From IMG/VR virus record IMGVR_UViG_3300032270_000355: a stretch of 64,000 bases of DNA, one strand, 5' to 3'. The stretch's first letter is position 1. Each line of letters starts with the position of its first letter. Both the position numbers and the translations under genes were made by a program. Positions 1 to 64,000 of the stretch are shown here, piece after piece. This stretch comes from an uncultured virus (IMG/VR IMGVR_UViG_3300032270_000355). Taxonomy: Duplodnaviria; Heunggongvirae; Uroviricota; Caudoviricetes. The notes beneath the pieces are model-generated. The model made no database searches. It saw nothing but the letters and a program-made list of their open reading frames with translations, and was not told the DNA's origin.

Positions 1-472
1 ATTCTTCTGATATAAATCTTTTAGTAGATTGAAGACCATCAGTTTTATTTGTTAATATATCTGCAATAACATCATTAACTTTACCAGTATAAACTCTACT
101 GATCTTTTTATTTAAATCAACAATGGCTTCCATTGATATAAAATGTAACTGATATGTAACAGACTTATCTCCAAGCAATTCTCTATCAGTTAATTTGTAA
201 ATATAAAATGTACCTTTAATATTACCCTTGGATAAGGTTGGGGTACTGATATCAATTTCTACTTGTTCCTCACCAGTGAATGGTAATAAATTAACATAAT
301 CTAATGATTCTTTAAGTACAAGAGAGCCTGTGATAAATGGAGAAAATAAGTCTTCGAATATTTGGATGTTAATAACCTGCGCAGTGATATTCTGAGAGTT
401 ACCAGATCTGGTAACAATCTTAATAGAATTTACGCTTACATCACCAGCGAATCTTATTGTTTTTGCTGTCAT
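1..472 (-). CDS. Baseplate hub-like structural protein (partial, runs off window)
   Basis: Open frame from ATG at 472 (MTAKTIRFAGDVSVNSIKIV...IFEDLFSPFITGSLVLKESLD) directly after gp53; resembles the conserved T4-like hub gene at this position. Confidence 0.6.
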   Translation of the reverse strand, partial: MTAKTIRFAGDVSVNSIKIVTRSGNSQNITAQVINIQIFEDLFSPFITGSLVLKESLDYVNLLPFTGEEQVEIDISTPTLSKGNIKGTFYIYKLTDRELLGDKSVTYQLHFISMEAIVDLNKKISRVYTGKVNDVIADILTNKTDGLQSTKRFISEE

Positions 473-1222
473 TTAAATCAAATCTTTGTAATTCGCCAGA
501 ATAGTGCTAATTAAAGAAGGAGAAATTATTTTTATTCTTCTCTTTCTTTCATTTATTCTTTCTTCATATTCTCTATTAGATACTGAAACACCACCCATAA
601 CTACATGACCATTAGCATCTTCATAATGACGAATACTATCTGCAGTGGCTCCATATTTTGAATCTACATATTCTTGAAGAGCACCATACGTCAGTGGCCA
701 GTCAGCCAAATAATCATAACGATTATTTGCTAACATTATAATCCAATGATATTCTGGGCTACCATATATTTTCTCAGCAAGAATTTCTGGAGTATCTCCA
801 TCTTTAATATCATATGAGTCATATGTAGTTACATTGGATAGAATTTCTTTTCTAAAACGAATATTTGTAGTAATATCCGTCATAGCAATAAGTTTATGAA
901 ATTTTCTAGTGATACCATATGGATTAGAAATTGTTACATCTGGTATAGTTGTATATCCAGTTCCTGGATTCGTCACAACTATAGATGATATCTGCCCACC
1001 AATAACTACTACTCTACCAGTTGCAGTTACACCAGATTCACCATTATCGGGTGGTCCAAATATACAAGTTGCTGAATTATATCCAGAACCCACATTCGTT
1101 ACAGTAACTGCATTAACACCACCACCAGATAAATCACAGATTGCATATGCCTGAGTGCCAGTGCCAGTCTTTGCTTCTATGTCAAAATCATATAATATTT
1201 TTTGAAAATTTTCGAAGTACAT
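473..1222 (-). CDS. gp53: Baseplate wedge subunit gp53, with internal beta-rich insertion
   Basis: MYFENF start; YDIKDGDTPEILAEKIYGSPEYHWIIMLAN..DWPL and NREYEERINERKRRIKII motifs. Confidence 0.85.
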   Translation of the reverse strand: MYFENFQKILYDFDIEAKTGTGTQAYAICDLSGGGVNAVTVTNVGSGYNSATCIFGPPDNGESGVTATGRVVVIGGQISSIVVTNPGTGYTTIPDVTISNPYGITRKFHKLIAMTDITTNIRFRKEILSNVTTYDSYDIKDGDTPEILAEKIYGSPEYHWIIMLANNRYDYLADWPLTYGALQEYVDSKYGATADSIRHYEDANGHVVMGGVSVSNREYEERINERKRRIKIISPSLISTILANYKDLI

Positions 1223-2424
1223 TATAGACCTGCCTTAATCTTATCTTTTGTCAACAGAGCCAATTCTCTAAATGCTAAAGTAACATTAATTTGAGTGGGC
1301 ATACCATCAGCAAATGTAGTAAATTGTCCATTTGGAGTATAATCAATATCTAAATCAGTAAGAACGCATGATGTGTGACGATGTAAATTTAAATTCTCTT
1401 CTCCACCTTGATAGTAAAAAATATCAAATTCAGAAGGATAAAGATAAACGAAATTATTATCATCTTTAAATTCTGGATGCATATGAAACTTAAATTCTTC
1501 AATGATTCTAAGTACATTTTGTGCTTCGCTATAATCTCTTGGAAAGAATTGATATTCAAAAGAGAACGATCTAAAGTCTACACCCTTAAATACTTGTTCT
1601 TTCTTAGGGTTTGCTGCCATACCAAGCATCTGTGAATTTGCTTCGGCATTTGGTCCTTTTGATAATGCTAGGTTTGTGATAACTGCCTGAGCCACACCAG
1701 TAACATTACTTTCTTTACTAGATTTTCCAAGCGCATTCATAATAGCATCAGCAGTTTCTCCACCAAGTGCTTTTACCATACCAAGCCCAGCAGTATCAGT
1801 AGAGTCGTATGTAACTCCATACTTTATGCCTAACTTATTTGGTATATGTAAAGCAATAGCAGTCTTTAATCTTTTCTGAGATCTTAACTGATCAGTAGTC
1901 ATTGTAGATGCTACTGCAATACCAACAGTTCCAATATTTGCTACAGCTGCACCTTTAGCTGCATTACCAACCCCCTCAGCAACACTTTTAGCTGGACCGA
2001 ATCCGATGGTTCCACCTGCAATACCAGTAATAGTATTAACACCAGCATTGGCTCCAATAAGACTCTTTTGATCCCAATTCATGGCACGATTATCTCCAAC
2101 ATCTCTGGCTGGAAAATCATCTACCGTATCTGCTTTATATTTTGATATTAACTTCGAATCTTCTGCTACGTTAATGTAAAAAATAACATAGTTACCACCA
2201 TATCTAAAATCAGTAGTTAAATCATCAGGATACTGATAATTACCGATGTCATACTTACCACTGTCTTTACCAAATTGTTCAAATTTAGTTGCTTGCTTTT
2301 CTGGATAGGTTTCTCTCTTAGAAACAGGTGCGGCACGTGTTTGCGCTTGAACCTCTGCCTGATTATCAGGTGTTTCTACTGGCTGATCTTCTGGTTCGCC
2401 ATCGTCGTTATATTGTAGTGCCAT
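1222..2424 (-). CDS. gp48: Baseplate tail-tube cap gp48
   Basis: NPKKEQVFKGVDFRSFSFEYQFFP..YPSEFDI..CVLTDLDIDYTPNG..GMPTQINVTLAFRE; synteny with gp53. Confidence 0.85.
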   Translation of the reverse strand: MALQYNDDGEPEDQPVETPDNQAEVQAQTRAAPVSKRETYPEKQATKFEQFGKDSGKYDIGNYQYPDDLTTDFRYGGNYVIFYINVAEDSKLISKYKADTVDDFPARDVGDNRAMNWDQKSLIGANAGVNTITGIAGGTIGFGPAKSVAEGVGNAAKGAAVANIGTVGIAVASTMTTDQLRSQKRLKTAIALHIPNKLGIKYGVTYDSTDTAGLGMVKALGGETADAIMNALGKSSKESNVTGVAQAVITNLALSKGPNAEANSQMLGMAANPKKEQVFKGVDFRSFSFEYQFFPRDYSEAQNVLRIIEEFKFHMHPEFKDDNNFVYLYPSEFDIFYYQGGEENLNLHRHTSCVLTDLDIDYTPNGQFTTFADGMPTQINVTLAFRELALLTKDKIKAGL

Positions 2425-2473
2425 TTGGTTTCTCTAAATAAAGGGGATGTTATTTATTTCTAATTAGTTATTT

Positions 2474-2911
2474 ATGTTCCATAAAAGATCGTTCAAACCA
2501 GTTTTTGCAGAAAAATATGCGGGGGATCCTACAAATATAATTATGAGATCTAGCTGGGAAACACGCTTTGCCATGTGGTGCGATAAGAACCCTAGTGTTA
2601 TTAAATGGAGTTCAGAAGAAACTGTTGTTCCATATCGTTGTCCAACAGATAACCTGATCCATCGTTACTTTGTAGACTTTAAAATACAGGTTAATTCTAA
2701 TGACGGTAAGTTGAAAACATACTTAATCGAAGTTAAGCCAGAGAAACAAACCAATCCTCCACAATATCCTGGGAAACAAACCCAGCGTTATCTACAAGAA
2801 TCGTTTATGTATATCAAAAATCAAGCCAAATGGGCTGCTGCAAGAGCATACGCTAAAGATCGTGGATGGGAATTTAAAATAATAACAGAACACGAACTTG
2901 GTTTGAAGTAA
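2474..2911 (+). CDS. gp4: Head completion nuclease gp4
   Basis: KYAGDPTNIIMRSSWE..WSSEE..HRYFVDF..IEVKPEKQT..NQAKW. Confidence 0.9.
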   Translation: MFHKRSFKPVFAEKYAGDPTNIIMRSSWETRFAMWCDKNPSVIKWSSEETVVPYRCPTDNLIHRYFVDFKIQVNSNDGKLKTYLIEVKPEKQTNPPQYPGKQTQRYLQESFMYIKNQAKWAAARAYAKDRGWEFKIITEHELGLK

Positions 2912-2924
2912 CCTAAATAACATT

Positions 2925-3524
2925 ATGGCTAAAAAACCAATGCAAGACGTATTTGAACGTAATCAGTATGATCTATTAACATCAGTTAAACGATCTACTA
3001 GTTGGTTCAACAAACAGGTGAGTTCTCTCGCCCAGCAAAACATCACTCCAAATCAAGTGATAAAGGGTGATCCTTCACAGAATACAACTACTATACAACC
3101 TGGAAGTTTGTATATGTATGCTTATGATCCAAAAACAAAAGAGGATCTGCCATACTATGATAGATTCCCTCTAGTGTTTCCATTTAGAAAAACTGCAGAT
3201 GGATTCTATGGTCTTAATATGCATTATCTTCCATACGACCTTCGAATCTATTTATTAGATGCTCTGCTAACCTTTAAGAACAATAGTCGTTGGGATGAAA
3301 CTACAAAGTTGAAATATTCATGGGCTCTTATAGATGGTGTTTCGAAATACAAAGCAGCCCAGCCATGTGTTAAACAATATTTAAATGGTCATGTAAGAAG
3401 CCAATTTAGAAGAGTTAGTTCTGCTGACTGGGCAACTGCTATGTTGCTTCCTGTAGAACGATTTGTTGGCGCATCTAAACAACAAGTCTGGTCTGACTCC
3501 AGAAAGAAAATAAGAAAACTATAA
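2925..3524 (+). CDS. gp2: DNA end protector protein gp2
   Basis: YDPKTKEDLPYYDRFPLVF..FYGLNMHYLP; follows gp4. Confidence 0.9.
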   Translation: MAKKPMQDVFERNQYDLLTSVKRSTSWFNKQVSSLAQQNITPNQVIKGDPSQNTTTIQPGSLYMYAYDPKTKEDLPYYDRFPLVFPFRKTADGFYGLNMHYLPYDLRIYLLDALLTFKNNSRWDETTKLKYSWALIDGVSKYKAAQPCVKQYLNGHVRSQFRRVSSADWATAMLLPVERFVGASKQQVWSDSRKKIRKL

Positions 3525-4252
3525 TGGCTGAACTAAACGAATTTGTTGCTCAAATAAAAAGAGGTGGATTATCTAGAACTAATAGATTCCATGTTATGTT
3601 CCAACCACCTTTTCTCGATCCAGAAGTGGTAGGATTAGTTGGATTACTTTGTGACCAAGTACAAATTCCAGGTACTAATTATTCAACAACACAGAATAGA
3701 GCATTCGGTGAGTTTAGAGAAACACCATACGAAAGACTTTACGAACCAATATCAATGTCATTTTATGTAGACAGAGCAATGGCAGTTAAAGAATTGTTTG
3801 ATACATGGACAATCTCTATTCAAAATCCAGATACTCGTCTGTTCAGCTACTATAAAGAATACATTACAGACATTACAGTATTCGTAGAAGATCTAGAAAA
3901 TAATGTTAGATATAAAGTCACTATGTTTGAAGCATACCCAAAAAGTGTAGGTGCTATACAATTAGATACAACTTCAAAAGATGTCATGAAGATGTCGGTG
4001 AACTTTGTCTACAAATACTATATTACGGAAAGAGTTGCAGATGGATTTAAATTATCTGATGAACACATATCCCAGACTTATGGGGTAATTCCAGATTCAG
4101 CGAGCAGATATAGTCCAGACTTTACAACAACTGTTGATTCAGTTAGTCCAAAACAACAAAATACATTAGTGGACAAATTGAAGAATTTTGCTATAGGTGC
4201 AATTGGTGCAAAATTAGTTACAAAAATACCAAATCTGTTAAGAAGACGTTAA
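3524..4252 (+). CDS. gp54: Baseplate tail-tube initiator gp54 (gp19-like fold)
   Basis: GGLSRTNRF..LLCDQVQIPG..FEAYPKSVGAIQL. Confidence 0.75.
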   Translation: MAELNEFVAQIKRGGLSRTNRFHVMFQPPFLDPEVVGLVGLLCDQVQIPGTNYSTTQNRAFGEFRETPYERLYEPISMSFYVDRAMAVKELFDTWTISIQNPDTRLFSYYKEYITDITVFVEDLENNVRYKVTMFEAYPKSVGAIQLDTTSKDVMKMSVNFVYKYYITERVADGFKLSDEHISQTYGVIPDSASRYSPDFTTTVDSVSPKQQNTLVDKLKNFAIGAIGAKLVTKIPNLLRRR

Positions 4253-4262
4253 GGAGATAAAG

Positions 4263-4691
4263 ATGGCTGACGAAATTAAAGAAGTTAAAAAAGACGAAGA
4301 CTGGATGCAGAAAAAGTGGCGTCCAGCTATGGGTTGGATGTACATGATTGTGTGTTTCTGTGACATGGTGTTATTCCCTGTTGCATGGTCAGTACTACAA
4401 GCTGTATTGAAGCAACCAGTAACACAATGGAACCCACTAACCTTGCAGGGTGCTGGTCTATTCCACCTTGCAATGGGTGCTGTTCTTGGTATCGCTGCTT
4501 GGGGACGTACTCAAGAGAAAGTTGCTGGCGCTGCAAGTAATGCACCAACACCTTCTGCTATCACACCAACAACTCCAGCATTCCCAGTTGCTAGTGTACC
4601 TGCGCCAGCATTCCCAACTCCTGCTCCAGCAGCAAGTTTTGGTGCAGGATTTCCAGGTGACCCACCAACAAGAAACACCAGAAACGACTAA
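4263..4691 (+). CDS. Holin-like membrane protein (3-TM holin family)
   Basis: WRPAMGWMY..LGIAAWGRTQEK, hydrophobic segments, Pro/Ala-rich tail. Confidence 0.65.
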   Translation: MADEIKEVKKDEDWMQKKWRPAMGWMYMIVCFCDMVLFPVAWSVLQAVLKQPVTQWNPLTLQGAGLFHLAMGAVLGIAAWGRTQEKVAGAASNAPTPSAITPTTPAFPVASVPAPAFPTPAPAASFGAGFPGDPPTRNTRND

Positions 4692-4696
4692 TAAAT

Positions 4697-5113
4697 ATGA
4701 AAATTGATGATTCTTTGTCACAAGTCTTTGATATCCCTTCGATACCAAAGAATGAAATGATTGTTGCTGAAACAGGAGAAATAGTAACTCCACCAAATGA
4801 AAGAATTGAATCTGACTATGAAACAGCCAGAGATAATCTTCGTGAGTTACTTACTACAGGACAAAATGCTTTAATGCATGCATTGGAAGTAGCAAAATCT
4901 AGTGAACACCCACGTGCGTTTGAAGTTGTGGGTAATTTGATGAAACAGTTAGCCGATGTTAACCAACAACTTATGGATATACATCAGCAAAAAGCCAAAC
5001 TTGATGCACCTTCTAAATCAGAAACGAGTAAGAAGGTGACAAACAATGCTATCTTTGTAGGTAGCACAAGTGAGTTGAATAAGTTAATTAAGAATATGTC
5101 TAAAGGAGAATAA
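4697..5113 (+). CDS. gp16: Terminase small subunit gp16
   Basis: DYETARDNL..SEHPRAFEVVGNLMKQLAD..NNAIFVGSTSEL. Confidence 0.85.
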   Translation: MKIDDSLSQVFDIPSIPKNEMIVAETGEIVTPPNERIESDYETARDNLRELLTTGQNALMHALEVAKSSEHPRAFEVVGNLMKQLADVNQQLMDIHQQKAKLDAPSKSETSKKVTNNAIFVGSTSELNKLIKNMSKGE

Positions 5114-5114
5114 T

Positions 5115-5837
5115 ATGTCTTTACCAATGATGAGTACACCAACATACAGTATGGTGGTTCCCTCAACTAATGAATCGATTAAATACCGTCCATTTCTTAT
5201 TAAAGAAGAAAAGGCTCTGCTGATTGCCCAACAAAGTGAAGATTTATCTGTGATGGTAGATAGTCTGAAGGGTGTTATCGGCTCTTGTGTTCTTGATAAG
5301 ATTGATATTAACAAACTGGCAACATTTGATCTTGAGTATATGTTTACTCAGATTCGTGCTAAGTCTGTTGGAGAAATTATTGAAATTTTAGTACCATGTG
5401 ATGTAGATCATGGTGAAGAAAACGACAAAGCCAAAGTTAAGATTAGTATTGACTTAACAAAACTGTCAGTAGAAAAAGATGCAGACCATAATAAAAAGAT
5501 TGAGTTGTTTGGAGATGTTGGTGTTGTGATGAAATATCCAACAGTAGAAATGTCCAAGAAACTAGAACTTGCAGATACAGAAAATATCGACAATATCTTT
5601 AAGATTATCGCAAATTCAATAGATTATATCTATCAAGGCGATGAAATTTTTCATGGTCATGAACAAACAGAAAAAGAACTTTTAGCATTCGTTGAGAATT
5701 TAACTTCAGAACAGTTTCTGAAAGTACAAAAATTCTTTACTACAATGCCTAAGATTAAAAAAGATATTGAGTACACATGCCCACTTTGTAGTAAAGAACA
5801 TAAGAAGACATTGGAGGGACTCCAAAGTTTTTTTTAA
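5115..5837 (+). CDS. gp26: Baseplate hub assembly protein gp26
   Basis: LPMMSTPTY..YRPFLIKEEKALL..FDLEYMFTQIRAKSVGE..CPLC..LEGLQSFF. Confidence 0.88.
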   Translation: MSLPMMSTPTYSMVVPSTNESIKYRPFLIKEEKALLIAQQSEDLSVMVDSLKGVIGSCVLDKIDINKLATFDLEYMFTQIRAKSVGEIIEILVPCDVDHGEENDKAKVKISIDLTKLSVEKDADHNKKIELFGDVGVVMKYPTVEMSKKLELADTENIDNIFKIIANSIDYIYQGDEIFHGHEQTEKELLAFVENLTSEQFLKVQKFFTTMPKIKKDIEYTCPLCSKEHKKTLEGLQSFF

Positions 5838-6025
5838 TAAACCTTTGTCATGAGACATTGCACAATTATTATAAGATTAATTTTGCTTTAATGCAATACC
5901 ACAAGTACTCGCTTACGGAAATTGAGGAAATGATACCGTTTGAACGAGAAATATATGTGCATATGTTGATTCAGTATTTAGAAGAAGAAAAACGTAGATT
6001 AGAATCACAAAAGAGAGTAAGATAA
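5834..6025 (+). CDS. gp51: Baseplate hub assembly catalyst gp51-like (no ATG before its conserved N-terminus; lies in the -1 frame of gp26)
   Basis: Manual translation LINLCHETLHNYYKINFALMQYHKYSLTEIEEMIPFEREIYVHMLIQYLEEEKRRLESQKRVR*; absent from ORF track. Confidence 0.8.
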   Translation, partial: LINLCHETLHNYYKINFALMQYHKYSLTEIEEMIPFEREIYVHMLIQYLEEEKRRLESQKRVR

Positions 6026-6026
6026 A

Positions 6027-8117
6027 ATGGCAAAGAGAACCAGCAACAGTTCGGTAAATTCTAGTATTAGACAACAGACCAGTACTACTACTGAGGGATT
6101 CTCACAAATTTTAGCAGTTCAATCTGCTACATTAGGTGAGTTGACTTCCATTAAACAACTAATGGAATTATCGAATAAGGTTCAATCTGCTACTGCTGCT
6201 AAACTTGGTGGAGGACAGGCAAGCGATACTGCTATCCTCGCTAAAATTAGAGATACACTATCTGATCAGTTAAAAACTACGAAACGAATGGGGAAGTCTG
6301 ACGAAGATTTCCAAAAGGAATGGGACAAAGAAGCCAAAGCAATATCTGAAATTGCTAAAGGTATGACAACATTCAAAACACTCGGCGAAAAGATTCAAGA
6401 TAAAAAAGACAACCTAAAACAATCTCTGTCTGTTAGTAATGTGAAACAGAAGGTAATGGGTGCGCTTAACATCGGTGGAGTATTTAATAAAAGTCTCGAA
6501 AGAGAAAAGTTTATTGAAAAACAAAAAGCACTAGGTAATCCAGGAACACGTGAGCAGTTAAAGAAAGATTTTGAAGGTGCTCATAATGCTGCAAAAGATA
6601 TAAAGAAAAATGAAGCTGCTATAGAAAAGTTTAAAGCAGTTACTGGTCATAGTGATGAGGAGATGGGTAAATCTAAAGCAGGTCGTGCTTTATTGGATAA
6701 ACGACAAACCCATGCAGATGAATATGCAAAGTACGATTATGGTACTGATGTGAAAAGTCCAACTCCAGTAAATAGAGCGATACTCAGTAATCTTGGAGAT
6801 TCTTCGGCTGGACTAAAACCACCAACTGCTACTGCTGCTGCAGCAAATGCAGGTAAGTCTGAAGAAACTGAATTAGAAAATAATCGAATGATGGGTTCTC
6901 AAACTGATCTTCTGGAAAAGATTGAGGAAAATACCAGAGGTGATTCTACACCAGTTAAAGCACAGGCTGCATCTGGTGGAGAAGGTGGTGGTGGTATAAT
7001 GGCTGGAATTGGTGCTGGTCTTAAAGCACTTGGTGGTGGTATCGCTGGACTGGGTAAAGGTATTGGATCAGGTATACAAGGTTTGTTAACTGGTATCGCT
7101 AAAGGTATTGGTTCATTTGGTAATGCAAATGTAATCAAAGGTGCTGCATCGATGGTGATACTTGCTGGCGCATTATACGTAACTGCAAAAGCACTTCAAG
7201 AATTTGCTGATGTTGAATGGGAAAGTATCGCTATGGGTGGGGTGGCATTGTTAGGACTTGCTGGCATTGCTATGTTGCTTGGAAAATCTTCTCCATCTAT
7301 GTTAATTGGCAGTGCTGCATTAGTAATACTTGCTGGTGCTCTATGGATCACTGGTGATGCTATGCAAAATTTCCAAGGATTAGATTGGGAAACAATCGGT
7401 AAAGGATTAGCAGCAGTGGCAGGACTTGGAATAATCGGTGCTATTGCTGGTACAGCAGCACCTTTAATTATTGCTGGCGCAGTGGCATTAGGATTAATGG
7501 GTGGTGCGTTGTATGTAATCGGTGAAGCCATGCAGGCAGTTGGAAAGGGTTTTTCTGACATGACTGATGGTCTTGAACGAATAGGAAAGATGGATGGTAG
7601 TAATTTACTATCAGTAGCAGCAGGTGTAGCTGCATTGGGTCTTGCTATGGCTGCATTTGGTGCTGGTCAGGCAGTTGCTGGTATTGGAAACTTAGTTGGT
7701 AGACTATTAACTATTGGTACTGATAGCCCTGTTGAACAATTGATTAAAATTGGTCAAAATGGCGAAGGTGTGATGAAAGCAGCAATGGGACTCGATAAGT
7801 TGAGTGGTGCTATGGTAGCATTCGGTAAAATTCCAAAAGGTGGAATGGATGCTGTCAATGATTTCCCATGGCTAAAAGCAACAGCATTCGTTGCAGCTGG
7901 TGGTGCCATGCAAGTAGATGGTACTAAAGTGTCCAATGCTTCTAAAATGAATGCAGACACTTCTGCAGAAGTTAAAGGACAAAATGCTAAGGGTGGTGGA
8001 GTTGTCGCAGTAAATGCACCAGTAACAAACAACTCTAATGTAACGCAAGTAACAAGACCAGCGATAAGAAATCCTGAGTCATCAGCAAGTAGTTGGTTAC
8101 GATCTAAATTCGCATAA
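6027..8117 (+). CDS. Tail tape-measure-like protein (gp29-like)
   Basis: 696 aa, helical N-terminal half, Gly/Ala-rich hydrophobic repeats, follows gp26/gp51. Confidence 0.7.
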   Translation: MAKRTSNSSVNSSIRQQTSTTTEGFSQILAVQSATLGELTSIKQLMELSNKVQSATAAKLGGGQASDTAILAKIRDTLSDQLKTTKRMGKSDEDFQKEWDKEAKAISEIAKGMTTFKTLGEKIQDKKDNLKQSLSVSNVKQKVMGALNIGGVFNKSLEREKFIEKQKALGNPGTREQLKKDFEGAHNAAKDIKKNEAAIEKFKAVTGHSDEEMGKSKAGRALLDKRQTHADEYAKYDYGTDVKSPTPVNRAILSNLGDSSAGLKPPTATAAAANAGKSEETELENNRMMGSQTDLLEKIEENTRGDSTPVKAQAASGGEGGGGIMAGIGAGLKALGGGIAGLGKGIGSGIQGLLTGIAKGIGSFGNANVIKGAASMVILAGALYVTAKALQEFADVEWESIAMGGVALLGLAGIAMLLGKSSPSMLIGSAALVILAGALWITGDAMQNFQGLDWETIGKGLAAVAGLGIIGAIAGTAAPLIIAGAVALGLMGGALYVIGEAMQAVGKGFSDMTDGLERIGKMDGSNLLSVAAGVAALGLAMAAFGAGQAVAGIGNLVGRLLTIGTDSPVEQLIKIGQNGEGVMKAAMGLDKLSGAMVAFGKIPKGGMDAVNDFPWLKATAFVAAGGAMQVDGTKVSNASKMNADTSAEVKGQNAKGGGVVAVNAPVTNNSNVTQVTRPAIRNPESSASSWLRSKFA

Positions 8118-8118
8118 T

Positions 8119-8149
8119 AAAAAAGGGGACTTTCGTCCCCTTTCTTTTT
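8119..8149. terminator. Bidirectional intrinsic terminator
   Basis: aaaaggggac-tttc-gtcccctttctttt between convergent genes. Confidence 0.85.
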
Positions 8150-8161
8150 GGTAAAAACTAA

Positions 8162-9064
8162 TTAGTCTTCTTTAGCGATCTTCTGAAAATAAGACATAAC
8201 ATCTTCATCGTCATCCATCGACTTTGACACAGGTGCTGGTTTAGAAGCCATCTTTGGTGCAGATGCAACAGGACGATCTTCTTCTTCAGCCATTTGTGCA
8301 GCAGACTTACCAGCAAAAGAATCACCAGAAAGAACTGCATCTAGTTTCTTCTTCAACTCATCATAAGACTTGAAGTTACTACGATCAGTAAACTCAGACA
8401 ATTTGTACTGAGCATTTACGATACGAACCAAGTCTTCATCAGAAGCAGCAGGTGCTGGATCAGCAAAAGAAGATTCGTCATAGTTTGCGTAGCCATCTTT
8501 CTTACGCATGCGCAATTTGAAGTTAGAACCTTCCCACAAATCAAACACGTTCACAGGCTTTTCGTCTTCAAAAGTTGGACGTGCTTTGTCCATGATCTTA
8601 TCAAAGATTTTCTTGCCAAATTTAAACAAGAATACCTTACCTTCATTCTCTGGATGCTTTGGATCAGACACAATGAGAATGTTGGCAATAAATGACAACT
8701 TACGTTTTTGTTTACGAGCGATTTCTTTGTTGGCTTCAGAACCAGAGTTCCAAAGAGTTGTGTTCAACTCACCAACAGGGTCATTCTCACCAAGAGTGGT
8801 TAGAGAATTTTCGATGTACCACTTTCCAGTTGGACCTTGGAAGCCATGAGAAAAGATTCGAACCCATGGGAGTTCATCACCTTCTACACGTGGTAGGAAT
8901 CGGAAAGTTGCTGTGCCATTGCCAGCTTTGTCACCTTCGAGACGCCAGAAGCGATCGTCTGAATATGATTTCTTTTCGGTTTGGGGATTAGCAATCTTGT
9001 CGAATTCTCCAGAGATTTTTCCGAAGTCTTGATTGCGCATTTTGCGGAGTGTTTGAATGTCCAT
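8162..9064 (-). CDS. gp32: Single-stranded DNA-binding protein gp32
   Basis: DDRFW..DKAGNG..RFLP..HGFQGPTGKWYIENSLTTLG..FKSYDELKK, acidic tail. Confidence 0.95.
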   Translation of the reverse strand: MDIQTLRKMRNQDFGKISGEFDKIANPQTEKKSYSDDRFWRLEGDKAGNGTATFRFLPRVEGDELPWVRIFSHGFQGPTGKWYIENSLTTLGENDPVGELNTTLWNSGSEANKEIARKQKRKLSFIANILIVSDPKHPENEGKVFLFKFGKKIFDKIMDKARPTFEDEKPVNVFDLWEGSNFKLRMRKKDGYANYDESSFADPAPAASDEDLVRIVNAQYKLSEFTDRSNFKSYDELKKKLDAVLSGDSFAGKSAAQMAEEEDRPVASAPKMASKPAPVSKSMDDDEDVMSYFQKIAKED

Positions 9065-9085
9065 CGTATTTCCTTTGTATTAATA

Positions 9086-9304
9086 TTACGGTTTATTTTT
9101 AGTATGGTCGATTTGTATTTTATCATCTAGTTCAATGTCGTCATCAAAGTCTTCATTGTTTAAATCATAATCTTCTTCAACATAACTATTTATCGTTCTC
9201 ATACCACCAGTCTTTCGACCACTAGCATGTTTGGCAGGTTTCCCTGAACGACCACCAAAACTATCATCATCTGATTTCGATGACTTATAATATGTCTTGC
9301 CCAT
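9086..9304 (-). CDS. Hypothetical protein
   Basis: ORF in the gp59-gp32 operon, basic N-terminus and acidic C-terminus. Confidence 0.6.
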   Translation of the reverse strand: MGKTYYKSSKSDDDSFGGRSGKPAKHASGRKTGGMRTINSYVEEDYDLNNEDFDDDIELDDKIQIDHTKNKP

Positions 9305-9308
9305 GATG

Positions 9309-9923
9309 TCAATTCTCGATTTCTTCCATGAAGTGACTAAAGATCTTTTCAGCCTTAATTCTATCGTATTTAACGAAGCCAGTCAACTTTTTAATTCTTA
9401 ACAATTCTTGATTCCAAATATATTTAATAGAGGTATTATCTTGCCATTTTGCAATTATCGGATAAAAATCATCTATAATCCTAAGAGTTTCTATCGATAC
9501 CTTGCCTCCAACAAACAACTCTAATGTAACTGGATATGCAGAATCAATAAAGTTGAATATAGATGTTTGTGGTAACCTATTTACCTCAGTGTGTGTTAAT
9601 ATAGTAGCTAAGTCATCAATGAACCTTTGTGTGATTGACTGTTTTCGTTTAATCCATTCGACAAGATTTTCTTCTGCCTGTTGTCCTTCATATATCGCAG
9701 ACTCATTACCGTAAGCAAAGTTTGCAACAAAGAACTGAATAATTTCTCTATCATCGTTGTATTTGTTGGCAAGTTTCTCGAATATATATCTATCATTTCT
9801 GGCGGTGAATGCTTCACGTGTACCTTTAACATTACCTCGATTTTCGAAGACGTTAAATTTCTCAGAAGTGAAATGAAGTTTGATCGCTAGGTAATAACGA
9901 TACGCTTTAAAGCCATCCATCAC
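9309..9923 (-). CDS. gp59: Helicase loader gp59
   Basis: YRYYLAIKLHFT..RNDRYIFEKLA; position between gp33 and gp32. Confidence 0.85.
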   Translation of the reverse strand: MMDGFKAYRYYLAIKLHFTSEKFNVFENRGNVKGTREAFTARNDRYIFEKLANKYNDDREIIQFFVANFAYGNESAIYEGQQAEENLVEWIKRKQSITQRFIDDLATILTHTEVNRLPQTSIFNFIDSAYPVTLELFVGGKVSIETLRIIDDFYPIIAKWQDNTSIKYIWNQELLRIKKLTGFVKYDRIKAEKIFSHFMEEIEN

Positions 9924-10135
9924 ACATCCAATTTTGCCTGTTTAGGTAGATAGTTCAACTCTCTAAAATCCATTTCAATCTTATCCTTTAGAGATTTATT
10001 TATTAGAGATGCAACATCTGCTGGTTCCAAATAATTTTCTTTACAGTATTCCAAGACAGCATCCATGTAAGACAATCTTTTATCACGAACAATTTCTTCA
10101 ATATGCATTGAAAATTCGTTGGCTGTTTTAAACAT
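9920..10135 (-). CDS. gp33: Late promoter transcription co-activator gp33
   Basis: FSMHIEEIV..SYMDAVLEYC..LINKSLKDKI..LNYL. Confidence 0.85.
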   Translation of the reverse strand: MFKTANEFSMHIEEIVRDKRLSYMDAVLEYCKENYLEPADVASLINKSLKDKIEMDFRELNYLPKQAKLDV

Positions 10136-10364
10136 TGGTTTTTCTTTTAATGTAGTATTCGGTGATTCGAAGTTCTCTGCAAAGATCATGATATTCTTTC
10201 GTTTTTTGTTTGTATAATTTCCAGATTGCAGTATTTGGTTTTTCAGGATCTAATTTTTTAGAAAATTTATCTAAGTACATCGTGAAAAATTTATCCAATT
10301 TCATAACCTCTAATTGCAGATCTTGATATTTGAAGTGTAGGTTAGCCAGTTCAAAGTTATTCAT
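10128..10364 (-). CDS. Hypothetical protein
   Basis: ORF packed in operon. Confidence 0.55.
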   Translation of the reverse strand: MNNFELANLHFKYQDLQLEVMKLDKFFTMYLDKFSKKLDPEKPNTAIWKLYKQKTKEYHDLCRELRITEYYIKRKTNV

Positions 10365-10373
10365 AATTATACC

Positions 10374-10562
10374 TTATTTGTTATTGCAAGACAAGTTTAC
10401 AATATTCCCACCATAGAAGGCGACATCCATAACTAAGGCTTCATTATCAGACTCAAGTTTCTCGATTCGTTTCTTGAGAACATCAATTTGTTCTTCATAA
10501 ATTTTTAATTGTTCACCCATTGCTAAGACTGCTTCGGTTTCTTGTTGTTGTAAAGTTTTCAT
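10374..10562 (-). CDS. Hypothetical coiled-coil protein
   Basis: ORF packed in operon. Confidence 0.55.
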   Translation of the reverse strand: MKTLQQQETEAVLAMGEQLKIYEEQIDVLKKRIEKLESDNEALVMDVAFYGGNIVNLSCNNK

Positions 10563-10563
10563 A

Positions 10564-10908
10564 CTATCTCCTCATTGTTGCAATTTCAACTGCTTGTTCA
10601 TCACTAAAAATTGGTATGGCATTTGATTTATGCATAGTACCAATACCCTTAATTAGGGATCCAGTGTAGACTGGTGAGTCTTTTTTAGTGCATGGTGCAC
10701 CACTGAATGGAAGACTCGGAATCTTAGGGGTCTCCCGACCAGCAGGTTTCCCGAGCGAGTATACTTCACTGAGTGATTGTTGTTTAGGTGCAATCGTCTT
10801 TGTGGCATACTTCTTTAGCATGGTTTCCCATGATGACTGCAACTCTCGTTGTTTGGCAGTCGGTTTCTTCTTTTTGGTTTTTCCAAGTGATGTATGTAGC
10901 ATCTGCAT
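10564..10908 (-). CDS. Hypothetical T4-like phage protein
   Basis: C-terminal GIGTMHKSNAIPIF motif; starts just after a consensus promoter. Confidence 0.65.
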   Translation of the reverse strand: MQMLHTSLGKTKKKKPTAKQRELQSSWETMLKKYATKTIAPKQQSLSEVYSLGKPAGRETPKIPSLPFSGAPCTKKDSPVYTGSLIKGIGTMHKSNAIPIFSDEQAVEIATMRR

Positions 10909-10915
10909 AAGTTCT

Positions 10916-10944
10916 ATTATACTCTAATTATGAATTAATGTCAA
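10916..10944 (-). promoter_or_regulatory. sigma70-type early promoter
   Basis: TTGACA-N17-TATAAT on minus strand. Confidence 0.85.
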
Positions 10945-11642
10945 GCAGTCACTACGAATCCAGAAAGATCCTTCTTGGCTTTACCTTTGGCTTTGAGACC
11001 AACGATAACACCTTTAGGATCCAAGAAACGAAGATCAGTCTCATCGCCATTGATAACTGGACGACCAAGATAATTCTCTGGCACTTTGTGGAATACAACT
11101 GCGACATTCATACCATTTGAGATTGCAAGTCGAGTATCCATATCATTGCCATCTGCTTTAGAGAAAGTCAAGTGATAGTTTGGAATATGTGCAACTTTGC
11201 GATTGTTGATTTTGGTGTAATCGTAGAATTGCACTTCTGGAAACATTTGGAAAATGTTTTTGCCATTTGCAACTTCATACTTCTCCCATGCGAGATCTGA
11301 AGTGCCATTCAAACGAAAGACTGGAATCAGTCCTTGTTTTTCTGCTTTGGTTTTTGTTTTGATTATCTCAACAGTTAACTCATTGAGGAATGCTTGACGA
11401 TTTTCGAAGAATGCTTTGGTCTTACGGATCCGTGCTTTTTGGATCACATTGGTGGTTTCACCTTTCTTGAAGATGCCACCACGACCAGCAGTGTTTAAAC
11501 ATGCAGCAGTACATCCAGCTGTGCGCTTGGGGCAGACTTCTTTACCAGAAAGAGTTGCTGGCGCAAAGTGTAGAACAGAAGACAAATAGCCTTTCTTCTC
11601 ACCTTTAAGCAATTTTGGATTGCCGACTGTAAGTAAACTCAT
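10941..11642 (-). CDS. GP88-family protein (Cys-motif, radical-SAM-like)
   Basis: CPKRTAGCTAACLNTAGRGG..RLNGTSD..QFYDYTK..NYHLTFS..DETDLRFLD. Confidence 0.75.
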   Translation of the reverse strand: MSLLTVGNPKLLKGEKKGYLSSVLHFAPATLSGKEVCPKRTAGCTAACLNTAGRGGIFKKGETTNVIQKARIRKTKAFFENRQAFLNELTVEIIKTKTKAEKQGLIPVFRLNGTSDLAWEKYEVANGKNIFQMFPEVQFYDYTKINNRKVAHIPNYHLTFSKADGNDMDTRLAISNGMNVAVVFHKVPENYLGRPVINGDETDLRFLDPKGVIVGLKAKGKAKKDLSGFVVTA

Positions 11643-11812
11643 ACTGATTCTCCAATCAAAATGTTCCATCTGTTTTCAACAACCTGATGCACCAACTCAA
11701 CTGGAATTTCCAATTGGAATGCAATTTCCTCGCAGGACATCCAGTTTTCTGGACCACGATGTGCATCTAACGCATCGTTTATTTCCATGTCTAACTCAGC
11801 CATTCGACTCAT
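11639..11812 (-). CDS. Small hypothetical protein (HTH-like), resembles 55734-55961
   Basis: Manual translation MSRMAELDMEINDALDAHRGPENWMSCEEIAFQLEIPVELVHQVV...; stop overlaps the next ATG. Confidence 0.55.
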   Translation of the reverse strand: MSRMAELDMEINDALDAHRGPENWMSCEEIAFQLEIPVELVHQVVENRWNILIGESV

Positions 11813-11842
11813 AATAAACCTTTCTCATTCACTATAAGATAT

Positions 11843-11940
11843 ATTATGCTCCAAAGGTCAATTAAAGACAACAACTTTCTGGAGAGAGGGTAAGTTGTTG
11901 ATTCTACAAGGAAAAATACCCCTCAAAAGATGAGGGGTAT
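11843..11940 (-). promoter_or_regulatory. Early promoter cassette: stem-loop + IHF site + sigma70 promoter
   Basis: TTGTCT-N17-CATAAT (11871-11843); AATCAACAACTTA (11903-11891); hairpin atacccctca..tgaggggtat. Confidence 0.75.
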
Positions 11941-11959
11941 CGGCTAGAATCCTAAAGTA

Positions 11960-12256
11960 TTACTTTTTAGAACTAGACAAACTGGAGGGTGAGTTGTGTG
12001 AAGATGCATAAACGATACAAATAGTGTCATCTCGTTTAGCATAAGCACAACGAACAGCTAATGGATCGATACCTTTAACGATAGCGGATTCAATGTTTCT
12101 TTCAATAGATTTTGTTGAAACATATGAATCGTGACCAAGTGCGCAAATCGCAGTCAAAACAGCAAGTGCAATTGAAATGATAAAAACATTATCTGACATA
12201 ATAAGTTCCTTTAAAAAAGAAGGTGGTTTAAGTTTTGTAAAAATTCCTGTTACCAT
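11960..12256 (-). CDS. Hypothetical membrane-anchored protein
   Basis: Hydrophobic N-terminal segment, GIDPLAVRCAY. Confidence 0.55.
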   Translation of the reverse strand: MVTGIFTKLKPPSFLKELIMSDNVFIISIALAVLTAICALGHDSYVSTKSIERNIESAIVKGIDPLAVRCAYAKRDDTICIVYASSHNSPSSLSSSKK

Positions 12257-12441
12257 GATCCATCATCCAATACAAATTTTATTGATAATGGCGCAATACT
12301 GATATGGATAGAATATAAACTTGGATCCATATCATCTGGTTTTGTGTAATCAAATGATAATCTCCAGTGATATGGATTTAATGTGAGATTAATCCATACA
12401 CCAGAATACTTACAATAATTAAGAAAGTTCTTTAATGTCAT
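12250..12441 (-). CDS. Hypothetical protein
   Basis: Overlapping operon ORF. Confidence 0.5.
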   Translation of the reverse strand: MTLKNFLNYCKYSGVWINLTLNPYHWRLSFDYTKPDDMDPSLYSIHISIAPLSIKFVLDDGSW

Positions 12442-12991
12442 CGCAGAGTCCTAACTTTTTTGCTTCGATAGCACTAAGCCAGATATCCTGAGGTGGCAAT
12501 AGCACTTCTCGAATTTTTGTTTCTGATAACCCAGTACATTTTTTGTAATGGGAAATCATCTTCTTGGTAGTTAAATCAAACTCTTTCACAGTAGCGAACA
12601 GTTCATGTTCTTTACCAAACGCACCCCAAGAGTATTGATGCGAGAGTATTGATGTATTTGGTGTCAGCAGACGATGTCCTTTATGTCCTGCAATAAAGAT
12701 CATCAATCCTGCTGAAGCAACTTGTCCAAGTCCAATTGTTCTAACTGGAATTGAAGAACCACGAATAGTATCAATCAATGCAAATGCAGCATTTAAATCA
12801 CCACCTGGACTTGTAATGATTAAATTCATTAGTTCAGGTGGTTCTTCAGAGAAGTTGGCTTCGAATATCCACTCAACTGCTTGTTTCACACTAGTCAACG
12901 TAACTTCTTCCATTAGTAAGAAGAAGGAATGTTTAGAAGACTGATCTTCCTTTAGTTGAATGTTCATTTTTTGCATCATCTTTTCTTTCAC
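12419..12991 (-). CDS. clpP: ClpP-like protease subunit
   Basis: ITSPGGD..TIGLGQVASAG (catalytic Ser)..LSHQ..WLSAIEAKKLGLCD. Confidence 0.9.
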   Translation of the reverse strand: MKEKMMQKMNIQLKEDQSSKHSFFLLMEEVTLTSVKQAVEWIFEANFSEEPPELMNLIITSPGGDLNAAFALIDTIRGSSIPVRTIGLGQVASAGLMIFIAGHKGHRLLTPNTSILSHQYSWGAFGKEHELFATVKEFDLTTKKMISHYKKCTGLSETKIREVLLPPQDIWLSAIEAKKLGLCDDIKELS

Positions 12992-13493
12992 TTTCTTTAT
13001 AAAAAATATGTCTACCGATAACAGTCGTCTTTTCTAACTTCCATCTTGGATTGACGTAATCAGCATGATAAAATAATGCACCATACGTGATGTCTGTCAG
13101 CTTCTCATAATTAGCATAGACATCAAGAGCAACTTCCATTGCTTTATTGTATACTTCATTTCTTTTGGCTTTTACGTTTTCGCAGAACCAACTAAACTGA
13201 CATGTTGATTTTACCCTTTGTTTGACTACAGAGCAAATATCTTTTGGATATCTTGGATCTTGTAAACGATTCATTGTGACGAGTGCGACTGCAAGTTTAC
13301 CTTCATCTGGTTCATAGCCAGCCTCATAATAAATGTTGTCTGCAAGACAACGCACTTGTTCTTGAGATTCTGGTGTTAACTGTGAATAGTTAATCTTTAA
13401 ATAAATGTCTTTACTTGATAGTACTGAATTCAAATAAAAACTTAAACATAGTATTAATAGTATGATTGGAACATATAAACGATATTGTCGCAT
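12933..13493 (-). CDS. Cell wall hydrolase (SleB/Hydrolase_2), N-terminal membrane anchor
   Basis: CLADNIYYEA..AVALVTMNR..CQFSW..GALFYHADYVNPRW..IGRHIFY. Confidence 0.9.
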   Translation of the reverse strand: MRQYRLYVPIILLILCLSFYLNSVLSSKDIYLKINYSQLTPESQEQVRCLADNIYYEAGYEPDEGKLAVALVTMNRLQDPRYPKDICSVVKQRVKSTCQFSWFCENVKAKRNEVYNKAMEVALDVYANYEKLTDITYGALFYHADYVNPRWKLEKTTVIGRHIFYKESERKDDAKNEHSTKGRSVF

Positions 13494-13546
13494 AGTTCTC
13501 CTTTTAAAGTTAGAGAGAAGTGCAAAATGCACTTCTCCTATCCCGA

Positions 13547-13822
13547 TCAGGCAGACTTTTTGCTAGTCTTTGTATCTATATTTGGGATGTTTGAAACGAA
13601 ACCATTAAGCACTTGTGCCTTTGCAATGATTTCCGCTTCTGATGGATAAGTTGGGAATCCTGGATGTTCAGGTAACTCTCCACCATTGATTTTAGCGATT
13701 TCTAGTTTGGATGCCCAAACATTGCTAATAACCTCACGTTTACCATAGTAATCATCATTTAACATGTCTTTGGCCATTTTTAATAGTTCAAGACGAATTT
13801 CGAATGGTGTCAGATTTGACAT
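13547..13822 (-). CDS. Hypothetical T4-like phage protein
   Basis: PFEIRLELLKMAKDML..YPSEAEIIAKA..FVS; AGGAG RBS. Confidence 0.7.
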   Translation of the reverse strand: MSNLTPFEIRLELLKMAKDMLNDDYYGKREVISNVWASKLEIAKINGGELPEHPGFPTYPSEAEIIAKAQVLNGFVSNIPNIDTKTSKKSA

Positions 13823-13906
13823 AAAATACTCCTTTGTGTTGTGTGTGTGTAAAATGAAGGTTTTATTGGGATCCTTCAACCCACTGTAACAATTATTTAG
13901 GAATTG

Positions 13907-14143
13907 TTACTTCTTTACGGCTTCTGCTTTTGGTGCTTCTGCTTTCTTTTCGTCTTTATGTTCTACTTTTTTAGGAGTAGGCTTTTCAGACTTTGGAGCA
14001 GGTGGGCACTTACCAGATTTATCTTTAGTTACGCAGTTTGCTTCAGTTTTTGCTGGAGCCTTTGCTTCTTCTTTCTTAACAGGTTCAGCTGCAAAAGAAA
14101 GTGATGCGAATGCCAATGCTACCAATGCGATAAGTGATTTCAT
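13907..14143 (-). CDS. Small exported Lys/Ala/Glu-rich protein
   Basis: Signal peptide MKSLIALVALAFASLSFA followed by low-complexity sequence. Confidence 0.7.
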   Translation of the reverse strand: MKSLIALVALAFASLSFAAEPVKKEEAKAPAKTEANCVTKDKSGKCPPAPKSEKPTPKKVEHKDEKKAEAPKAEAVKK

Positions 14144-14290
14144 ATCATATCCTAACAATTAAAAATAAATTGACAATATTAATGTTGCCACTATAAGTTA
14201 GTACAAGATACCATTGGGTGATCGGTTGCTAACATCAAGCGAAGACTTCACTAATCCATGATGGTTTTAAAGAGACCATCAACTCTTAAA

Positions 14291-14854
14291 TTAGAATGAG
14301 CGAGTGTAAGCGATAGTAGTTTGCTTGTTAGCACCATCACCACTTTGAACATCATATCCAAGTCGGATAGCATCTTTCTTAGTTAATGCATAACCTACGC
14401 TATAACGCATAGTTTGACTAGTATCAGCATTAACATTTGAGTCATATGCAGTGCGATAGCGATATGCAACACGTGTGCTGATGTCACCAAATTTTGCAGT
14501 AACTCCAGGTTCAACAGAGTAGTAACCAAAGTCTTGAACACCTGATTTTTGCTTCATGCCAGTACCGAGACGAACATCACCACGAAGAAATGAAGTTAGA
14601 TCCATTCCTGTAGATACACCAATTTCATAACGATTTGTAACAGTGCGTGCTACGTCAGCAGTTTCAGTATTAATACCTGCATCAAGATCGACATTGGTAA
14701 ATGCACGAGTCTTAACAGACATGTTCGTTACATGACTCTGCACATTTGTAACATCAGCTTCTTTAACACCATATGTTGCAGTTACAGATGACTGTGCGCT
14801 TGCCATTGCAGAGAATGCTACTAGAGAAGCAGCAGCGATAAGTTTTAATTTCAT
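14291..14854 (-). CDS. Outer-membrane beta-barrel protein
   Basis: Signal peptide, alternating amphipathic strands, C-terminal AYTRSF beta-signal. Confidence 0.75.
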   Translation of the reverse strand: MKLKLIAAASLVAFSAMASAQSSVTATYGVKEADVTNVQSHVTNMSVKTRAFTNVDLDAGINTETADVARTVTNRYEIGVSTGMDLTSFLRGDVRLGTGMKQKSGVQDFGYYSVEPGVTAKFGDISTRVAYRYRTAYDSNVNADTSQTMRYSVGYALTKKDAIRLGYDVQSGDGANKQTTIAYTRSF

Positions 14855-14914
14855 TTATTTTCCTATAAGTTGTAATAAGGTTAAATTATATGGCTGGCAC
14901 ACTACGTGGCTGGC

Positions 14915-15213
14915 ATAATAAAGTGGTAGGTTATTCTGTTACGAGGAAACCTACCGAAACCCTAAGCAGTGTTTAGGCTGCTAATGCGAACTGTGAGTCG
15001 TTTGCGTTTACTTTTGTTTAGTTTTTATGTCTACTCTGACAAGTTGTCCACTTCTGTACTTGTTGCCCTGTCGAAACCTAGTCACCCCCATCAGAAGCAT
15101 ACCCATTAGAGCCCATAAAATGGTTTCTTTCATCTAACACATACACTTCTGGTGGAGGTGGGGAGAATCGAACTCCCGTCCAGAACACGTTTCTAGTTGC
15201 TTCATACAACCAT
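14915..15213 (-). ncRNA. ssrA: Circularly permuted (two-piece) tmRNA; tag ANDSQFALAA
   Basis: Acceptor piece (T-arm GGGAG-TTCGATT-CTCCC, CACCTCCA-CCA ending 15150) lies upstream of the coding piece (GGGGGTGAC starting 15089); G3.U70 pair; tag codons 15005-14973; outer ends approximate. Confidence 0.92.
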
Positions 15214-15219
15214 ATCACA

Positions 15220-15248
15220 ATTATACATTATATATTCTTGCGAAACAA
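15220..15248 (-). promoter_or_regulatory. sigma70-type promoter for tmRNA
   Basis: TTGTTT-N17-TATAAT. Confidence 0.6.
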
Positions 15249-15259
15249 ATTTATTTGTT

Positions 15260-15910
15260 TCAAATACCCTTTAGATTTTTATAATCTAATCTTAGACTTT
15301 TAAATCCATCGATCCAGTCATCTCGTTTTTCGACAAATATTTTTGTCGGATTATCGTCTATGCCCATTATGATAACAAGTCTCCCTACTGGAATTCCTGT
15401 TAGTTCTTCGAATGCCACAGCGTATGCTGCAGTCTGCATAAAATAGCCATGGATGTGATCTCTAGTCTTTGGTTTGCTTGAAGTTTTAAAATCAATAACT
15501 GAGAGTTTACCTTCATACTCAGCAATACAATCAACAGTTCCTGCAACCTCAAGATGATCAGAATACAATGGTGTTTCTAACGCATGTATGTTATCTATTT
15601 TTTCGAGGTAGGGTCTAATTCTTCCAAATATCTCTGAATCGAACGTGTCAGGTTCACAGAGTTCACTGCGGAGATATGATTCACAATATCCATGGACTTT
15701 TGTTCCACGTTTACTTGCTTGGCTGGAGATTCTATTTGCTTCTGCTTCCCCGACTCGTTTTCGCCATTCGAGGATTCCTTGTTTTGAGTGGAGTCCTGTA
15801 ATGGTGGTGATGCTTGGATAGGCTCGACCCGACGGGGTTTTGTAAAGTCTAACTTGGTTAGAGTCGGTACGTTCCAATTTGGGAAGATCATGATGTATAA
15901 ATGTTGGCAT
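15260..15910 (-). CDS. PD-(D/E)XK (Cas4-like) exonuclease
   Basis: YPSITT..RGTKVH..AGTVDCIAEYEGKLSVIDFKTS..YFMQTAAYA. Confidence 0.85.
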   Translation of the reverse strand: MPTFIHHDLPKLERTDSNQVRLYKTPSGRAYPSITTITGLHSKQGILEWRKRVGEAEANRISSQASKRGTKVHGYCESYLRSELCEPDTFDSEIFGRIRPYLEKIDNIHALETPLYSDHLEVAGTVDCIAEYEGKLSVIDFKTSSKPKTRDHIHGYFMQTAAYAVAFEELTGIPVGRLVIIMGIDDNPTKIFVEKRDDWIDGFKSLRLDYKNLKGI

Positions 15911-16530
15911 TAGGTAAGTAAATCAATACACTCATTATAATGTTTAATGCGATCTTCAAGTCCAATGTAACCACCATTAATCTTTTTGGTCATTAACTTT
16001 AGATCACCTGCGTCTGCTTCTTTGTTTAGTCCATTTTTATTCCAGAACCAAATAGCTGACATAAGAGCAAAATCACGATCAGCAGTAACCCAGTCAGGAT
16101 TATCTACCACATTCTGCCAGTCTTCAAACATCTCTTTAGCAAATGCCGTATAGTTTGCACGACCAGTTAGTTGAATTGGTCCACGACCACGAAACCTATA
16201 CCCATCACCAGATTCTGGAGTACCATTACCCATACGATTAGCATAGATCTTGTTGGCAATCATTTCTGGTTTGCGTGCATAAGGTTGTGCAGATTCAAGT
16301 GTAGGAAAATACTTCTTGAAGATACCATTTAATCCTTGCGCTGAATAGTTAAGGTTTTCTTCGAATACTGTCCATCCACCAGACTCATGACCACACTGAG
16401 CGAGGAATGCTGCTACACGTTTTGGTGTTGTTATATCATATGTTGGAAATACATTACACATAGACTCAGCCCATGAGGTAGGGTCTTGCGCTCTTGGAAA
16501 TAGATGGTGAAATTGTTCTGCTGTTATCAT
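15910..16530 (-). CDS. Glycoside hydrolase family 19 endolysin
   Basis: AAFLAQCGHESGG..EENLNYS..FRGRGPIQLTGRANY..TKKINGG. Confidence 0.92.
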   Translation of the reverse strand: MITAEQFHHLFPRAQDPTSWAESMCNVFPTYDITTPKRVAAFLAQCGHESGGWTVFEENLNYSAQGLNGIFKKYFPTLESAQPYARKPEMIANKIYANRMGNGTPESGDGYRFRGRGPIQLTGRANYTAFAKEMFEDWQNVVDNPDWVTADRDFALMSAIWFWNKNGLNKEADAGDLKLMTKKINGGYIGLEDRIKHYNECIDLLT

Positions 16531-17360
16531 TGATAATTTCCTTTTCTTATAATACCTACAGTGAATGGTTTTTTAGAAAACCTAAATTCACTGATTCTAT
16601 GTTTAGCCTCTTTAATAGTTAAAACCATTAAATCAGTTTCGTTTTCATTGATAGTAGTAACCAAAAATACATCATCATCATTTAGCGTAGAAGAAATTTC
16701 TTCTAAAAATCTAACCAGTATAGGTGTGTCATCAATATTGTATGAATCAGAAAGACAGTTAAAAATATTAAGTTTACTAGGATCTATTTGTTTATTTATA
16801 AGCGACTGCTCGGGTGTATATCGTTTCCAAGGATCTAAAAAATAATGATGGAATCTACGAAACTCATAATCTACATCACCAAGATATTCTCTCATCTTAT
16901 TTAATGATATCTGCTCTGAAGAAGGCGTATCAATAATTTCAAGATTAGTAATACTAGAAAGATGTTCTGTTATGTAATCACCACAAAGAGGAGAACCTGG
17001 AGTGAAAAGATAAACAGTATGAAATGCTCTTTTAGAATGTTCTTTAGATATCAAGTTTAAAATACATTCTGAAATAGTTTTCATATTTCTGTTGCTTGTA
17101 TCCCAAACAAATCCTATTGTATTAATAACTTTAGATTTGAGTTCACCAGAATAACGAATAAATGATAAAGACTTTCTAAGAACTGCATGACCAGCAGGAG
17201 AACTAATACTATCCATATTGGACATGCCATCTAAAGGATAATCTGAAGTTGTTATACCTATACAACCCTCATCTGTGAGAATATTTTTAACTACTTCTAG
17301 AAATTTATTATCAACAAATTTAGATTGGATAGGAATCCCAACCCTCACAACTCTATACAT
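16527..17360 (-). CDS. Hypothetical protein, weak tetrapyrrole-methylase-like motifs
   Basis: VVRVGIP..VYLFTPGSPLCGD..LEIIDTPSS resembles the class III SAM-MTase pattern. Confidence 0.4.
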   Translation of the reverse strand: MYRVVRVGIPIQSKFVDNKFLEVVKNILTDEGCIGITTSDYPLDGMSNMDSISSPAGHAVLRKSLSFIRYSGELKSKVINTIGFVWDTSNRNMKTISECILNLISKEHSKRAFHTVYLFTPGSPLCGDYITEHLSSITNLEIIDTPSSEQISLNKMREYLGDVDYEFRRFHHYFLDPWKRYTPEQSLINKQIDPSKLNIFNCLSDSYNIDDTPILVRFLEEISSTLNDDDVFLVTTINENETDLMVLTIKEAKHRISEFRFSKKPFTVGIIRKGNYQ

Positions 17361-18127
17361 TATTTCCTGTCTTCATAATCTTCATATTTTAGTTTAGCCA
17401 AAATATAATCTTTGACTAGGGATGAACGAACAATATCGTCTACAGTAAATTCAATACGAGTAAATGCTTTCATATGCTGAGCAATATCAAAGAATTTAAG
17501 AATACCTGACATATCATTACGTTTCTTATTTAGATCAGTTTGACGATAATCACCACACCAAAGAATCTTAGACATATGACCAACACGAGTCATTACAGTG
17601 TCAATTTCTTCATATGTTAAATTCTGCATTTCATCAACAATAATAATAGCATTATCAAAAGACATACCACGAATGAATGATGTAGAGATAAATTGGATAT
17701 GACCCTGTTCTTCTAATCGATCCCATGCGTCTTTGCGATCAAAAAACTGGTGACATATTTGACGATAAGGTTGTTCATAGATTTCCATCTTCTCACCTAC
17801 ATCTCCAGGGAGATGTCCCATCTCACGAGATTGTACTGCTGATCGAACAACAATGATTTTATTGAATGGATTATTTTTATCAAGAACTTCTTCTATTGCT
17901 TTATAAAGTGCGATAAAAGTTTTACCTGTTCCTGCGACCCCATGCAATGCTATAAAGTAGTCACCTAGTTTATAAGCATCGAAGAATTTTTTTTGATTAT
18001 CTGTTAATGGTTGAAATGTTTTTAAATTATCTAATCTTAATCTTAACTGATTACTAGCAACTGGCTTTGGCTCACGTTCTTCATGATGAATTTCTACTAT
18101 TTTTTTTGCTGCTGTGGTACGAGCCAT
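17360..18127 (-). CDS. phoH: PhoH-family ATPase
   Basis: GVAGTGKT..MGHLPG..FIRGMSF..IVDEMQN..GDYRQTD..IVRS. Confidence 0.95.
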   Translation of the reverse strand: MARTTAAKKIVEIHHEEREPKPVASNQLRLRLDNLKTFQPLTDNQKKFFDAYKLGDYFIALHGVAGTGKTFIALYKAIEEVLDKNNPFNKIIVVRSAVQSREMGHLPGDVGEKMEIYEQPYRQICHQFFDRKDAWDRLEEQGHIQFISTSFIRGMSFDNAIIIVDEMQNLTYEEIDTVMTRVGHMSKILWCGDYRQTDLNKKRNDMSGILKFFDIAQHMKAFTRIEFTVDDIVRSSLVKDYILAKLKYEDYEDRK

Positions 18128-18136
18128 TAGAATTCC

Positions 18137-18385
18137 TTATAGTTGTGAAGATGACTTGTCTAATTGACTTCCTGGAGTTTTTTCATGTATCCTTTGCAGG
18201 ACTTCTTTAAATCCAGAATCAAATTTACGAGTTGTGGTTAATTTAGTGGGATCTCCAAACGCCACTGCTTGAATTACGGTTTCTAGTTGGGGATTCTCTT
18301 CTCTGAATGAATCAAGTTCTGAGATCTTCATTATTTTTTCAAACTGTTCACCAGTTTCTTTATTACGAAATACATATGTTGGCAT
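18137..18385 (-). CDS. FmdB-like small regulatory protein
   Basis: MPTYVFRNKETGE start; upstream of phoH as in T4-like phages. Confidence 0.65.
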   Translation of the reverse strand: MPTYVFRNKETGEQFEKIMKISELDSFREENPQLETVIQAVAFGDPTKLTTTRKFDSGFKEVLQRIHEKTPGSQLDKSSSQL

Positions 18386-19017
18386 TATTTTGTTAATCCT
18401 GTTGGAGCTATTGATCCAATGTTAAAAGCAATAGTTATTCTTGGCTTATCATCCGTGCTGTAAGGTACTTCATGTTCTAACCATCCTGGCCACATTAAAA
18501 TCAATCCTTGTTTAACAGGAACAAAATAATCTGGATATAAACAGGATGGTCTTTCTGGGTTTGAGTCTTGATGATAAAAAACATATTTGTAATAGTCTCT
18601 TGGATCACTGAATGCTAATGGCGATGAATTCTCATCACATTTTAAATAAAAACATCCAGAAATAACAGACCCAGGATGTGCATGTTTAGTATGGTTTCCA
18701 CCTTTGGTTACCTTGTTAACAAGAAACATTTGATCTGATCTTATTGATTCTTCAAATTGTTTAGGATTAACATTTTGATGTTCTAAAAATTTTAAACTGT
18801 TTTCTATAATATAATCCAATAATGGTTTTAACCTAATATCTTTAAGCATCTCTGCATTAGCATTAGCATTTCTATATGTAGAAATATGATCAACATTATT
18901 ACTAAAAACTTCTCCATATTTCTCAAGATATTCCTCGCACACAGGTAAAATGGTTTGAGCCAATAATTCTTGATTATCTGAATGGAGGCAGGTTGGAAAA
19001 ATATAATGGTAACTCAT
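18385..19017 (-). CDS. 2OG-Fe(II) oxygenase superfamily protein
   Basis: HAHPGSVISGCFY..FSDPR..WPGWLEHEV..RITIAFN. Confidence 0.85.
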   Translation of the reverse strand: MSYHYIFPTCLHSDNQELLAQTILPVCEEYLEKYGEVFSNNVDHISTYRNANANAEMLKDIRLKPLLDYIIENSLKFLEHQNVNPKQFEESIRSDQMFLVNKVTKGGNHTKHAHPGSVISGCFYLKCDENSSPLAFSDPRDYYKYVFYHQDSNPERPSCLYPDYFVPVKQGLILMWPGWLEHEVPYSTDDKPRITIAFNIGSIAPTGLTK

Positions 19018-19021
19018 TGTG

Positions 19022-19029
19022 TATTTATA
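19022..19029 (-). promoter_or_regulatory. T4-type late promoter
   Basis: TATAAATA on minus strand just upstream of ATG at 19017. Confidence 0.6.
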
Positions 19030-19573
19030 CGTATGCTATCCACTTAGGTGGTTGGCGATTTTTCCATGTAAACATTCGGGTTTTATCGCCAAGATAATAA
19101 TTGTGATATGACGCAATAGAATCTCCAGCTACTTTATATTCATCAGGCATTGCTGGAGTTGGACCAGTAAATGGACCAATTGGTATATTTCTAGGGAAGT
19201 CATTCTTAAGTAGTTGCATTAAACGATCTCGTTCTACTTTATGAATTTTACCATATCGATGAGTATATTCCCAACAAAGTTCTTCAAGTAGTTCAGCGAG
19301 CCACATATAATTTTGATGGGCTTTCCTTACCCAAATAGCAGAGGGATGATTAATATGAGTAGCGGAATACAACATTTGCTCACGCTGATCAGAGAGAACG
19401 TATACTCTCCGTTTGCGACCAGACTTAGATAAACCATCAACAAGAATACCGTCAAGAACACGATGGGCAGTAGAAAGTAGTTGAGCATATTCAAGTATCA
19501 TCTTTACGCAATGTTTATCAACGTGCATTTCTGCACAGGCACGAGGGTTACTATCAAGATAAAAGATATTCAT
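19025..19573 (-). CDS. Pyrimidine-dimer DNA glycosylase-family (DenV-like) protein
   Basis: MNIFYLD..HVDKHCVKMILEYAQLLSTAH..THINHPSAIW..EYTHRYGKIH..AMPDEYK. Confidence 0.8.
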   Translation of the reverse strand: MNIFYLDSNPRACAEMHVDKHCVKMILEYAQLLSTAHRVLDGILVDGLSKSGRKRRVYVLSDQREQMLYSATHINHPSAIWVRKAHQNYMWLAELLEELCWEYTHRYGKIHKVERDRLMQLLKNDFPRNIPIGPFTGPTPAMPDEYKVAGDSIASYHNYYLGDKTRMFTWKNRQPPKWIAYV

Positions 19574-19989
19574 GATTTATGTTTAGTCAAATAAGTAATG
19601 GCATTTTGTAATCTTTGGATATTATCATTAAAATTACCAAGACCAAGATTACACTTCCTACACAGCCATCCTCTAAAGGTTAATGTTTGGTGATCATGGT
19701 CGCATACCCATGGAGAAACAGTTTTAGTGACATGCTGTATTGTTTCATTTAATTCTTCAGCAGAACATCCGCATATCTCACAACAGTGACCATCTTCTGG
19801 TGGAGGTGCAGTTTTCTTTACAGCATTTGCACCTTTACGATATTCTGCATCACATTCTTTGCACCAAGATCTAAGTTTATTACCACCACTATCATTACCA
19901 AACGCACTTAACGGTAATGACACTTTGCAACAATTACAAGTTTTGTGTTGTTCAATAATAGGGTCACCATAGATATCTAAATTGACCAT
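19570..19989 (-). CDS. Endonuclease VII-domain nuclease
   Basis: CEICG..DHDHQTLTFRGWLCRKCNLGLG plus N-terminal Zn finger. Confidence 0.85.
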   Translation of the reverse strand: MVNLDIYGDPIIEQHKTCNCCKVSLPLSAFGNDSGGNKLRSWCKECDAEYRKGANAVKKTAPPPEDGHCCEICGCSAEELNETIQHVTKTVSPWVCDHDHQTLTFRGWLCRKCNLGLGNFNDNIQRLQNAITYLTKHKS

Positions 19990-19990
19990 A

Positions 19991-20305
19991 TTACACCATG
20001 AGCATCCGAATCAAACCAAGCATATCAATAGCAACTAACAGTAAATAGTTAACGAGCATGCCAAAAGATTTCCTAGTCCAAGCAGCCCAAGCATACAAGG
20101 CACAACCAGTAATCCAAACAGGATAAAGAGCCAAAAGCGGAGGATTTGGGACTGTGACCGCCATAGTAATACTGCAACCAATACTAATAGCCCAAGCAAG
20201 CAACTCAATAGCAAAGCGAATCCTGTTAGACTTAAAATCATCTTTTATCCATTGTAAAGTCGGTGCAAAAATATCAAGCATAAGAACCCATTGAGTCGTA
20301 ACCAA
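19991..20305 (-). CDS. Small membrane protein
   Basis: Three hydrophobic segments. Confidence 0.6.
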   Translation of the reverse strand: MVTTQWVLMLDIFAPTLQWIKDDFKSNRIRFAIELLAWAISIGCSITMAVTVPNPPLLALYPVWITGCALYAWAAWTRKSFGMLVNYLLLVAIDMLGLIRMLMV

Positions 20306-20798
20306 ATTTTAAAGCACTTAATCCACGAATTCCACGAATTGTATCATGAATTTGTTGAATTGTGTCAGAAGATTTTGTGTGAAGAATGCCGTGACCACCT
20401 TTTGCATTGAATGGTGTGATGCAACCGATAGAATCATCAACTAAAATCGCACGATCATGAGCAAATTTGGCTTTTTCTTCTTTACAACGCACAAAATTGG
20501 CTTTATAAGGGATATTTTTGCTGTCCAACCACCTCATTTTTTGATATCTTGCGGCATTTCCTTGTTCTGCATCAAAAGTACCCATTGAAGTGAGAATTTC
20601 AATGGTAATTCCATCAAGTTTTGACACATAATTCATCAATTCTGTGGTATCTGGCATAAATTCCAGATCTTCAAAGATTTTATACTCCATTACAGCTGCA
20701 CGAAATCGTTTTCCATCAGCTGCATGCGTGCGTAGTGAGCGATATGCCTTGTCAAAGTTGCAAAGCACGCCATCCATGTCTAAGTAAAGTGTAATCAT
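20274..20798 (-). CDS. HAD-family 5'(3')-deoxyribonucleotidase
   Basis: LDMDGVL..ILTS..ILVDD. Confidence 0.85.
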   Translation of the reverse strand: MITLYLDMDGVLCNFDKAYRSLRTHAADGKRFRAAVMEYKIFEDLEFMPDTTELMNYVSKLDGITIEILTSMGTFDAEQGNAARYQKMRWLDSKNIPYKANFVRCKEEKAKFAHDRAILVDDSIGCITPFNAKGGHGILHTKSSDTIQQIHDTIRGIRGLSALKFGYDSMGSYA

Positions 20799-20804
20799 AA
20801 TGTA

Positions 20805-20833
20805 ATTATACCTGAAATTTCAATTATTGTCAA
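20805..20833 (-). promoter_or_regulatory. sigma70-type promoter, leaderless geometry
   Basis: TTGACA-N17-TATAAT; ATG at 20798 is 7 nt from the -10 box. Confidence 0.8.
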
Positions 20834-21191
20834 GGTTTTTCACAAATTTTGTCAAATTAGGTGGTTTCCAGCCTTCTGGTTTAAGAATTTTGCCATCTTC
20901 ACGACGACGCACCTTGCCAGTAAGCGGATCTACTTTCGCCATATTGCTACGAAGCACTTCATCCCATGCACCAGCAACATTATGCTGTTTCATATGACAA
21001 TATCCCAGAATTACCCAGATCATATCCATGCATGCATCAAGAGATTCTACTTCATCAGCATTATTGCATGCTTCAACAAATTCTTTATATTCTTCTTCAA
21101 TCAATTTAATGTATAATGCTGCATTATTCTCTGAAGGTTGTTGATCGCATGCTTGTTGAAACATCATGACATCAAGTGGCATTCCCATCAT
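20820..21191 (-). CDS. MazG-like/PRA-PH NTP pyrophosphohydrolase
   Basis: LIEEEYKE..DACMDMIWV..EVLRSNMAK..REDGKILKP. Confidence 0.85.
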   Translation of the reverse strand: MMGMPLDVMMFQQACDQQPSENNAALYIKLIEEEYKEFVEACNNADEVESLDACMDMIWVILGYCHMKQHNVAGAWDEVLRSNMAKVDPLTGKVRRREDGKILKPEGWKPPNLTKFVKNLDNN

Positions 21192-21523
21192 TTATTCCTC
21201 TCAGTATCAAAGTAGTGTTTAGATTTTGTTTTAATTAAATCTTGTTCGCCATACAATTCTGGATAATCTGCCATGGTTGATCCACCACCATGATCATTCC
21301 ATGTTGGTTCTTCTGTGTCAGATGGTTGACCATAATATTCTTCATCAGGAACATAGTCAAGAGTGCCAGATGGATTGAAACCGCATCCTTTAAGGAACAG
21401 GTCAACATGTTCTAGAATTTCTGGTAAATATGTACCATGAAATTCATAGTTCACTTTAGTACCATCTGGTTCTCCGTATATGTCTGTGTGTTCAGATATC
21501 AGTGTGAATTTCGGCATTATCAA
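21188..21523 (-). CDS. Hypothetical protein
   Basis: Operon ORF. Confidence 0.55.
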   Translation of the reverse strand: MIMPKFTLISEHTDIYGEPDGTKVNYEFHGTYLPEILEHVDLFLKGCGFNPSGTLDYVPDEEYYGQPSDTEEPTWNDHGGGSTMADYPELYGEQDLIKTKSKHYFDTERNK

Positions 21524-21686
21524 TTTCCTTTTTAGTTAATGTCCATGAGCCATTGCCCATATCTTCCCAAATTAGCGTGTCGCCAAGATCCCATCCAACC
21601 TGACGTAACATATCAGGTGTGAATGGCATAATCAGATCTCCTGTTGCGGGATCTTCTTCAAGTGTAATTGTCCAATGATTATTCAT
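21492..21686 (-). CDS. AbrB/MazE-like small protein
   Basis: GDLIMPFTPDMLRQVGWDLGDTLIW pattern. Confidence 0.6.
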   Translation of the reverse strand: MNNHWTITLEEDPATGDLIMPFTPDMLRQVGWDLGDTLIWEDMGNGSWTLTKKEIDNAEIHTDI

Positions 21687-22014
21687 AATTTATCTCTAAC
21701 CAATTTGTTTCTTCTGGAAGAATTTCAATAGTGGCACCAATCGATGCAGCCTTATCAATCATATTCTGAAGAACACCACTACCATAAAAATTTGTTCCAT
21801 AAGAATCTTCATGGCATTCATAGATAGAACCAGAACTACCCTCAAAGGAATAAGCATATCCTTCAAGAGTAGCCTTGGTAATACCACTGTTTAGTTTCCA
21901 AGAATCAGAACCTGCATATCCACCATACCAACAAGCAAACACTTTATGAATTGGTGGATATTTGTCAGAGGTGATTTTAACAATCACCCACTTGTCTGGT
22001 CTGTAATCACTCAT
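21679..22014 (-). CDS. Hypothetical phage protein
   Basis: WYGGYAGSDSWKLNSGI..GSSGSIYEC. Confidence 0.65.
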   Translation of the reverse strand: MSDYRPDKWVIVKITSDKYPPIHKVFACWYGGYAGSDSWKLNSGITKATLEGYAYSFEGSSGSIYECHEDSYGTNFYGSGVLQNMIDKAASIGATIEILPEETNWLEINYE

Positions 22015-22901
22015 ACTTCAACTACCTTTAGTTCAAATCGATCAGCACGATCTTCGTAGTTGATATAACCACGAGGATTGCAAACAACACGAGTGCTACC
22101 AATCATATAATCAAAGTCTTCATGAGTATGACCATGAGTCCACAATTTAATTCCTGGACGAGTAAGAATAAAATCTTCAAGTCTAGAATTGTAAGCACCA
22201 TTCATCAATTGATCATGCTTGTAACGTGGATGCTCTGAACCTTTGCTTGGAGCATGATGACCAACAACAACCATTGTCATCCATGGAGGAGTGACTTTGT
22301 ATGTTTCATCAATCAGATTCAACATTGCTTTATGGTCTTCAACAGCATCCTGTGGAGACAAAGTTGCTGGACGAGTCTTGAATTTAACTTTCTTTTTATC
22401 AGCAGCATCAGCATCAAATACTCTGTAGTTAACCATTCGATTACTGTTTTCGCAAATCTGAAAGTCATTCATACGACGAGACACATGATTCATGGTCATC
22501 TCATCTTCACCATTCATATCAGTCCAGAGTGTTCCACCGACAAAACGATAGTCACCATGATCCCAAACTTGTTTTTCAAGAAAGTGCACATTGTCTAAAC
22601 TATGATCTTTTAACATAGTACGAATTTTGCTTGCACTAGTGGCGTAATCACCATGGTAGTGCTCATGATTACCCATAACATAAACAACATGGGGAAACTG
22701 GAATGAGCAACGCTTAAAGAAGTCGATAAATCTTTGACTCTTAGCACCTTCTAAGAAGTTGTGTGGATCTGGTTTGCCAAGATCAGCAGTAACCATGATG
22801 TCACCACTAAGCACAAGCACTTCCGCACCCTCAGTGTTTTGTAACATGAGGTCACCGAATTCTAAATGTACATCAGAACAAATTGCTATTTTCATATTCA
22901 T
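22011..22901 (-). CDS. Calcineurin-like metallophosphoesterase
   Basis: SDVHLE..GD..GNHEHY..HHAP..HGHTH..NPRGY. Confidence 0.9.
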   Translation of the reverse strand: MNMKIAICSDVHLEFGDLMLQNTEGAEVLVLSGDIMVTADLGKPDPHNFLEGAKSQRFIDFFKRCSFQFPHVVYVMGNHEHYHGDYATSASKIRTMLKDHSLDNVHFLEKQVWDHGDYRFVGGTLWTDMNGEDEMTMNHVSRRMNDFQICENSNRMVNYRVFDADAADKKKVKFKTRPATLSPQDAVEDHKAMLNLIDETYKVTPPWMTMVVVGHHAPSKGSEHPRYKHDQLMNGAYNSRLEDFILTRPGIKLWTHGHTHEDFDYMIGSTRVVCNPRGYINYEDRADRFELKVVEV

Positions 22902-23491
22902 TTCTCAGTTAAGTGCAACCATCCAGTTGCTATAATTTTTTCTTCATTCGGAGCAACAATGCCCCTATGTGTATGTGTCCAGTCTGCTGGCCAGATCACT
23001 GTTAAACCCTTTTCTGCTTTTAATGCAGTTTCACCACGCACTTCACGTTGGTGGGCAAATTCTGTTCCACCACCTTCTGCTACATCATTCAGATAAGTCA
23101 TAAACACTAAGTGTCTATTGCAATTTGGTTCACTTGCTTTAGATCTTTCAAAGTGCCAAGTTTTAAATCCACCACCAGCAGGATACTTTTGGATATTCAT
23201 ACCCTCTACTGGCAGAACACCAGTCACACCAGATGTTTTCCATTTTTCCATGTATAACGCAACACATTCTTGTAATGCATTGGCATATTGCATTTGCATT
23301 AATTCATCGATGTTTAAATGTAAATCAGTCGAGTGTTTAATAGAATGATCTACCTCACCTGACTTGGTCACACCATCTTCCCACTTATGTTGATTCGAAT
23401 TGTAATAGTCAACTAGCATATCGCAAAGTGCTGGATCAATGTACCAGCCCATTACAAATATATTTTCTTTATTTACAATATGTTCTTTCAT
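22898..23491 (-). CDS. 2OG-Fe(II) oxygenase
   Basis: WHFE..MTYLNDV..GGTEF..WPADWTHTHRG. Confidence 0.9.
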   Translation of the reverse strand: MKEHIVNKENIFVMGWYIDPALCDMLVDYYNSNQHKWEDGVTKSGEVDHSIKHSTDLHLNIDELMQMQYANALQECVALYMEKWKTSGVTGVLPVEGMNIQKYPAGGGFKTWHFERSKASEPNCNRHLVFMTYLNDVAEGGGTEFAHQREVRGETALKAEKGLTVIWPADWTHTHRGIVAPNEEKIIATGWLHLTEK

Positions 23492-23497
23492 ACCTAT

Positions 23498-23526
23498 ATT
23501 ATACCCCAGATCCGAATAAAAGACAA
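23498..23526 (-). promoter_or_regulatory. sigma70-type promoter, leaderless geometry
   Basis: TTGTCT-N17-TATAAT; ATG at 23491 is 7 nt from the -10 box. Confidence 0.75.
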
Positions 23527-23529
23527 GAA

Positions 23530-24030
23530 CTATTTTAAGAAAATTTGGATAGATGCACGAATTGCACCGACTGGAATAATTGGAGTTACTGTGTGATATA
23601 CTCCACCAGTTTGTATAACCATCATATTATATTCTGGAATCAATCCTTTAATTTGGTCATCTTCTCTATAAAGAAATAAACCACCATCATCTTGACCCCA
23701 AACATCATTTAGATAAATTGTAATTCCTGCTTCATAGTTTTGATCAGTGTGCCATGGGATATAAGATCCACGTGTCCAGTAAAAGAACATCATTTTGACT
23801 TCTTTAACTGATGGAATTTCAGATCTAGTTTTTAAGTCTTCTAGTATTCTTTGATACAGTTCAGAATCATCTGGTATATCATTAATCAATACAGGAGAAC
23901 TTTCCTGCACTAATTCATATCCCCATCCAAAATTAGTTCTAAGATTTTTACCACGAAATTGTTCCTGTGAGTGCTTCACACACTCTAAGATTAAATCATT
24001 GGATAAAGCATTCTTAATTGTGTAGATCAT
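23530..24030 (-). CDS. 2OG-Fe(II) oxygenase (prolyl-hydroxylase-like)
   Basis: WHTD..TIYLNDVW..GGLF..HTVTP..RASIQIF. Confidence 0.85.
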   Translation of the reverse strand: MIYTIKNALSNDLILECVKHSQEQFRGKNLRTNFGWGYELVQESSPVLINDIPDDSELYQRILEDLKTRSEIPSVKEVKMMFFYWTRGSYIPWHTDQNYEAGITIYLNDVWGQDDGGLFLYREDDQIKGLIPEYNMMVIQTGGVYHTVTPIIPVGAIRASIQIFLK

Positions 24031-24298
24031 TTTCTTTTCTCTCTTTATAATACTTGAACAACTTAACACAATGAGCAAATTGAATTGGATCATGATCTGG
24101 ATTCGGCAGTTCACCGAACCACTCTAGCATTTCTTCATACATCTTAATTACTTCTTCGTTGGTCATAGTATGGATTGTGTGGGTTTCTTATTGGAATCTG
24201 TACTGGAAACGAACCCACTGCTGTATCCAAACTGATGTTGACATTATATGTATAAGTCGTGCATCCAGAGATTAACACAACGAGAACCAGCAATAATT

Positions 24299-24616
24299 TC
24301 ATGGGAGGTAAATTTTTCCATCGTTCTGCTCGACTTCAATGCCACGAACAATCATATCAGGCATATCGTCAATCCAGACATGGATGTTAATATTGTTGGC
24401 ATACATGTATGCACGCTTTCCTTGCATCGCAGTGAAGTAACAATTCTGACGACCAACCATCTGGCCAATCGAACCAAGCACTTCTTCATCGTTGGGGTTT
24501 GCACGTGCAGTGACGCAATAGACATTATGTCCATTCTTTAGTGCGAGACCAATAAAGGCATCCCACATCTGAGGATCCCTTGTATATGTGTCATCAAAGT
24601 CTATCGCTAGATTCAT
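24299..24616 (-). CDS. HAD-like small protein
   Basis: IDFDDT..VTAR..WIDDMP. Confidence 0.7.
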   Translation of the reverse strand: MNLAIDFDDTYTRDPQMWDAFIGLALKNGHNVYCVTARANPNDEEVLGSIGQMVGRQNCYFTAMQGKRAYMYANNINIHVWIDDMPDMIVRGIEVEQNDGKIYLP

Positions 24617-24618
24617 CT

Positions 24619-24948
24619 TTAATCCTTTTGTTTTGCGCTTTTCTTTCCGACTTCCAGAAAATACGCTTCCAGTCTCTCAGATGCTTCCACCATTGAGGTG
24701 CTCTTTTTATATTTCCTTGCTTTACATTCGCCATATAATTCTCCACCATAATATTCTAGGATGTAATTCATCTTTTTGATCATGAGATAATTCTTATCAA
24801 CATCCTCTGGATGTAACCACTTAGGATTTTCGCTATCCTGTGTTGCGTAGTATTCATCCAACTGATACTGTAAAAGATCTCTGTGCTCAGTTAGTGTCAA
24901 TCGTGTGATACGATCTGCCGTTTCAAAATCCATACTTAATGCGTTCAT
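24619..24948 (-). CDS. Hypothetical protein
   Basis: Operon ORF. Confidence 0.55.
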   Translation of the reverse strand: MNALSMDFETADRITRLTLTEHRDLLQYQLDEYYATQDSENPKWLHPEDVDKNYLMIKKMNYILEYYGGELYGECKARKYKKSTSMVEASERLEAYFLEVGKKSAKQKD

Positions 24949-25286
24949 CTTGATATCCTCAATTCTGCATCTGGATTATCCCAGCATGCGTTACGATACT
25001 TGTAAACAAAATTACAAAGTCCTTCATAGTCACCCCAACCATTCTCGGGATTAAACTGTTTAAATCTTTCTGGGTCGGAAAGTAAAATATTCCAACCTTC
25101 ATCCAGCAACTCAGAAATATTTCGTGCGAACAGCAAATTACACTCATCTGGTCGCCATAGCACCTGATATAGTGTCATACCATTGGACAACAAAACCTCA
25201 CCAGCCATCTTACCCAAGTTATGAGTAATGTTATTATTGTACACTGAAGTGGGTTGTGTGACCATCAAATCAACATCAAGACTCAT
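24945..25286 (-). CDS. Hypothetical phage protein
   Basis: MSLD..NITHNLGKMA..NPENGWGDYEGL. Confidence 0.65.
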   Translation of the reverse strand: MSLDVDLMVTQPTSVYNNNITHNLGKMAGEVLLSNGMTLYQVLWRPDECNLLFARNISELLDEGWNILLSDPERFKQFNPENGWGDYEGLCNFVYKYRNACWDNPDAELRISR

Positions 25287-25501
25287 TGTTTATCCTCAAT
25301 AAAATTTCTCACATAGTTCATGGCTTCTAATGCTTCTGTTTCGGTGCAACCATAAATCTCCATAATCTTTGATACTGTTAAATCAAGACACTCATCGTAA
25401 GTATGATCAATCGTGTGCGCCATACTATACCAAAGGCTAAGGCACTCACTTACATTATAGAATGCGTACCATGCAGAGCCACCCCAACGAGAGTAAGACA
25501 T
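25283..25501 (-). CDS. Hypothetical protein
   Basis: Operon ORF. Confidence 0.5.
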   Translation of the reverse strand: MSYSRWGGSAWYAFYNVSECLSLWYSMAHTIDHTYDECLDLTVSKIMEIYGCTETEALEAMNYVRNFIEDKQ

Positions 25502-25719
25502 TATTGTAGTGTCCTTTCATGATCAGCAGGTCTTTTCAATATTGCTGCATTCATGATCTTATTAAAGTCATCATGACTTTCAAATTCTTGATTCATCCTT
25601 ACCAAACGAGCAAGAATGATAGATGATAGATGTAGTGGATCTAAGTCATAATCAACAAGCATTTTACTCAATAAATCATCTATTTTTAATACAAGTGTGT
25701 TTATATCCAAGTCACTCAT
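25501..25719 (-). CDS. Hypothetical protein
   Basis: Operon ORF. Confidence 0.5.
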   Translation of the reverse strand: MSDLDINTLVLKIDDLLSKMLVDYDLDPLHLSSIILARLVRMNQEFESHDDFNKIMNAAILKRPADHERTLQ

Positions 25720-25922
25720 TTCAAATCCTTGTTCCAGTAATCATCGGTCTTGTTAAACCAAGAGTCCTGAGCAGAACCAGTGGTATCTTTCTTAAACTCA
25801 TAGTTAATCTCTGCCCACTGGTCATCGGTAAAGGTATGGGATCCATCGCACTTACCAGTGGGTGAACGACCACACCAGCATCTGGCCATGTCATCTGCAG
25901 TTATTCCATATTTTTCAGTCAT
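25716..25922 (-). CDS. CDGSH iron-sulfur domain protein
   Basis: CWCGRSPTGKCDGSH. Confidence 0.85.
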   Translation of the reverse strand: MTEKYGITADDMARCWCGRSPTGKCDGSHTFTDDQWAEINYEFKKDTTGSAQDSWFNKTDDYWNKDLK

Positions 25923-26552
25923 GATAGTTCTCTGCTAATTTGCCACTGCCAATGTGCATACAATTCTTTATATGCTCTCAATACTTCTTCGGGAAGCGAA
26001 TTACCTTTTTGCAATTCACTCTCAATTACTCTTCCAAGAGCACGTGCAAGACGTAACTCGCTTAGAGATCCAACCTGATTCACCTCAAAGTCTACCATAT
26101 ATTATCCTTTACATTTTCTTGTTAGTCAAGTATTTAACACTACCAAACCATGTTCCACTACCATAGATTCCATACCTATTTAAGTACAGGGTCACACCAA
26201 TACTTAGTGCTTGTAATCCTATTAGGGAAAGAAAGATTATTAAGGCTGTGAACACTCTATCTCTGCCATCTCTATTATCTTATGGGTAAAAGTTTGGAGA
26301 AATATAGAGAACCATAGCTGATTCAATACTTCCTGTGGTGCGCCACATTCTACTGCAAGTTCTCGTAGTGCTTCGTTCATTCTTCAACTCCAAAATGTTT
26401 TCTAATCAAATCACCCTGTGTCTTACCACCTTCAGCAAGTATCCAATCAACCTGATTAGCACATTCCTGCACAATCAACTCGGCGAACTTTATTTCTTGT
26501 GCCGTTGCTGCCGATCCATACACCTGTACTGCAAGTTCTTTAATTCGTTCGT

Positions 26553-26792
26553 TCATTTTCCAACCCCGAAATGTTCAATCACTGCGTAATTCAATTCTTT
26601 TGCAGGGTCATCCATTTTTTTATTCTCCAGGTCCATGCTTGCTTGATGTTTGATTTGAACCATCGCAATTTCACGCATTAGCAGGATAGCAAACTTTTCT
26701 AGATTGGTACGATACACTGGCGTATAACCACCATCTAACCAATGGCTCACCTCTTTAGCCTTTCTAGCCAATTCTTTAATTCGTTTGTTCAT
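26553..26792 (-). CDS. Hypothetical protein
   Basis: MNKRIKELA..EKFA..HFGV small phage family pattern. Confidence 0.55.
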   Translation of the reverse strand: MNKRIKELARKAKEVSHWLDGGYTPVYRTNLEKFAILLMREIAMVQIKHQASMDLENKKMDDPAKELNYAVIEHFGVGK

Positions 26793-26998
26793 ATAATCTT
26801 TCCGATTGTATTGTAGATCAATTCATCCAACACTGCCTGATAGTCTCTACCACATCTACGAAGGATCCAAATTTTTTCAATGAGATCATTTTTACCGTAG
26901 ACATAGTCACTATCACGAGACTTTAGTTCTTCAATAAGATCATCGGTATCAAATTCAGAGATATCGACTTCGACTTCAGTGGTAATGTACATATGCAA
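26789..26998 (-). CDS. Hypothetical protein
   Basis: EVDISEFDTDDLIEELKSR. Confidence 0.55.
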   Translation of the reverse strand: MHMYITTEVEVDISEFDTDDLIEELKSRDSDYVYGKNDLIEKIWILRRCGRDYQAVLDELIYNTIGKII

Positions 26999-27311
26999 CC
27001 TTTTAGAGTGAAAATTTTTCTCGGGAATTTTTTTCTAGGGTTTAGTTTAGAAAACCTGTAGCTATAGCCAATGCAAAAAGAATTGTACTAAAGCCAATAA
27101 CAATGAATGTGAATCTTACAGAGATAGCCATAAAGAGTGCAAGAAGTGCCCACCAATAACTTCCTGTGAAGATTAGTGTCATAGCGATTAGGAAAAGGAT
27201 TAGAGAAGTCATAGTGGCGATGATGAAAATTAGGGGTGGGGCTAGATTGCGCTCTCGGGATGAGTAGGAGTCCCTTGCAAATACAGATTTTGCAAAAGGG
27301 ATACCCCTCCC

Positions 27312-27527
27312 TCACATACGTGTTAGCTGCACATCATACACATGTTGTACCATTTTATTGTCGTAGTATCTAACAGTCGTAGCGTATCCAGCATTTTTGC
27401 CCATACACTCTAGCACATAGAACAACGCATCATTTTGCATAGTAAAATCACTGCTGTTACGATTCTTAATCGCAGTCGTGGTGGTCTTGTAAGAAACACC
27501 ATTAACAATCACACGTATCTTAGCCAT
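27312..27527 (-). CDS. Hypothetical protein
   Basis: ORF with RBS. Confidence 0.55.
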   Translation of the reverse strand: MAKIRVIVNGVSYKTTTTAIKNRNSSDFTMQNDALFYVLECMGKNAGYATTVRYYDNKMVQHVYDVQLTRM

Positions 27528-27726
27528 TGATCTTCCTTGTTCCGTAGTACATCGATGCTAATCCTACCACAGCAATAGCCAACAGTGGCAACAATTCACT
27601 ATCTGTAGCATTGTCCATGCCACCAACAGCACCAAACACTAAGAAAAATCCAACAATCACTCTAATCATAATATATCCTCTCTATACAGTACCCTCTCTA
27701 GGAACCCGTCCTAGAGAGAACCCCTC

Positions 27727-27963
27727 TTAGGCAGCAACCCTTGCTTCCATCATCTCAGACAAGATGAATTTGGCAATATTGATGTTCTTGCGTGCTTGAT
27801 CAGTTGCTTGATCGTGACCAAATGTCATCAATTCTTGCGCATCAGAGAGAACCCCCATCGCAACCATTTCCAAACCACTCAAACGAGCAGTGATGGAATT
27901 CATATATTCTTCACGAATGTCAGCTTCAGACATACCGTAGCAATTCTTTTCAAATTCAGTCAT
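27727..27963 (-). CDS. Hypothetical protein
   Basis: ORF with AAGGA RBS, followed by a hairpin. Confidence 0.6.
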   Translation of the reverse strand: MTEFEKNCYGMSEADIREEYMNSITARLSGLEMVAMGVLSDAQELMTFGHDQATDQARKNINIAKFILSEMMEARVAA

Positions 27964-27972
27964 TTTCAGTCC

Positions 27973-28230
27973 TTATTCAAATTCGTAAAATTTAACTGAG
28001 GGATCCAGCTGCTTGAGTTGACGTGCAGCAGCAGTCAATTCACGATACTTCGCCTGAACGACATTGCGTGGCAACTCACCATCACATGTAAGGTTTTCAG
28101 GGCTGAGGTCAGAATCGATGCAATCAGCAAGACGCTGGCGATCGACTGGGTTTTCCAAAGAGTACTGAGTGCTTTTGAAGATAGCATTCCACTGATTCTT
28201 CTTGGCTACATACGCATTCAACTGTTTCAT
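27973..28230 (-). CDS. Hypothetical protein
   Basis: LSPENLTCDGE motif; start at MKQLN after AAAGGA. Confidence 0.6.
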   Translation of the reverse strand: MKQLNAYVAKKNQWNAIFKSTQYSLENPVDRQRLADCIDSDLSPENLTCDGELPRNVVQAKYRELTAAARQLKQLDPSVKFYEFE

Positions 28231-28261
28231 TTCTAGTCCTTTTCTCGAGTTCATAAGGTAT

Positions 28262-28409
28262 ATTCTACAGCCATACACCATTAGAGACAAGCACTATTTG
28301 CACACTCGTAAGTTGTTGATATTACAAGGAAAATAGACCATACAGATCAAAGGGTTATCTCGATGAACCCTAACACAGTGATTATGCCCTAAGTCAAGTG
28401 TCTAGGCAA
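28262..28409 (-). promoter_or_regulatory. Tandem early promoters with IHF site
   Basis: TTGTCT-N17-TAGAAT (28290-28262); TATCAACAACTTA (28321-28309); TTGCCT-N17-CATAAT (28409-28381). Confidence 0.7.
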
Positions 28410-28439
28410 CTTTAAATTGCAATATTGCAGAGTAATACC

Positions 28440-28727
28440 TTAGTTTTCCACCTCACTCCACAGGTCACCATCCTCCACGAAACGACCAGAGCCAAGATCA
28501 ATCGGTTTCATAGGGGCAATCGGCTCAGGTGCATCGTGATTATTAATGCGCCATCGTGCTTCTTCACCACCATCAGTCGTGTTCATCCATTCCTTCTTCA
28601 CCTTGGACATCGTGGCTTTTTGCTTGTCTGGCATCGCACGTGAGTTACCGCATGAGCGAGAACAATATGGTCCACGCTTGGTGTGAATGATGCCGCATTT
28701 AGGGCAGGGCTTTGGTTTATACGCCAT
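28440..28727 (-). CDS. Small Zn-finger protein
   Basis: CPKC..YCSRSC. Confidence 0.6.
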   Translation of the reverse strand: MAYKPKPCPKCGIIHTKRGPYCSRSCGNSRAMPDKQKATMSKVKKEWMNTTDGGEEARWRINNHDAPEPIAPMKPIDLGSGRFVEDGDLWSEVEN

Positions 28728-29055
28728 CGTATCTCACTGGGCTATGATCACATAAATAGCGATTTTCGCCCACTACGATAACCATAGAGGAATCAAAGCA
28801 ATAATCACCACTAGCACGATCCATCCATACTTCGACAGCTTTGTCTCTGGGTCGTCGTCCACTCTACGAAAGTAATCATAGTCTGGATCGTATCTATATC
28901 GTTTACCTTCATAGATGAATTCTTTGGTTTCTTCGTTCATGATTTAATCCTGCGCCACACGACTTCAAAGGTTCTTGGGTTCAGCATTATCTCCCATCCT
29001 TTTGGTATTACCTCAGGGAATAGACTCATTTTACCGTTGGAGTGCTTATACATCT

Positions 29056-29271
29056 TCATAGTTTGTTTCCCCACTCATCAGTTTCCACTGCCCAGTGAGT
29101 CGTGATCCAGTCACTAATGCAAAGTTCCTCAGATATGTCCACGTAATTATTGTTTTGGATCATTTTCGTTACCCAGTAAGTGTAGTAAGACTGTAAGATC
29201 TGGTCGGTGCGCCATGTTTCTTGCACATGCTGACCAAATTCTCCAGGAAAAACGATTGTGTAGTACTTCAT
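29056..29271 (-). CDS. Hypothetical protein
   Basis: Operon ORF. Confidence 0.5.
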   Translation of the reverse strand: MKYYTIVFPGEFGQHVQETWRTDQILQSYYTYWVTKMIQNNNYVDISEELCISDWITTHWAVETDEWGNKL

Positions 29272-29561
29272 TTTGTTTCTTCTATATGTTGTACCAGTAA
29301 GTCTTGAATTATCTTATGTTTGCTTGGCATGATCGAGACCACCAGTAGCTGGTTTAAGATTTCGAATATATCTGTTCGTTGCTTCCAAGTCCCTACGAAT
29401 ATACCCTTTGGATCACGCATTCCTCGTAGTTGCTCAGGTGCACTGACTATGATATAATCTGACATTGATAGTGAGGTATTGCTTGGATATTTCTTTCCCA
29501 GATCGTTTATGATCCAGTACTTTGCTTCGTTTGCATTACCTGCTATTACTAGGGTCTTCAT
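29268..29561 (-). CDS. Hypothetical protein
   Basis: Operon ORF. Confidence 0.5.
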   Translation of the reverse strand: MKTLVIAGNANEAKYWIINDLGKKYPSNTSLSMSDYIIVSAPEQLRGMRDPKGIFVGTWKQRTDIFEILNQLLVVSIMPSKHKIIQDLLVQHIEETK

Positions 29562-30126
29562 CTACGGTATAGGTATAGTTACGTTTCTTGGCGAATGCAT
29601 CAGCGTCTGCCAGTGAGCCTAATTTAAATTCGTCTTTCTCGAGTCCAAAGTGTTTTAGTACGTATGAACCTGCCGTGTCCCACTCATGCTGATGAATAGT
29701 TGCAATATCAGCACATTCACGAATAATCAACTCAGCAAATGCTTGAAGTCTTACATGAGAGATGCAGTGCTCCACTAGTGCTTCTTTGGCTATATCACTT
29801 AGTATTTTATTCATCACCAAACACCTTGTCCATCCAGCCAACGATTGCCACCATGGCCATGAGTCCAATGTCATTTCCCCAATTAAAGTACAGTATTACT
29901 GAACTACTGAGAACGACTGCGATGGCGCAACCTTGTTTGATTTTACTATGCAAGTTTATCGATGTTTTGACCATTTTGATTTAACTCTCTGTTTCTTTCT
30001 ATACGTATTCTTTCGGCTTGTAGACGTATATCTATCTGACGAATTTCCTGCTGTCGTTGTGCTCGCCTGTCCTGAATATGACGAATTTCTATCGCTTCAT
30101 GATAGGCTTTGAGTCGCTTAATTGAT

Positions 30127-30585
30127 TCAATCATGCTTGGTTAACTTACGCTTGGTGTAAGTAATCGAGTAAAGTGGATTGCTATAGTTACCCAGATGTA
30201 CGTCATGCTCATCGGCAACTTCACAGATTATTTTGTGCTCAGTTGGTAAGTGTAGACCAATGCTGGTATCGATTAGCCAACGTGGATTCGTTTCGGTTAT
30301 CACCACTGCATGTAGGTCTTCCAAGTGGTTTTCAAGTTTACCAGTCTCAGCGAAACCTATCAGTAATAATTGTTGTGGTTTATCTGGTACGTGGACTCTT
30401 AGAAGTGCATTGCAAATCACCACCTTGGAACGTATTCCATTCTGAAGTAACAATGAGTAAAGCACCTTGGAAGCAGATGTACATGCTCCAAGATACTTTT
30501 TAATTAGACCAGTTTCCTCTAACATAGTGAGGACTGATTTAATTTTTACATCGTCTTCGCTAGTGGTCAATTTGCAGTTAATCAT
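30127..30585 (-). CDS. Hypothetical protein (Cys-His-Asp arrangement, transglutaminase-like?)
   Basis: GACTSASKVL..LHAVV..LIDTS. Confidence 0.45.
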   Translation of the reverse strand: MINCKLTTSEDDVKIKSVLTMLEETGLIKKYLGACTSASKVLYSLLLQNGIRSKVVICNALLRVHVPDKPQQLLLIGFAETGKLENHLEDLHAVVITETNPRWLIDTSIGLHLPTEHKIICEVADEHDVHLGNYSNPLYSITYTKRKLTKHD

Positions 30586-30813
30586 AGCAGTTGCCTTTTA
30601 AAAATAGTGTAGTAAGCACCCATGGGCTCGATTTCATCATCGAGATTTTCGTCCATTACCTCATCTTCGGGGATGTCATAGTAGTCACGAATTATGTTAT
30701 ACTTATCTTTCAGGGCATCGGCATACTCACGATAAACTCCAAGGATGGATTCACCATCATCGGTGACCTCATGAAGAACAAACACCATTTCTTTTCCAAG
30801 GCTATCAATCATA

Positions 30814-31068
30814 TTAATTCCAATCTTTCTTGTCACCAAATCGTTCGTTGAACTCATAACCCATGAAGTAAGCACGCATCTCAGCGATAGTCATATTCTC
30901 TGGCTCAACACGATCACCATTGTACGTACCTTCAGGGTAATAGTGAGGATCTTGTGGACGATGATAGTAACTATCGGCTGAACCACGATCAAAGGGAGAG
31001 CCATGAGTGCGATCAAATATCTCACCACGGTATTCAACAGTATTTCCATCTTCAATAATTGCATTCAT
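30814..31068 (-). CDS. Hypothetical phage protein
   Basis: HGSPFDRGSADSYYHR..PHYY. Confidence 0.65.
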   Translation of the reverse strand: MNAIIEDGNTVEYRGEIFDRTHGSPFDRGSADSYYHRPQDPHYYPEGTYNGDRVEPENMTIAEMRAYFMGYEFNERFGDKKDWN

Positions 31069-31077
31069 AACAAATCC

Positions 31078-31266
31078 TTAGTCAATTTGAACATCAACAA
31101 CACGACCATCACGAACGATGTAGTAAGCACTGACACGTCCGTAACTAACACCAACGCAATTGTTGGCAGCATAGGCAGTATAGGTATTGATACCTTCCTC
31201 AGCCAATTTCACTTTCACAATCTCGAGATCACTCTCGTAATTTTCATAAATCATTTTCATTTCCAA
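31078..31266 (-). CDS. Hypothetical protein
   Basis: Operon ORF. Confidence 0.5.
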   Translation of the reverse strand: MEMKMIYENYESDLEIVKVKLAEEGINTYTAYAANNCVGVSYGRVSAYYIVRDGRVVDVQID

Positions 31267-32175
31267 TTAAGCAGTCAACATGTAAGTAGCCAGATCTTTC
31301 CAATCTTTGTTGGAAGCACGAACCTTGGCAACAGCGATAAGGGTACGCAGAGAAATTTCTTTCACTTCGTCTTTGATCTCACGAATCAAACCAAGCGCAT
31401 CAGACTTGATCTTTGCATCGTACTCAGGCAAGAACTCAGCCAAACCAGCGATGAATTCCATACGATCGATCTTTTGATCAGTGCTCATCGACAAGTCGAT
31501 CATCATTGAACGACTACGGATGGCTTGGTCAATCTTGTCTTGATCCATGTTGGAGATGAAAATCACACGACCAGTAAACTCGAAACTGCGTGGCAGATCG
31601 TCGTCCTTCATGTCAGCATTCCAAGAGATGATACGCTTGCCGTAAGAATCCAACGCACCTTTGAGCAGGTTCAACGCAACTGGATCTTTCAGCACTGCAT
31701 CACAGTCATCAAACACGATAACTGATTTCTGATTCTCGAACAAGGTACGATACAAACCCTTGGCAGTGGAGTAACCCTTAACCATGGTGAAACACTTGCG
31801 TGCATTGAGCACATCACCAACTTGGAAGTCAGCCAGATCAGAGATATCCTTGAGACCATTGGATTCAAGAGTCTTGATTACGGTATAAGTTTTGCCGAGA
31901 CCACCTTCACCAGTGATAACAGCGGATGGCTGAACACCAGAAGCAACCATGTTCACTAACTTTTCCACGAAACCGAATCGTGTATTAATGTCGAAACGAG
32001 ATTGTTTTTCAGCCACTGCAGCGATGTGCACATCCATGTCACCGACCATTTTTGTCACTTGACGCTCCACGTATTTTTTAGAATAAGACTTGATAGTCTT
32101 GGTGCCAACTTTAGCGATGTAGTTAGTTCCATCGAAGGTGATAGCTGTTACGTTTTTCATTTCACTTTTCTCCAT
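31267..32175 (-). CDS. P-loop (AAA-like) ATPase
   Basis: Walker A GEGGLGKT, Walker B IVFDDCD, FISN, AIRSRS. Confidence 0.85.
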   Translation of the reverse strand: MEKSEMKNVTAITFDGTNYIAKVGTKTIKSYSKKYVERQVTKMVGDMDVHIAAVAEKQSRFDINTRFGFVEKLVNMVASGVQPSAVITGEGGLGKTYTVIKTLESNGLKDISDLADFQVGDVLNARKCFTMVKGYSTAKGLYRTLFENQKSVIVFDDCDAVLKDPVALNLLKGALDSYGKRIISWNADMKDDDLPRSFEFTGRVIFISNMDQDKIDQAIRSRSMMIDLSMSTDQKIDRMEFIAGLAEFLPEYDAKIKSDALGLIREIKDEVKEISLRTLIAVAKVRASNKDWKDLATYMLTA

Positions 32176-32193
32176 AATTTCAACGATAGAGTA

Positions 32194-32292
32194 ATCTTAT
32201 TCCAGCCCAGCATTACCGACAACCACTTTTTTCTCCACTCGTAAGTTGTTGATTTCACAGGGATTAATTCCCCTCAATCGTTGCGGGGATTA
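32194..32292 (-). promoter_or_regulatory. Early promoter cassette: stem-loop + IHF site + sigma70 promoter
   Basis: TTGTCG-N17-TAAGAT (32222-32194); AATCAACAACTTA (32254-32242); GC-rich hairpin upstream. Confidence 0.7.
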
Positions 32293-32440
32293 GCGAATTT
32301 CACTGTGATTTGTGCGTCTTCAGCCCCTACCGCCCACACGCACTCGCTAAAAAAGTGTGAAATTTCCTCGAAAGATTCGAAAACGAAAGTATTACCCGAC
32401 TCGTCTGTGACTTCAAACATAGATTCCCCTTAAAGATTCG

Positions 32441-32494
32441 ATTATATCTCGTCTCTCCACTACAGACAATAAAAACCCCACTCTAGGTGGGGTT
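32441..32494 (-). promoter_or_regulatory. sigma70 promoter with upstream hairpin/terminator
   Basis: TTGTCT-N17-TATAAT; aacccca-ctctagg-tggggtt. Confidence 0.7.
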
Positions 32495-32906
32495 ATTTGG
32501 TCTGGCTTGCCAGCGTCTTATATCCAGCGGGATTCGGGTGGACTCCATCGGGACTCATCTGTTTCTCTGGTCTAGGTAAGACCACGTCTCCATATTCTTT
32601 CGCAATCTTCTCAATGGCTTCTTGTTGTTTCGGTTTTCTCTCCATCCCAGGACTGATCCAATATACTCGCTCAGTGCTCAATTGCGCACGCATTTTACGC
32701 AATTCAGCCTCAGTCTTCACTCCTGGATGATCGTTGGCACCAAGTGATATGATTGTGGTCTTTGTCTGCTTGGTTGATGCCATTCCAAGATAGTCTTTGT
32801 TCCACTGCCAACTATTCCATCCACCACGTGAATAACTCACGCAATCTGGACGATACATTGCAACTCCAACTGCTACTGAATCTCCAACAATCATGCAATC
32901 AATCAT
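32493..32906 (-). CDS. SGNH/GDSL hydrolase-like protein
   Basis: GDS..LGAND..DGVHP. Confidence 0.8.
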   Translation of the reverse strand: MIDCMIVGDSVAVGVAMYRPDCVSYSRGGWNSWQWNKDYLGMASTKQTKTTIISLGANDHPGVKTEAELRKMRAQLSTERVYWISPGMERKPKQQEAIEKIAKEYGDVVLPRPEKQMSPDGVHPNPAGYKTLASQTK

Positions 32907-33558
32907 ACACTCTCTCCACTTTCTCGCTTAGGTTAATGTTAAAAATTACTCGTCTCCTAGTATTAATCGGAAATCCACTAGTGTGGTATTGAAGACCATC
33001 AAACATCAGTAGACGATTGGCTTTTGGAGTTATACTGTGTTCAATGGTAAAACCACTTCTTACAAACAACGATGCAAATTGTTCTTTCTCTTCATCAGAT
33101 GCGTTAAAAGAAAGATTAAAATTTAGTGGATTCTGTTGTTGATGAAATAATCTTGTATCCCCATCACTATCATTAAGATAGAAAATTATTGATTTGTGTT
33201 CGGAGTGTGTATCAACATGAGGTAAATTATAGTTGCTTGACGTAACATCTGGAATTGATAGTGTCATCACGCATCTGATTCTAGTTAAATTATCTTCAGT
33301 ATATCCTAGTTTATGCAACATGTACATGAAGTATGGTTTCAGGTGGATATATTCATCCGAAATGATTTTCTTACCATTATCATAAAGCGCAGCAGCAAAA
33401 GCATCAATTTCTTTTGCCAATGGATCATCAATCTGTAACCAAGATGGCGCAGATATCGCTGGCATATAATGCACAGGGAAACGTGGTCCAAGAACAAATT
33501 CTTGTAACTCTTTGAACTGTTCTTCTGGAAAGAAATTATCAATTACTTGCATATGCAT
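32899..33558 (-). CDS. 2OG-Fe(II) oxygenase
   Basis: PHVD..FYLNDSDGDT..PKANRLLMFDG..H..RRVIFN. Confidence 0.85.
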   Translation of the reverse strand: MHMQVIDNFFPEEQFKELQEFVLGPRFPVHYMPAISAPSWLQIDDPLAKEIDAFAAALYDNGKKIISDEYIHLKPYFMYMLHKLGYTEDNLTRIRCVMTLSIPDVTSSNYNLPHVDTHSEHKSIIFYLNDSDGDTRLFHQQQNPLNFNLSFNASDEEKEQFASLFVRSGFTIEHSITPKANRLLMFDGLQYHTSGFPINTRRRVIFNINLSEKVERVYD

Positions 33559-34129
33559 CTATAACAAAGTTTATGACTCTTCTGTCTTTACTGTATACTG
33601 GACTGGATGACGCATGCATTCTGTTTGATTCGAATATCACGCATCTGTTTTTCTTTGGTGCTACTCTTTTAGCGATGGTGAGTTTATCTGGATTCTTTCC
33701 ATCGTAGAATTCATTGAACAAGAATGTATCTCCATCACTGTCATTACAATAGTAAACAATACTGTATGCATTGCTAACAGCATCATGATGTGGTGTGTTA
33801 TAATTCGATGGAGTCGATTCTGGATTTCGAACTAGAATATTATATTTTACACGCACCTCATGATTAAATTTAATCTCAGCAACTTTCTGTTTAATCATAT
33901 AAAGAAGTGGGGAGATTAAATCGTAGCAGGTTTCTTTATATTCATTCAAGATAAAAAGAGGTGCTGATAGTTGTCCTATATCTTTAACATTTTCGTCTGT
34001 GTATATGTCTGGAAATTGATCTGTTGGATAACTCGTAGTCTCCATGTAGTGAAACTTTAACCAGTATGGAAGATTTTCTAAACTGTTGCTATACTGTTCA
34101 TCCATTACATCATCTAGTACTAGTATCAT
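33539..34129 (-). CDS. 2OG-Fe(II) oxygenase
   Basis: PHHD..YYCNDSDGDT..PKKNR..HASSSP..RRVINF. Confidence 0.85.
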   Translation of the reverse strand: MILVLDDVMDEQYSNSLENLPYWLKFHYMETTSYPTDQFPDIYTDENVKDIGQLSAPLFILNEYKETCYDLISPLLYMIKQKVAEIKFNHEVRVKYNILVRNPESTPSNYNTPHHDAVSNAYSIVYYCNDSDGDTFLFNEFYDGKNPDKLTIAKRVAPKKNRCVIFESNRMHASSSPVYSKDRRVINFVIDAYASN

Positions 34130-34776
34130 GTTAACTCTCTGTAGTTCTTTCCATCTATCTGTTTGTACAATTCTTCTTTGATAATATCGAATGATATTGT
34201 TATTCTTGGTTGTGGGGATATATTATAATCAGTCCAATGAACTACGAATGATGGAAACATAATCATCTCTGTATTGACATTTGGGATTGGTAGGACATCT
34301 CGATCTAAAAATGGATTACGAAAATATGTATGAGTGTTATGTGTTTCTACACATAAATTGCCAGACAAGTAAGAGTAGAATTGTGGTACATTACCACCTG
34401 CATGGCCATCGGCATGGTGGTGTGGAACAATGCATCGCTTTGGATCATTTAGAATATTTGCCCAACATTGTATGTATGTTTTTTCTGGCTCTCTTCCAAT
34501 ATCTTTCATTAAAGAAATATATTGTTCTCGTATAAATTCTTTCAGTTGTTTGATCTCTGGATAGTCCCAATCAAGAAGATTGTACTTCCAAAGTTTGGAT
34601 GTTAACCAATTTTTGTTATCACCTTCCTCTGGAAATTGTTTTAGTATCTTCGAACCTTCTTTAAGAACAATATTAGCAAGAACCTCATTCTGTATTTTAC
34701 ATTTTGATCTATGATACGAAAATGAGAAATCAGGAGTGAATATGGACTGACTTTTAAATACAAAAGTTTCTATCAT
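34126..34776 (-). CDS. 2OG-Fe(II) oxygenase
   Basis: QCWANI..HHH..LSGN..FPSFVVHWT..RITISFD. Confidence 0.8.
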   Translation of the reverse strand: MIETFVFKSQSIFTPDFSFSYHRSKCKIQNEVLANIVLKEGSKILKQFPEEGDNKNWLTSKLWKYNLLDWDYPEIKQLKEFIREQYISLMKDIGREPEKTYIQCWANILNDPKRCIVPHHHADGHAGGNVPQFYSYLSGNLCVETHNTHTYFRNPFLDRDVLPIPNVNTEMIMFPSFVVHWTDYNISPQPRITISFDIIKEELYKQIDGKNYRELT

Positions 34777-34970
34777 CCACCACGACCTGCTGCACGTTTA
34801 ACAGGTTTATTGGCAATATTATTAACTGCACCTTTAACTGCTCTGTTCGCCTCACTTTTACTGAATCCTTTAGACTCAAGTTGTTTTCTGGCTTTTTTCT
34901 TCGCACGTTTCAGCAGTTTCTCTGCATGCCATTTATCAGCGAATGTCATTGGTTTAATTTCTTCTGTCAT
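34773..34970 (-). CDS. Small basic hypothetical protein
   Basis: Lys/Arg-rich, ends KRAAGRGG. Confidence 0.55.
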   Translation of the reverse strand: MTEEIKPMTFADKWHAEKLLKRAKKKARKQLESKGFSKSEANRAVKGAVNNIANKPVKRAAGRGG

Positions 34971-35695
34971 AGTTTTCTCGCTCTGAATACTACTGCATAA
35001 CGCATTTGTTGCGCCCATGGAGCAGTTGGTTTGGTTGTATGTAACGCTCTTCCATCATATATGACCACACGTCCTGCGACTGGTGGAACTATTGCATATG
35101 GATAACCAACATTGAATTCTCTGGATTGTCCGAATCCTCTTTGGAACTGTTGTTTGTCACCAGTGCTCTCGTCATCTGCATAGAATACATTCTCTGCCAT
35201 CCAAGTTGGATACCATTGCAGATTAGCCATATACAGTATAGTATAGTGTTTTTCTTGTTGCAGGTCAATTGTATCTCTATGTATTGCATGAGATCGTTTG
35301 ATTGTCTCAGATGGCTGTGCGTTCACATAGCATAGTGAGTATGCATTCGGTCTCAACTTTGGATCAGCCATTCCTTCTGTATCACCATCGATAACAAACT
35401 GGTTACCAAAGTTAGAATTGATAATGTTCCACAACTCTTGGATGACTGGATGTCCTTCACCACGTAGTCCAAATACGCAACGATGCATGTACTGATTGTT
35501 CAGTGATGGAACACTCTCATCCATGTATTCTTTTTTGTTGTCTATTGGTTTGTAGTAGATCACAGAACCAACGTCTGGATAACTGACATCCTTGCGAGTA
35601 GCATGGAAGGTTTGATTTTGTATGTATTCCCAGACTCGCCAACGAAGATCATCTGGTATTAAATCATCATATGCTTCAACTGAATATGTTTTCAT
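34967..35695 (-). CDS. 2OG-Fe(II) oxygenase
   Basis: IHRD..GRVVIYDG..LH..RYAVVFR. Confidence 0.8.
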   Translation of the reverse strand: MKTYSVEAYDDLIPDDLRWRVWEYIQNQTFHATRKDVSYPDVGSVIYYKPIDNKKEYMDESVPSLNNQYMHRCVFGLRGEGHPVIQELWNIINSNFGNQFVIDGDTEGMADPKLRPNAYSLCYVNAQPSETIKRSHAIHRDTIDLQQEKHYTILYMANLQWYPTWMAENVFYADDESTGDKQQFQRGFGQSREFNVGYPYAIVPPVAGRVVIYDGRALHTTKPTAPWAQQMRYAVVFRARKL

Positions 35696-36816
35696 AACGA
35701 TCTCTCAGGGAAATAATCTTTTAGTGTTCCTTCTCTACTTATGTCTGAAGTAATACAGTGAAGTCCGCCATCCCAGAAGTAACGATGTCTGAAGTTAACA
35801 AGGTGAGGAGTGATACCACGCTTACTAAATGCATTGAATACTTCATCGCTATAACCAGAGCATGCAACATTCTTTTCATCAATAACAAGCATGTTGACAT
35901 CGAACATACTTTCTTCTACGTAGCCAACCCAATGACTAAGCCATGATTCTACAAACTCTGTAAACTCATCATTTAATTCTTCTCCTGGAACCCACCACTT
36001 GCCTCTGTTCTTATTCTTTAACTCCAGAAATGGTTTCACTTTATTCCATCCTTGGTCTTTGAGATAGATCACTTCCCAATCAGGGAATGTATCTTTGTAT
36101 GTTGGTATGTCGCAGAGACTAACGATAAGTCCAGGAACAACAGGACAGAATGTTCCATCAGAATGTCCTTCAGTGTCAATAACATGACAGCGATAATCTG
36201 GAAATTGCTCTTGATAGTTTTGTTTTAATATGTCAAGTGCTTGTCCTTTAAATCGATCAAGTACTTTACTACCTGCACTCCACCATCCAACAGATGTACC
36301 AAAATATAAATCTTTTCCAATACGTGTTGTTGTTGCTGAATTAAAACAATGAAGTAATGCTGGGTCTTTCGGTGGATTAACAACTTTAATATTATTAACT
36401 ATCTGGTTACCCTGCTGATTAATATGAATTAGAGCATCATCCCACATGATATCTGTAGCACCAAAGTAATTTTTATTAAATCCATCTTCATGCATTGATT
36501 GGATAAATTGTGATTTAAAATAGAACTTATCACCAAGCATGATTGTATAATCTCTTGGGCACATTGGTGGTGGTTGAATCTTACCATTGTGCATATATGA
36601 TCTATAATTATCACTCAGTTTTGGTCGAATAACTTTGACACCAAATTTCTCTAACAAATGTATCAGTGATTGATAATCCTCTTCAGTCTCTTCAGCAATG
36701 CGTTCCATCACTGTTCGTACTCGAGGATTTTTGATGAATGAATAGAATTGTGGCGAGTAGGATCTGCCAACCAAACAGCTGCGCAGTGGATCCCAATGTT
36801 GATACACAGAGTACAT
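35692..36816 (-). CDS. Amidinotransferase (glycine/inosamine amidinotransferase-like)
   Basis: WDPLRSCLVG..GVKVIRP..CPRD..HSDG..FDVNML..GGLHCIT. Confidence 0.88.
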   Translation of the reverse strand: MYSVYQHWDPLRSCLVGRSYSPQFYSFIKNPRVRTVMERIAEETEEDYQSLIHLLEKFGVKVIRPKLSDNYRSYMHNGKIQPPPMCPRDYTIMLGDKFYFKSQFIQSMHEDGFNKNYFGATDIMWDDALIHINQQGNQIVNNIKVVNPPKDPALLHCFNSATTTRIGKDLYFGTSVGWWSAGSKVLDRFKGQALDILKQNYQEQFPDYRCHVIDTEGHSDGTFCPVVPGLIVSLCDIPTYKDTFPDWEVIYLKDQGWNKVKPFLELKNKNRGKWWVPGEELNDEFTEFVESWLSHWVGYVEESMFDVNMLVIDEKNVACSGYSDEVFNAFSKRGITPHLVNFRHRYFWDGGLHCITSDISREGTLKDYFPERSL

Positions 36817-37235
36817 TATAATTTTCCCAGTTCTTCGTAACCATCTATTTGTTTATACTTTGCAACTTCACCAAGATAAAGATATTTGTATCCTCTTCCT
36901 TTATAGATAGCACATGCGTTTTTCAAACTCTCTATTCCAAGTTTAAGATCTGGATTTTTATAGTCCCATGCAAACTCAATCGTTTCAGCGTTATCCCTAT
37001 CATGCAATCGAATCATATCCCATGCGACAAACTTTCCACTATCATAGTAACATATCATTTCAATATTAGCATCAGTATACTGACTATCGAATATTCGCCA
37101 CACACTACCAAAATTCTTGTGGGCGCAATATTCTTTGTATATTCTATTATACTCAGCAATCGATTCACTATGCAGGTACCACTCTGTAGTGGAAGTGTAG
37201 TTAGTTTTATCTAAATCAATTCTACAAAATTTCAT
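36816..37235 (-). CDS. Arginyl/leucyl-tRNA-protein transferase C-terminal (ATE_C)-like GNAT
   Basis: FAWDY..LKLGIESL..GYKYLYLG..YK matches the ATE_C pattern; no N-terminal domain. Confidence 0.65.
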   Translation of the reverse strand: MKFCRIDLDKTNYTSTTEWYLHSESIAEYNRIYKEYCAHKNFGSVWRIFDSQYTDANIEMICYYDSGKFVAWDMIRLHDRDNAETIEFAWDYKNPDLKLGIESLKNACAIYKGRGYKYLYLGEVAKYKQIDGYEELGKL

Positions 37236-37705
37236 CGCCAGTTAACCACTTCATTTAAATCTTCGGTACTCCAGAGTTTGTAATATCCTTTACTCTTTAA
37301 CTGATCTGATGCGATCTTCAGCGCATCTCGTTTTTGTATCAGTAGTAAGGCACATTCTCCAAAATTCATCGTCACACCATTGATAATTTCTACTGCATCT
37401 GGGTGATCTTCAAGCACTACATAATTTTTTGGTATCAATTCTGTATTAAGGTTTTTAGCATAACTGTTAAATTGAGAAGCAGTTATCTTAGTATGATCAT
37501 AACAAATAACTAAAACATCATACGTATCTAAGAGAGAGACAATCTTGTAAATATTTGGTACTTCAAAATCGATATAGATCTTTTTATCTAACCTAGCCTT
37601 GCGTGCATATGGACATGGAGACCAATTGTCTAATAATGAATTTGGTTTTTCTAAGAAAGACTCTATCCATTTATACAATGCAGTAGTTATGTACTCTTTA
37701 TTCAT
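37232..37705 (-). CDS. Hypothetical protein (DUF1415-like CP[FY]A motif)
   Basis: PCPYARKA..DHPD..L..KGYY. Confidence 0.55.
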   Translation of the reverse strand: MNKEYITTALYKWIESFLEKPNSLLDNWSPCPYARKARLDKKIYIDFEVPNIYKIVSLLDTYDVLVICYDHTKITASQFNSYAKNLNTELIPKNYVVLEDHPDAVEIINGVTMNFGECALLLIQKRDALKIASDQLKSKGYYKLWSTEDLNEVVNWR

Positions 37706-37711
37706 ATAAAA

Positions 37712-38347
37712 TCAAATCGGTATCCAGTGATTCGGATTGCGATATGCACCAACATCAAACAATTTCTCTGCTGGTACTATGTCAAATGCTATTGTTATTC
37801 TTGGTCGGTCTTCAGTCCACTCAGAAGATTTATGTTGGTCATTTCCACTTCTGCTAATAACAATAAGATTATCTTGGCTTGGTACTGTAATAACTTTATT
37901 ATCATGTAGAAATTTATACTGTGTGTAAGAGTTTGGTTCAACATCTAAACAATAGAAACCATGCCATGAATCTGCTTTGGTTTCCCAGTGTCCATGCCAA
38001 TCAATGAAGTCACCTTTGTAATAAAAGTTCAACCAACATTGTATAAAGTAATCATCATACGAATCGGTGTTTACTTCACGAAAAACTTTTTGGATGGATC
38101 TGTAAAGATTATGTATACCTGGAAGTGGGTACATTAGATAATTATATCTATCAAACAATTTTGTAGAGAGTGTTACTTGCCCACTGTATGTTACATCCAA
38201 TGGATCTCTTTCTGTACCAAAAATTGTCGTTGGTGTTAGTTCAAATGTTTTCCCGATGTATGAATGCATGTAGTGTGCAGTTTTTCTTTGCACTTCTAAA
38301 TTCAAATCAAGAGTCTCTGTGTATAAAAAGTTTTCTATTATATTCAT
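37712..38347 (-). CDS. 2OG-Fe(II) oxygenase-like protein
   Basis: QCWLN..DWHGH..HGFY..H..RITIAFD. Confidence 0.75.
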   Translation of the reverse strand: MNIIENFLYTETLDLNLEVQRKTAHYMHSYIGKTFELTPTTIFGTERDPLDVTYSGQVTLSTKLFDRYNYLMYPLPGIHNLYRSIQKVFREVNTDSYDDYFIQCWLNFYYKGDFIDWHGHWETKADSWHGFYCLDVEPNSYTQYKFLHDNKVITVPSQDNLIVISRSGNDQHKSSEWTEDRPRITIAFDIVPAEKLFDVGAYRNPNHWIPI

Positions 38348-38349
38348 AG

Positions 38350-38532
38350 TTACCAATGTCTGATTACACCTGCTATAATAAAGATATTCGCAATGATGTA
38401 AATAGCAACAATGCAAATACGAATATAGGCAACACGATCAGCTTCCTCATCTGTGTTGCCTACTTTTTCTCCGAGTGCTTTGGCTAAAAGCACGAACCAT
38501 GTACTGCGTTTATTTTTCTTTGGAAATAACAT
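38350..38532 (-). CDS. Small membrane protein
   Basis: AKALGEK..EADRVA..R..N.FIIAGVIRHW. Confidence 0.6.
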   Translation of the reverse strand: MLFPKKNKRSTWFVLLAKALGEKVGNTDEEADRVAYIRICIVAIYIIANIFIIAGVIRHW

Positions 38533-38545
38533 ACTCTATTCAATT

Positions 38546-38621
38546 TGGTGCCCTCAGTCGGTTTCGAACTGACCACCTTCTGATTACTAAACAGATGCTC
38601 TACCAAATGAGCTATGAGGGC
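38546..38621 (-). tRNA. tRNA-Thr(AGT)
   Basis: Cloverleaf, loop TT-AGT-AA, encoded CCA. Confidence 0.85.
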
Positions 38622-38643
38622 GATATAACTACTTATGTGCTCT

Positions 38644-38718
38644 TGGAGCAGGATATCGGATTCGAACCGATGACATTCACGTTGGCAACGTGACATTCTA
38701 CCACTGAATTAATCCTGC
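38644..38718 (-). tRNA. tRNA-Gly(GCC)
   Basis: Cloverleaf, CCA. Confidence 0.92.
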
Positions 38719-38719
38719 A

Positions 38720-39193
38720 CTATGCAGCCATGTACGACTTATATCTATCTGCAGCATATGAAGCAGCAAATGCTCTTGGCTTTACCATTGGTACTACGTT
38801 ACACATACCTTTGATATAACCGACTGCTTCATTAATAACACAAGAAGAACCATGCATTTCATTCGGGTTGATGTCCAAATGAACTTGCACTTCACGATCT
38901 TCTAATACATCATGCAACTTTAGATACAACTCTGCAATTTTATAAACTTCGTTCATTAAACGCATACGTGGCTTGTCTCGTTTCTTATCCCAGTCACGTT
39001 CACGTTGTACTTCACCAAAAATCTTACAGCCATTGTTTCCATTGATATGAACAACAACAACCATAATGTAATCTGCGTACCAATCTTTTCCTATTAAGAA
39101 TCGTTCAGAGTCACCACCAATATAGATCTTGGTTTCTGGAGTCTGTGCCAAGATGAAATCTCTAACTTCATCTATGTTGATTGCTTTACGCAT
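38720..39193 (-). CDS. RNase H-like YkuK (DUF458) protein inside the tRNA array
   Basis: IYIGGDS..RLMNEV..VHLDIN..KPRAFAASYAAD. Confidence 0.8.
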   Translation of the reverse strand: MRKAINIDEVRDFILAQTPETKIYIGGDSERFLIGKDWYADYIMVVVVHINGNNGCKIFGEVQRERDWDKKRDKPRMRLMNEVYKIAELYLKLHDVLEDREVQVHLDINPNEMHGSSCVINEAVGYIKGMCNVVPMVKPRAFAASYAADRYKSYMAA

Positions 39194-39227
39194 AACTACC
39201 TCTTTTCTTCTTACCTCATTAAAAATT

Positions 39228-39301
39228 TGGAGCAGAGTGAGAGAATCGAACTCTCAACCGAAGATTGGAAATCTGCTGTTTTACCATTAAACTAACCCTG
39301 C
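39228..39301 (-). tRNA. tRNA-Gly(TCC)
   Basis: Cloverleaf, CCA. Confidence 0.9.
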
Positions 39302-39308
39302 AAAAACT

Positions 39309-39382
39309 TGGCATCCCGATAGGGACTCGAACCCCAACCAACAGTTTTGGAGACTGCTATGCTGCCATTACACCATCGAGAT
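39309..39382 (-). tRNA. tRNA-Trp(CCA)
   Basis: Cloverleaf, CCA. Confidence 0.9.
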
Positions 39383-39386
39383 ACAT

Positions 39387-39461
39387 TGGTGGTGATGAGT
39401 GGATTCGAGCCACTGACCTACTCCGTATGAAGGAGTTGCACTACCGCTGTGCTACATCACC
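39387..39461 (-). tRNA. tRNA-Met(CAT), probably elongator
   Basis: Cloverleaf, paired G1-C72. Confidence 0.85.
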
Positions 39462-39673
39462 ATTGTTGAGAGTACTGTTGTATGTTTAAGCACGTGTTGC
39501 AAATTAGACGTTTAAGGTCATTCAGTTTCTGAACTTTGCCACCGCTCTCCTAATCGTATCGTTCACGTAGCATCAGCAAGCTACTATTTCCCAGATATTG
39601 GGCTGACTTGATAAGGATGGTTATCTTCCATAACAGTTTGGATTGCTTACTCTTTCGCACAAACTCTCAACAA
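39462..39673 (-). ncRNA. Candidate structured ncRNA closed by a 12-bp terminal stem
   Basis: attgttgagagt...actctcaacaat fills the gap between two tRNAs. Confidence 0.55.
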
Positions 39674-39750
39674 TGGTGCCCCAAGCGAGACTCGAACTCG
39701 CAAAATTTGGCTTCTAAGACCAACACGTATACCAATTCCGTCATCGGGGC
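39674..39750 (-). tRNA. tRNA-Leu(TAG), short variable loop
   Basis: 77 nt cloverleaf, CCA. Confidence 0.88.
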
Positions 39751-39757
39751 AAATGCT

Positions 39758-39863
39758 TTCTTTGCGTCGTGGTAATTATAGTACATCAGTTTACTTCTGG
39801 TTTGTGTACATCGCACCAGTTTCTCCATCACACGTACCCTCCACCCACTTGCCACGCAAAGAA
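39758..39863 (-). ncRNA. Candidate structured ncRNA
   Basis: Terminal stem ttctttgcgt...acgcaaagaa. Confidence 0.45.
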
Positions 39864-39996
39864 CTGTCGTGTTGCTAACGCTGGTTAGGTAGACCCATGA
39901 TTTAACTCATGCCCTATTCAAAGGGAGAACCATCCTACTGATCGTCAATCAGTTTCTCTCGTGCGGATCACACTAGCAGTGATTAGCTGCAGGGCT

Positions 39997-40072
39997 TGGT
40001 AGCGGGACTTGGATTCGAACCAAGGATGGCAAAGGCTTATGAGACCTCGCTGGTGACCAGACCCTTCCCGCA
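39997..40072 (-). tRNA. tRNA-Met(CAT), initiator-like
   Basis: Unpaired 1:72, GCGGGA acceptor, reduced D-arm. Confidence 0.75.
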
Positions 40073-40086
40073 TCATTTAATATATA

Positions 40087-40161
40087 TGGCTCCAGTGGCT
40101 GGGATCGAACCAACGACCAATTGATTAACAGTCAACTGCACTACCGCTGTGCTACACTGGA
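40087..40161 (-). tRNA. tRNA-Asn(GTT)
   Basis: Cloverleaf, CCA. Confidence 0.92.
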
Positions 40162-40247
40162 ATAATAAAATCGTGGCAGGTGAGGTATCTAGTCATTGTC
40201 TAGCCAACGACTTGCCCATTCTCCTTTTACTTTCCTTACCACAAAAC

Positions 40248-40322
40248 TGGCGACTCGTGGGAGAATCGAACTCCCATAAGCGGATAGACAATCCGCTGTA
40301 ATAACCATTATACTAACGAGCC
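40248..40322 (-). tRNA. tRNA-Asp(GTC)
   Basis: Cloverleaf, CCA. Confidence 0.92.
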
Positions 40323-40328
40323 AAAAAC

Positions 40329-40421
40329 TGGTGGAGCAACTTGGAGTCGAACCAAGATTGTTTACCCAGAGGGACGAGATTTACAGTCTCGGGATGCACA
40401 CGCCATAGCATCAATTGCTCC
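40329..40421 (-). tRNA. tRNA-Tyr(GTA)
   Basis: Long variable arm, CCA. Confidence 0.88.
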
Positions 40422-40427
40422 ATATGA

Positions 40428-40549
40428 TATTAGTTTAGATGACGCACTATTTGCTATGCTCAACGGGATATCCAGCTGGGTTTACCGTTTCTGTACATAG
40501 TTACTTAGAGTTGACGTTTACTCAATGGCTTACGTCACCTAAACTAATA
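40428..40549 (-). ncRNA. Candidate structured ncRNA
   Basis: 17-bp terminal stem tattagtttagatgacg...cgtcacctaaactaata. Confidence 0.55.
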
Positions 40550-40554
40550 CCACA

Positions 40555-40773
40555 TTTAATTATACTGGGATGTTTGACAAAAATAACAGTTTTGAACCTG
40601 CCCTACCATGCCGTCCATGGACTTGTTTGTCAACCACATTACGTTCCAACTTTATCCAGCGTCCTCCTGATATGATCTCAAGGTTTCGTGTAACTTAGCA
40701 GAGCCTAGCCGTCACTAGGATTTAGTTCTCTACATAAATCACCTACTGGTATTGGCAACCCAATACAATTAAA
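40555..40773 (-). ncRNA. Candidate structured ncRNA
   Basis: 15-bp terminal stem (minus strand tttaattgtattggg...cccagtataattaaa) with G.U pairs. Confidence 0.55.
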
Positions 40774-40775
40774 TC

Positions 40776-40851
40776 TGGTACTCGGTGGGGGAATCGAACC
40801 CCTCCTTCCTGCCGTGAAAGGGCAGTGTCCTAGCCGATAGACGAACCGAGC
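40776..40851 (-). tRNA. tRNA-Glu(TTC)
   Basis: Cloverleaf, CCA. Confidence 0.92.
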
Positions 40852-41066
40852 ATGGTGGTAGTTTTTAGAGAACTACCAAACTCTTGGCTGACCTTTGGTC
40901 ATTTAATGTTTCCTGCTCAGCGTTTTGCATTTCTGCGTGCTTTGCGTTTTGAAACAACCTAGTGGGAGAATGTAAGCGAGTTGCAACATTCAAGCCACTT
41001 GCCCTATGCTTTGTTTCGCAACAAAGACTCAGAAGGGACTTTTGAATTCCTAACCAACTAGACTAT

Positions 41067-41095
41067 ATTATACACCATCTAGGCATTGGTGTCAA
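41067..41095 (-). promoter_or_regulatory. Internal sigma70 promoter in the tRNA array
   Basis: TTGACA-N17-TATAAT. Confidence 0.8.
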
Positions 41096-41121
41096 CAAGT
41101 ATTTTAACTAACTTGCAACTT

Positions 41122-41195
41122 TGGAGTAGGTGACAAGAATCGAACTTGCTTCCATGGGTTTGCAATCCAGTGCCTGTCCAACTGGCTCCACCTAC
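41122..41195 (-). tRNA. tRNA-Cys(GCA)
   Basis: Cloverleaf, U73, CCA. Confidence 0.88.
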
Positions 41196-41202
41196 ATATC
41201 TC

Positions 41203-41280
41203 TGGTACCCCGAGTGAGATTTGAACTCACAGAATTTCTCCTTTTGAGAGAGACGACTTTGCCAATTTGTCCATCGGGGC
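41203..41280 (-). tRNA. tRNA-Leu(CAA), short variable loop
   Basis: 78 nt cloverleaf, CCA. Confidence 0.88.
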
Positions 41281-41283
41281 ATT

Positions 41284-41358
41284 TGGTGGGCTGAGAGAGA
41301 ATTGAACTCCCACTCGATCGATTATGAGTCGACTGCTTTACCATTAAGCTACCAGCCC
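41284..41358 (-). tRNA. tRNA-Ile2/Met(CAT), probably lysidine-type Ile2
   Basis: GGGCTGG acceptor, CTCATAA loop; third CAT tRNA. Confidence 0.75.
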
Positions 41359-41364
41359 AAACTC

Positions 41365-41439
41365 TGGCACGGCATGCAGGAATCGAACCCACATTCGTAG
41401 GGTAGAAGCCTACTGTATTATCCATTATACTAATGCCGT
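41365..41439 (-). tRNA. tRNA-Arg(TCT)
   Basis: Cloverleaf, CCA. Confidence 0.9.
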
Positions 41440-41446
41440 ATAAACT

Positions 41447-41523
41447 TGGTGCGGATACCGAGACTCGAACTCGGAGAACTCAGATTTTAAGTCTGATATG
41501 TATACCAATTCCATCATATCCGC
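41447..41523 (-). tRNA. tRNA-Leu(TAA), short variable loop
   Basis: 77 nt cloverleaf, CCA. Confidence 0.88.
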
Positions 41524-41529
41524 AAACTC

Positions 41530-41619
41530 TGGTGGAAGATCAGGGAGTCGAACCCTGTGACCCAATTCCTTGAATCTACAGTTTAGCAAACTGCTGCATT
41601 ACCGTCCTGCCCATCTTCC
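41530..41619 (-). tRNA. tRNA-Ser(GCT)
   Basis: Long variable arm, CCA. Confidence 0.9.
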
Positions 41620-41624
41620 TAACT

Positions 41625-41699
41625 TGGCACCCAATGAGAGAATCAAACTCCCAACCCAGCGTTCGTAGCACTGTGTGATATTCATTTCACCAATCGGGT
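41625..41699 (-). tRNA. tRNA-Arg(ACG)
   Basis: Cloverleaf, CCA. Confidence 0.85.
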
Positions 41700-41704
41700 A
41701 TATC

Positions 41705-41796
41705 TGGCGGAAGACAGAGGAGTCGAACCCCATCCCATTTCTGAGAACCGTGTTTTCAAGGCACGTCGCAGGACCAACCCCGCTGCATTATCTTCC
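41705..41796 (-). tRNA. tRNA-Ser(TGA)
   Basis: Long variable arm, CCA. Confidence 0.9.
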
Positions 41797-41802
41797 TTAA
41801 CT

Positions 41803-41877
41803 TGGTACATCGTGACAGTTTCGAACTGCCGACCCTCTCGGTGTAAACGAGACGCTCTACCACTGAGCTAACGATGC
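41803..41877 (-). tRNA. tRNA-Val(TAC)
   Basis: Cloverleaf, CCA. Confidence 0.92.
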
Positions 41878-41885
41878 AAAAACTT

Positions 41886-41960
41886 TGGTGGACCGAGGGG
41901 GAATCGAACCCCCAACTGTGCCTTGCAAGGGCACTGTGTTCCCAATTATACCATCAGCCC
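41886..41960 (-). tRNA. tRNA-Ala(TGC)
   Basis: Cloverleaf, G3.U70. Confidence 0.92.
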
Positions 41961-41967
41961 AAAATAC

Positions 41968-42041
41968 TGGTCTCCGATGCAAGAATCGAACTTGCGCTCC
42001 ATGGTCCCAAACCATGAGTGATACCATTTCACCAATCGGAG
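41968..42041 (-). tRNA. tRNA-Pro(TGG)
   Basis: Cloverleaf, CCA. Confidence 0.92.
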
Positions 42042-42049
42042 TAAAAACT

Positions 42050-42123
42050 TGGTGCCCCATGACAGAATCGAACTGCCGTAACCTGATTACAAAACAGGTG
42101 TAATACCATTATACTAATAGGGC
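42050..42123 (-). tRNA. tRNA-Thr(TGT)
   Basis: Cloverleaf, CCA. Confidence 0.92.
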
Positions 42124-42129
42124 GAAACT

Positions 42130-42204
42130 TGGTTCCCGATAGTGGTAACGATCCACTCGCCTATCGCTTATCAAGCGATTGCTCTACCTCTGAGCTAATC
42201 GGGA
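42130..42204 (-). tRNA. tRNA-Ile(GAT)
   Basis: Cloverleaf, atypical T-loop ATCGTTA. Confidence 0.85.
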
Positions 42205-42211
42205 CTATTCT

Positions 42212-42287
42212 TGGTGCTGCCTAGTAGAATCGAACTACTTTCCGAGGATCTTCAGTCCCCTGCTATGACCACATCAGCTAAAGCAGC
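42212..42287 (-). tRNA. tRNA-Phe(GAA)
   Basis: Cloverleaf, CCA. Confidence 0.9.
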
Positions 42288-42289
42288 AT

Positions 42290-42364
42290 TGGGGTGTCGT
42301 ATGAGAATTGAACTCATGATGACGGAATCACAATCCGTAGTTTTACCACTAAACTAACAACACC
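42290..42364 (-). tRNA. tRNA-His(GTG)
   Basis: Cloverleaf with G-1:C73. Confidence 0.9.
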
Positions 42365-42369
42365 ATAAT

Positions 42370-42443
42370 TGGTAGGAGCACAGAGAATCGAACTCTGGTT
42401 AATAGGTTAAAAGCCTACTACTTTACCACTAAGTTATACTCCC
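42370..42443 (-). tRNA. tRNA-Lys(TTT)
   Basis: Cloverleaf, CCA. Confidence 0.92.
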
Positions 42444-42521
42444 ATATAAAATCACACTTCGGATACTGTACTAAACAGAAACTATCCACCACAGGCTATC
42501 CTGCTGAAATGTATTTTTATA

Positions 42522-42595
42522 TGGCAGAGGGTACTGGGATCGAACCAGTGATGACAGAGTCAAAGTCTGTAGTGTTACCGCTACACTAACCCCCA
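42522..42595 (-). tRNA. tRNA-Gln(TTG)
   Basis: Cloverleaf, CCA; first tRNA of the array. Confidence 0.9.
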
Positions 42596-42611
42596 ACATT
42601 TGGTACGCAAA

Positions 42612-42624
42612 TTTTTAAAGAACA
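42612..42624 (-). promoter_or_regulatory. boxA (NusB/NusE antitermination site)
   Basis: TGTTCTTTAAAAA, close to the rrn boxA TGCTCTTTAACA, just before the first tRNA. Confidence 0.7.
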
Positions 42625-42665
42625 GGGCGAGATCTTATCTCATGTTGACACTATCGTCAACCCCT

Positions 42666-42705
42666 TAAAACAAAAAACCCTCTAACTTTTCAGGTAGAGG
42701 GTTTT
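42666..42705 (-). terminator. Attenuator intrinsic terminator
   Basis: AAAACCCTCTA-loop-TAGAGGGTTTT followed by TTGTTTT. Confidence 0.88.
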
Positions 42706-42730
42706 GGGAAATAAACTTTGTCTGTTTACT

Positions 42731-42856
42731 TTACTTTCCAAAACCCCCACTGTCCAACTCAATCGCAAATGTATACTGTGGGCGTGAGCATGTCCAACCA
42801 CTATTAACTAGCGGTAGATGCTTTCTGCTTAACGAGGATATCATTTTCGAGTTCAT
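42731..42856 (-). CDS. Attenuator leader peptide (41 aa, all 20 amino acids)
   Basis: MNSKMISSLSRKHLPLVNSGWTCSRPQYTFAIELDSGGFGK*; leaderless start; 3' end overlaps the antiterminator arm. Confidence 0.8.
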   Translation of the reverse strand: MNSKMISSLSRKHLPLVNSGWTCSRPQYTFAIELDSGGFGK

Positions 42857-42862
42857 TGTAGA

Positions 42863-42891
42863 ATTCTATTCTTCTTTCGGATTAAAGTCAA
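42863..42891 (-). promoter_or_regulatory. sigma70 promoter of the leader/tRNA operon (leaderless)
   Basis: TTGACT-N17-TAGAAT; ATG at 42856 is 7 nt from the -10 box. Confidence 0.8.
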
Positions 42892-42927
42892 ACTTACTTT
42901 TAATAACCTTACATTTCGTAGGGTTGT

Positions 42928-42991
42928 TATTTATATAGGAGTTTTTCATCACTACAGCACCTATTATACAGTACTATTTGATGAAAGTCAA
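42928..42991 (-). promoter_or_regulatory. Additional upstream promoters: T4 late TATAAATA (42935-42928) and sigma70 TTGACT-N17-TATAAT (42991-42963)
   Basis: Direct motif matches. Confidence 0.7.
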
Positions 42992-42994
42992 CAA

Positions 42995-43564
42995 TTATTT
43001 TAAAAGAATTGCAACTTCTTCTGGTAGGACTGGTACATCCATTCTCTCTGGATGCCACACAATACCATAAATTGGCAGTGCTTGATGTTTGAATGCTTCG
43101 ATTGTTTTGTCTGGTTCATGTATGGCAAGTGGAACCATTTGTGGACCAAGTTGTGTGATGGTTTGTCCATGATAACTATTGACAAGAACTTTCTTGCCAT
43201 CCATCATTACTTCATGCTCAGTGTTATCATGCGCAGGAATATAATCGTAACACGTACTACTACTATTCACACCACCACTCAACTCATTGACAACAAATGC
43301 TCCATGGCATATACCAAGGATAGGTTTCTTGCGTTTGATTGCATGGACAAATAAAAGATTCTCTGTAACATTTCTTGCTGCACTATCAGTTCCACCAGAC
43401 AGCACTAAACAATCAAAGTCGATAGTTTCATCAACTGTTCTTGTATTTGCATGGGGGATTAAATGATGATTGCCTAGGAAAGAATACCAGCTTCTTTCTA
43501 GGCAATCGAATAAAAAATTATTAGGAGGGATCCGAAAATCCCTCATTGAAATCAAAATTTTCAT
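42995..43564 (-). CDS. Class I glutamine amidotransferase (peptidase C26/PuuD-like)
   Basis: LSGG..PILGICHG..VNSYH..WHPE. Confidence 0.9.
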   Translation of the reverse strand: MKILISMRDFRIPPNNFLFDCLERSWYSFLGNHHLIPHANTRTVDETIDFDCLVLSGGTDSAARNVTENLLFVHAIKRKKPILGICHGAFVVNELSGGVNSSSTCYDYIPAHDNTEHEVMMDGKKVLVNSYHGQTITQLGPQMVPLAIHEPDKTIEAFKHQALPIYGIVWHPERMDVPVLPEEVAILLK

Positions 43565-43580
43565 AACAAAGAAATGTTAA

Positions 43581-44360
43581 TTAAGCAGCGAGTGCTTCCT
43601 TAGCATTAAACTCAACACATAGTTCACGATGTGGTTGACCATATCCTTCTACCATGATTTGTTGAACTTCTGGAGAAGCAGTCTTGAAATCACCCAATGA
43701 AGTGCATGAACACTCAAATAGATCCCAAACCATTTCTTTAACCAAAGACAAACATTCTGCCTGCGCTTCTGGAGTAGTAACAATTTTCTCAAGCATCAAA
43801 CGACCGATATTGCTATGAAACTTTTCGTCACGAGCAACACGATCATAACGCTTCTGAATGAACTCATCGCCAGCACATTGTGCCATTGTGTTCCAAACGT
43901 GAGAAGCACGACCTTCAGCCATGTACTGATACAAGTGCATCATGATTGGATTACCATGAGCCTCATACTTCTGGATCAAAGATGCGCCCATACGGACATC
44001 AACTTTACCATAAGTTTCCCAGATTTTTTCTAGGTTTGGCTTTTCACCAGTTAGATGCTCAAGAACTTCGTATACAATACGGAAGTGCTCAGCTTCGTCC
44101 CATGCTTGCTTAGAAAGCAAACGGCACTCTTCTGGATCTGTTAGGGCTGGTAGTTCAGAAACTTTCTTAGAAAGTTCGATCATGTTCATACGCTCGTTAG
44201 AGAGACGAATATGGAAGAAGTTTTCTAGGGCTTCTTTGTCTTTACCTTTTTCTGCAAAGAACTGACGAGTTTGGATCTCGGCAACTTTATGCAAAGGCAT
44301 GAAAGATTCCCATAGATCGTCTAAAAATTCTTTTGCTGGTTTAGCTGTAGTAGCTGTCAT
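43581..44360 (-). CDS. Ferritin-like diiron protein
   Basis: NE..DEAEHF..AEG..DEKFHS (two ExxH motifs). Confidence 0.8.
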   Translation of the reverse strand: MTATTAKPAKEFLDDLWESFMPLHKVAEIQTRQFFAEKGKDKEALENFFHIRLSNERMNMIELSKKVSELPALTDPEECRLLSKQAWDEAEHFRIVYEVLEHLTGEKPNLEKIWETYGKVDVRMGASLIQKYEAHGNPIMMHLYQYMAEGRASHVWNTMAQCAGDEFIQKRYDRVARDEKFHSNIGRLMLEKIVTTPEAQAECLSLVKEMVWDLFECSCTSLGDFKTASPEVQQIMVEGYGQPHRELCVEFNAKEALAA

Positions 44361-44426
44361 TTTTGTAATTCCTTTAAGTTGTTTACAAGTTAACGGTGAT
44401 CCAAAAATTGGCACATCACACGATTC

Positions 44427-44434
44427 TATTTATA
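44427..44434 (-). promoter_or_regulatory. T4-type late promoter
   Basis: TATAAATA on minus strand. Confidence 0.6.
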
Positions 44435-44456
44435 ACTCTTTTAAGTTAGAGTTTGA

Positions 44457-45434
44457 TTATTTTTGATTATTTTTGATTAAAACTGTATCAACCAGAGGTT
44501 GCCACTGTTTTTCACGGGACTTTACCCACTCTGCCATTGATTTAGGATTCTGTAAGTCTGTTCTTTCTAAGAGTAGATTATCATAGAAGATAGCCTTTGC
44601 TTCATCCGACTTCATAGCCTTTGTGAACTCTCTAGTGTACCATTCAACTACATCGTTTGGGGTGCCAGCTGGAAGCATAAGAGCCCACATACCTGTAATG
44701 TTGAAATTTGGTAGAGCAGTATCCAACAATGGAATTCCTGGGAATTGACGCATTGGAGGTGGAGCACTTAGAGCAATAATATTAATGCGACCATCTTTGT
44801 AAAGAGCATTTGCAACTAGAGATGGAACGATCGCATAACGAACATTACCACTAGCAACATCTACCAGTGCATCGACTGGACCTTTGTGGTCAACTCGAAC
44901 TACTCCATCTTTACCTTCTGGAAATTTAACACGAGCAGAAATACCTTCATAAACTAAACGTGCGCCACCAGATGCAGCAATAGAAACCTTATCATTCTTT
45001 AGAGAATCTAAAAATTGTTTTGGAGTTTTGGCTGGATCGTTTGGGTGTGACGCAATCACGAATGGACTAGATGCAATGTGTGTTGGGTAAACAAAACTGT
45101 CTGTAGTATAACTACGACCATTACCTTGGACTTGAACTTTGTCCATTGCTGCAATACCTGGAACTGATACATTGGTAACAGAGTAACCATCAGCTGGTTT
45201 CTTACTCAACTCCTCAGTGCCGATAACACCACCTGCGCCTGGACGATTGATGATAATAAACTTAGCACCAGTGTTCTTCTCAACTTCTTTTGCTAATACT
45301 CGGAATGACAATTCATTGACACTTCCAGGTGTCCATGCCATTATCGCTTCAATAGGTTTTGTTGGTTGCCACTGAGCGAATACAGTGGATGATACAACTA
45401 ATAAACTACCAATAACAATTGTTTTTAAATTCAT
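44457..45434 (-). CDS. Tripartite tricarboxylate transporter substrate-binding protein (Bug/TctC)
   Basis: Signal peptide, PTKPI..NRPGAGGVIG..PADGY..HKG..LPAGTP. Confidence 0.9.
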   Translation of the reverse strand: MNLKTIVIGSLLVVSSTVFAQWQPTKPIEAIMAWTPGSVNELSFRVLAKEVEKNTGAKFIIINRPGAGGVIGTEELSKKPADGYSVTNVSVPGIAAMDKVQVQGNGRSYTTDSFVYPTHIASSPFVIASHPNDPAKTPKQFLDSLKNDKVSIAASGGARLVYEGISARVKFPEGKDGVVRVDHKGPVDALVDVASGNVRYAIVPSLVANALYKDGRINIIALSAPPPMRQFPGIPLLDTALPNFNITGMWALMLPAGTPNDVVEWYTREFTKAMKSDEAKAIFYDNLLLERTDLQNPKSMAEWVKSREKQWQPLVDTVLIKNNQK

Positions 45435-45611
45435 TTGGATACTCTTTCTTCATTCGGATAATAAATGCTTCATCGGATTCATAACTATTAGACCATACCC
45501 AAATTTTCTTTAGGATAGATTTAGTTTTTTCCATATTAATTTAGTCCAGTGTTCGATGGGTGTTTGTAGATTTCTCTCAAACACCACACCTCCAACCAGA
45601 ATTCCCTAACT

Positions 45612-46331
45612 TTAAGCAGCCAATGGCTCATACTTATAGTTGTATGCTTGTTCAACAATTGCAGCTGCTTCTGGAAGATATGAAGTTCCTTTAGCAGAAA
45701 TTGCGTACAAGTCTTTACGCATTTGATTTGCCATTTCAGTGGCACGTGCTTGCGCTTCTGGAGTAGTTACTAACTGCTCCAATTTCCATTTACCAATATT
45801 GCTATGGAAACCTTCGTCACGAGCAATTTTGGCATAACGATGACTAATATATTCGTCTTCGATTGTTTCAGCCATCTGATTCCAAACTGCTTCTGCACGA
45901 CCTTCAGCAATTGTTTGATACAATGCTAGTGCCAACTCATCAGTTTGTGCTTCGTACTTATCTAACAAACTCGCACCTTTATTATGGATACGTGTTTCCC
46001 AAGATGCAGATGCTGCTTCTAAGTCAACTTCTTCACCAGTGATGTGCTCAATAACTTCCTTTACCATACGGTAGTGTTGGGCTTCATCGAGTGCTTGTTT
46101 GCTTAGCAACTGAAGTTCTTCAGTACTCATGTCTAGAGGTGCTTCTGCGATTTTCTTGGAGATTTCAATTAGATTCATGCGCTCGTTAACCATACGACCA
46201 GTAAAGTGGTCTACAAGAACTTCCTTGCTTGGTTGACTTTCGAAATATGCCTTAACCTGCATTGCGCTGGCTGTGAATAAGGCTTCGTTTGATGATGACA
46301 ATTCTTTGACAAAATCTTTAGGTGATTTCAT
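45612..46331 (-). CDS. Ferritin-like diiron protein (paralog of 43581-44360)
   Basis: NERMNLIEISKK..LSKQALDEAQHYR..AEGRA..ARDEGFHSNIG. Confidence 0.8.
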   Translation of the reverse strand: MKSPKDFVKELSSSNEALFTASAMQVKAYFESQPSKEVLVDHFTGRMVNERMNLIEISKKIAEAPLDMSTEELQLLSKQALDEAQHYRMVKEVIEHITGEEVDLEAASASWETRIHNKGASLLDKYEAQTDELALALYQTIAEGRAEAVWNQMAETIEDEYISHRYAKIARDEGFHSNIGKWKLEQLVTTPEAQARATEMANQMRKDLYAISAKGTSYLPEAAAIVEQAYNYKYEPLAA

Positions 46332-46407
46332 ATATTTTCCTTTAAAATTAATGGGCTAGATTAATCGCTGGGTCACTCAACGCTGGGATTTATATCTTAT
46401 TTAGTCA

Positions 46408-47379
46408 TCAATTAGGTTTAGGTAGAGACTCTACATAAGGTTTCCATTGTTTTCTTAAGTCTACCATTTCCTTTAGAGTGTTTTCTGGACCAATGGATTT
46501 CTTATCTAGAAAGATGTAGTTGTCTTCCATAAATTTCTTATACTCGTCTGTGCTAATTGCTTCGACTACTTGCTTTACATACCATTCCACTATCTCTGGT
46601 GGAGTCTTTGGTGGTAACATAAAGTTCCAGCATCCATACATATTCAATCCTGCAACATAGTCTTTTGCCAGAGGAATATTATCAGGAATTCCTTTTAGTC
46701 TGCGTTCTCCTGCAACTGCCAACATCTTAACCTTACCCGAATTTATAATTGTTAGTGCTGGTGCAATTGGCATGATTCCAAACTCTGTTCCTGTTTTTCC
46801 ATCAAACTGTGCAACACTTACTGCTGCTGGAACTGGACCTTTGAATGTTATTGGCATCACTTTGGTTTTATCTATCTTTAGATTTTGTGCAAAGTACTCG
46901 AAAGTTAGATAATGTGCAGATCCACCAACAGCAAAATTAATTTCTCTGCCAGTTTTAACCTCTGCGATTAATTCTTGTAGAGTGTTAACTTTACTTTCTT
47001 TGCTGGCTATAAACACCATTGGACTCTTGCCGATGTTTGTTACAAAGGACAGTTCAAGTGGACTTCTTTTTATTACATGGCTGAAGTGTGAATCTGAAAA
47101 TAAGAAACCACTAACACATGATGGGATACCAACTGTGTATCCATCTGGTTTCGCTTCTAGTAAATCTCTAAGCATGATATTACCATCAGCACCTGCTACA
47201 TTCTTAATAGAAAAATTAGCAATATCTTTACTCTCAATATGTTTAGAAATTAATCTTGCTGTTAGTTCTCCACCAGATCCTGCTGATGTCGGTAATAACA
47301 TAGTTATCACTTGTTTTGGATTTGGTTCCCATGCATTAGCCATGAGAGGAAATAACATCAACAACAAAAACCGCTTCAC
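46408..47379 (-). CDS. Bug/TctC substrate-binding protein (paralog)
   Basis: NVAGADGNI..PDGYT..FKGPVPA..LPPKTP. Confidence 0.88.
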   Translation of the reverse strand: MKRFLLLMLFPLMANAWEPNPKQVITMLLPTSAGSGGELTARLISKHIESKDIANFSIKNVAGADGNIMLRDLLEAKPDGYTVGIPSCVSGFLFSDSHFSHVIKRSPLELSFVTNIGKSPMVFIASKESKVNTLQELIAEVKTGREINFAVGGSAHYLTFEYFAQNLKIDKTKVMPITFKGPVPAAVSVAQFDGKTGTEFGIMPIAPALTIINSGKVKMLAVAGERRLKGIPDNIPLAKDYVAGLNMYGCWNFMLPPKTPPEIVEWYVKQVVEAISTDEYKKFMEDNYIFLDKKSIGPENTLKEMVDLRKQWKPYVESLPKPN

Positions 47380-48401
47380 TTAAAATCCTTTATGTATAAG
47401 TTAGTACCATCCTCTAAAAGCATGAGCCAATCTGGATTTAAAATACTAAAATGAGATGTTTGAACAACTTTATTCGAAGAATAGTAATCTGTTTCCATCA
47501 TTTCTGTTAGAAATTTTCTCAATGGTAATTTATATGATTTAGGATCAGAATCTATGTGCCATTCCTCATATGAACCAAGAGACCATTTCTGATAGTCAAC
47601 TGTCTCATAGAAGTTAATCATACGAGAAGCAATCTCTGGTTTTATATCACGCATACGATTGGTCTTACCCATCTGCCATTTACAATTTAACTCAATAAAT
47701 CTAGAAAACTGTTTTCTGTTATGTACACGATGAGTAGCAGGATAATTCTCTAGAATTCTTTCCATACACTCTACTTGTTTATTCGACATACCGACACGCC
47801 AATTCATCTTGAATTGCTCTGGTGTTAAAGATTGTAGTTTACCAAACAATTGATCGCCAAGATAGCCAGTTACAATTATACCATCTGCAAACTCTGGATT
47901 ACTGACAGACATATTTAATGAATATCGGATACCCCTACCACGAATAAAACGATCAAACACAGAACCAGATTCAACGATTGAGTAGTAATTACAAACAACA
48001 ATAAGTTGTTTTGGATCTGCGTATTGAAGTAGTGCAAATAGAACAGTAGTGCTGTCTAGACCACCACTCCAAGAAATAGCAATCTGTTGACCATTGGCAC
48101 GATCAACAATTGCCTTTGCAGTCTCAAGAGTTATTTGTTTAAATGTCTTGTCAAAACTGGTATCTTTTTCTGGTAGTGGTTCCCAACCACTCATCTTTAG
48201 ATAGTGTGGGAGTGTTCTTGTTCTATCCTGAAATCCACTCATGTTTCCATTAATAAAAACACCATCTGTATTATGCCAGTTTTCTAATCCCAATTCCATA
48301 TACTGCGAGAATATCTCGTCAAAGTTTTCTGCTTTGAACCTATCGAATTTTGGATAATCAATTACGTCCTGGAGACGTTGAACCATAAAATTTACTATCA
48401 T
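47376..48401 (-). CDS. PP-loop (asparagine-synthase-like) adenylating enzyme
   Basis: SWSGGLDST..TGYLGDQLFG..YKLPL. Confidence 0.75.
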   Translation of the reverse strand: MIVNFMVQRLQDVIDYPKFDRFKAENFDEIFSQYMELGLENWHNTDGVFINGNMSGFQDRTRTLPHYLKMSGWEPLPEKDTSFDKTFKQITLETAKAIVDRANGQQIAISWSGGLDSTTVLFALLQYADPKQLIVVCNYYSIVESGSVFDRFIRGRGIRYSLNMSVSNPEFADGIIVTGYLGDQLFGKLQSLTPEQFKMNWRVGMSNKQVECMERILENYPATHRVHNRKQFSRFIELNCKWQMGKTNRMRDIKPEIASRMINFYETVDYQKWSLGSYEEWHIDSDPKSYKLPLRKFLTEMMETDYYSSNKVVQTSHFSILNPDWLMLLEDGTNLYIKDFK

Positions 48402-48766
48402 GCATCCAACCTCAACATCATTGATCTAGATAAAACAACAGATGGTATATTTAATATCCACTTAGTACCATCTTCATTTGGACGTATAAACTGGTGATTT
48501 CCATCAGAAATTTCTTTTATGTGTTTATGCACATATTCTATTTCTAATTGTGACGCAATAATACTACTTTCTGGCATTAAAATTTGATATTCACCTGTAT
48601 GTTTAGTGAATTCTAAATCATTGGAAGAATCATACCAGAAAATCTTTCGTGGTACTCTTGATCCATTTAATCCAACTGGCCAATGTGAAATATTCCACAT
48701 CCAACCTTTAATTATTGGTTCCATCTTCTTTGATTTCCTTACCTGCATCAATTTTGTTCCATGCAC
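48398..48766 (-). CDS. Hypothetical protein (start uncertain)
   Basis: Operon ORF. Confidence 0.5.
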   Translation of the reverse strand: MHGTKLMQVRKSKKMEPIIKGWMWNISHWPVGLNGSRVPRKIFWYDSSNDLEFTKHTGEYQILMPESSIIASQLEIEYVHKHIKEISDGNHQFIRPNEDGTKWILNIPSVVLSRSMMLRLDA

Positions 48767-48941
48767 GTTCGTGGAAGAAGTACAGGATACTGTTTACTAC
48801 CAGCGCAAACGAAACAACACCAAGACCAACCATCCAAGATCCAGATGCTATGTAACCACCGATAAAGTTAGTAATGGTCACTAGGATACGCCATGTGACA
48901 ACCTTACCCAAACTACGTAGTGCTTTCTCATAAAATTTCAT
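48708..48941 (-). CDS. DUF2061-like membrane protein
   Basis: RSLGKVVTWR..YFFHERAWNKI. Confidence 0.8.
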   Translation of the reverse strand: MKFYEKALRSLGKVVTWRILVTITNFIGGYIASGSWMVGLGVVSFALVVNSILYFFHERAWNKIDAGKEIKEDGTNN

Positions 48942-49369
48942 ACTTGTTCAATTCCTATATCACATTTAATTAAAAAATCTAACCCACTTGTATCTCGATA
49001 TGAATTTCGATAATACACTGTATTTATACCTGCTCCATAAATTAACTTGGCACAATCCACACAAGGAGCATGAGTAATAAACATATCACTACCAAGCCCA
49101 GAGTCGTTCGATCTTGCCAACTTAGAGATCGCATTCGCTTCAGCATGTATTACCTCATCTTTCGTTACCAGAGTTATGTTACCATTAAAGTCTAATCCAA
49201 ATTCATTTTCACAGTTGTTATCCCAACCAGCAGGTGTTCCATTATAACCGATTGATATGATACGATTATCCTTTACGACAACCGCACCAACATGCAAACG
49301 ACGTGAACTGGACAACTGAGAAAATCTCTCAGCCGTGTCCATAAATGCGTCAATCCATTTTTGTTTCAT
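48938..49369 (-). CDS. cd: dCMP deaminase
   Basis: VGAVVV..GYNG..HAEANAI..THAPCVDC. Confidence 0.92.
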   Translation of the reverse strand: MKQKWIDAFMDTAERFSQLSSSRRLHVGAVVVKDNRIISIGYNGTPAGWDNNCENEFGLDFNGNITLVTKDEVIHAEANAISKLARSNDSGLGSDMFITHAPCVDCAKLIYGAGINTVYYRNSYRDTSGLDFLIKCDIGIEQV

Positions 49370-50166
49370 CGACCAAATCCAAATGGGCACTTACCCTTCT
49401 TTTCTTCGGCATCCATTTTATCGGATACTGCTTTCTCTTTAGTCCATCGATTATTTCTCACACCTTCATAATACTGTGACAAGTCATGCGGAATTTTATT
49501 CTTAGATGCCCACTCTTTCATATCAACTAGATGACATTTCCATTCAACATTTTTTTCAGTTAGTGGAATAATTTGTATTAGTGGAGTTCCTGCTCTAAGA
49601 ATAAAATTCTCTGCATCTTTTTTAATGAATATATTAATATTACTCTGAGGTTGTTCATCGTAATACGTCAAACCTGGAGGGATTATAATCTTATCATTTA
49701 ACTGATATTCCTCTAGGTTGTATAATGCTGGGATCCAAATAAATTTCAATCCACTTTTCTCTACCATGTTCCAAACAGAGCCAAACTTAACATGATGATA
49801 TCCATCAAATAAAGGATTGAATTGAATTCTCTCGTGTTGTATAACACGTTCAGCCCATTGTGGATCAGTTGCACCCAATGCACTTTCATTTTTAGTATGT
49901 GATTTTGGTTGAGTTATATAATCCATCCACAAAGGCATTATTGCACCTTTGGTATACAGACCATTGATGCCAGTACATTTTTTAATAGTTGGAGTCTCTA
50001 TTGAGATGTTAGTGTTTCTATCTTTAATAGGTAAAGATGGAGACATTTTTTTAATTGATTCTGGGTAAAATAATACAGATTTTCTTATTTTATATAATTC
50101 ATATGCTGCTGGAGAATACGTAAAACAATCAACTATTGCCGTACTTTTTTTAAAATTGAATATCAT
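49366..50166 (-). CDS. Hypothetical protein
   Basis: TIKKCTG..IPPG..AGTPLIQIIP..KCPF. Confidence 0.65.
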   Translation of the reverse strand: MIFNFKKSTAIVDCFTYSPAAYELYKIRKSVLFYPESIKKMSPSLPIKDRNTNISIETPTIKKCTGINGLYTKGAIMPLWMDYITQPKSHTKNESALGATDPQWAERVIQHERIQFNPLFDGYHHVKFGSVWNMVEKSGLKFIWIPALYNLEEYQLNDKIIIPPGLTYYDEQPQSNINIFIKKDAENFILRAGTPLIQIIPLTEKNVEWKCHLVDMKEWASKNKIPHDLSQYYEGVRNNRWTKEKAVSDKMDAEEKKGKCPFGFGR

Positions 50167-50894
50167 TTACTTTCCACTTGTTCGAATAACAGTTTTTCCA
50201 TCATATCATCGAGTGCTTTGGCAGCATCCCATTCTTCGCCAACCCATCCACGCCACTTAGTGACTTTAACATCGTCTCCATCCCAACGACTCCACTTCTC
50301 TCCATCCCAATTACAGTACTGGGGATATGGCCATGCTTTAGTTTCTACTTCGTATCTACCTTCTCGCACTGGTTTAACTTTCTTATCAAACCAATCAGTG
50401 CGTTCAAGTTCAGAAAGACGTTCTTCTTCTTGTTCTTCTTCGTAACGCTCAAGTTCATCCATTAAGCCACCGAAATCAATTAGATCTTCTGGAAGATCTT
50501 CAATTGAATCACGATCTGTAATATCATAGTCAAAGTATTCATCACATCCATCTTCATACTTACCAATGAACCCCATTCCAGGTTCATGATATAGTGCACG
50601 AACATCCCATCCTTCTCCGAAAAGAAATTCGTAAAGTGTAGTTGGAGGAGCCCATGCAGAATCAAAATGCATTACGATAGTATTATCATCTTCTCGTTCC
50701 CAATCTTGCATGGAAACATCCCACTTTGTACCCCAGTTTTCGACTGACCAACCATAGTCCCATGCACCTGCTGGGTTGGGACGCAGATGATTCAATGGCT
50801 CAGATTTTTCTTTTTGAAGTTCTTCTTCGAAGGCATCAATTTTAGTTTTATCAGTGTGTGATAAAGTTACTGTGTTGTAGCACCAATTAGGCAT
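50163..50894 (-). CDS. DUF1281/YubB-like protein
   Basis: MPNWCYN..NWGTKWD..FDSAWAPP..EPGMGF. Confidence 0.7.
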   Translation of the reverse strand: MPNWCYNTVTLSHTDKTKIDAFEEELQKEKSEPLNHLRPNPAGAWDYGWSVENWGTKWDVSMQDWEREDDNTIVMHFDSAWAPPTTLYEFLFGEGWDVRALYHEPGMGFIGKYEDGCDEYFDYDITDRDSIEDLPEDLIDFGGLMDELERYEEEQEEERLSELERTDWFDKKVKPVREGRYEVETKAWPYPQYCNWDGEKWSRWDGDDVKVTKWRGWVGEEWDAAKALDDMMEKLLFEQVESK

Positions 50895-50908
50895 AATATA
50901 TTTTCCTC

Positions 50909-51184
50909 TCAGTTATCGGCTATGTTAGCCTTGATCTTTCTCATTAACTCAAATGCATCAGGCATGCCTTCTGCTTCCATTACGTCATCATAGAATTCAT
51001 CTTTTGCTTCTTGAATCATGACAGCGACTCTCATACAATCATCGGCAGACATACTATTCAATAACATCGTAAATTCATCATCCTTTAACGACATCAAAAA
51101 CAATAGAAAATCTCTATCTTCGGGTTTAAGATGTTGCACTTTCTTTGACTTTCTTAGGGAGTGGAGGAATAAATCCAGCGTCAC
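50909..51184 (-). CDS. Hypothetical protein
   Basis: Operon ORF, start uncertain. Confidence 0.5.
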   Translation of the reverse strand: MTLDLFLHSLRKSKKVQHLKPEDRDFLLFLMSLKDDEFTMLLNSMSADDCMRVAVMIQEAKDEFYDDVMEAEGMPDAFELMRKIKANIADN

Positions 51185-51557
51185 TGACTAATTTCCTAGT
51201 AATTTTAGGATACAATTTATGTAAAGTCTGGTCTTTAGCTGCAATGATAATACTGGCTTCTTCTTTCTTCAATCCTTCGATAAAAGAAATGAATAAACTC
51301 TCACGCTTTAGTGGTGTAAGATCTGCACGGCAAAAGATATAAAGTTTCTTCATCTCGCTGAACAAATTGGTTGGTGTCATACCCAATGGTTCATCGGCAG
51401 GTTTGTATGGTGGTTCACCTTCAGGAAGAATCATTTTCTTTTCTGAAAGGAATGCGTACTCGAAAAGAATCCTTAATGGAACATCATCTTTATAGGTCTC
51501 AATTACCTTAGGATTATCTTGAATCTCCTGAAGGATCTGTACAATATATTTTCTCAT
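51126..51557 (-). CDS. Conserved T4-like hypothetical protein
   Basis: LPEGEPPYK..KRESLFI..EGL..EA; follows rnh. Confidence 0.7.
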   Translation of the reverse strand: MRKYIVQILQEIQDNPKVIETYKDDVPLRILFEYAFLSEKKMILPEGEPPYKPADEPLGMTPTNLFSEMKKLYIFCRADLTPLKRESLFISFIEGLKKEEASIIIAAKDQTLHKLYPKITRKLVSDAGFIPPLPKKVKESATS

Positions 51558-52451
51558 TTAAAAGTCCTCAATCTCATCTAACAAAAGTCGGCAACGATGT
51601 TCCATGAGGTAGTTCATGATCGACATTTTGTCACCAGTAGGTTTATTACTTAGGTACTCTGCGATAATGTCAGATTTAATCTGCTCTGGAATAAACTTGA
51701 AGTCAACCAGAGTGGAATTCCTATGCCAGTTACGACGTTCTTCGTCATTCTTACACGCAATAAATCCATTATCAAAAAATTCTTGTAGTCGTTTTGCACT
51801 GACTGGTTTTTGTCTATCGCCAGAAGAGAATACATCGTCTTTGCTTAGGATATTTGGAACACCATCGCCAGCATCACCTTTAACAATATGTTCGATTTTA
51901 TACTCGATGATTTCTCGCTGAGATGCAGTAATGTATTTCTTCTGCATCGGTGACCACTGCTTCACAGTAGGATATAACTGCAACTGTTTAAAGTCTTTGT
52001 CAGAAGAAAGGATAAGAATCTTTTGTGGATCCTCAACCAATCCTTCTTGGACCAGTTGATTGTTTTGAGCCCACTCTGTGAGTACTGCAATGATATCATC
52101 TGCTTCGCAACGATCAAGATGCATTACACGATACGGAAAGTGTTGTGCGATATCCTGACGCATCTCATTGAGTGTATCAAAGATCAAGTGCCAATCTAAG
52201 TCAGATGCTTCACGTGTTTTCTTTCTACCATCTTTATAGTATTGAAAGAATTCCCTGCGCCAGTACTTACGACCATCACAACATACAATGACTTCTCCAT
52301 ATTCTTTACCATACTTTTTCTTGTATGATTTAATCGTGGATAGTGTTACATGGCGAATCAGATTCTTAATCTCGCTCTCTGTACCTTTCAACTCTCGCTG
52401 GAAGGTTAAGATAGCACTGAGAGCAACCTGCGAATAATCAATTAATATCAT
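51558..52451 (-). CDS. rnh: T4-type RNase H (5'-3' exonuclease)
   Basis: MILIDYSQ..YWRR..EADDIIA..SSDKDFKQLQ..GDAGDGVPN. Confidence 0.93.
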   Translation of the reverse strand: MILIDYSQVALSAILTFQRELKGTESEIKNLIRHVTLSTIKSYKKKYGKEYGEVIVCCDGRKYWRREFFQYYKDGRKKTREASDLDWHLIFDTLNEMRQDIAQHFPYRVMHLDRCEADDIIAVLTEWAQNNQLVQEGLVEDPQKILILSSDKDFKQLQLYPTVKQWSPMQKKYITASQREIIEYKIEHIVKGDAGDGVPNILSKDDVFSSGDRQKPVSAKRLQEFFDNGFIACKNDEERRNWHRNSTLVDFKFIPEQIKSDIIAEYLSNKPTGDKMSIMNYLMEHRCRLLLDEIEDF

Positions 52452-53200
52452 TTAGTTTTCTCTGCTTTGGGTTTGGCTTTGCTTGTATGCAGCCCAACAT
52501 CTTTTCGGTCAACGTATTTACCACCACCATTTGGATCAACATGCCATTCTTTGTCGTCAATCCTAGTCAGAAAAATAGCATTACAATATCTTCCATGGCC
52601 AGAATATTTCTCTTTTATTTCTGAAGTTAGTTTCTTTACTTCATGATATGTATTAGAACATATAATAAGAGTCCTATTATGTTTGGTTTCAACAGTTGCT
52701 TTTTTAACATTATCGATACAGCTAAGAACAATTTCGCCACCTTCCCATTGTTTTGGTTCGGTGTGAAAATAATTTAAGATTGTAAAGAATGATGCGTCGA
52801 TATGAGCAGCATAATAATCAGCATGTTCATAGTAAGAAAGCAGATGTGATCTATGATTACAATAAAATAACATTTTATACAACTGATTGTGATTCATCAA
52901 TCCATCCCAAAACTCATGAGTTTCTAGTTGAGTGACTGCAGAACTAATTAAAGCTGAGTGACGCCAATTTATAAAAACATTTTCTAGGAAGATTCCAGAT
53001 TTCTTTGCAGCAGAACCATATTCATTCTCTGCACTATTGATATCACCTTCACCCAATAGTACCTGTGGTTTAGTCAACCACTTTAACTCCATCATGATGT
53101 TTTTTATCTGTTCTTCAGTATAAAAATTATCAATAACTACAGCATTGATACCCTCATCAATATAATTAAAGTCCATTAAAATGCTCCAAGAAGAATACAC
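52448..53200 (-). CDS. 2OG-Fe(II) oxygenase
   Basis: YYAAHID..GGE..HEV..GRY. Confidence 0.85.
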   Translation of the reverse strand: MYSSWSILMDFNYIDEGINAVVIDNFYTEEQIKNIMMELKWLTKPQVLLGEGDINSAENEYGSAAKKSGIFLENVFINWRHSALISSAVTQLETHEFWDGLMNHNQLYKMLFYCNHRSHLLSYYEHADYYAAHIDASFFTILNYFHTEPKQWEGGEIVLSCIDNVKKATVETKHNRTLIICSNTYHEVKKLTSEIKEKYSGHGRYCNAIFLTRIDDKEWHVDPNGGGKYVDRKDVGLHTSKAKPKAEKTK

Positions 53201-54279
53201 TCTTCATTAATCCGACCATTTGGTACAGTCGGTTTTGTTGTTATTGTTTTCAATGCACCATTCAATGCACGCTTGCCCATCGCAAGTCCCTTAAAGAATT
53301 CCTCTGGCTTACGTAACATAAGTGTCTTGGAATTCTTGACATCAAAGCCAAGAATTGTAGTACCTTTAACAGAAAGTGTTCCACCCTCTGCTTTGTATAC
53401 AGTAACCTTACGATACTTAGTATTATACACCCAAAGTTCATTTGAGGCAAGTATATCTTCTGGCTTGCAAGACTTGAGTTTTAGTTCAACAAACTCACGC
53501 ATGAATTTCATACGTGCCACAACCTTGGATGGTGGTGGTGCTTTGCGTTTACGTGGAGACCTATTCGCTTTAGCAGTCTGAACCTGTTGTTGGCAGTCAG
53601 CTATAATGCCACGCAAAAACTCAGCATACTTCTTCAATTCTTTTTTCGTTAAGAATGAATATCCTTCAACAAGTTGATCGTCTTCTCCTGCAATTGCGTC
53701 TTCGATTTCTTGAAGTTGTGGTACATAGAATTCTCCAATTCGTTTTGCAACTGGTGCTGATACTTCATTTGAAAGTAGATAATTCTTTGCCGAGAACTGC
53801 GTTGTCTTCGTCGTGATAAAGTCATCTATTGCTCCATCGAATTCTGCTGCATGTTTACGTGCTAATTCTTCCATTCGTTCTTGTATAGAAACGACTGGAG
53901 TTGAAACAACTTCTGCTTTTTTAACTTCTTTGATTAGTTTGTACTTGCGAACCAATTCTGATGCTGTGTCAGAAATAAAATTCTGGTGCTTTTCGCTAAG
54001 TGGTTGACCACGTGATGCAAGACGACAGACCACTCCAAGAGATCTGACTTCAAAATCAGTGGCACGATTGATTGCAATGACTTCAGCTTTTTGTCCAGCC
54101 TTGGCAAAGTATTCAAGTGCACTCTTACGACGTTTCTTCTCGTCAAAGTTTACATTGTACCAGCTAAGTGCATGGTTAAGATCTGAATTATAATTTTCTT
54201 CTGTGAGCACTGGCTCATCAACGATCTTGTTGAGGATCGCATTGTTCTTCGCTCTTCGTTTTGCGGCATTTGCATTCAT
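53176..54279 (-). CDS. Conserved T4-like hypothetical protein
   Basis: SIQERM..EGYS..LWVYNTKYRK..LRKPE..NGRINE. Confidence 0.75.
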   Translation of the reverse strand: MNANAAKRRAKNNAILNKIVDEPVLTEENYNSDLNHALSWYNVNFDEKKRRKSALEYFAKAGQKAEVIAINRATDFEVRSLGVVCRLASRGQPLSEKHQNFISDTASELVRKYKLIKEVKKAEVVSTPVVSIQERMEELARKHAAEFDGAIDDFITTKTTQFSAKNYLLSNEVSAPVAKRIGEFYVPQLQEIEDAIAGEDDQLVEGYSFLTKKELKKYAEFLRGIIADCQQQVQTAKANRSPRKRKAPPPSKVVARMKFMREFVELKLKSCKPEDILASNELWVYNTKYRKVTVYKAEGGTLSVKGTTILGFDVKNSKTLMLRKPEEFFKGLAMGKRALNGALKTITTKPTVPNGRINEECILLGAF

Positions 54280-54307
54280 AGGTTTGGAACCTCCATAATA
54301 AGTATTT

Positions 54308-54365
54308 ATTATACCTCAAAGCACGATTAGTGTCAAACAATAACCCTCAAAAATGTAGGGTTATT
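54308..54365 (-). promoter_or_regulatory. sigma70 promoter with upstream stem-loop
   Basis: TTGACA-N17-TATAAT; aataaccct...agggttatt. Confidence 0.8.
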
Positions 54366-54552
54366 TCTTAAACGAAACCCCAGTTGATCCACCCACTACT
54401 CCAGCTAGGATTAGGGATGCAAGCCACGTATCGAATCCCATTGGAATGTTGAGAATCGGGAACAATGTGTTCAGTGACCAGATTGTTGCAAGTGGTGCAA
54501 GAATAATAAGAACGAGAACGACACCAAGCCACACAAAAATACTAGATTTCAT
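54361..54552 (-). CDS. Small membrane protein
   Basis: Two hydrophobic segments. Confidence 0.6.
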   Translation of the reverse strand: MKSSIFVWLGVVLVLIILAPLATIWSLNTLFPILNIPMGFDTWLASLILAGVVGGSTGVSFKK

Positions 54553-54857
54553 AATGTAAACTCCACTTTAGTTACTGAATCCCAGCGGAAAGATCTCCAC
54601 TCAGACTTTTCTGTATCGAAGACTGCCACTGCGGATCCATTAGTCTTGCGACCTGCAGTGCTGACTTCGGATGTTGGTTTCTTGTCTGCTGGAATGTTTC
54701 CTTCGACAAGGGTGCAACGCATTGCTCTTTCGGTACCATCTTTTTTGGTAAAAGTAACGCACAGATCTTTGATGTGTTCATCGTGGAGAACTCCAATTGT
54801 CCATGTTTTAAATTCTTCAAACTCTTTTTCATTCTTGAATACTGTTTGGAATGCCAT
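54549..54857 (-). CDS. WYL_2/SH3-fold protein
   Basis: VTFTKKDGTERAMRCT..VFD..WRSFR. Confidence 0.75.
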   Translation of the reverse strand: MAFQTVFKNEKEFEEFKTWTIGVLHDEHIKDLCVTFTKKDGTERAMRCTLVEGNIPADKKPTSEVSTAGRKTNGSAVAVFDTEKSEWRSFRWDSVTKVEFTL

Positions 54858-55074
54858 TGTCTAATCTCACTTTCATTTCATTAATAATTGGTCCAAAGAA
54901 CTCAACGAATTCTTTAGTCTCAAAGAAAGATGTATGACCACTATTGCATAGTTCTTTCCCTGTATCGCTCATAAGTTTCTGACGAATAGTAAATTCAATC
55001 AAATCATATGCATGACTCTTGATCTTAACTGTTCGTGTTAAACCTTCTCGATGAATCTCATACTCCAAGTCCAT
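54829..55074 (-). CDS. Hypothetical protein
   Basis: Operon ORF. Confidence 0.5.
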   Translation of the reverse strand: MDLEYEIHREGLTRTVKIKSHAYDLIEFTIRQKLMSDTGKELCNSGHTSFFETKEFVEFFGPIINEMKVRLDNGIPNSIQE

Positions 55075-55201
55075 GGTCTGCCTTTCTGTGCTTTGGTTGT
55101 CGAATGTACTGAACCTTACTCTCTACTACACGCATGCGGTATTTTGGAGTGCGCAAATCTTTTGCTACAAGATTTCTAGGTTTCAATGGTTTATTATACA
55201 C
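55058..55201 (-). CDS. Small basic protein, ArfA-like
   Basis: GTG start after GAGG; (M)YNKPLKPRNLVAKDLRTPKYRMRVVESKVQYIRQPKHRKADHGLGV*; absent from ORF track. Confidence 0.6.
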   Translation of the reverse strand: MYNKPLKPRNLVAKDLRTPKYRMRVVESKVQYIRQPKHRKADHGLGV

Positions 55202-55210
55202 GATATCCTC

Positions 55211-55438
55211 TTACAAAGCAAATTTCTTTAATAGTTCCTTGGCACCAGATGTGTCACGTACTTCGTTATCCAGTTCTGCCATGATGATCAGACGTTGCAA
55301 CAACTCGGCTTCTTTCTGTAGATTCTCATCTAAAGAATTGTACCACTCAAAGTAGTCTTCCTCTGAGTCAAGATTCCACATGATGTTCAACATACGCTTC
55401 TGACGCTTACTTACGCCATGGATTGTAACTTCGCTCAT
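55211..55438 (-). CDS. Hypothetical protein
   Basis: Operon ORF. Confidence 0.55.
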   Translation of the reverse strand: MSEVTIHGVSKRQKRMLNIMWNLDSEEDYFEWYNSLDENLQKEAELLQRLIIMAELDNEVRDTSGAKELLKKFAL

Positions 55439-55737
55439 ACAGTTTCCTTAAAAATACCAGACCATGTCATCAGTTTATTCAACTTCTCATTCTTTGCAGT
55501 CATTACTGCAGACTCACTAACAATTCCATTTTCGATCAGTAGATCAATCATACACATTAGATCACCGATTTCTTCTTCAAGATGTTCTCGGTTGGTTTGC
55601 CCATTGTGTTCGTCATCCATACCGAACCGAAATACCTTACTGATAGCCTGAGTTACCTCAGCACATTCTTCTTGCGTAATCAACAGAATCTCACTATCGA
55701 TTGCATTCTTTTGTTTCATCATTGCAAATTTATTCAC
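55435..55737 (-). CDS. MazG-like NTP pyrophosphohydrolase
   Basis: QEECAEVTQAISK..RFG..LEEEIGDL. Confidence 0.8.
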   Translation of the reverse strand: MNKFAMMKQKNAIDSEILLITQEECAEVTQAISKVFRFGMDDEHNGQTNREHLEEEIGDLMCMIDLLIENGIVSESAVMTAKNEKLNKLMTWSGIFKETV

Positions 55738-55961
55738 TCATTATCTCCATAATATCCATAATCTTCATCTGTTCCAAACCCTGCTGATGCCAATCCAGAT
55801 TCATGGTCACCATCCATAGATTCGTCAACATCGAATCCTTCTTCAAATGCCTGAATGGCATCGTACACCATTTCCAATGGGATCTTTAGTAGCCCAGCGA
55901 TTGAGATGGGTTTCATCCCTTCTTCATAAAGATCAACAATTTCTAATTGCAAGTCACTCAT
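55734..55961 (-). CDS. Hypothetical protein
   Basis: DGDHESGLASAGFGTDEDYG. Confidence 0.6.
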   Translation of the reverse strand: MSDLQLEIVDLYEEGMKPISIAGLLKIPLEMVYDAIQAFEEGFDVDESMDGDHESGLASAGFGTDEDYGYYGDNE

Positions 55962-56134
55962 TACATTTCTCCATATGCTACTGCATCTTCATCATAAGAA
56001 AATGCCTCAAACTGTCGCATGTTGTGTTCAGCCATCATTCGATCCATGTAGGATTCATAATCAGCCTCAACAACAGCGTTTCTTTCTTGCTCTGCAAGAT
56101 CATTCAACTCATCATTCAATTCATTTATAGTCAT
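55961..56134 (-). CDS. Small acidic hypothetical protein
   Basis: Manual translation MTINELNDELNDLAEQERN...SYDEDAVAYGEM*. Confidence 0.55.
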   Translation of the reverse strand: MTINELNDELNDLAEQERNAVVEADYESYMDRMMAEHNMRQFEAFSYDEDAVAYGEM

Positions 56135-56164
56135 CACAATTCCTTAATCAACCCTAACACAGTT

Positions 56165-56270
56165 ATTATGCTCTAAAGTCAAATAAAAGTCAATACATTT
56201 TTGGAGGACAAAAAACCCCTGTGGTATCAACAACTTACAGGGGTCTAAAACCTTACAGGTAGAAGGGTTA
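56165..56270 (-). promoter_or_regulatory. Early promoter cassette with inverted IHF site
   Basis: TTGACT-N17-CATAAT (56193-56165); TATCAACAACTTA on + strand (56225-56237) within inverted repeat acccctgt..acaggggt. Confidence 0.7.
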
Positions 56271-56281
56271 TTTTCTAATCA

Positions 56282-56932
56282 CTATTTCTCTGTAAGTTCG
56301 TTCACAAAGTCTAGTAGTAGTTCATGATGTTTTCCACCATGGTAGTGTTTATTTATGTAATGCCATGGTTTCTCGTACCAATAAAGTGGTGCTTCTGGAT
56401 GGCAACCAATGATACCGATTCTACCTTGGATGATTGCCATCGGATCACCATTGCTATATCTTGCAATTGTTTTAAATTTAGTTTCATCGCCAATTAGTGC
56501 ACAACCATCATAGAAGTACATTTCTTCTTTTTGGTCTTTCCATGTGACTGAAGCTACTGTTCCGTAGCTTCTTTTTACATCTGCATTTGGTTGCTTTATA
56601 TATTGAACAGGGTTGACATCATCAAGTATATCGAAATAACGCTCTCCAGCCCAATAAGCACCCATGCAGATGCCAAGATAGTGACCACCACATTCCAAGA
56701 ATCTGGCGATTCGATTCGCTCTTGTTCGAGTGAAGAAATTAGGATAAGAGTCGCTATCCCCAATCCCGCCAGGAAAAGCAATAACATCAAGATGCTCAAA
56801 GAAATTATCATCATCAAGTTCCTTCTCAGTAAATATTCTTATCTGATACTCAGATGATAACGCATGCACCATTGCATATGCACAATCCTCAGAACATTCT
56901 GGATGGCGCATAAACAATGCGAGGTGTTTCAT
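56282..56932 (-). CDS. BPL_N-like class I GATase-fold protein
   Basis: FPGG..GGHYLGICMGAY..GCHPE. Confidence 0.8.
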   Translation of the reverse strand: MKHLALFMRHPECSEDCAYAMVHALSSEYQIRIFTEKELDDDNFFEHLDVIAFPGGIGDSDSYPNFFTRTRANRIARFLECGGHYLGICMGAYWAGERYFDILDDVNPVQYIKQPNADVKRSYGTVASVTWKDQKEEMYFYDGCALIGDETKFKTIARYSNGDPMAIIQGRIGIIGCHPEAPLYWYEKPWHYINKHYHGGKHHELLLDFVNELTEK

Positions 56933-57159
56933 ACTACCATGGATATCGCACTAGCAGCAGAAACAATGTAACGAAGTGCTTGCTCATCAGTTGATAATTC
57001 TTGGGCTGCTTTTACTTCAGCTACCTGTTGAACAAGGAATTGAAATTCTTCTAGTGTCAATTCTTGTGATTCATATTGCTGGCGTAATACTAAAAGTTCA
57101 TTCGCCAATACAGCTGCTGGACCACCAAGTCCAGCTACTTCTCTTAGTTGTTCTAACAT
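56929..57159 (-). CDS. Hypothetical protein
   Basis: Operon ORF. Confidence 0.55.
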   Translation of the reverse strand: MLEQLREVAGLGGPAAVLANELLVLRQQYESQELTLEEFQFLVQQVAEVKAAQELSTDEQALRYIVSAASAISMVV

Positions 57160-57160
57160 A

Positions 57161-57511
57161 TCATCTGCCTTTCCATGCGTCAACGATGACGTCTATTCTT
57201 GTTTTATTAATTTTAAGAATTGATTCACAGAACAATTTTTTATCAGATGCCTTGGCTTTACTAATGGCTTCTTGCAGCTGAGCAATAGAAGTAGCCTGAG
57301 GATCTTTTCTCAACTCGCTATACACTTTAAGATGTTGAAGTTTAGTTTCAGCATCAACCCAGTTCTTATCATCACAATTTAACTTCTCAATTGAAATCTT
57401 TGTAGAAACAAGATTGTCAAACATAACTGCATCATGTGGCTTTGGCCATAGTGCTAATATTGAGCAACCATTTAAACACAGAACCAGTGATAGTAGTATA
57501 ATTCTTTTCAT
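57161..57511 (-). CDS. Putative lipoprotein
   Basis: Lipobox LNGC after hydrophobic signal. Confidence 0.65.
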   Translation of the reverse strand: MKRIILLSLVLCLNGCSILALWPKPHDAVMFDNLVSTKISIEKLNCDDKNWVDAETKLQHLKVYSELRKDPQATSIAQLQEAISKAKASDKKLFCESILKINKTRIDVIVDAWKGR

Positions 57512-57831
57512 ACGCTAAATGAACTTCCGCAACCACAGGTGGATTTTGCATTAGGGTTAGAGATGACGAACTGCGAACCCTTTAGTTTGTCACTAGTAAA
57601 ATCAATAGTAGCATTGTCAAAGTAAGTCATACTTAAAGCATCAACTAAAAGTTTATCAATGACAAAGTCATCTTCTTCCTTGGTTTCTTCGATAGTAAAA
57701 CCGTAGTTAAAACCAGAGCAACCACCACCAGAGATAAATGCTCTTACGTATTTTCCATTAGGCTCATCCATAAGGATTTCATCGAGTTGTTTCTTTGCGG
57801 ATTCTGTTATATTAATCATGAGCATGCACAC
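57508..57831 (-). CDS. Fe-S cluster carrier IscA/ErpA (HesB family)
   Basis: GGGCSGFNY..NPNAKSTCGCGSSF. Confidence 0.92.
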   Translation of the reverse strand: MCMLMINITESAKKQLDEILMDEPNGKYVRAFISGGGCSGFNYGFTIEETKEEDDFVIDKLLVDALSMTYFDNATIDFTSDKLKGSQFVISNPNAKSTCGCGSSFSV

Positions 57832-58202
57832 TTTAGTTGATAGTCGTGGATAGCTGCTTTAATTGCATCTTCTGCAAGTATAGAGCAGTGAATTTTAACT
57901 GGAGGTAATGCTAGTTCTTGGGCGATTTCAGAGTTTTTGAGTTTAACAGCATCATCAATATGCATACCCTTAACCCATTCTGTAACCAACGACGAACTGG
58001 CGATTGCTGAACCACAGCCATATGTCTTGAACTTAGCATCTCTAATAATACCATCTTCATCTACCTTAATTTGTAGTTTCATCACATCACCACATGCTGG
58101 TGCACCGACCATGCCAGTACCAACAGTTGGGTCGTCTTTATCTAAAGAACCCACATTACGTGGATTTTCATAGTGATCAATAACTTTATCCGAGTAAGCC
58201 AT
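57816..58202 (-). CDS. iscU: Fe-S cluster scaffold IscU
   Basis: MAYSDKVIDHYENPRNVG..APACGDVM..KTYGCGSAIASSS..LPPVKIHCSILAEDA. Confidence 0.97.
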   Translation of the reverse strand: MAYSDKVIDHYENPRNVGSLDKDDPTVGTGMVGAPACGDVMKLQIKVDEDGIIRDAKFKTYGCGSAIASSSLVTEWVKGMHIDDAVKLKNSEIAQELALPPVKIHCSILAEDAIKAAIHDYQLKCACS

Positions 58203-59018
58203 TTAATCACCACTCCCACCACACTTGGCACGTTTTGCTTTAGTTAAATCACCATAACTAACTGGCCATTCAGTTCCAGGTGCTAGTTCTTTTGCGCCAG
58301 CAGGGAATGAATAAGCAACATTGGCTTCTGATTGAATTTGTGCAACTGGCTTACGGAAAGCAGTTAGATCATTACCCAAATTAGGATAAGGTGCTACATG
58401 CGGGAATTGCCAACCAGCAACTTCACCTGTTTGATTATTGATAACAATTTTGTAAAAACTATGCGGAACAATAACACCACTGCCGATTTTCTTGTTTTGT
58501 TCATTGTAGATACCTCCAACGAATATTGTATACGACTGATTGCGTTGAACAGTCCAACCACGAACTGCAGTTTCTAACAATTTCCAGATACCACGATTAA
58601 GAGAACCTGCCTGTGGGCTCATGTTAGTCATAAGGAATGACTCATATTCTACCTGTTGATCCCAAGATAAGTCACCATCAGGACTCATGTGTCCTTTGTC
58701 GTAACCTGTACCAGCGTAGTCATCTGGTCTTGGACCATTCTGAATAGATTGATCAGCAGTAAATGCGTTAGTACGAGCAACACAACCCAAAGCATTTTGA
58801 GGTAGTAGTGTATAAGTTACATAGCGTGGGAGTTTTGCAGGTGCATCATAGCCAACGAGATATGCCTGACGGCAGATTGGTTGAACTGCTGGATTTGCAA
58901 CTGGCCAGCCATAAGGACTATGAGTGGCACAGTTAGCAACTGGCTCTGGTGGTCGTTGAGTCCACGCATATGCATTAAGACTTAGAACACAGAGTGCTAT
59001 TAGTAAGAGTTTTTTCAT
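58203..59018 (-). CDS. Secreted DNA/RNA non-specific endonuclease (NucA/EndoG-like)
   Basis: Signal peptide, YDKGHM..TNMSPQ..LNRGIW..VPHSFYK. Confidence 0.9.
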   Translation of the reverse strand: MKKLLLIALCVLSLNAYAWTQRPPEPVANCATHSPYGWPVANPAVQPICRQAYLVGYDAPAKLPRYVTYTLLPQNALGCVARTNAFTADQSIQNGPRPDDYAGTGYDKGHMSPDGDLSWDQQVEYESFLMTNMSPQAGSLNRGIWKLLETAVRGWTVQRNQSYTIFVGGIYNEQNKKIGSGVIVPHSFYKIVINNQTGEVAGWQFPHVAPYPNLGNDLTAFRKPVAQIQSEANVAYSFPAGAKELAPGTEWPVSYGDLTKAKRAKCGGSGD

Positions 59019-59047
59019 TTAACTTCCAATTATTTAAGGATTCACCT

Positions 59048-59611
59048 CTATTTAGCCAGTGGGTTGTCTAATGCACGTTGAATTTTGCGATCTACTTCGT
59101 TGTTTAGAGCCTTGGTTGCATTAGCCATGTCACGTTCTAGTGTTTTGGCAGTATTTTCAGCTTCTTTACGAACCTGACGAACCTCATCTCTGGCTTCCTT
59201 AACTGCTTGGTCAGTCTCTCTTGATGTTTGTTTAGCACTACGCTCGACATTCTCAACAACACCTTCTAAACGACGAATATCGTTCTTTAGGTCACCTTTA
59301 ATATCTCGAGTATAATCGCTAGTTTTCTGAGTATTCTCTTCAATAACAGCGAGTTTTTTATACACCTCTGTTAAATCTGGAGAAATATATTCAGCGATCT
59401 TTTTCTTCATGCTTTGATAGTCTTTGTAAACTTCAAACGTACCATACAAGCCACCAAGAATAGATGATACTAGAGTAAAGGCAATCATTAGTTTTGCTGG
59501 CGTGAACTCATATCCACCAATTGCTATGACTGTATCTTTACTTGCGTATTTCTTTGCTGCTGCTTCTAACTCATCAACTTTTTTATCTAAGTTTTTATTT
59601 TCTTCTGTCAT
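59048..59611 (-). CDS. Membrane-anchored coiled-coil protein
   Basis: One TM segment then coiled coil, ends ALDNPLAK. Confidence 0.65.
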   Translation of the reverse strand: MTEENKNLDKKVDELEAAAKKYASKDTVIAIGGYEFTPAKLMIAFTLVSSILGGLYGTFEVYKDYQSMKKKIAEYISPDLTEVYKKLAVIEENTQKTSDYTRDIKGDLKNDIRRLEGVVENVERSAKQTSRETDQAVKEARDEVRQVRKEAENTAKTLERDMANATKALNNEVDRKIQRALDNPLAK

Positions 59612-59616
59612 TTTCT

Positions 59617-60387
59617 TTATCTTCCTATGTATTGTTTAGGTTGGGCTTCCATTCTTCTTTGCTTTTCAGTCTTAGGAAACCATTCAGTTCCCAAGTGTGG
59701 ATATTTTTCTATCCTGTCTTGTACAACAAACCACATTATAATCATGGTAAGGGCAACTATACCCATAAACATACTAAACCATTTGAAAAATGTTTTTATA
59801 ATTTTAACTAATTTAGCATGTTCTCTATCATGTTCCATTTGTATCTGAATATTACGCTTGAGTGCTTCGGACTGTCTTGCATTTATTATCTTAGACTGCT
59901 TCAGCACTTCTGTCCACAGCGCACCCAACTCAGGTGGGCTTTGATATATCATTACCTCACGTAACTCAACTTCCATCTGTTCGAGTTTCTTTTGCATCAA
60001 CACTCTTTGTAGAGCACGTTTTCCTACAGAAGCGTCACCTGTATATAATTCATATGAACGCTTTTCTTCTGCCTCAAATACTGCTATACACTTTGCTTGA
60101 TTATCAAAGAAAGCACCAAGATGTTGGCCAAGTTCGAAATAAATGTCACCAGTGTCTTTCTTGTTTAACTCTTTTATTCTTGCCTTTTCTTCATTAAACT
60201 GTTTGACTGCTTCAGGTGGAGGTTTCTTTCCTTTCGCAGCATAAGCCCCATTGAACTGCTCATCCAGATCTTTGAGCACATCCTTTATATCTCCAGCTGC
60301 ACCTTTGATATCTTTATATAATTTACACCCAGCCTTGATCGCAGAAACTGCTCCATTAGCCAGTGCAAAGAGTGTTAAAGGATCCAT
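59617..60387 (-). CDS. Hypothetical membrane protein (MDPxT family)
   Basis: MDPLTLFALA.., C-terminal TM. Confidence 0.65.
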   Translation of the reverse strand: MDPLTLFALANGAVSAIKAGCKLYKDIKGAAGDIKDVLKDLDEQFNGAYAAKGKKPPPEAVKQFNEEKARIKELNKKDTGDIYFELGQHLGAFFDNQAKCIAVFEAEEKRSYELYTGDASVGKRALQRVLMQKKLEQMEVELREVMIYQSPPELGALWTEVLKQSKIINARQSEALKRNIQIQMEHDREHAKLVKIIKTFFKWFSMFMGIVALTMIIMWFVVQDRIEKYPHLGTEWFPKTEKQRRMEAQPKQYIGR

Positions 60388-60528
60388 TTATTTCCTTTTT
60401 CTCCACTCTAAACAAACTACACGACGTTCATAAACATCACCAGTCCATGTCCATCGCACACATTCCCATTCTGGCCATTTTCTAACAGGTTCTTGCGTAA
60501 GTGCTAACGCTAAGATCCATTCATACAT
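60388..60528 (-). CDS. Small Trp/Cys-rich protein
   Basis: Manual translation MYEWILALALTQEPVRKWPEWECVRWTWTGDVYERRVVCLEWRKRK*. Confidence 0.5.
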   Translation of the reverse strand: MYEWILALALTQEPVRKWPEWECVRWTWTGDVYERRVVCLEWRKRK

Positions 60529-60656
60529 CTCTTCTATTTCCTATCTTTAAGCCAGTCTTTAAACATTACACTAAAAACCATTAATAGAGGTATCGTAGAT
60601 AAAAGGAATATTAGATCACTCATTGTAATAATTATATTGAAGTGCATAGTGTTCCT

Positions 60657-61271
60657 TTAATTTTTAGCATAATCTTCACGTTCTTTCTTTTCACGTGCTT
60701 CACGTTCTTTTTGTTGCTGGCGTAGAACTAGATTTCTTTGTGCTACCTTTTGTTCATAAATTCGTTTCTCTTCTACTTGAGCATAAATACCAACACCGCC
60801 CATAATAAATGCAAATACAATAGCAGATACTGCTAGAAAATACATTCCAAAAATAAACATATCAGCCATTTTCTTTTTATGTGCTAATTGACGTTTTTCT
60901 TCTTCAAATTCAGCTTCTGCACGTTCCTTAAAAAGTCTAGTGCGTTCCTTGATCATCTGTTCCCAAATTTCAGGCTTACCCAATTGCCATAAAATCATGT
61001 CTTTAAGATCTCGCTCTGCTTGCCTTAAAGCATCACTATGCATAGCAATTTGTAGGGCTTCATGACCCAACTCTGCGTCTGTTTTTCCTAATCGACTTGC
61101 CTTTGCCTTTACCTTTATTCGTTCACGGTGAATAGCATCTGATGATTCAAAGAATTTACTAAACTGTCCAGCAAGACTGTTTATGTCCTTACCTAAAGCA
61201 ATGGCTTGTTTTATATGGCCAACAGCAGATTGAGCAGCAGCAAAAGCCAATCCAATAGTTATGGGATCCAT
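60657..61271 (-). CDS. Hypothetical membrane protein (MDPxT family, paralog)
   Basis: MDPITIGLAFAAA.., C-terminal TM. Confidence 0.65.
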   Translation of the reverse strand: MDPITIGLAFAAAQSAVGHIKQAIALGKDINSLAGQFSKFFESSDAIHRERIKVKAKASRLGKTDAELGHEALQIAMHSDALRQAERDLKDMILWQLGKPEIWEQMIKERTRLFKERAEAEFEEEKRQLAHKKKMADMFIFGMYFLAVSAIVFAFIMGGVGIYAQVEEKRIYEQKVAQRNLVLRQQQKEREAREKKEREDYAKN

Positions 61272-63604
61272 TATCTACCCTCATATTGTTTTTCCACCAT
61301 TTCATTGTGAAGTTTATCAGTACCACCAAACATTCTTAAGGCACTGCGATTATCAATCGTTCTCTGATTATTGTAAACTGTGAAAGGTTTATAACCAGCA
61401 ACATCTGGTAACATTGCTTTACCATATGCGTCAAATCCAGGAGTGAAACCCATTGCTTGGATAACTACATTTTGCATCTGTTTTTGAGACTCTAAGTTAG
61501 CAAGCTGACCCATCTCATTGGCAACATTCTTACCTCTTTCTACAGCCTCTGCTCTGGCAGCAGCTTGTCTTCTTTCATTTATTGCTTGTCTTGCAGTTGG
61601 TGCTGCTGGTTTATCAGATGACGCTTGAGCAGTATTAGTATTCGGTGGCGGAGAACTGCCTCCAGAGCCTTTCGGAGAATCATCTTTTTTATCCTCTTGT
61701 TTATTACCACCACCCTTTGGTTCATTTTGAGCCATTTGTTGCTGTGGAGCAGGTGGAGGTGGTGCTAACTGAACTGCTGCAGCAGGTGCACCAGCAGAGT
61801 TTGTACTTGGAGGTGGAGCAGCAATTGCTTTGTCTACATTACTATCACCTGTTTTTGAAACTCCGACAGAAACTGCGCCATCGGAACCAACTGTAGCTGA
61901 AACAGTTGTTGTAGAAACAGGTTGATTGGCAGGATCATTTCGTGCCACTGTACCTGCTGTAGCTACTATTGATGCTGTACCTTGTTGTTCAAGAAGCATC
62001 TTAGTTGCATAAGCAGTTGAATAATTTGGGCATGTTCTATCATATAATCCATCTAATGAGCATTGTTGTGCTTTATATGCTGCAGCATACCCAGAACATG
62101 TTGTAGAGTAAAGAGAATTAGCAGTACATTGTTGGTTATGATAAGCTGACGCATAACCTGTACAAGTAGTTGCATATAAAGGATTTATGGAACACTGTTG
62201 GTCATGGTATGCTGTCTGATAACCATTACAAGTTACATCATATAATGGATTCAATGAACACTGTTGATTTTTATAGGCTGTAGCATAACCAGAACAACGA
62301 GTGCTATACAGTGAATCCATAGAACATTGTTGATCCAAATACGCTTGTTCATATCCAGAACAAGTGGTACTGTATAGTGGATTGATTGAGCATTGATATG
62401 TCAAGTAAGCCGAAGCATAACCTGGACATGCTGGATCAGACAATGGACTTGCCGAACATTGCTGAGAAAATACTGCCTGTGCATAACCTGGACATGCAGA
62501 ATTAAACATTGGATTGATTGCACACTGTTGAGTTTGATACGCTTGTTGGTATCCAGGACATGACTGTGATGACAGTGGATCAACTACACATGGATCTGGT
62601 GTATACTGCCATCTGCTCCAGCTACTGTATAGTGCTGTAGTTCCAACTTCTCGTGTTGATAAAGAGAAGTTACCCATTGTTGATAATAATTTCTGAGTTG
62701 GAAATACATAACTGTAACTAGGAGTACCGCTAGTATTTGCTCCATGATTATGTGTCGCAGAATAAAGAGATGTCCCAGCACTTGATGTTACATTAACATC
62801 AACTGCCATTGAAGATGATGACCATCCAGTACAAAATATTAAAAATGCACTTGAACACCAGTCACCACCAACATAGTAGTGGTATCCATACTCGAATCCA
62901 TTAATATTAACACCAGCACCAGAAAGGTTTAGTGCTTGGTTGATTGCATATGACTGAGCATAGATTGTCTGACTTGTCAGAACTTGATTAAAGTTTGCAC
63001 AACTTGGAGAAAACAGTGGGTTTGCCGTGCATGGATCAACTGTATAGTTTAGAGAAAGATTTACATCTTTCACTTGTGGTCCATACAATCCTGCCCACCA
63101 ACGAGCATCTTTACCAGTGAAAGAAATGCTTAGATTACCAACATCAGCTAGACCATATTGCTGATTAAAGTTTTGTGATCCAGAAACAGTTCTCCAACCA
63201 TCTTGAACCTGATTCATCGCATAATTGTATTGCTCAAGAGTCGAACCAGTTGGGGATGTTAATTTGATGGTAGAAGAGAGTGTTCCACCAGTGCTGCCAT
63301 TGTTCAGATATTGCCATGAGTAGTTATACCCACCAATCTGAACACCAGAGCCAGACAATGCTTGATTAATAGCAAATGTCTGTGCCACAGTTGCTTGGTT
63401 ATATCCAAACATGATTGTGTTTGTTGATGGATTATACGCAGGGACATTACCACCAGAAAATCCACCACCAGTGGATGTGGATGGAACTACACCAGTCCAA
63501 TTATTGGTTATTAGGTTTGGTGTTGTCTGAACAGTTTGTGCGATGGCTGAGCAAGATAAAAATCCTGCTAGCAAAATAGCAGCAAGGACAGAAACCAACT
63601 TCAT
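61271..63604 (-). CDS. Large exported protein with 22-aa Cys-rich tandem repeats
   Basis: Signal peptide; nine CxxxPLYxxxCxGYxxAYxxQQ units; Pro/Ala linker. Confidence 0.8.
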   Translation of the reverse strand: MKLVSVLAAILLAGFLSCSAIAQTVQTTPNLITNNWTGVVPSTSTGGGFSGGNVPAYNPSTNTIMFGYNQATVAQTFAINQALSGSGVQIGGYNYSWQYLNNGSTGGTLSSTIKLTSPTGSTLEQYNYAMNQVQDGWRTVSGSQNFNQQYGLADVGNLSISFTGKDARWWAGLYGPQVKDVNLSLNYTVDPCTANPLFSPSCANFNQVLTSQTIYAQSYAINQALNLSGAGVNINGFEYGYHYYVGGDWCSSAFLIFCTGWSSSSMAVDVNVTSSAGTSLYSATHNHGANTSGTPSYSYVFPTQKLLSTMGNFSLSTREVGTTALYSSWSRWQYTPDPCVVDPLSSQSCPGYQQAYQTQQCAINPMFNSACPGYAQAVFSQQCSASPLSDPACPGYASAYLTYQCSINPLYSTTCSGYEQAYLDQQCSMDSLYSTRCSGYATAYKNQQCSLNPLYDVTCNGYQTAYHDQQCSINPLYATTCTGYASAYHNQQCTANSLYSTTCSGYAAAYKAQQCSLDGLYDRTCPNYSTAYATKMLLEQQGTASIVATAGTVARNDPANQPVSTTTVSATVGSDGAVSVGVSKTGDSNVDKAIAAPPPSTNSAGAPAAAVQLAPPPPAPQQQMAQNEPKGGGNKQEDKKDDSPKGSGGSSPPPNTNTAQASSDKPAAPTARQAINERRQAAARAEAVERGKNVANEMGQLANLESQKQMQNVVIQAMGFTPGFDAYGKAMLPDVAGYKPFTVYNNQRTIDNRSALRMFGGTDKLHNEMVEKQYEGR

Positions 63605-63607
63605 TGG

Positions 63608-64000
63608 TTATTCCTTGCTCTTAACTTTCTGTGGTTGGCGATCTGGTGATGCAACCCAAATTTCTTTGGCAGACTCACCGATTTTACCATCGACTGGACA
63701 AGGTGTACCAGCATTCATCATTGCTGAGAATACTCTTTCATCTTGACACATAATGGAAACCGCAGCAACTTTCATACCCATATCGTAAATACCACGAGCG
63801 AGTTTTAATCGTTCGCAATTTTTATCGACCATAGTAGAACCAAAGCTGATACCTAGGATTTGAGTTTGTGCTGCGCCAGATACACCTACTGCGCAAACAT
63901 CGGAGTTGATAACTGTAATTGCTGGAGCAACAGCAGTTGGGGGTGGGGACTTAACTGTAGTTGTGCTAGTAGAGTTAGAGTCTGTGGTGCTTCTTGAAGT
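63608..64000 (-). CDS. Conserved phage hypothetical protein (partial, 5' end outside window)
   Basis: PPTAVAPAI..DVC..QTQILGISFG..DKNCERLKLAR..GMKVAAVSIMCQD..AGTPCP. Confidence 0.7.
   Translation of the reverse strand, partial: TSRSTTDSNSTSTTTVKSPPPTAVAPAITVINSDVCAVGVSGAAQTQILGISFGSTMVDKNCERLKLARGIYDMGMKVAAVSIMCQDERVFSAMMNAGTPCPVDGKIGESAKEIWVASPDRQPQKVKSKE

Follow-up and report, generated by a model that had tools for sequence, protein, structure and literature searches.

The tRNA array and its spacers

The window, by which we mean the whole stretch of 64,000 nucleotides that was analysed, comes from an uncultured lake-water virus of the Caudoviricetes (IMG/VR record IMGVR_UViG_3300032270_000355). 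The gp32, gp59, gp53, baseplate protein and T4 RNase H families found in it identify a T4-like phage. It carries an array of 26 tRNA genes and a tmRNA gene, all located on the minus strand by ARAGORN. A first-pass annotation of the same DNA had proposed that several long spacers within this array are closed by terminal stems and encode non-coding RNAs, and the spacer positions it gave agree exactly with the tRNA map. The spacers appear to hold at least six separate conserved folded RNA modules, which would represent new RNA families in a T4-like context. The features concerned are as follows.

39462-39673, minus strand: S1, about 212 nt, between tRNA-Leu(UAG) and tRNA-Met
39751-39863, minus strand: S2b, about 110 nt, closing stem of 9-10 bp
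39864-39996, minus strand: S2a, multi-hairpin module of about 133 nt directly 3' of tRNA-Met
40162-40247, minus strand: S3, motif of about 75 nt between tRNA-Asn and tRNA-Asp
40422-40553, minus strand: S4a, about 125 nt, ending 6-8 nt before tRNA-Tyr
40548-40776, minus strand: S4b, about 225 nt with 11 helices, directly after tRNA-Glu
40776..40851, minus strand: tRNA-Glu(UUC), whose 3' ACCA pairs with the UGGU tail of S4b
40852..40992, minus strand: S5b, remaining leader up to tRNA-Glu, with two hairpins
40993..41044, minus strand: S5a, conserved leader motif of about 50 nt at the 5' end of the predicted internal-promoter transcript
41067..41095, minus strand: predicted sigma-70-type promoter (TTGACA-17-TATAAT, 12/12 consensus) between tRNA-Cys and tRNA-Glu
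41125..41195, minus strand: tRNA-Cys(GCA), found by Rfam only (41.2 bits), anticodon loop UUGCAAA read by eye

The assignment of the last gene to tRNA-Cys(GCA) follows from its anticodon loop and agrees with the Cys-gap-Glu order of relatives. A 103-nt gap at 41700-41802 was found to be a tRNA-Ser-like gene.

When the window was scanned with Rfam 15 at the gathering threshold, only the tRNAs and the tmRNA were returned, with no GOLLD, ROOL, Y RNA, 6S, T-box, self-cleaving ribozyme or group I intron among the matches. At the relaxed limit of E ≤ 5, the single match overlapping a spacer between 39200 and 41300 was chrB-a, which scored 18.5 bits where its gathering score is 43.9 (E 3.4). The earlier suggestion that these may be new families is supported by the Infernal/Rfam scan, none of the spacers having a credible match to an Rfam 15 family. 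No tRNA or tRNA-like cloverleaf was detected inside the spacers by ARAGORN or by the Rfam tRNA clan at E ≤ 5. On blastn comparison of the whole 2.1-kb region with 50,697 phage records, only tRNAs matched, and S4a and S4b alone gave one match at chance level. A search of open-access texts found the modules nowhere described. Among 80 related loci, each module is present in a different subset, of 12 to 36 loci.

Structure and conservation of the modules

S4b is built from a closing helix, P1, of 15-16 bp, which extends onto ACCA/UGGU, and two three-way-junction domains, P2-P5 and P6-P8. Its junction strands AG, CAYGAAA, AC and GUAAUGU are invariant and two apical loops have the form GACGR. The fold of 40555-40773 has 14 closing pairs. 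Its z score is -3.63 for the minus and -0.62 for the plus strand, with minimum free energies (MFE) of -65.3 and -42.4 kcal/mol, respectively. A covariance model (R1) gave matches of 195-240 bits on the model strand and 15-27 bits at the same loci on the other strand, and a search pattern for the module recovered 93 stretches in viral contigs. In the alignment of 63 distinct sequences (A8), which was fitted to the structure of the covariance model and so favours it, 97.1% of the pair cells are standard, compared with 33-41% when the partners are slid. Compensatory changes were observed at 39 of 52 pairs, a count reached by none of 500 shuffles, although such controls overstate the significance because the sequences are related. 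Conservation reaches 95% or more in 29 of the 136 unpaired columns, in part because the search pattern imposes it; the conserved unpaired blocks of both S4b and S4a were invariant already in sets anchored on proteins. More generally, part of the sequence conservation in alignments A8, A9, A10 and A11 stems from the patterns used for fetching.

The surroundings of S4b were examined in 62 distinct copies. Its 5' end lies at the CCA of a tRNA in 46 of these (Glu 35, Gln 9, Ile 1, Leu 1), and most copies lacking a second module have a 3' end at most 6 nt from the tRNA that follows. Where an upstream tRNA is missing, the ACCA/UGGU extension of P1 is replaced by CACU/AGUG or CUCU/AGAG, which is a compensatory change. 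In four distinct variants a TTGACA-17-TATAAT element is positioned for a predicted transcription start at P1. No tertiary or pseudoknot covariation emerged for S4b, the top non-nested column pairs mirroring the two main subtypes.

The closing stem of S4a has 19 pairs according to the window fold and 21-23 according to the alignments; it is followed by a three-way junction with the conserved unpaired strands GUAAGC, GUAAC and GCAAAUAGUGC. The 19 closing pairs are continuous in the fold of 40428-40549 (z -4.89), and 40422-40775 folded as one piece on the minus strand gives a z score of -5.75. The search pattern for S4a proved too loose, with 53 of 80 fetched loci confirmed by nhmmer and the 27 chance matches dropped before alignment. 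The resulting 35 distinct sequences (A10) are paired at 97.4% against 28-49% for slid partners. Compensatory changes occur in 26 of 35 pairs, and conservation is 95% or higher in 20 of the 65 unpaired columns. In relatives, the Glu-Tyr gap contains S4b and one of two alternative second modules, the outer stem being common to both.

S3 consists, in order, of P1, an invariant purine-rich strand (UAAGGAAAGUAAA), P2, a variable hairpin and the segment GAUACC..ACCUGCC. Its exact pattern occurs in 72 stretches of viral contigs, and the neighbours are tRNAs of many identities, 6-14 nt away on either side. Alignment of 43 distinct sequences (A9) gave 96.7% pairing against 34-58% for slid partners, and 8 of 17 pairs show compensatory changes. 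Variants were found by BLAST in the cultured phages Ralstonia phage RSP15, Vibrio phage 1.121.O and Cobetia phage Carin-5; a predicted A-U pair of P2 is changed to C-G in RSP15 and 1.121.O and kept in the window form in Carin-5. The copy in Carin-5 lies outside any tRNA array and has its own promoter-like site and a terminator composed of a hairpin and a U-run. Mimicry of a host RNA by S3 was considered and rejected, there being no exact-pattern match in 185,579 prokaryote species genomes, a kind of search that may overlook diverged copies. The window was also searched, with up to two mismatches, for targets complementary to the purine strand; nine matches were found against an expectation of 3.3, with no exact match other than S3 itself.

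The 14-15-bp stem that closes S1 continues onto the tRNA-Leu CCA on one side and, on the other, onto U+GG where tRNA-Met begins. The fold has 15 closing pairs and an MFE of -54.2 against -43.5 ± 4.4 for shuffled sequences (z -2.45). Conservation is confined to a 5' domain and a 3' segment (CUUAAAC...AACAGUAC), the middle being hypervariable. Profile matches were obtained with nhmmer in 15 of the 80 loci, the search pattern being too strict with 9 stretches, and 11 of 21 predicted pairs are compensatory in the alignment of 16 sequences (A13). A pairing between a loop and the 3' tail (ACUGUU/AACAGU) is possible, one compensatory variant having been noticed by eye in locus L020.

In S2b, the internal strands AGUGGGUGGAGGG and UAUAAUUACCAC and the 3' tail GAAAGCAUUU are invariant. 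In the pattern-fetched set the invariance of the two strands is partly by construction, because both of them form the search pattern; they were invariant already in eight sequences found by BLAST. The 18 aligned sequences (A11) have 99.2% standard pair cells against 36-63% for slid partners, and 10 of 20 pairs are compensatory, including 8 of 10 in the closing stem. As a single sequence, 39758-39863 is unexceptional, with 9-10 closing pairs and z -1.84. S2a is conserved in 14 of the 80 loci, and S2b is always adjacent to it. The two had been listed as separate items in the first-pass annotation; since they always occur together in relatives, they may be one RNA of about 245 nt. The alignment of S2a (A12, 15 sequences) has 6 of 32 predicted pairs compensatory, the weakest result of the set. 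Both segments that had been described as multi-hairpin, 39864-39996 in S2a and 40173-40242 in S3, are conserved and covary in relatives, whereas their fold energies alone are unremarkable (z +0.26 and -1.71, respectively).

Across the hairpins, GACG tetraloops were found to recur, with 18 distinct examples, second only to GAAA (22), and 71 occurrences in sense against 14 in antisense; this recurrence is a lead only, since the families that contribute the hairpins are related.

The transcript from the internal promoter is predicted to start near 41060, which is the upper end of the region considered. A profile of the promoter plus leader matched 45 of the 80 related loci (nhmmer, S5 iteration 3), in an iteration that drifted onto promoter sequences. 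The S5a pattern is AAAGUCC-NN-CU.AGUC, a hairpin and GCAU-NN-GGCA. Among 17 distinct sequences (A14), three of the five outer pairs are compensatory (CCCU/AGGG, CCAC/GUGG, CCUC/GAGG, CCUU/AAGG), which is modest evidence that S5a may be a small conserved structured motif. S5b is conserved in the closest relatives only (BLAST query positions 78-273, 92-99% in four loci), and the fold of the whole leader spacer has a z score of -1.5.

Closing stems and strand

The terminal stems that had been proposed for four spacers are present in the minus-strand folds of all four, and compensatory pair changes were found in relatives for every spacer named. The closing helix starts at the CCA end of the upstream tRNA, with which it also pairs in S1, S4a and S4b, and ends 1-14 nt short of the next tRNA or module. 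Its length is 19 bp (window fold) or 21-23 bp (alignments) in S4a, 15-16 bp plus 4 bp of ACCA/UGGU in S4b, 14-15 plus 3 bp in S1 and 9-10 bp in S2b. The abutment of stem ends on tRNA ends, as first described, is seen at the module boundaries and fits release by tRNA processing.

It had also been argued that mismatches in two of the stems become G.U pairs on the minus strand. In the alignments, G.U cells outnumber A.C cells by 363 to 19 in S4b, 86 to 4 in S4a, 61 to 4 in S3 and 57 to 0 in S2b, indicating that the folds belong to the tRNA-sense RNA.

Functional interpretation

The spacers are probably a string of separate functional genes for structured non-coding RNAs, which would be released by tRNA processing and act in trans. 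Comparison of sequences supports the conservation, the covariation, the strand, the boundaries abutting tRNAs, the modular exchange between phages and the existence of relatives with their own predicted promoter; from these we infer release, accumulation and action in trans. S1, S2a/S2b, S3, S4a, S4b and the leader would be part of the same minus-strand transcripts as the tRNAs, initiated both at promoters located before the array and at the one at 41095-41067. They would be set free when RNase P cleaves at the 5' end of the tRNA that follows and the 3' end of the preceding tRNA matures, and host RNase III would probably also cleave the closing helices of 17-23 bp. The freed RNAs would be stem-capped and resistant to exonucleases, and their invariant unpaired junctions and loops may then act in trans during infection, most likely as protein-binding scaffolds or decoys; antitoxin mimicry had been suggested as a further possible role in the first-pass annotation.

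A stem that pairs with CCA could equally be compatible with a role in cis, in the maturation of the tRNAs. The spacers might be processing or insulator elements, whose stems prevent misfolding of the tRNAs or offer sites to RNase III or RNase P, the excised pieces being waste. The closing helices do pair with the upstream CCA and finish at the next tRNA, helices of 17-23 bp are similar to those at which RNase III processes rRNA operon transcripts, and the middle of S1 is freely replaceable. Stem closure is also widespread: among 284 distinct inter-tRNA spacers of 60-450 nt, taken from the window and the 80 related loci, 76 (27%) have a duplex of ≤ -12 kcal/mol between their 5' and 3' ends compared with 50 of 1413 mismatched partners (3.5%), rates that do not amount to a probability because the spacers are related to each other. 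However, insulation would need neither multi-helix junctions nor invariant unpaired sequence, which are seen in the highly conserved columns of S4b and S4a, and one and the same module is found beside differing tRNAs. S4b and S3 also occur free-standing, with their own predicted promoter and no upstream tRNA nearby; the promoters of some S4b relatives, and the promoter-like site and terminator of S3 in Carin-5, argue for discrete RNA genes. A purely cis-acting role is hence considered unlikely.

For S4b in particular, binding of tRNA-Glu in the manner of a T-box may be envisaged, in which the GAA of J4/5 would read the anticodon and the UGG tail would pair with NCCA, so that the RNA senses or sequesters tRNA-Glu. 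Of the called tRNAs, tRNA-Glu lies closest to S4b on one side in 50 of the 62 distinct copies (35 upstream, 15 downstream), J4/5 reads CA[ACGU]GAA in all 81 aligned copies, and the UGGU tail does pair with ACCA. The GAA is, however, unchanged in copies flanked by Cys/Asp or other tRNAs, and being constant whatever the neighbours it shows no specifier-type covariation. The CCA/UGG pairing is made in cis with any upstream tRNA, including Gln, Ile and Leu, and is replaced by other pairs when there is none. Neither a T-box nor any other Rfam family matched, and the linkage to tRNA-Glu is explicable by simple shared ancestry. A T-box specifier was accordingly rejected, and tRNA-Glu binding of this kind is regarded as very improbable.

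The modules could also be elements of the DNA, such as MITEs, recombination cassettes or endonuclease targets, with terminal inverted repeats that merely look like stems. Such an origin would suit their mosaic presence and absence among close relatives and the inverted repeats of 10-23 bp at their ends. It is hardly tenable in view of the strand preference: a G.U pair would be an A.C mismatch on the other strand or in DNA, yet G.U cells far exceed A.C cells in S4b, S4a, S3 and S2b. This excess and the R1 scores of 195-240 bits on the model strand against at most 27 on the opposite one led to the rejection of a MITE or DNA inverted repeat. In addition, internal helices covary, the termini of four modules are unrelated, and the spacers have no transposase or homing-endonuclease ORF.

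Decayed tRNAs or short protein-coding genes are just as implausible, for although phage arrays hold missed or odd tRNAs (such as that at 41700-41802), T4 rnaC ends in a T-arm-like hairpin and the spacers are overlapped by mechanical ORFs of 25-78 aa, the spacers were not matched by any tRNA or tRNA-like model at E ≤ 5, the only T-loop-like word in the modules belongs to a single, non-conserved loop of S4b, and the changes seen in the alignments are paired substitutions and indels of 1 and 2 nt rather than codon-wise ones.

Significance

Uncultured T4-like phages of lakes, a large group, harbour in the genomic niche of the T4 small RNAs at least six mutually unrelated candidate RNA families, each with a structure supported by covariation. 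S4b is elaborate on the scale of a riboswitch or small ribozyme, and the presence of S3 in cultured phages of harmless marine hosts makes direct study feasible. The common design, a CCA-pairing terminal helix that ends at the next tRNA, points to one rule for making stem-capped small RNAs without separate promoters or terminators. Should the RNAs act on host factors, they would constitute a new layer of phage-host interaction; if they were processing aids only, they would still explain the long conserved spacers of phage tRNA arrays.

A broader joint reading can be put forward, tentatively and with considerable doubt. tRNA arrays would then be a general platform for the expression and release of exchangeable structured RNAs, in the form of CCA/UGG-closed cassettes swapped between phages. 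S4b would be a new complex RNA class with its own biochemical activity, having junctions of riboswitch or ribozyme grade and a nearly constant link to tRNA-Glu, and it could possibly act by binding specifically to tRNA-Glu or to a host factor involved in defence or translation. S3, a purine-rich RNA similar to a Shine-Dalgarno (SD) sequence and found in phages of Beta- and Gammaproteobacteria, would titrate a factor that recognises ribosome-binding sites.

Comparison with known systems

The small stable RNAs of the T4 tRNA cluster have long been known, and the reference made to them in the first-pass annotation is correct, rnaC and rnaD being annotated there. Like the window modules, rnaC (species 1) and rnaD (species 2) are non-tRNA RNAs that lie beside tRNAs in the tRNA cluster and on the tRNA strand; they measure about 120-140 nt and are annotated without a function. 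When the T4 region was searched with the S4b model R1 with filters off, nothing was found at rnaC or rnaD, the best match (9.9 bits) lying inside segB, and the nhmmer profiles of the six modules gave at best 3.5 bits (E 0.19). rnaC has a hairpin similar to a tRNA T-arm at its end, whereas the window modules have none. The window also differs from T4 in having at least six families, larger sizes (up to about 225 nt) and long terminal stems that pair with CCA.

A covariation-based catalogue of IMG/VR lists 8,495 candidate RNAs of DNA viruses (Fremin et al. 2023, PMC10690425), and the available portion of its text describes no tRNA-punctuated, stem-closed modules. Some of the window modules may be among these candidates under anonymous numbers.

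GOLLD and ROOL are Rfam families of 500-800 nt. According to one report, they are complex structured RNAs that are often located near tRNAs and in phages or prophages and are possibly co-transcribed with them (PMC5737381). The window RNAs are of 50-225 nt and lie precisely between tRNAs, and neither family matched in the Rfam scan.

In rRNA operons, RNA is excised by RNase III through cleavage of a helix formed by its flanks, and in the tRNA punctuation of mitochondria the tRNA-processing enzymes cut out the RNAs that lie between tRNAs. The excision logic proposed here is the same, the predicted products being small RNAs rather than rRNA or mRNA. The 3'ETS-leuZ sponge of E. coli is a piece of a tRNA precursor that is freed by processing and acts in trans. 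RNAs of that type are short, largely unstructured sponges that work by base pairing, whereas the window modules are highly structured and have conserved junctions.

Conserved RNA modules between the tRNA genes

Comparative analysis showed that the noted spacers of the tRNA array hold separate RNA modules, conserved and covarying, on the same strand as the tRNAs. The first-pass annotation had described long spacers closed by terminal stems that abut tRNA ends, and this observation is confirmed; all four segments fold on the minus strand with paired ends.

Closing stems of the four segments, with z scores of the folding energy
39462-39673, minus strand: module S1; 15 closing pairs; z -2.45
39758-39863, minus strand: within module S2b (39751-39863); 9-10 closing pairs; z -1.84
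40428-40549, minus strand: within module S4a (40422-40553); 19 continuous closing pairs; z -4.89
40555-40773, minus strand: within module S4b (40548-40776); 14 closing pairs; z -3.63 (plus strand -0.62)

The multi-hairpin segments named alongside them, 39864-39996 (module S2a) and 40173-40242 (within module S3, 40162-40247), have folding energies that are not unusual (z +0.26 and -1.71, respectively), and compensatory changes affect 6 of the 32 pairs of S2a (15 sequences) and 8 of the 17 pairs of S3. Covariation among homologues had been set as the test of the idea, and compensatory pairs, changed on both sides, were found in S4b, S4a, S3, S2b, S2a and S1. To the extent that sequence analysis allows, the interpretation of the spacers as RNAs released by tRNA processing is supported. 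The Rfam scan that had also been suggested gave no family for the spacers at E<=5, the sole overlap being chrB-a at 18.5 bits (gathering score 43.9). Mechanical ORFs within the spacers are short and overlap on both strands.

It had further been argued that mismatches becoming G.U pairs on the minus strand favour RNA structure in the tRNA direction. This holds in all four large alignments, where G.U cells outnumber A.C cells; hence, it is the tRNA-sense transcript that folds, as RNA. Strongly pairing ends were found in 27% of 284 distinct spacers from the window and its relatives, compared with 3.5% when partners were mismatched, and the ends pair better on the sense than on the antisense strand.

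Relatives were anchored on the RNase H-like ORF at 38720-39193, and the best 80 loci of 338 confirmed relatives (339 candidate IMG/VR stretches) were compared. Comparable tRNA arrays are present in all 80. By BLAST and nhmmer, S4b recurs in 36 of these loci, S1 in 15, S2a and S2b in 14 each, S4a in 13 and S3 in 12, each in its own, differing subset, which makes the array a mosaic of modules. Following tRNA-Glu, the gap usually holds S4b and then either of two alternative second modules, which have an outer stem in common (UUAGUUUAG...CUAAACUAA) and unlike interiors; in some phages, only one part (S4b or the second module) is present.

Structure and boundaries of S4b

In 27 distinct protein-anchored sequences of S4b, invariant blocks (CCAGUAGG, CAYGAAA, ACGCUGG and GUAAUGU) alternate with helices rich in compensatory changes. 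The S4b covariance model, R1, scores 195-240 bits on the tRNA-sense strand versus 15-27 bits on the opposite strand. A search pattern of three invariant blocks matched 93 IMG/VR stretches, and the R1-aligned set comprises 81 copies, 63 of them distinct. In this alignment, which was fitted to R1 itself and consists of sequences related to one another, standard pairs make up 97.1% of the 3259 pair cells, compared with 33-41% after a shift of the 3' partners by 1-3 columns, and 39 of the 52 pairs are changed on both sides; none of 500 shuffles reached any of five measures. Helix P1 closes a two-armed junction, with P2 and P3 enclosing P4 and P5 in arm 1 and P6 enclosing P7 and P8 in arm 2. At least 95% conservation was found in 29 of the 136 unpaired columns; in this larger set, the search pattern itself enforces the conservation of its three blocks, and these did not vary in the 27 sequences gathered without the pattern, either.

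The module boundaries are locked to the tRNA ends, and comparison of the copies shows that the closing helices take in the CCA end. The first position of R1 is the terminal A of the upstream tRNA's CCA in 46 of 62 distinct S4b copies (Glu 35, Gln 9, Ile 1, Leu 1), and the conserved UGGUA at the 3' end of the module is paired with the ACCA upstream. Downstream, the identity of the next called tRNA varies (Tyr 24, Glu 15, Asp 9, Cys 4, Lys 3, Asn 1, none 6 of the 62), and this tRNA lies at most 6 nt from the 3' end of S4b where no second module intervenes. In copies preceded by a hairpin and no tRNA, the ACCA-pairing positions read CACU/AGUG, UACU/AGUG or CUCU/AGAG; these paired replacements indicate that P1 truly continues into the positions that form the CCA end in other copies. 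Free-standing versions of the modules with a predicted promoter of their own also exist. In four distinct S4b variants, TTGACA-17-TATAAT lies directly upstream, which places the predicted transcription start at P1, and a U-run and tRNA-Asp follow.

In the copies without an upstream tRNA (loci L097, L141, L164, L142, L138 and similar ones), a hairpin of 12-13 bp with a 7-nt loop occupies the ~30 nt ahead of S4b. By eye, the 3' strand of this hairpin shares bases with the 5' strand of P1 (CAUAUAGU...ACUAUAUG), so the two pairings are mutually exclusive.

On one side or the other, 50 of the 62 copies have tRNA-Glu as their nearest called tRNA. A T-box-like reading of S4b is without covariation support, because the single-stranded GAA in its junction J4/5 is unchanged in copies with other neighbours.

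GACG(R) apical loops are common to several modules that are otherwise unrelated; they occur in P4 and P7 of S4b (about 40712-40707 and 40614-40610), in S2a, in S3 variants and in the alternative second module. GACG is the second commonest tetraloop of spacer hairpins (18, versus 22 for GAAA), and loops containing it number 71 sense versus 14 antisense, counts that are inflated by sequence kinship. The recurrent loop may be a shared protein-binding loop.

The other modules

For S4a, a first set of 8 sequences gave 13 compensatory pairs out of 40 and a 23-bp closing stem. A loose pattern scan then matched at least 118 stretches; of 80 loci fetched, 53 were confirmed by nhmmer and 27 were dropped as chance matches. 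In 35 distinct full-length sequences, 97.4% of cells are paired (28-49% when slid), with 26 of 35 pairs compensatory. Where S4a directly follows tRNA-Glu (loci such as L196 and L209), its stem begins within UACCA and finishes in UGGUA.

S2b (18 sequences) is 99.2% paired, and its 10 compensatory pairs out of 20 include 8 of the 10 closing-stem pairs. S2a adjoins S2b in every case, and the two may be one RNA closed by UGCU/AGCA, four pairs that never vary. In S1 (16 sequences), 11 of 21 pairs are compensatory, nearly all within the 15-bp closing stem, and the middle is swapped wholesale between relatives.

The 5' strand of S3 is purine-rich and almost invariant. An exact 25-base pattern matched 72 IMG/VR stretches (chance expectation none), giving 47 distinct sequences, most of them with tRNAs of many identities 6-14 nt off on either side and a few away from tRNAs. 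Across 43 sequences, 96.7% of cells are paired, versus 34-58% when slid. Diverged copies were found by BLAST in three cultured phages. In Ralstonia phage RSP15, where S3 lies within the tRNA region, AAAAGG...CCUGCC is replaced by AAACGG...CCGGCC, which alters both sides of a predicted P2 pair in a compensatory way; the same kind of change is seen in Vibrio phage 1.121.O, and Cobetia phage Carin-5 keeps the window's form at this pair. The Carin-5 copy lies between protein genes, with a TATAAT-containing promoter-like site before it and a hairpin and U-run after it. The exact pattern was absent from 185,579 prokaryote species, one genome each.

The tRNA array and its surroundings

In the window, ARAGORN called 26 tRNAs, which span 38546-42595, and a permuted tmRNA; every one of them is on the minus strand. 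At the gathering threshold, Rfam added one tRNA at 41125-41195, read as tRNA-Cys from its anticodon loop, and found no further family in the array.

Predicted promoters and genes in and outside the array
41095-41067, minus strand: predicted promoter, perfect TTGACA-17-TATAAT (consensus match)
42891-42863, minus strand: promoter-like site upstream of the first tRNA
42856-42731, minus strand: 41-codon ORF using all 20 amino acids, after that site
about 42715-42680, minus strand: intrinsic-terminator hairpin and U-run, after the ORF
42660-42632, minus strand: second promoter-like site, after the terminator hairpin
38720-39193, minus strand: RNase H-like protein (157 aa, PF04308, phrog_11311), inside the array between two tRNA-Gly genes
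44457-45434 and 46408-47379, minus strand: two TctC/Bug-type periplasmic solute-binding proteins (PF03401), unusual auxiliary genes
14882-15262, minus strand: permuted (two-piece) beta-type tmRNA, tag peptide ANDSQFALAA (ARAGORN, Rfam)

The consensus promoter predicts a transcript start near 41060, and a conserved ~50-nt leader motif (40993-41044), in which 3 of 5 outer-pair positions covary (17 sequences), lies at its start. The region 42680-42891 (minus strand) looks like a leader-peptide attenuator. A relative of the RNase H-like protein is encoded in 338 of the 339 candidate stretches, with conserved adjacency to tRNA arrays, and the protein may be a partner of the array in RNA processing. 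The surrounding ORFs match T4-like phage families (gp32, gp59, gp53, T4 baseplate, tail-tube cap and T4 RNase H), and the two TctC-type receptors together with the beta-type tmRNA suggest a betaproteobacterial host.

A class-II tRNA-like gene at 41709-41796 (minus strand) fills the gap of 103 nt that separates tRNA-Val from tRNA-Arg. It was missed by ARAGORN and by the Rfam tRNA model, scores 31.3 bits with the tRNA-Sec model (gathering score 47, E 6e-5) and is kept in 28 of 80 related loci; its anticodon loop, CUUGAAA, suggests tRNA-Ser(UGA). A single long hairpin with a strong fold (z -5.55, versus -3.57 on the plus strand) makes up the 78-nt spacer that separates tRNA-Gln from tRNA-Lys (42444-42521, minus strand); it is present in just 1 of 80 relatives.

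Release, function and comparison with known RNAs

If the modules were merely cis-acting processing aids, the stems would be accounted for, but the conserved junctions and the free-standing copies would be left unexplained. For modules acting as RNAs in their own right, we propose that they are transcribed along with the tRNAs and released as RNase P acts on the downstream tRNA and the upstream tRNA is matured at its 3' end; RNase III may also cleave the 17-23-bp helices. The terminal stem would confer stability on the released RNA, and the invariant unpaired blocks would act in trans.

No description of these modules was found in the open-access literature searched; PMC10690425 catalogues 8,495 candidate structured RNAs of viruses. 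Stable non-tRNA RNAs had been cited for the T4 tRNA cluster, and rnaC and rnaD are indeed annotated there as 'small, stable RNAs'. They differ from the window modules in sequence and fold but occupy the same genomic niche, a phage tRNA cluster. GOLLD and ROOL gave no match to the modules in Rfam scans; their habit of lying near tRNAs in phages, as described in PMC5737381, is common to the modules of the window.

Follow-up and report, generated by a model that had tools for sequence, protein, structure and literature searches.

The leader peptide attenuators of enterobacteria include trpL, hisL, pheL and leuL, as well as the multivalent thrL and ilvL. Slowed translation of a leader also relieves termination in the antibiotic-sensing stalling attenuators, which depend on drug-bound ribosomes and particular nascent peptides. 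The T-box binds one uncharged tRNA directly, without translation, and the leaders of rrn-type stable RNA operons are equipped with tandem strong promoters and boxA antitermination. To our knowledge, no translated attenuator occurs in rrn leaders.

The closest tested precedent for a sensor of many amino acids is the upstream ORF (uORF) of whiB7 in mycobacteria. Its efficient translation leads to a rho-independent terminator, and stalling leads to an antiterminator and read-through (PMC10274678). According to the available excerpts of the same paper, the M. smegmatis uORF contains every amino acid except Cys, and a uORF without Trp or His codons loses the response to that starvation, so that the composition sets which starvations are sensed (PMC10274678). 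The whiB7 uORF is Ala-rich with a variable set of amino acids, and these excerpts do not report it as selected for completeness (PMC10274678). The tRNA sets of phages, in turn, have been linked to tRNA-targeting host defences in the accessible text of three reports (PMC10264068, PMC11555353, PMC11464382); why some phages carry large sets is an old question that is now tied to such defences. In the literature searched, as far as its accessible text goes, we found no description of how phage tRNA arrays are regulated.

Here we describe a locus on the minus strand of a window of 64,000 nucleotides, the stretch of DNA analysed in this study, from the uncultured virus IMGVR_UViG_3300032270_000355 (Caudoviricetes), which is a T4-like phage. 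We interpret the locus, with a probability of roughly 70%, as a ribosome-mediated transcription attenuator that heads the tRNA operon. An earlier note on this DNA had proposed the attenuator, and all of its coordinates match the sequence of the minus strand. The features are as follows.

42963..42991, minus strand: upstream promoter-like site P1, TTGACT-N17-TATAAT, 11/12 consensus bases, kept in related units L002-L009
42905..42925, minus strand: short hairpin AACCCTAC-GAAAT-GTAAGGTT followed by a T/A-rich run, between P1 and P2, read from the sequence
42863..42891, minus strand: leader promoter P2, TTGACT-N17-TAGAAT, 10/12 consensus bases
42731..42856, minus strand: leader ORF, 41 codons plus TAA, all 20 amino acids by codon 35
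42797..42817, minus strand: hairpin 1, CTACCGCTAGTTAATAGTGGT, codons 14-20 of the ORF, pairing conserved with covariation
42779..42796, minus strand: near-invariant motif TGGACATGCTCACGCCCA, from the alignment of leaders
42697..42748, minus strand: antiterminator hairpin, -20.0 kcal/mol, 3' arm TTTCCCAAAACCCTC
42672..42705, minus strand: intrinsic terminator AAAACCCTCTA...TAGAGGGTTTTTT, -15.8 kcal/mol, ending in six U
42632..42660, minus strand: promoter-like site P3, TTGACG-N17-TAAGAT, 9/12 consensus bases
42612..42624, minus strand: boxA-like element TGTTCTTTAAAAA, read from the sequence
42522..42595, minus strand: tRNA-Gln(TTG), first of the array (ARAGORN)
38546..42595, minus strand: tRNA array, 28 tRNAs for all 20 amino acids, 26 by ARAGORN and two by Rfam

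The locus shares with the enterobacterial attenuators a short leader ORF, an intrinsic terminator, an antiterminator overlapping the terminator 5' arm, and a geometry in which a ribosome at the stop codon would favour termination. Unlike those systems, the phage-encoded leader precedes and would control tRNA genes instead of biosynthetic enzymes, its start is apparently leaderless, and no conserved 1:2-type anti-antiterminator was found in it. The feature that is new with respect to the classical attenuators is the composition, with about one codon per amino acid for all 20 in place of runs of regulatory codons. On the basis of the excerpts cited above, the phage leader would work like that of whiB7. 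Nevertheless, it is not a member of that family, as it is not Ala-rich and stands before tRNAs in a T4-like phage rather than before a transcription factor gene of Actinobacteria. The earlier note was aware of no description of such a leader; this holds for tRNA genes and for phages in the literature searched, whereas whiB7 has already provided a test, as the excerpts indicate, of the principle that a uORF of mixed composition can sense many amino acids (PMC10274678). Nothing in the phage leader suggests the involvement of a drug or of an arrest peptide, in contrast to the antibiotic-sensing attenuators. As in the T-box, tRNA charging would be reported through a choice between terminator and antiterminator, but a single translated frame would sample all tRNAs. 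The strong consensus promoters, the A/T-rich regions upstream of them and the boxA-like element just before the first stable RNA gene are reminiscent of rrn leaders, although this element sits past the decision point in the phage.

The proposed mechanism can be outlined as follows. Transcription would start from a sigma-70-type promoter, on the AUG of the 41-codon leader or a single base away from it. All amino acids occur in this leader, most of them a single time, and Leu, Ser, Arg, Ile and Gly are each represented by both of their codon boxes. The last codons (Gly-Gly-Phe-Gly-Lys-stop) would serve as the antiterminator 5' arm, and the antiterminator 3' arm would double as the terminator 5' arm. 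A ribosome keeping pace and sitting at the stop codon would cover the 5' arm, the terminator would form, and the RNA would stop short of the tRNA genes. With a ribosome held up anywhere in codons 8-33 or so, or one that fails to initiate, the antiterminator would form instead and the polymerase would pass the boxA-like element into the array. As every amino acid is represented in the leader, tRNA transcription should rise when nearly any one of the charged tRNAs runs short.

Relatives were gathered from uncultured viral and metagenome contigs, also with a DNA pattern, and comprise 108 distinct units, 79 distinct peptides, 54 aligned leaders and 95 units with a tRNA downstream. The promoter, the ATG at the start site, an ORF of 36-46 codons, the antiterminator and the terminator recur in the 108 units. 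GenBank phages gave no match by blastn with 1201 bases or by tblastn with the leader peptide (E up to 1), and hence yielded no cultured relative.

The ORF at 42856-42731 and its peptide are exactly as quoted in the earlier note, and Asp35 is indeed the last newcomer among the 20 amino acids. The ORF was found in 108/108 units, with a broken frame in none. The spacing between two conserved DNA anchors takes nine lengths (27-48 bases) and is a multiple of three in 91/92, suggesting that the ORF is kept as a translated reading frame. In some clades the sole Cys lies 5' of the internal Met, and full coverage therefore requires the first ATG. All 20 amino acids are present in 67 of the 79 distinct peptides, 19 in the other 12 and fewer in none, at a mean peptide identity among relatives of ~54%. 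Full coverage by a short ORF in relatives with poorly conserved peptides, which the earlier note had proposed to test, was borne out, with single-copy residues often relocated. Among the 54 aligned leaders, Tyr, Trp and Asp occur only once in all 54, His in 52, Cys in 51, Val in 38 and Ala in 34. Cys, Val, Tyr, Gln and His shift their positions across relatives yet stay present; Val occupies 16 alignment columns, Gln 11, and Cys and Tyr four each, with a minimum of 26 (Val), 14 (Gln), 10 (Cys) and 7 (Tyr) placement changes on the tree. Full coverage is reached 5' of the antiterminator arm in the peptides. Phe is forced in the arm, yet at least one more copy always stands upstream (two copies in 74/79 peptides, three in 5/79), and the Asp codon lies four codons 5' of the arm Phe in 78/79 peptides. 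Both codon boxes are kept for Leu and Ser in 54 of the 54 leaders; the corresponding counts are 54 (CGN) and 47 (AGR) for Arg, 47 (ATA) and 54 (ATY) for Ile, and 54 (GGY) and 49 (GGR) for Gly. No run of any one regulatory codon was seen in the leaders, where most amino acids are single.

The earlier note had left the odds of such coverage in a random ORF to be estimated. All 20 amino acids are covered by ~0.6-1% of 41-codon stretches (P ~0.006-0.01 for one ORF) and the window contains 203 short ORFs, so the ORF of the window by itself is compatible with chance, and significance is conferred solely by comparing the members of the family. When alignment columns were simulated independently of each other on the tree, from a root with 20 amino acids, the observed 46/54 full-coverage leaders were reached in 0/1500 runs at each of the rate settings 2, 4 and 8; an over-conservative setting gave P = 0.012. 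By this comparison of sequences, the coverage of the leaders is not a matter of chance, and selection keeps all 20 amino acids.

As claimed previously, the end of the ORF can pair with a stretch that overlaps the terminator 5' arm: GGGGGTTTTGGAAAG (42748-42734) pairs with TTTCCCAAAACCCTC (42711-42697), and the terminator spans 42705-42672 with its six U. The antiterminator 5' arm runs from the last five codons across the stop codon into the bases beyond it, and nine bases, AAAACCCTC, are common to the antiterminator 3' arm and the terminator 5' arm. All folds considered here are equilibrium folds. The antiterminator is present in 54/54 leaders (mean -22.0 kcal/mol), is stabler than the terminator in 53/54, and is the RNAalifold consensus fold with 99.5% of cells paired; the distance from the start of its 5' arm to the stop codon is 13-22 bases in 54/54. 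The terminator stem and its U-tract are likewise present in 54/54 (mean -17.4 kcal/mol). The earlier note had proposed a test for covarying arms in both hairpins. Covariation was found for the terminator, which has compensatory changes at four pairs and in which cognate arms are better than swapped ones in 21/21 cases, by 4.7 kcal/mol on average. The antiterminator core, in contrast, never varies and shows nearly no covariation (one pair with both sides changed), and the arm-swap favours cognate arms only modestly (26/38). Its three paired synonymous third positions are invariant in 54/54 leaders, and the single unpaired one varies (A 26, T 16, C 12).

Constrained folding of the window leader gave 15 antiterminator pairs and no terminator pair for the free RNA, but no antiterminator pair and 11 terminator pairs with a ribosome at the stop codon. 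The footprint of a ribosome at the stop thus flips the predicted fold from antiterminator to terminator, as expected of an attenuator. Stalls at codons 11-33 gave 12-15 antiterminator and 0-4 terminator pairs. A ribosome placed at the Asp codon left mostly the terminator fold; this codon is too near the arm, and Asp would be poorly sensed. That the position of the ribosome decides the fold is suggested by the geometry of stop codon and arm together with these constrained folds. No conserved anti-antiterminator was found by RNAalifold in the family alignment, which implies that an untranslated RNA would read through, unlike that of trp. A pairing of CACGCCCAC with GTGGGGG was considered as a candidate and rejected, as it appeared in one constrained fold (codon 6) and the centroid of the window but was lost in other clades. 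An Rfam cmscan of 38000-44000 (E up to 1) returned tRNA-like matches only, with nothing in 42600-42900, no leader family and no T-box.

Hairpin 1 has 95.8% of cells paired and two covarying pairs (AU 27, GC 14, GU 11; CG 27, UA 16), and cognate pairing was better in 28/33 arm-swaps; it is weak or different in one clade. It is possibly a transcription pause hairpin. In the adjacent motif TGGACATGCTCACGCCCA the third codon positions are frozen and the first positions vary, and no conserved pairing partner was found for it by RNAalifold in the family alignment. In a by-eye comparison, the conserved CACGC motif was out of register with the elemental pause consensus by one, and we do not propose a pause site there.

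Promoters throughout are matches to the consensus. P2 (TTGACT 42891-42886, 17-base spacer, TAGAAT 42868-42863) has the spacing and strand that had been reported, and the ATG at 42856, the 7th base past the -10 hexamer, falls on the expected start site. The leader mRNA would therefore be leaderless, without a Shine-Dalgarno sequence. A -10-like hexamer precedes the ATG of the relatives by 6, 7 or 10 bases. P3, which the earlier note overlooked, sits between the terminator and the boxA-like element; it is present in L002-L006 and absent in L008. At least one promoter-like site between terminator and array was found in 64/95 relatives, as in the window, and none in 31/95. If active, P3 would provide an attenuator-independent input in the window genome, and the attenuator would then modulate expression rather than gate the array. 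In the 31/95 units without a promoter-like site, the interval from the terminator to tRNA-Gln is only 49-54 bases, which leaves passage through the terminator as the sole way into the array. The terminator is followed, as described earlier, by TGTTCTTTAAAAA at 42624-42612, which may correspond to the rrn antitermination boxA, and by tRNA-Gln at 42595-42522. The motif [TA]TCTTTAA[AC]AA was seen in 73/95 relatives.

The number of 28 tRNAs holds, as the 26 detected by ARAGORN are joined by two from Rfam, which we identified by eye as Cys-GCA (41195-41125) and Ser-TGA (41796-41709). A same-strand tRNA lies downstream in 95/108 units, and tRNA-Gln(TTG) is the first in 94/95; the other 13/108 units have at most 700 bases of downstream sequence. 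Cognate codons for 27 of the 28 tRNAs had been counted in the leader, and under conservative wobble rules the count stands, but the exception is Val-TAC here, not Thr-AGT, and depends on the rules applied.

The anatomy and conservation of the element, the preservation of its frame, selection for full coverage, the strict association with tRNA arrays and the two folds, each of which precludes the other, are established computationally. From them we infer leaderless translation of the ORF, control of termination by stalling, and the nature of the natural signal. The checks to which the earlier note had pointed, namely coverage in relatives, terminator covariation and the fold switch, came out in favour of its attenuator. 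The phage probably transcribes more tRNA when ribosomes slow at almost any codon. As to what slows them, one tentative reading is surveillance of the whole tRNA pool, in which an attack on one tRNA species (by PrrC, RloC, retron or PARIS effectors), or a shortage after host shut-off, would stall the leader ribosome and derepress the replacement tRNA set. One copy of each codon class would then furnish a general, signal-agnostic trigger of counter-defence. Alternatively, the same mechanism could serve a narrower signal, with the leader gauging the phage's own tRNAs as product feedback: host-poor codons would stall the early ribosome and open the array, and accumulated phage tRNAs would close it. 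We consider this version doubtful. It would account for the retention of both codon boxes of five amino acids and for the fit between leader and array: 39/41 leader codons are readable by array tRNAs under conservative wobble rules, 27 of the 28 tRNAs are reached by 0/12032 natural 41-codon stretches of the window, and only 4.7% of synonymous resamplings of the window peptide attain 27. Yet the Ser codon TCC, near-invariant (52/54 leaders), is not read by the array Ser tRNAs under the same rules. Two leaders are devoid of Val and one of Cys, and the tRNA for the missing amino acid is nonetheless retained in each of the three arrays (matching losses in 0/3); this mismatch also counts against the main reading.

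Two other explanations dispense with attenuation. The ORF could be an ordinary small protein gene with its own promoter and terminator, whose 41-residue product interacts, for instance, with some factor of the host or the phage; the terminator would end the transcript and the hairpin stabilise the mRNA 3' end. The frame is strictly kept and nine residues are invariant (M1, L14, P15, G20, W21, R25, F39, G40 and K41). Invariant positions are also expected of a functional peptide and count against the attenuator. However, the invariant residues coincide with hairpin 1, the CACGC motif and the arm, where third positions are frozen and first positions vary, and the other segments are variable, with indels and an uncorrected pN/pS of ~0.70. 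A peptide function would also leave unexplained the selection that keeps all 20 amino acids while their positions change, the obligatory second Phe, and the strict link to tRNA arrays, 31/95 of which lack any other nearby promoter-like site. Pfam matched 0/36 members and the best PHROG E-value was 0.29. A small protein gene is thus improbable in our judgement. Still more improbable is a non-regulatory element, a short RNA that codes for nothing, or does so only by accident, and whose leaky terminator insulates the tRNA operon from upstream transcription, with translation being irrelevant. The promoter-like sites past the terminator in 64/95 units could make the leader dispensable, and the tandem promoter-plus-hairpin modules nearby resemble a generic stable RNA operon. 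Nevertheless, triplet indels (91/92), frames without a break and maintained 20-amino-acid coverage are unexpected for non-coding RNA, and so is a stop codon that always falls within or just past the 5' arm, which starts 13-22 bases before it.

If the attenuator is genuine, a leader sampling every amino acid would make the expression of the array homeostatic, and an element as small as ~230 bases could report global decoding stress. Such a leader would also reveal selection that acts on peptide composition and not on peptide sequence, which is a clean and testable signature. Among 5.8 billion proteins only three clusters contain the leader peptide, all unnamed; gene callers and family libraries thus overlook a widespread conserved coding element.

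Upstream of the leader, a 28-codon ORF at 42952-42866 was dismissed as chance; in L002-L006 and L040 it continues in frame into the leader, but in L008 its start codon is missing. P1 lies directly 3' of the stop codon of a GATase-like gene. Hairpins like that at 42905..42925 also precede promoters in L010-L014, and the hairpin of the window may be a weak terminator or an insulator.

Judging from the encoded gp32-type single-strand DNA-binding protein and baseplate tail tube cap, the genome is phage-like and T4-like. On re-checking the locus ahead of the tRNA array, the coordinates, peptide and pairings described in an earlier note all proved correct; the promoter-like site P3 had been overlooked there. 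The locus is composed as follows.

43564-42995, minus strand: class-I glutamine-amidotransferase / peptidase C26-like (GATase-like) gene, by Pfam; the most upstream feature listed here
42991-42963, minus strand: P1, near-consensus promoter (11/12 consensus bases)
42925-42905, minus strand: small hairpin, 3' of P1
42891-42863, minus strand: P2, TTGACT-N17-TAGAAT; -10 hexamer ends six bases before the ATG
42856-42731, minus strand: leader ORF of 41 codons, opened by the ATG at 42856
42705-42672, minus strand: intrinsic terminator
42660-42632, minus strand: P3, weaker promoter-like site (9/12 consensus bases)
42624-42612, minus strand: boxA-like TGTTCTTTAAAAA, just ahead of the first tRNA
42595-38546, minus strand: tRNA array, tRNA-Gln first (at 42595)
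41796-41709, minus strand: tRNA-Ser-TGA, Rfam match missed by ARAGORN, anticodon read by eye
41195-41125, minus strand: tRNA-Cys-GCA, Rfam match missed by ARAGORN, anticodon read by eye

The array comprises 28 tRNAs (26 detected by ARAGORN and 2 more by Rfam), with every one of the 20 amino acids represented. Inside the array, directly 3' of tRNA-Cys, is a perfect match to the promoter consensus (TTGACA-N17-TATAAT, 12/12; 41067-41095, minus strand), and thus the array may have internal entry points. We also noticed an RNase H-like ORF between tRNAs of the array (38720-39193, minus strand) and a gene for a TctC-family solute-binding protein beside it (44457-45434, minus strand). The array carries three CAT tRNAs instead of the gene called as tRNA-Ile(TAT) in two related arrays, where it is unusually long at 94-95 bases (L312, 1684-1777; L313, 3974-4068).

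The earlier note emphasized that the leader encodes all 20 amino acids. For this single ORF, such coverage is barely beyond chance, as it occurs in 0.56% (68/12094) of natural 41-residue stretches from the window's proteins and in 1.0% of sequences generated at random with its codon usage; at these rates about one complete ORF is expected among the window's 203 ORFs of 30-50 codons, and the leader alone is complete. The codon-level match of the leader to the array is the stronger claim. We applied conservative wobble rules, in which U34 pairs with A or G, A34 is treated as inosine, and the three CAT tRNAs are presumed to comprise one initiator, one elongator Met and one Ile2. On this basis, 27 of the 28 array tRNAs have a codon in the leader, a number reached by none of 12032 natural 41-codon stretches of the window (mean 18.9). 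When the codons were replaced at random by synonymous ones, leaving the peptide unchanged, 4.7% of draws reached 27 tRNAs.

Relatives of the leader were gathered in four ways. A search with the neighbouring GATase-like protein found 41 viral contigs, 14 of which share the gene order down to tRNA-Gln (those listed are L002-L006, L008-L014 and L040), and a peptide-motif scan added further loci. A two-arm DNA pattern yielded at least 119 stretches, many of them unrelated, and a stricter pattern yielded 101 in metagenome contigs plus two in genome contigs, both from MAGs. The arm motif was matched 418 times in these sequences; 236 matches were discarded as arm-like but unrelated sequences lacking an in-frame Gly-Trp motif, and the 182 retained represent 79 distinct peptides, 36-46 residues long, and 108 units that differ at the nucleotide level. 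A same-strand tRNA lies downstream in 95 of the 108 units, with tRNA-Gln(TTG) first in 94, and the locus ends within 700 bases in the other 13. No relative was found in the GenBank phage collection, the peptides matched no Pfam or PHROG family, and just three clusters, all unnamed, matched among 5.8 billion predicted proteins. The two MAG contigs (L209 and L210), binned as Verrucomicrobiota (53.5 kb) and Saccharibacteria (2.2 kb), are probably phage contigs misassigned during binning rather than evidence of the host. In L100 (1388-1570 and downstream), the run of U at the terminator is interrupted, and tRNA-Arg-TCT takes the place of tRNA-Gln as the first downstream tRNA; this leader may be a decayed or rearranged copy.

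The leader sequence appears to be read as codons. The spacer between the CACG..CA motif and the GGTTTTGG arm, assessed without reference to any ORF, takes nine lengths between 27 and 48 bases. Its length is divisible by three in all but one of 92 distinct cores (91/92), and a broken frame was found in none of the units. The promoter-proximal ATG most likely serves as the start, as initiation at the internal Met would cost coverage in one clade, where the sole Cys lies upstream of that Met and the shortened peptide has 19 amino acids. No Shine-Dalgarno sequence precedes the ATG at 42856. Since a -10-like hexamer lies 6, 7 or 10 bases ahead of the ATG in the relatives, as judged from consensus matches, we infer that the mRNA is leaderless or nearly so.

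Across the family, selection appears to act on the composition of the peptide more than on its sequence. All 20 amino acids are present in 67 of the 79 distinct peptides and 19 in the other 12 (lacking Val in 8, Cys in 3 and Gln in 1), and uncorrected pN/pS is ~0.70 outside the structured parts. We aligned 54 nucleotide-distinct leaders (alignment A2), leaving out L055, whose locus ends before the U-tract, and collapsing one duplicate. Trp, Tyr and Asp are single-copy in all 54; for the others the number of leaders with exactly one copy is 52 (His), 51 (Cys), 44 (Gln) and 38 (Val). These residues wander: Val occupies 16 alignment columns, Gln 11, Cys 4 and Tyr 4, and a FastTree tree requires at least 26 placement changes for Val, 14 for Gln, 10 for Cys, 7 each for Tyr and Glu, and 5 for His (rough counts, as the tree was built on 221 columns), while the tips lacking the residue number 5 for Val, 2 for Cys, 1 for Gln and 0 for Tyr, Glu and His. 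Column conservation alone does not account for this coverage. In a tree-aware null, each column evolves independently with the residue frequencies observed in it, starting from a root required to have 20 amino acids. A mean of 9.6 of 54 tips were then complete at the rate nearest the observed divergence, versus 46 observed; at each of three rates, none of 1500 runs reached 46, and at a rate leaving the sequences far too similar P was 0.012. Coverage is complete upstream of the antiterminator arm in all peptides; pairing fixes the Phe codon within the arm, and every peptide has at least one further Phe ahead of it (two copies in total in 74/79 peptides, three in 5/79). Codon boxes are also kept in A2: both Leu and both Ser boxes in 54/54, Arg CGN in 54 and AGR in 47, Ile ATY in 54 and ATA in 47, and Gly GGY in 54 and GGR in 49, with an internal Met in 41/54.

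The last codons, the stop codon and the following bases can pair with a stretch ending CCAAAACCC(TC), with which the terminator stem also begins. Both folds are available in 54/54 leaders, with the antiterminator lower in energy in 53 (mean -22.0 versus -17.4 kcal/mol for the terminator); the RNAalifold consensus consists of the antiterminator and the internal hairpin. The covariation anticipated for both arms was recovered for the terminator, with compensatory changes at four pairs, 96.4% of cells paired, and cognate arms better than chimeric ones in 21/21 swaps (mean 4.7 kcal/mol). The antiterminator showed little, with one pair changed on both sides, 99.5% of cells paired and cognate arms favoured in 26/38 swaps; its core is invariant, and therefore offers little covariation. 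Its synonymous sites nevertheless carry information: all three third-codon positions in the paired core are invariant in 54/54 leaders, whereas the sole unpaired third position varies freely (A 26, T 16, C 12). Hairpin 1, inside the ORF at codons 14-20, has two covarying pairs and is weak in one clade. Holding a ribosome-sized stretch of the window's leader unpaired, in equilibrium folding only, gave the following.

Antiterminator and terminator pairs under constrained folding
No ribosome (free RNA): 15 antiterminator, 0 terminator
Stalled at codons 11-33: 12-15 antiterminator, 0-4 terminator
Stalled at codon 35 (Asp): 7 antiterminator, 9 terminator
Stalled at codon 37: 0 antiterminator, 11 terminator
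Stop codon in the A site: 0 antiterminator, 11 terminator

The flip expected on masking the end of the ORF was thus reproduced in the model. Sensing of Asp is probably poor. The leader family shows no conserved anti-antiterminator, so untranslated RNA should read through.

A near-invariant motif, TGG-N7-GC-N-CACGC-N-CA, lies inside the leader (42779-42796, minus strand). Its third codon positions are frozen and its first positions variable, suggesting a constraint on DNA or RNA rather than on the peptide; perhaps it is a pause site.

Taken as comparative evidence, these results support the earlier reading of the leader as a ribosome-mediated attenuator of the tRNA array. A ribosome keeping up with RNA polymerase would reach the stop codon and hide the 5' arm, allowing the terminator to form, whereas delay at any codon of the sensing zone, ahead of that arm, would leave the arm available to the antiterminator, and the polymerase would run on into the array. 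The gap between terminator and tRNA-Gln is 49-54 bases without a promoter-like site in 31 of 95 relatives, so that read-through would be the sole nearby route into the array; promoter-like sites intervene in 64/95 units, as in the window, and there the switch would act on top of basal expression. Leader content and array content do not co-vary: two leaders without Val and one without Cys still have the matching tRNAs in their arrays. The 19-amino-acid variants look like recent losses.

Classical leader-peptide attenuators couple translation to the choice between termination and read-through. The phage leader appears to share their anatomical features and would work like them, but the repeated single codon that defines them is missing, and the genes controlled would be phage-encoded tRNA genes. 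The closest tested system found is the whiB7 uORF. In the excerpted text of PMC10274678, its efficient translation leads to termination and stalling to read-through, the M. smegmatis uORF contains all amino acids except Cys, and removal of Trp or His codons abolishes the matching response. In the open full-text literature (subscription journals being outside this scope), we found no account of a tRNA array, phage or bacterial, with a leader ORF or attenuator, and the excerpted text of PMC10264068, on phage tRNAs and host tRNases, does not mention attenuation, a leader, a promoter or a terminator.

Of 95 related units, 73 carry a boxA-like motif, [TA]TCTTTAA[AC]AA, which suggests rrn-type processive antitermination on the phage tRNA operon downstream of the attenuator. 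Each copy of a repeated module combines a strong promoter, A/T-rich on its upstream side, with ~60 bases and a CCCTAC...GTAGGG-type hairpin. The window has one copy upstream of the leader (within 42905-42991, minus strand), and some relatives (L010-L014) have two to four in tandem after the leader terminator and before tRNA-Gln. The phage also encodes a tmRNA (14882-15242, minus strand; starred by ARAGORN; tag ANDSQFALAA), as does the relative L016 (5062-5463; tag ANDELFALAA).
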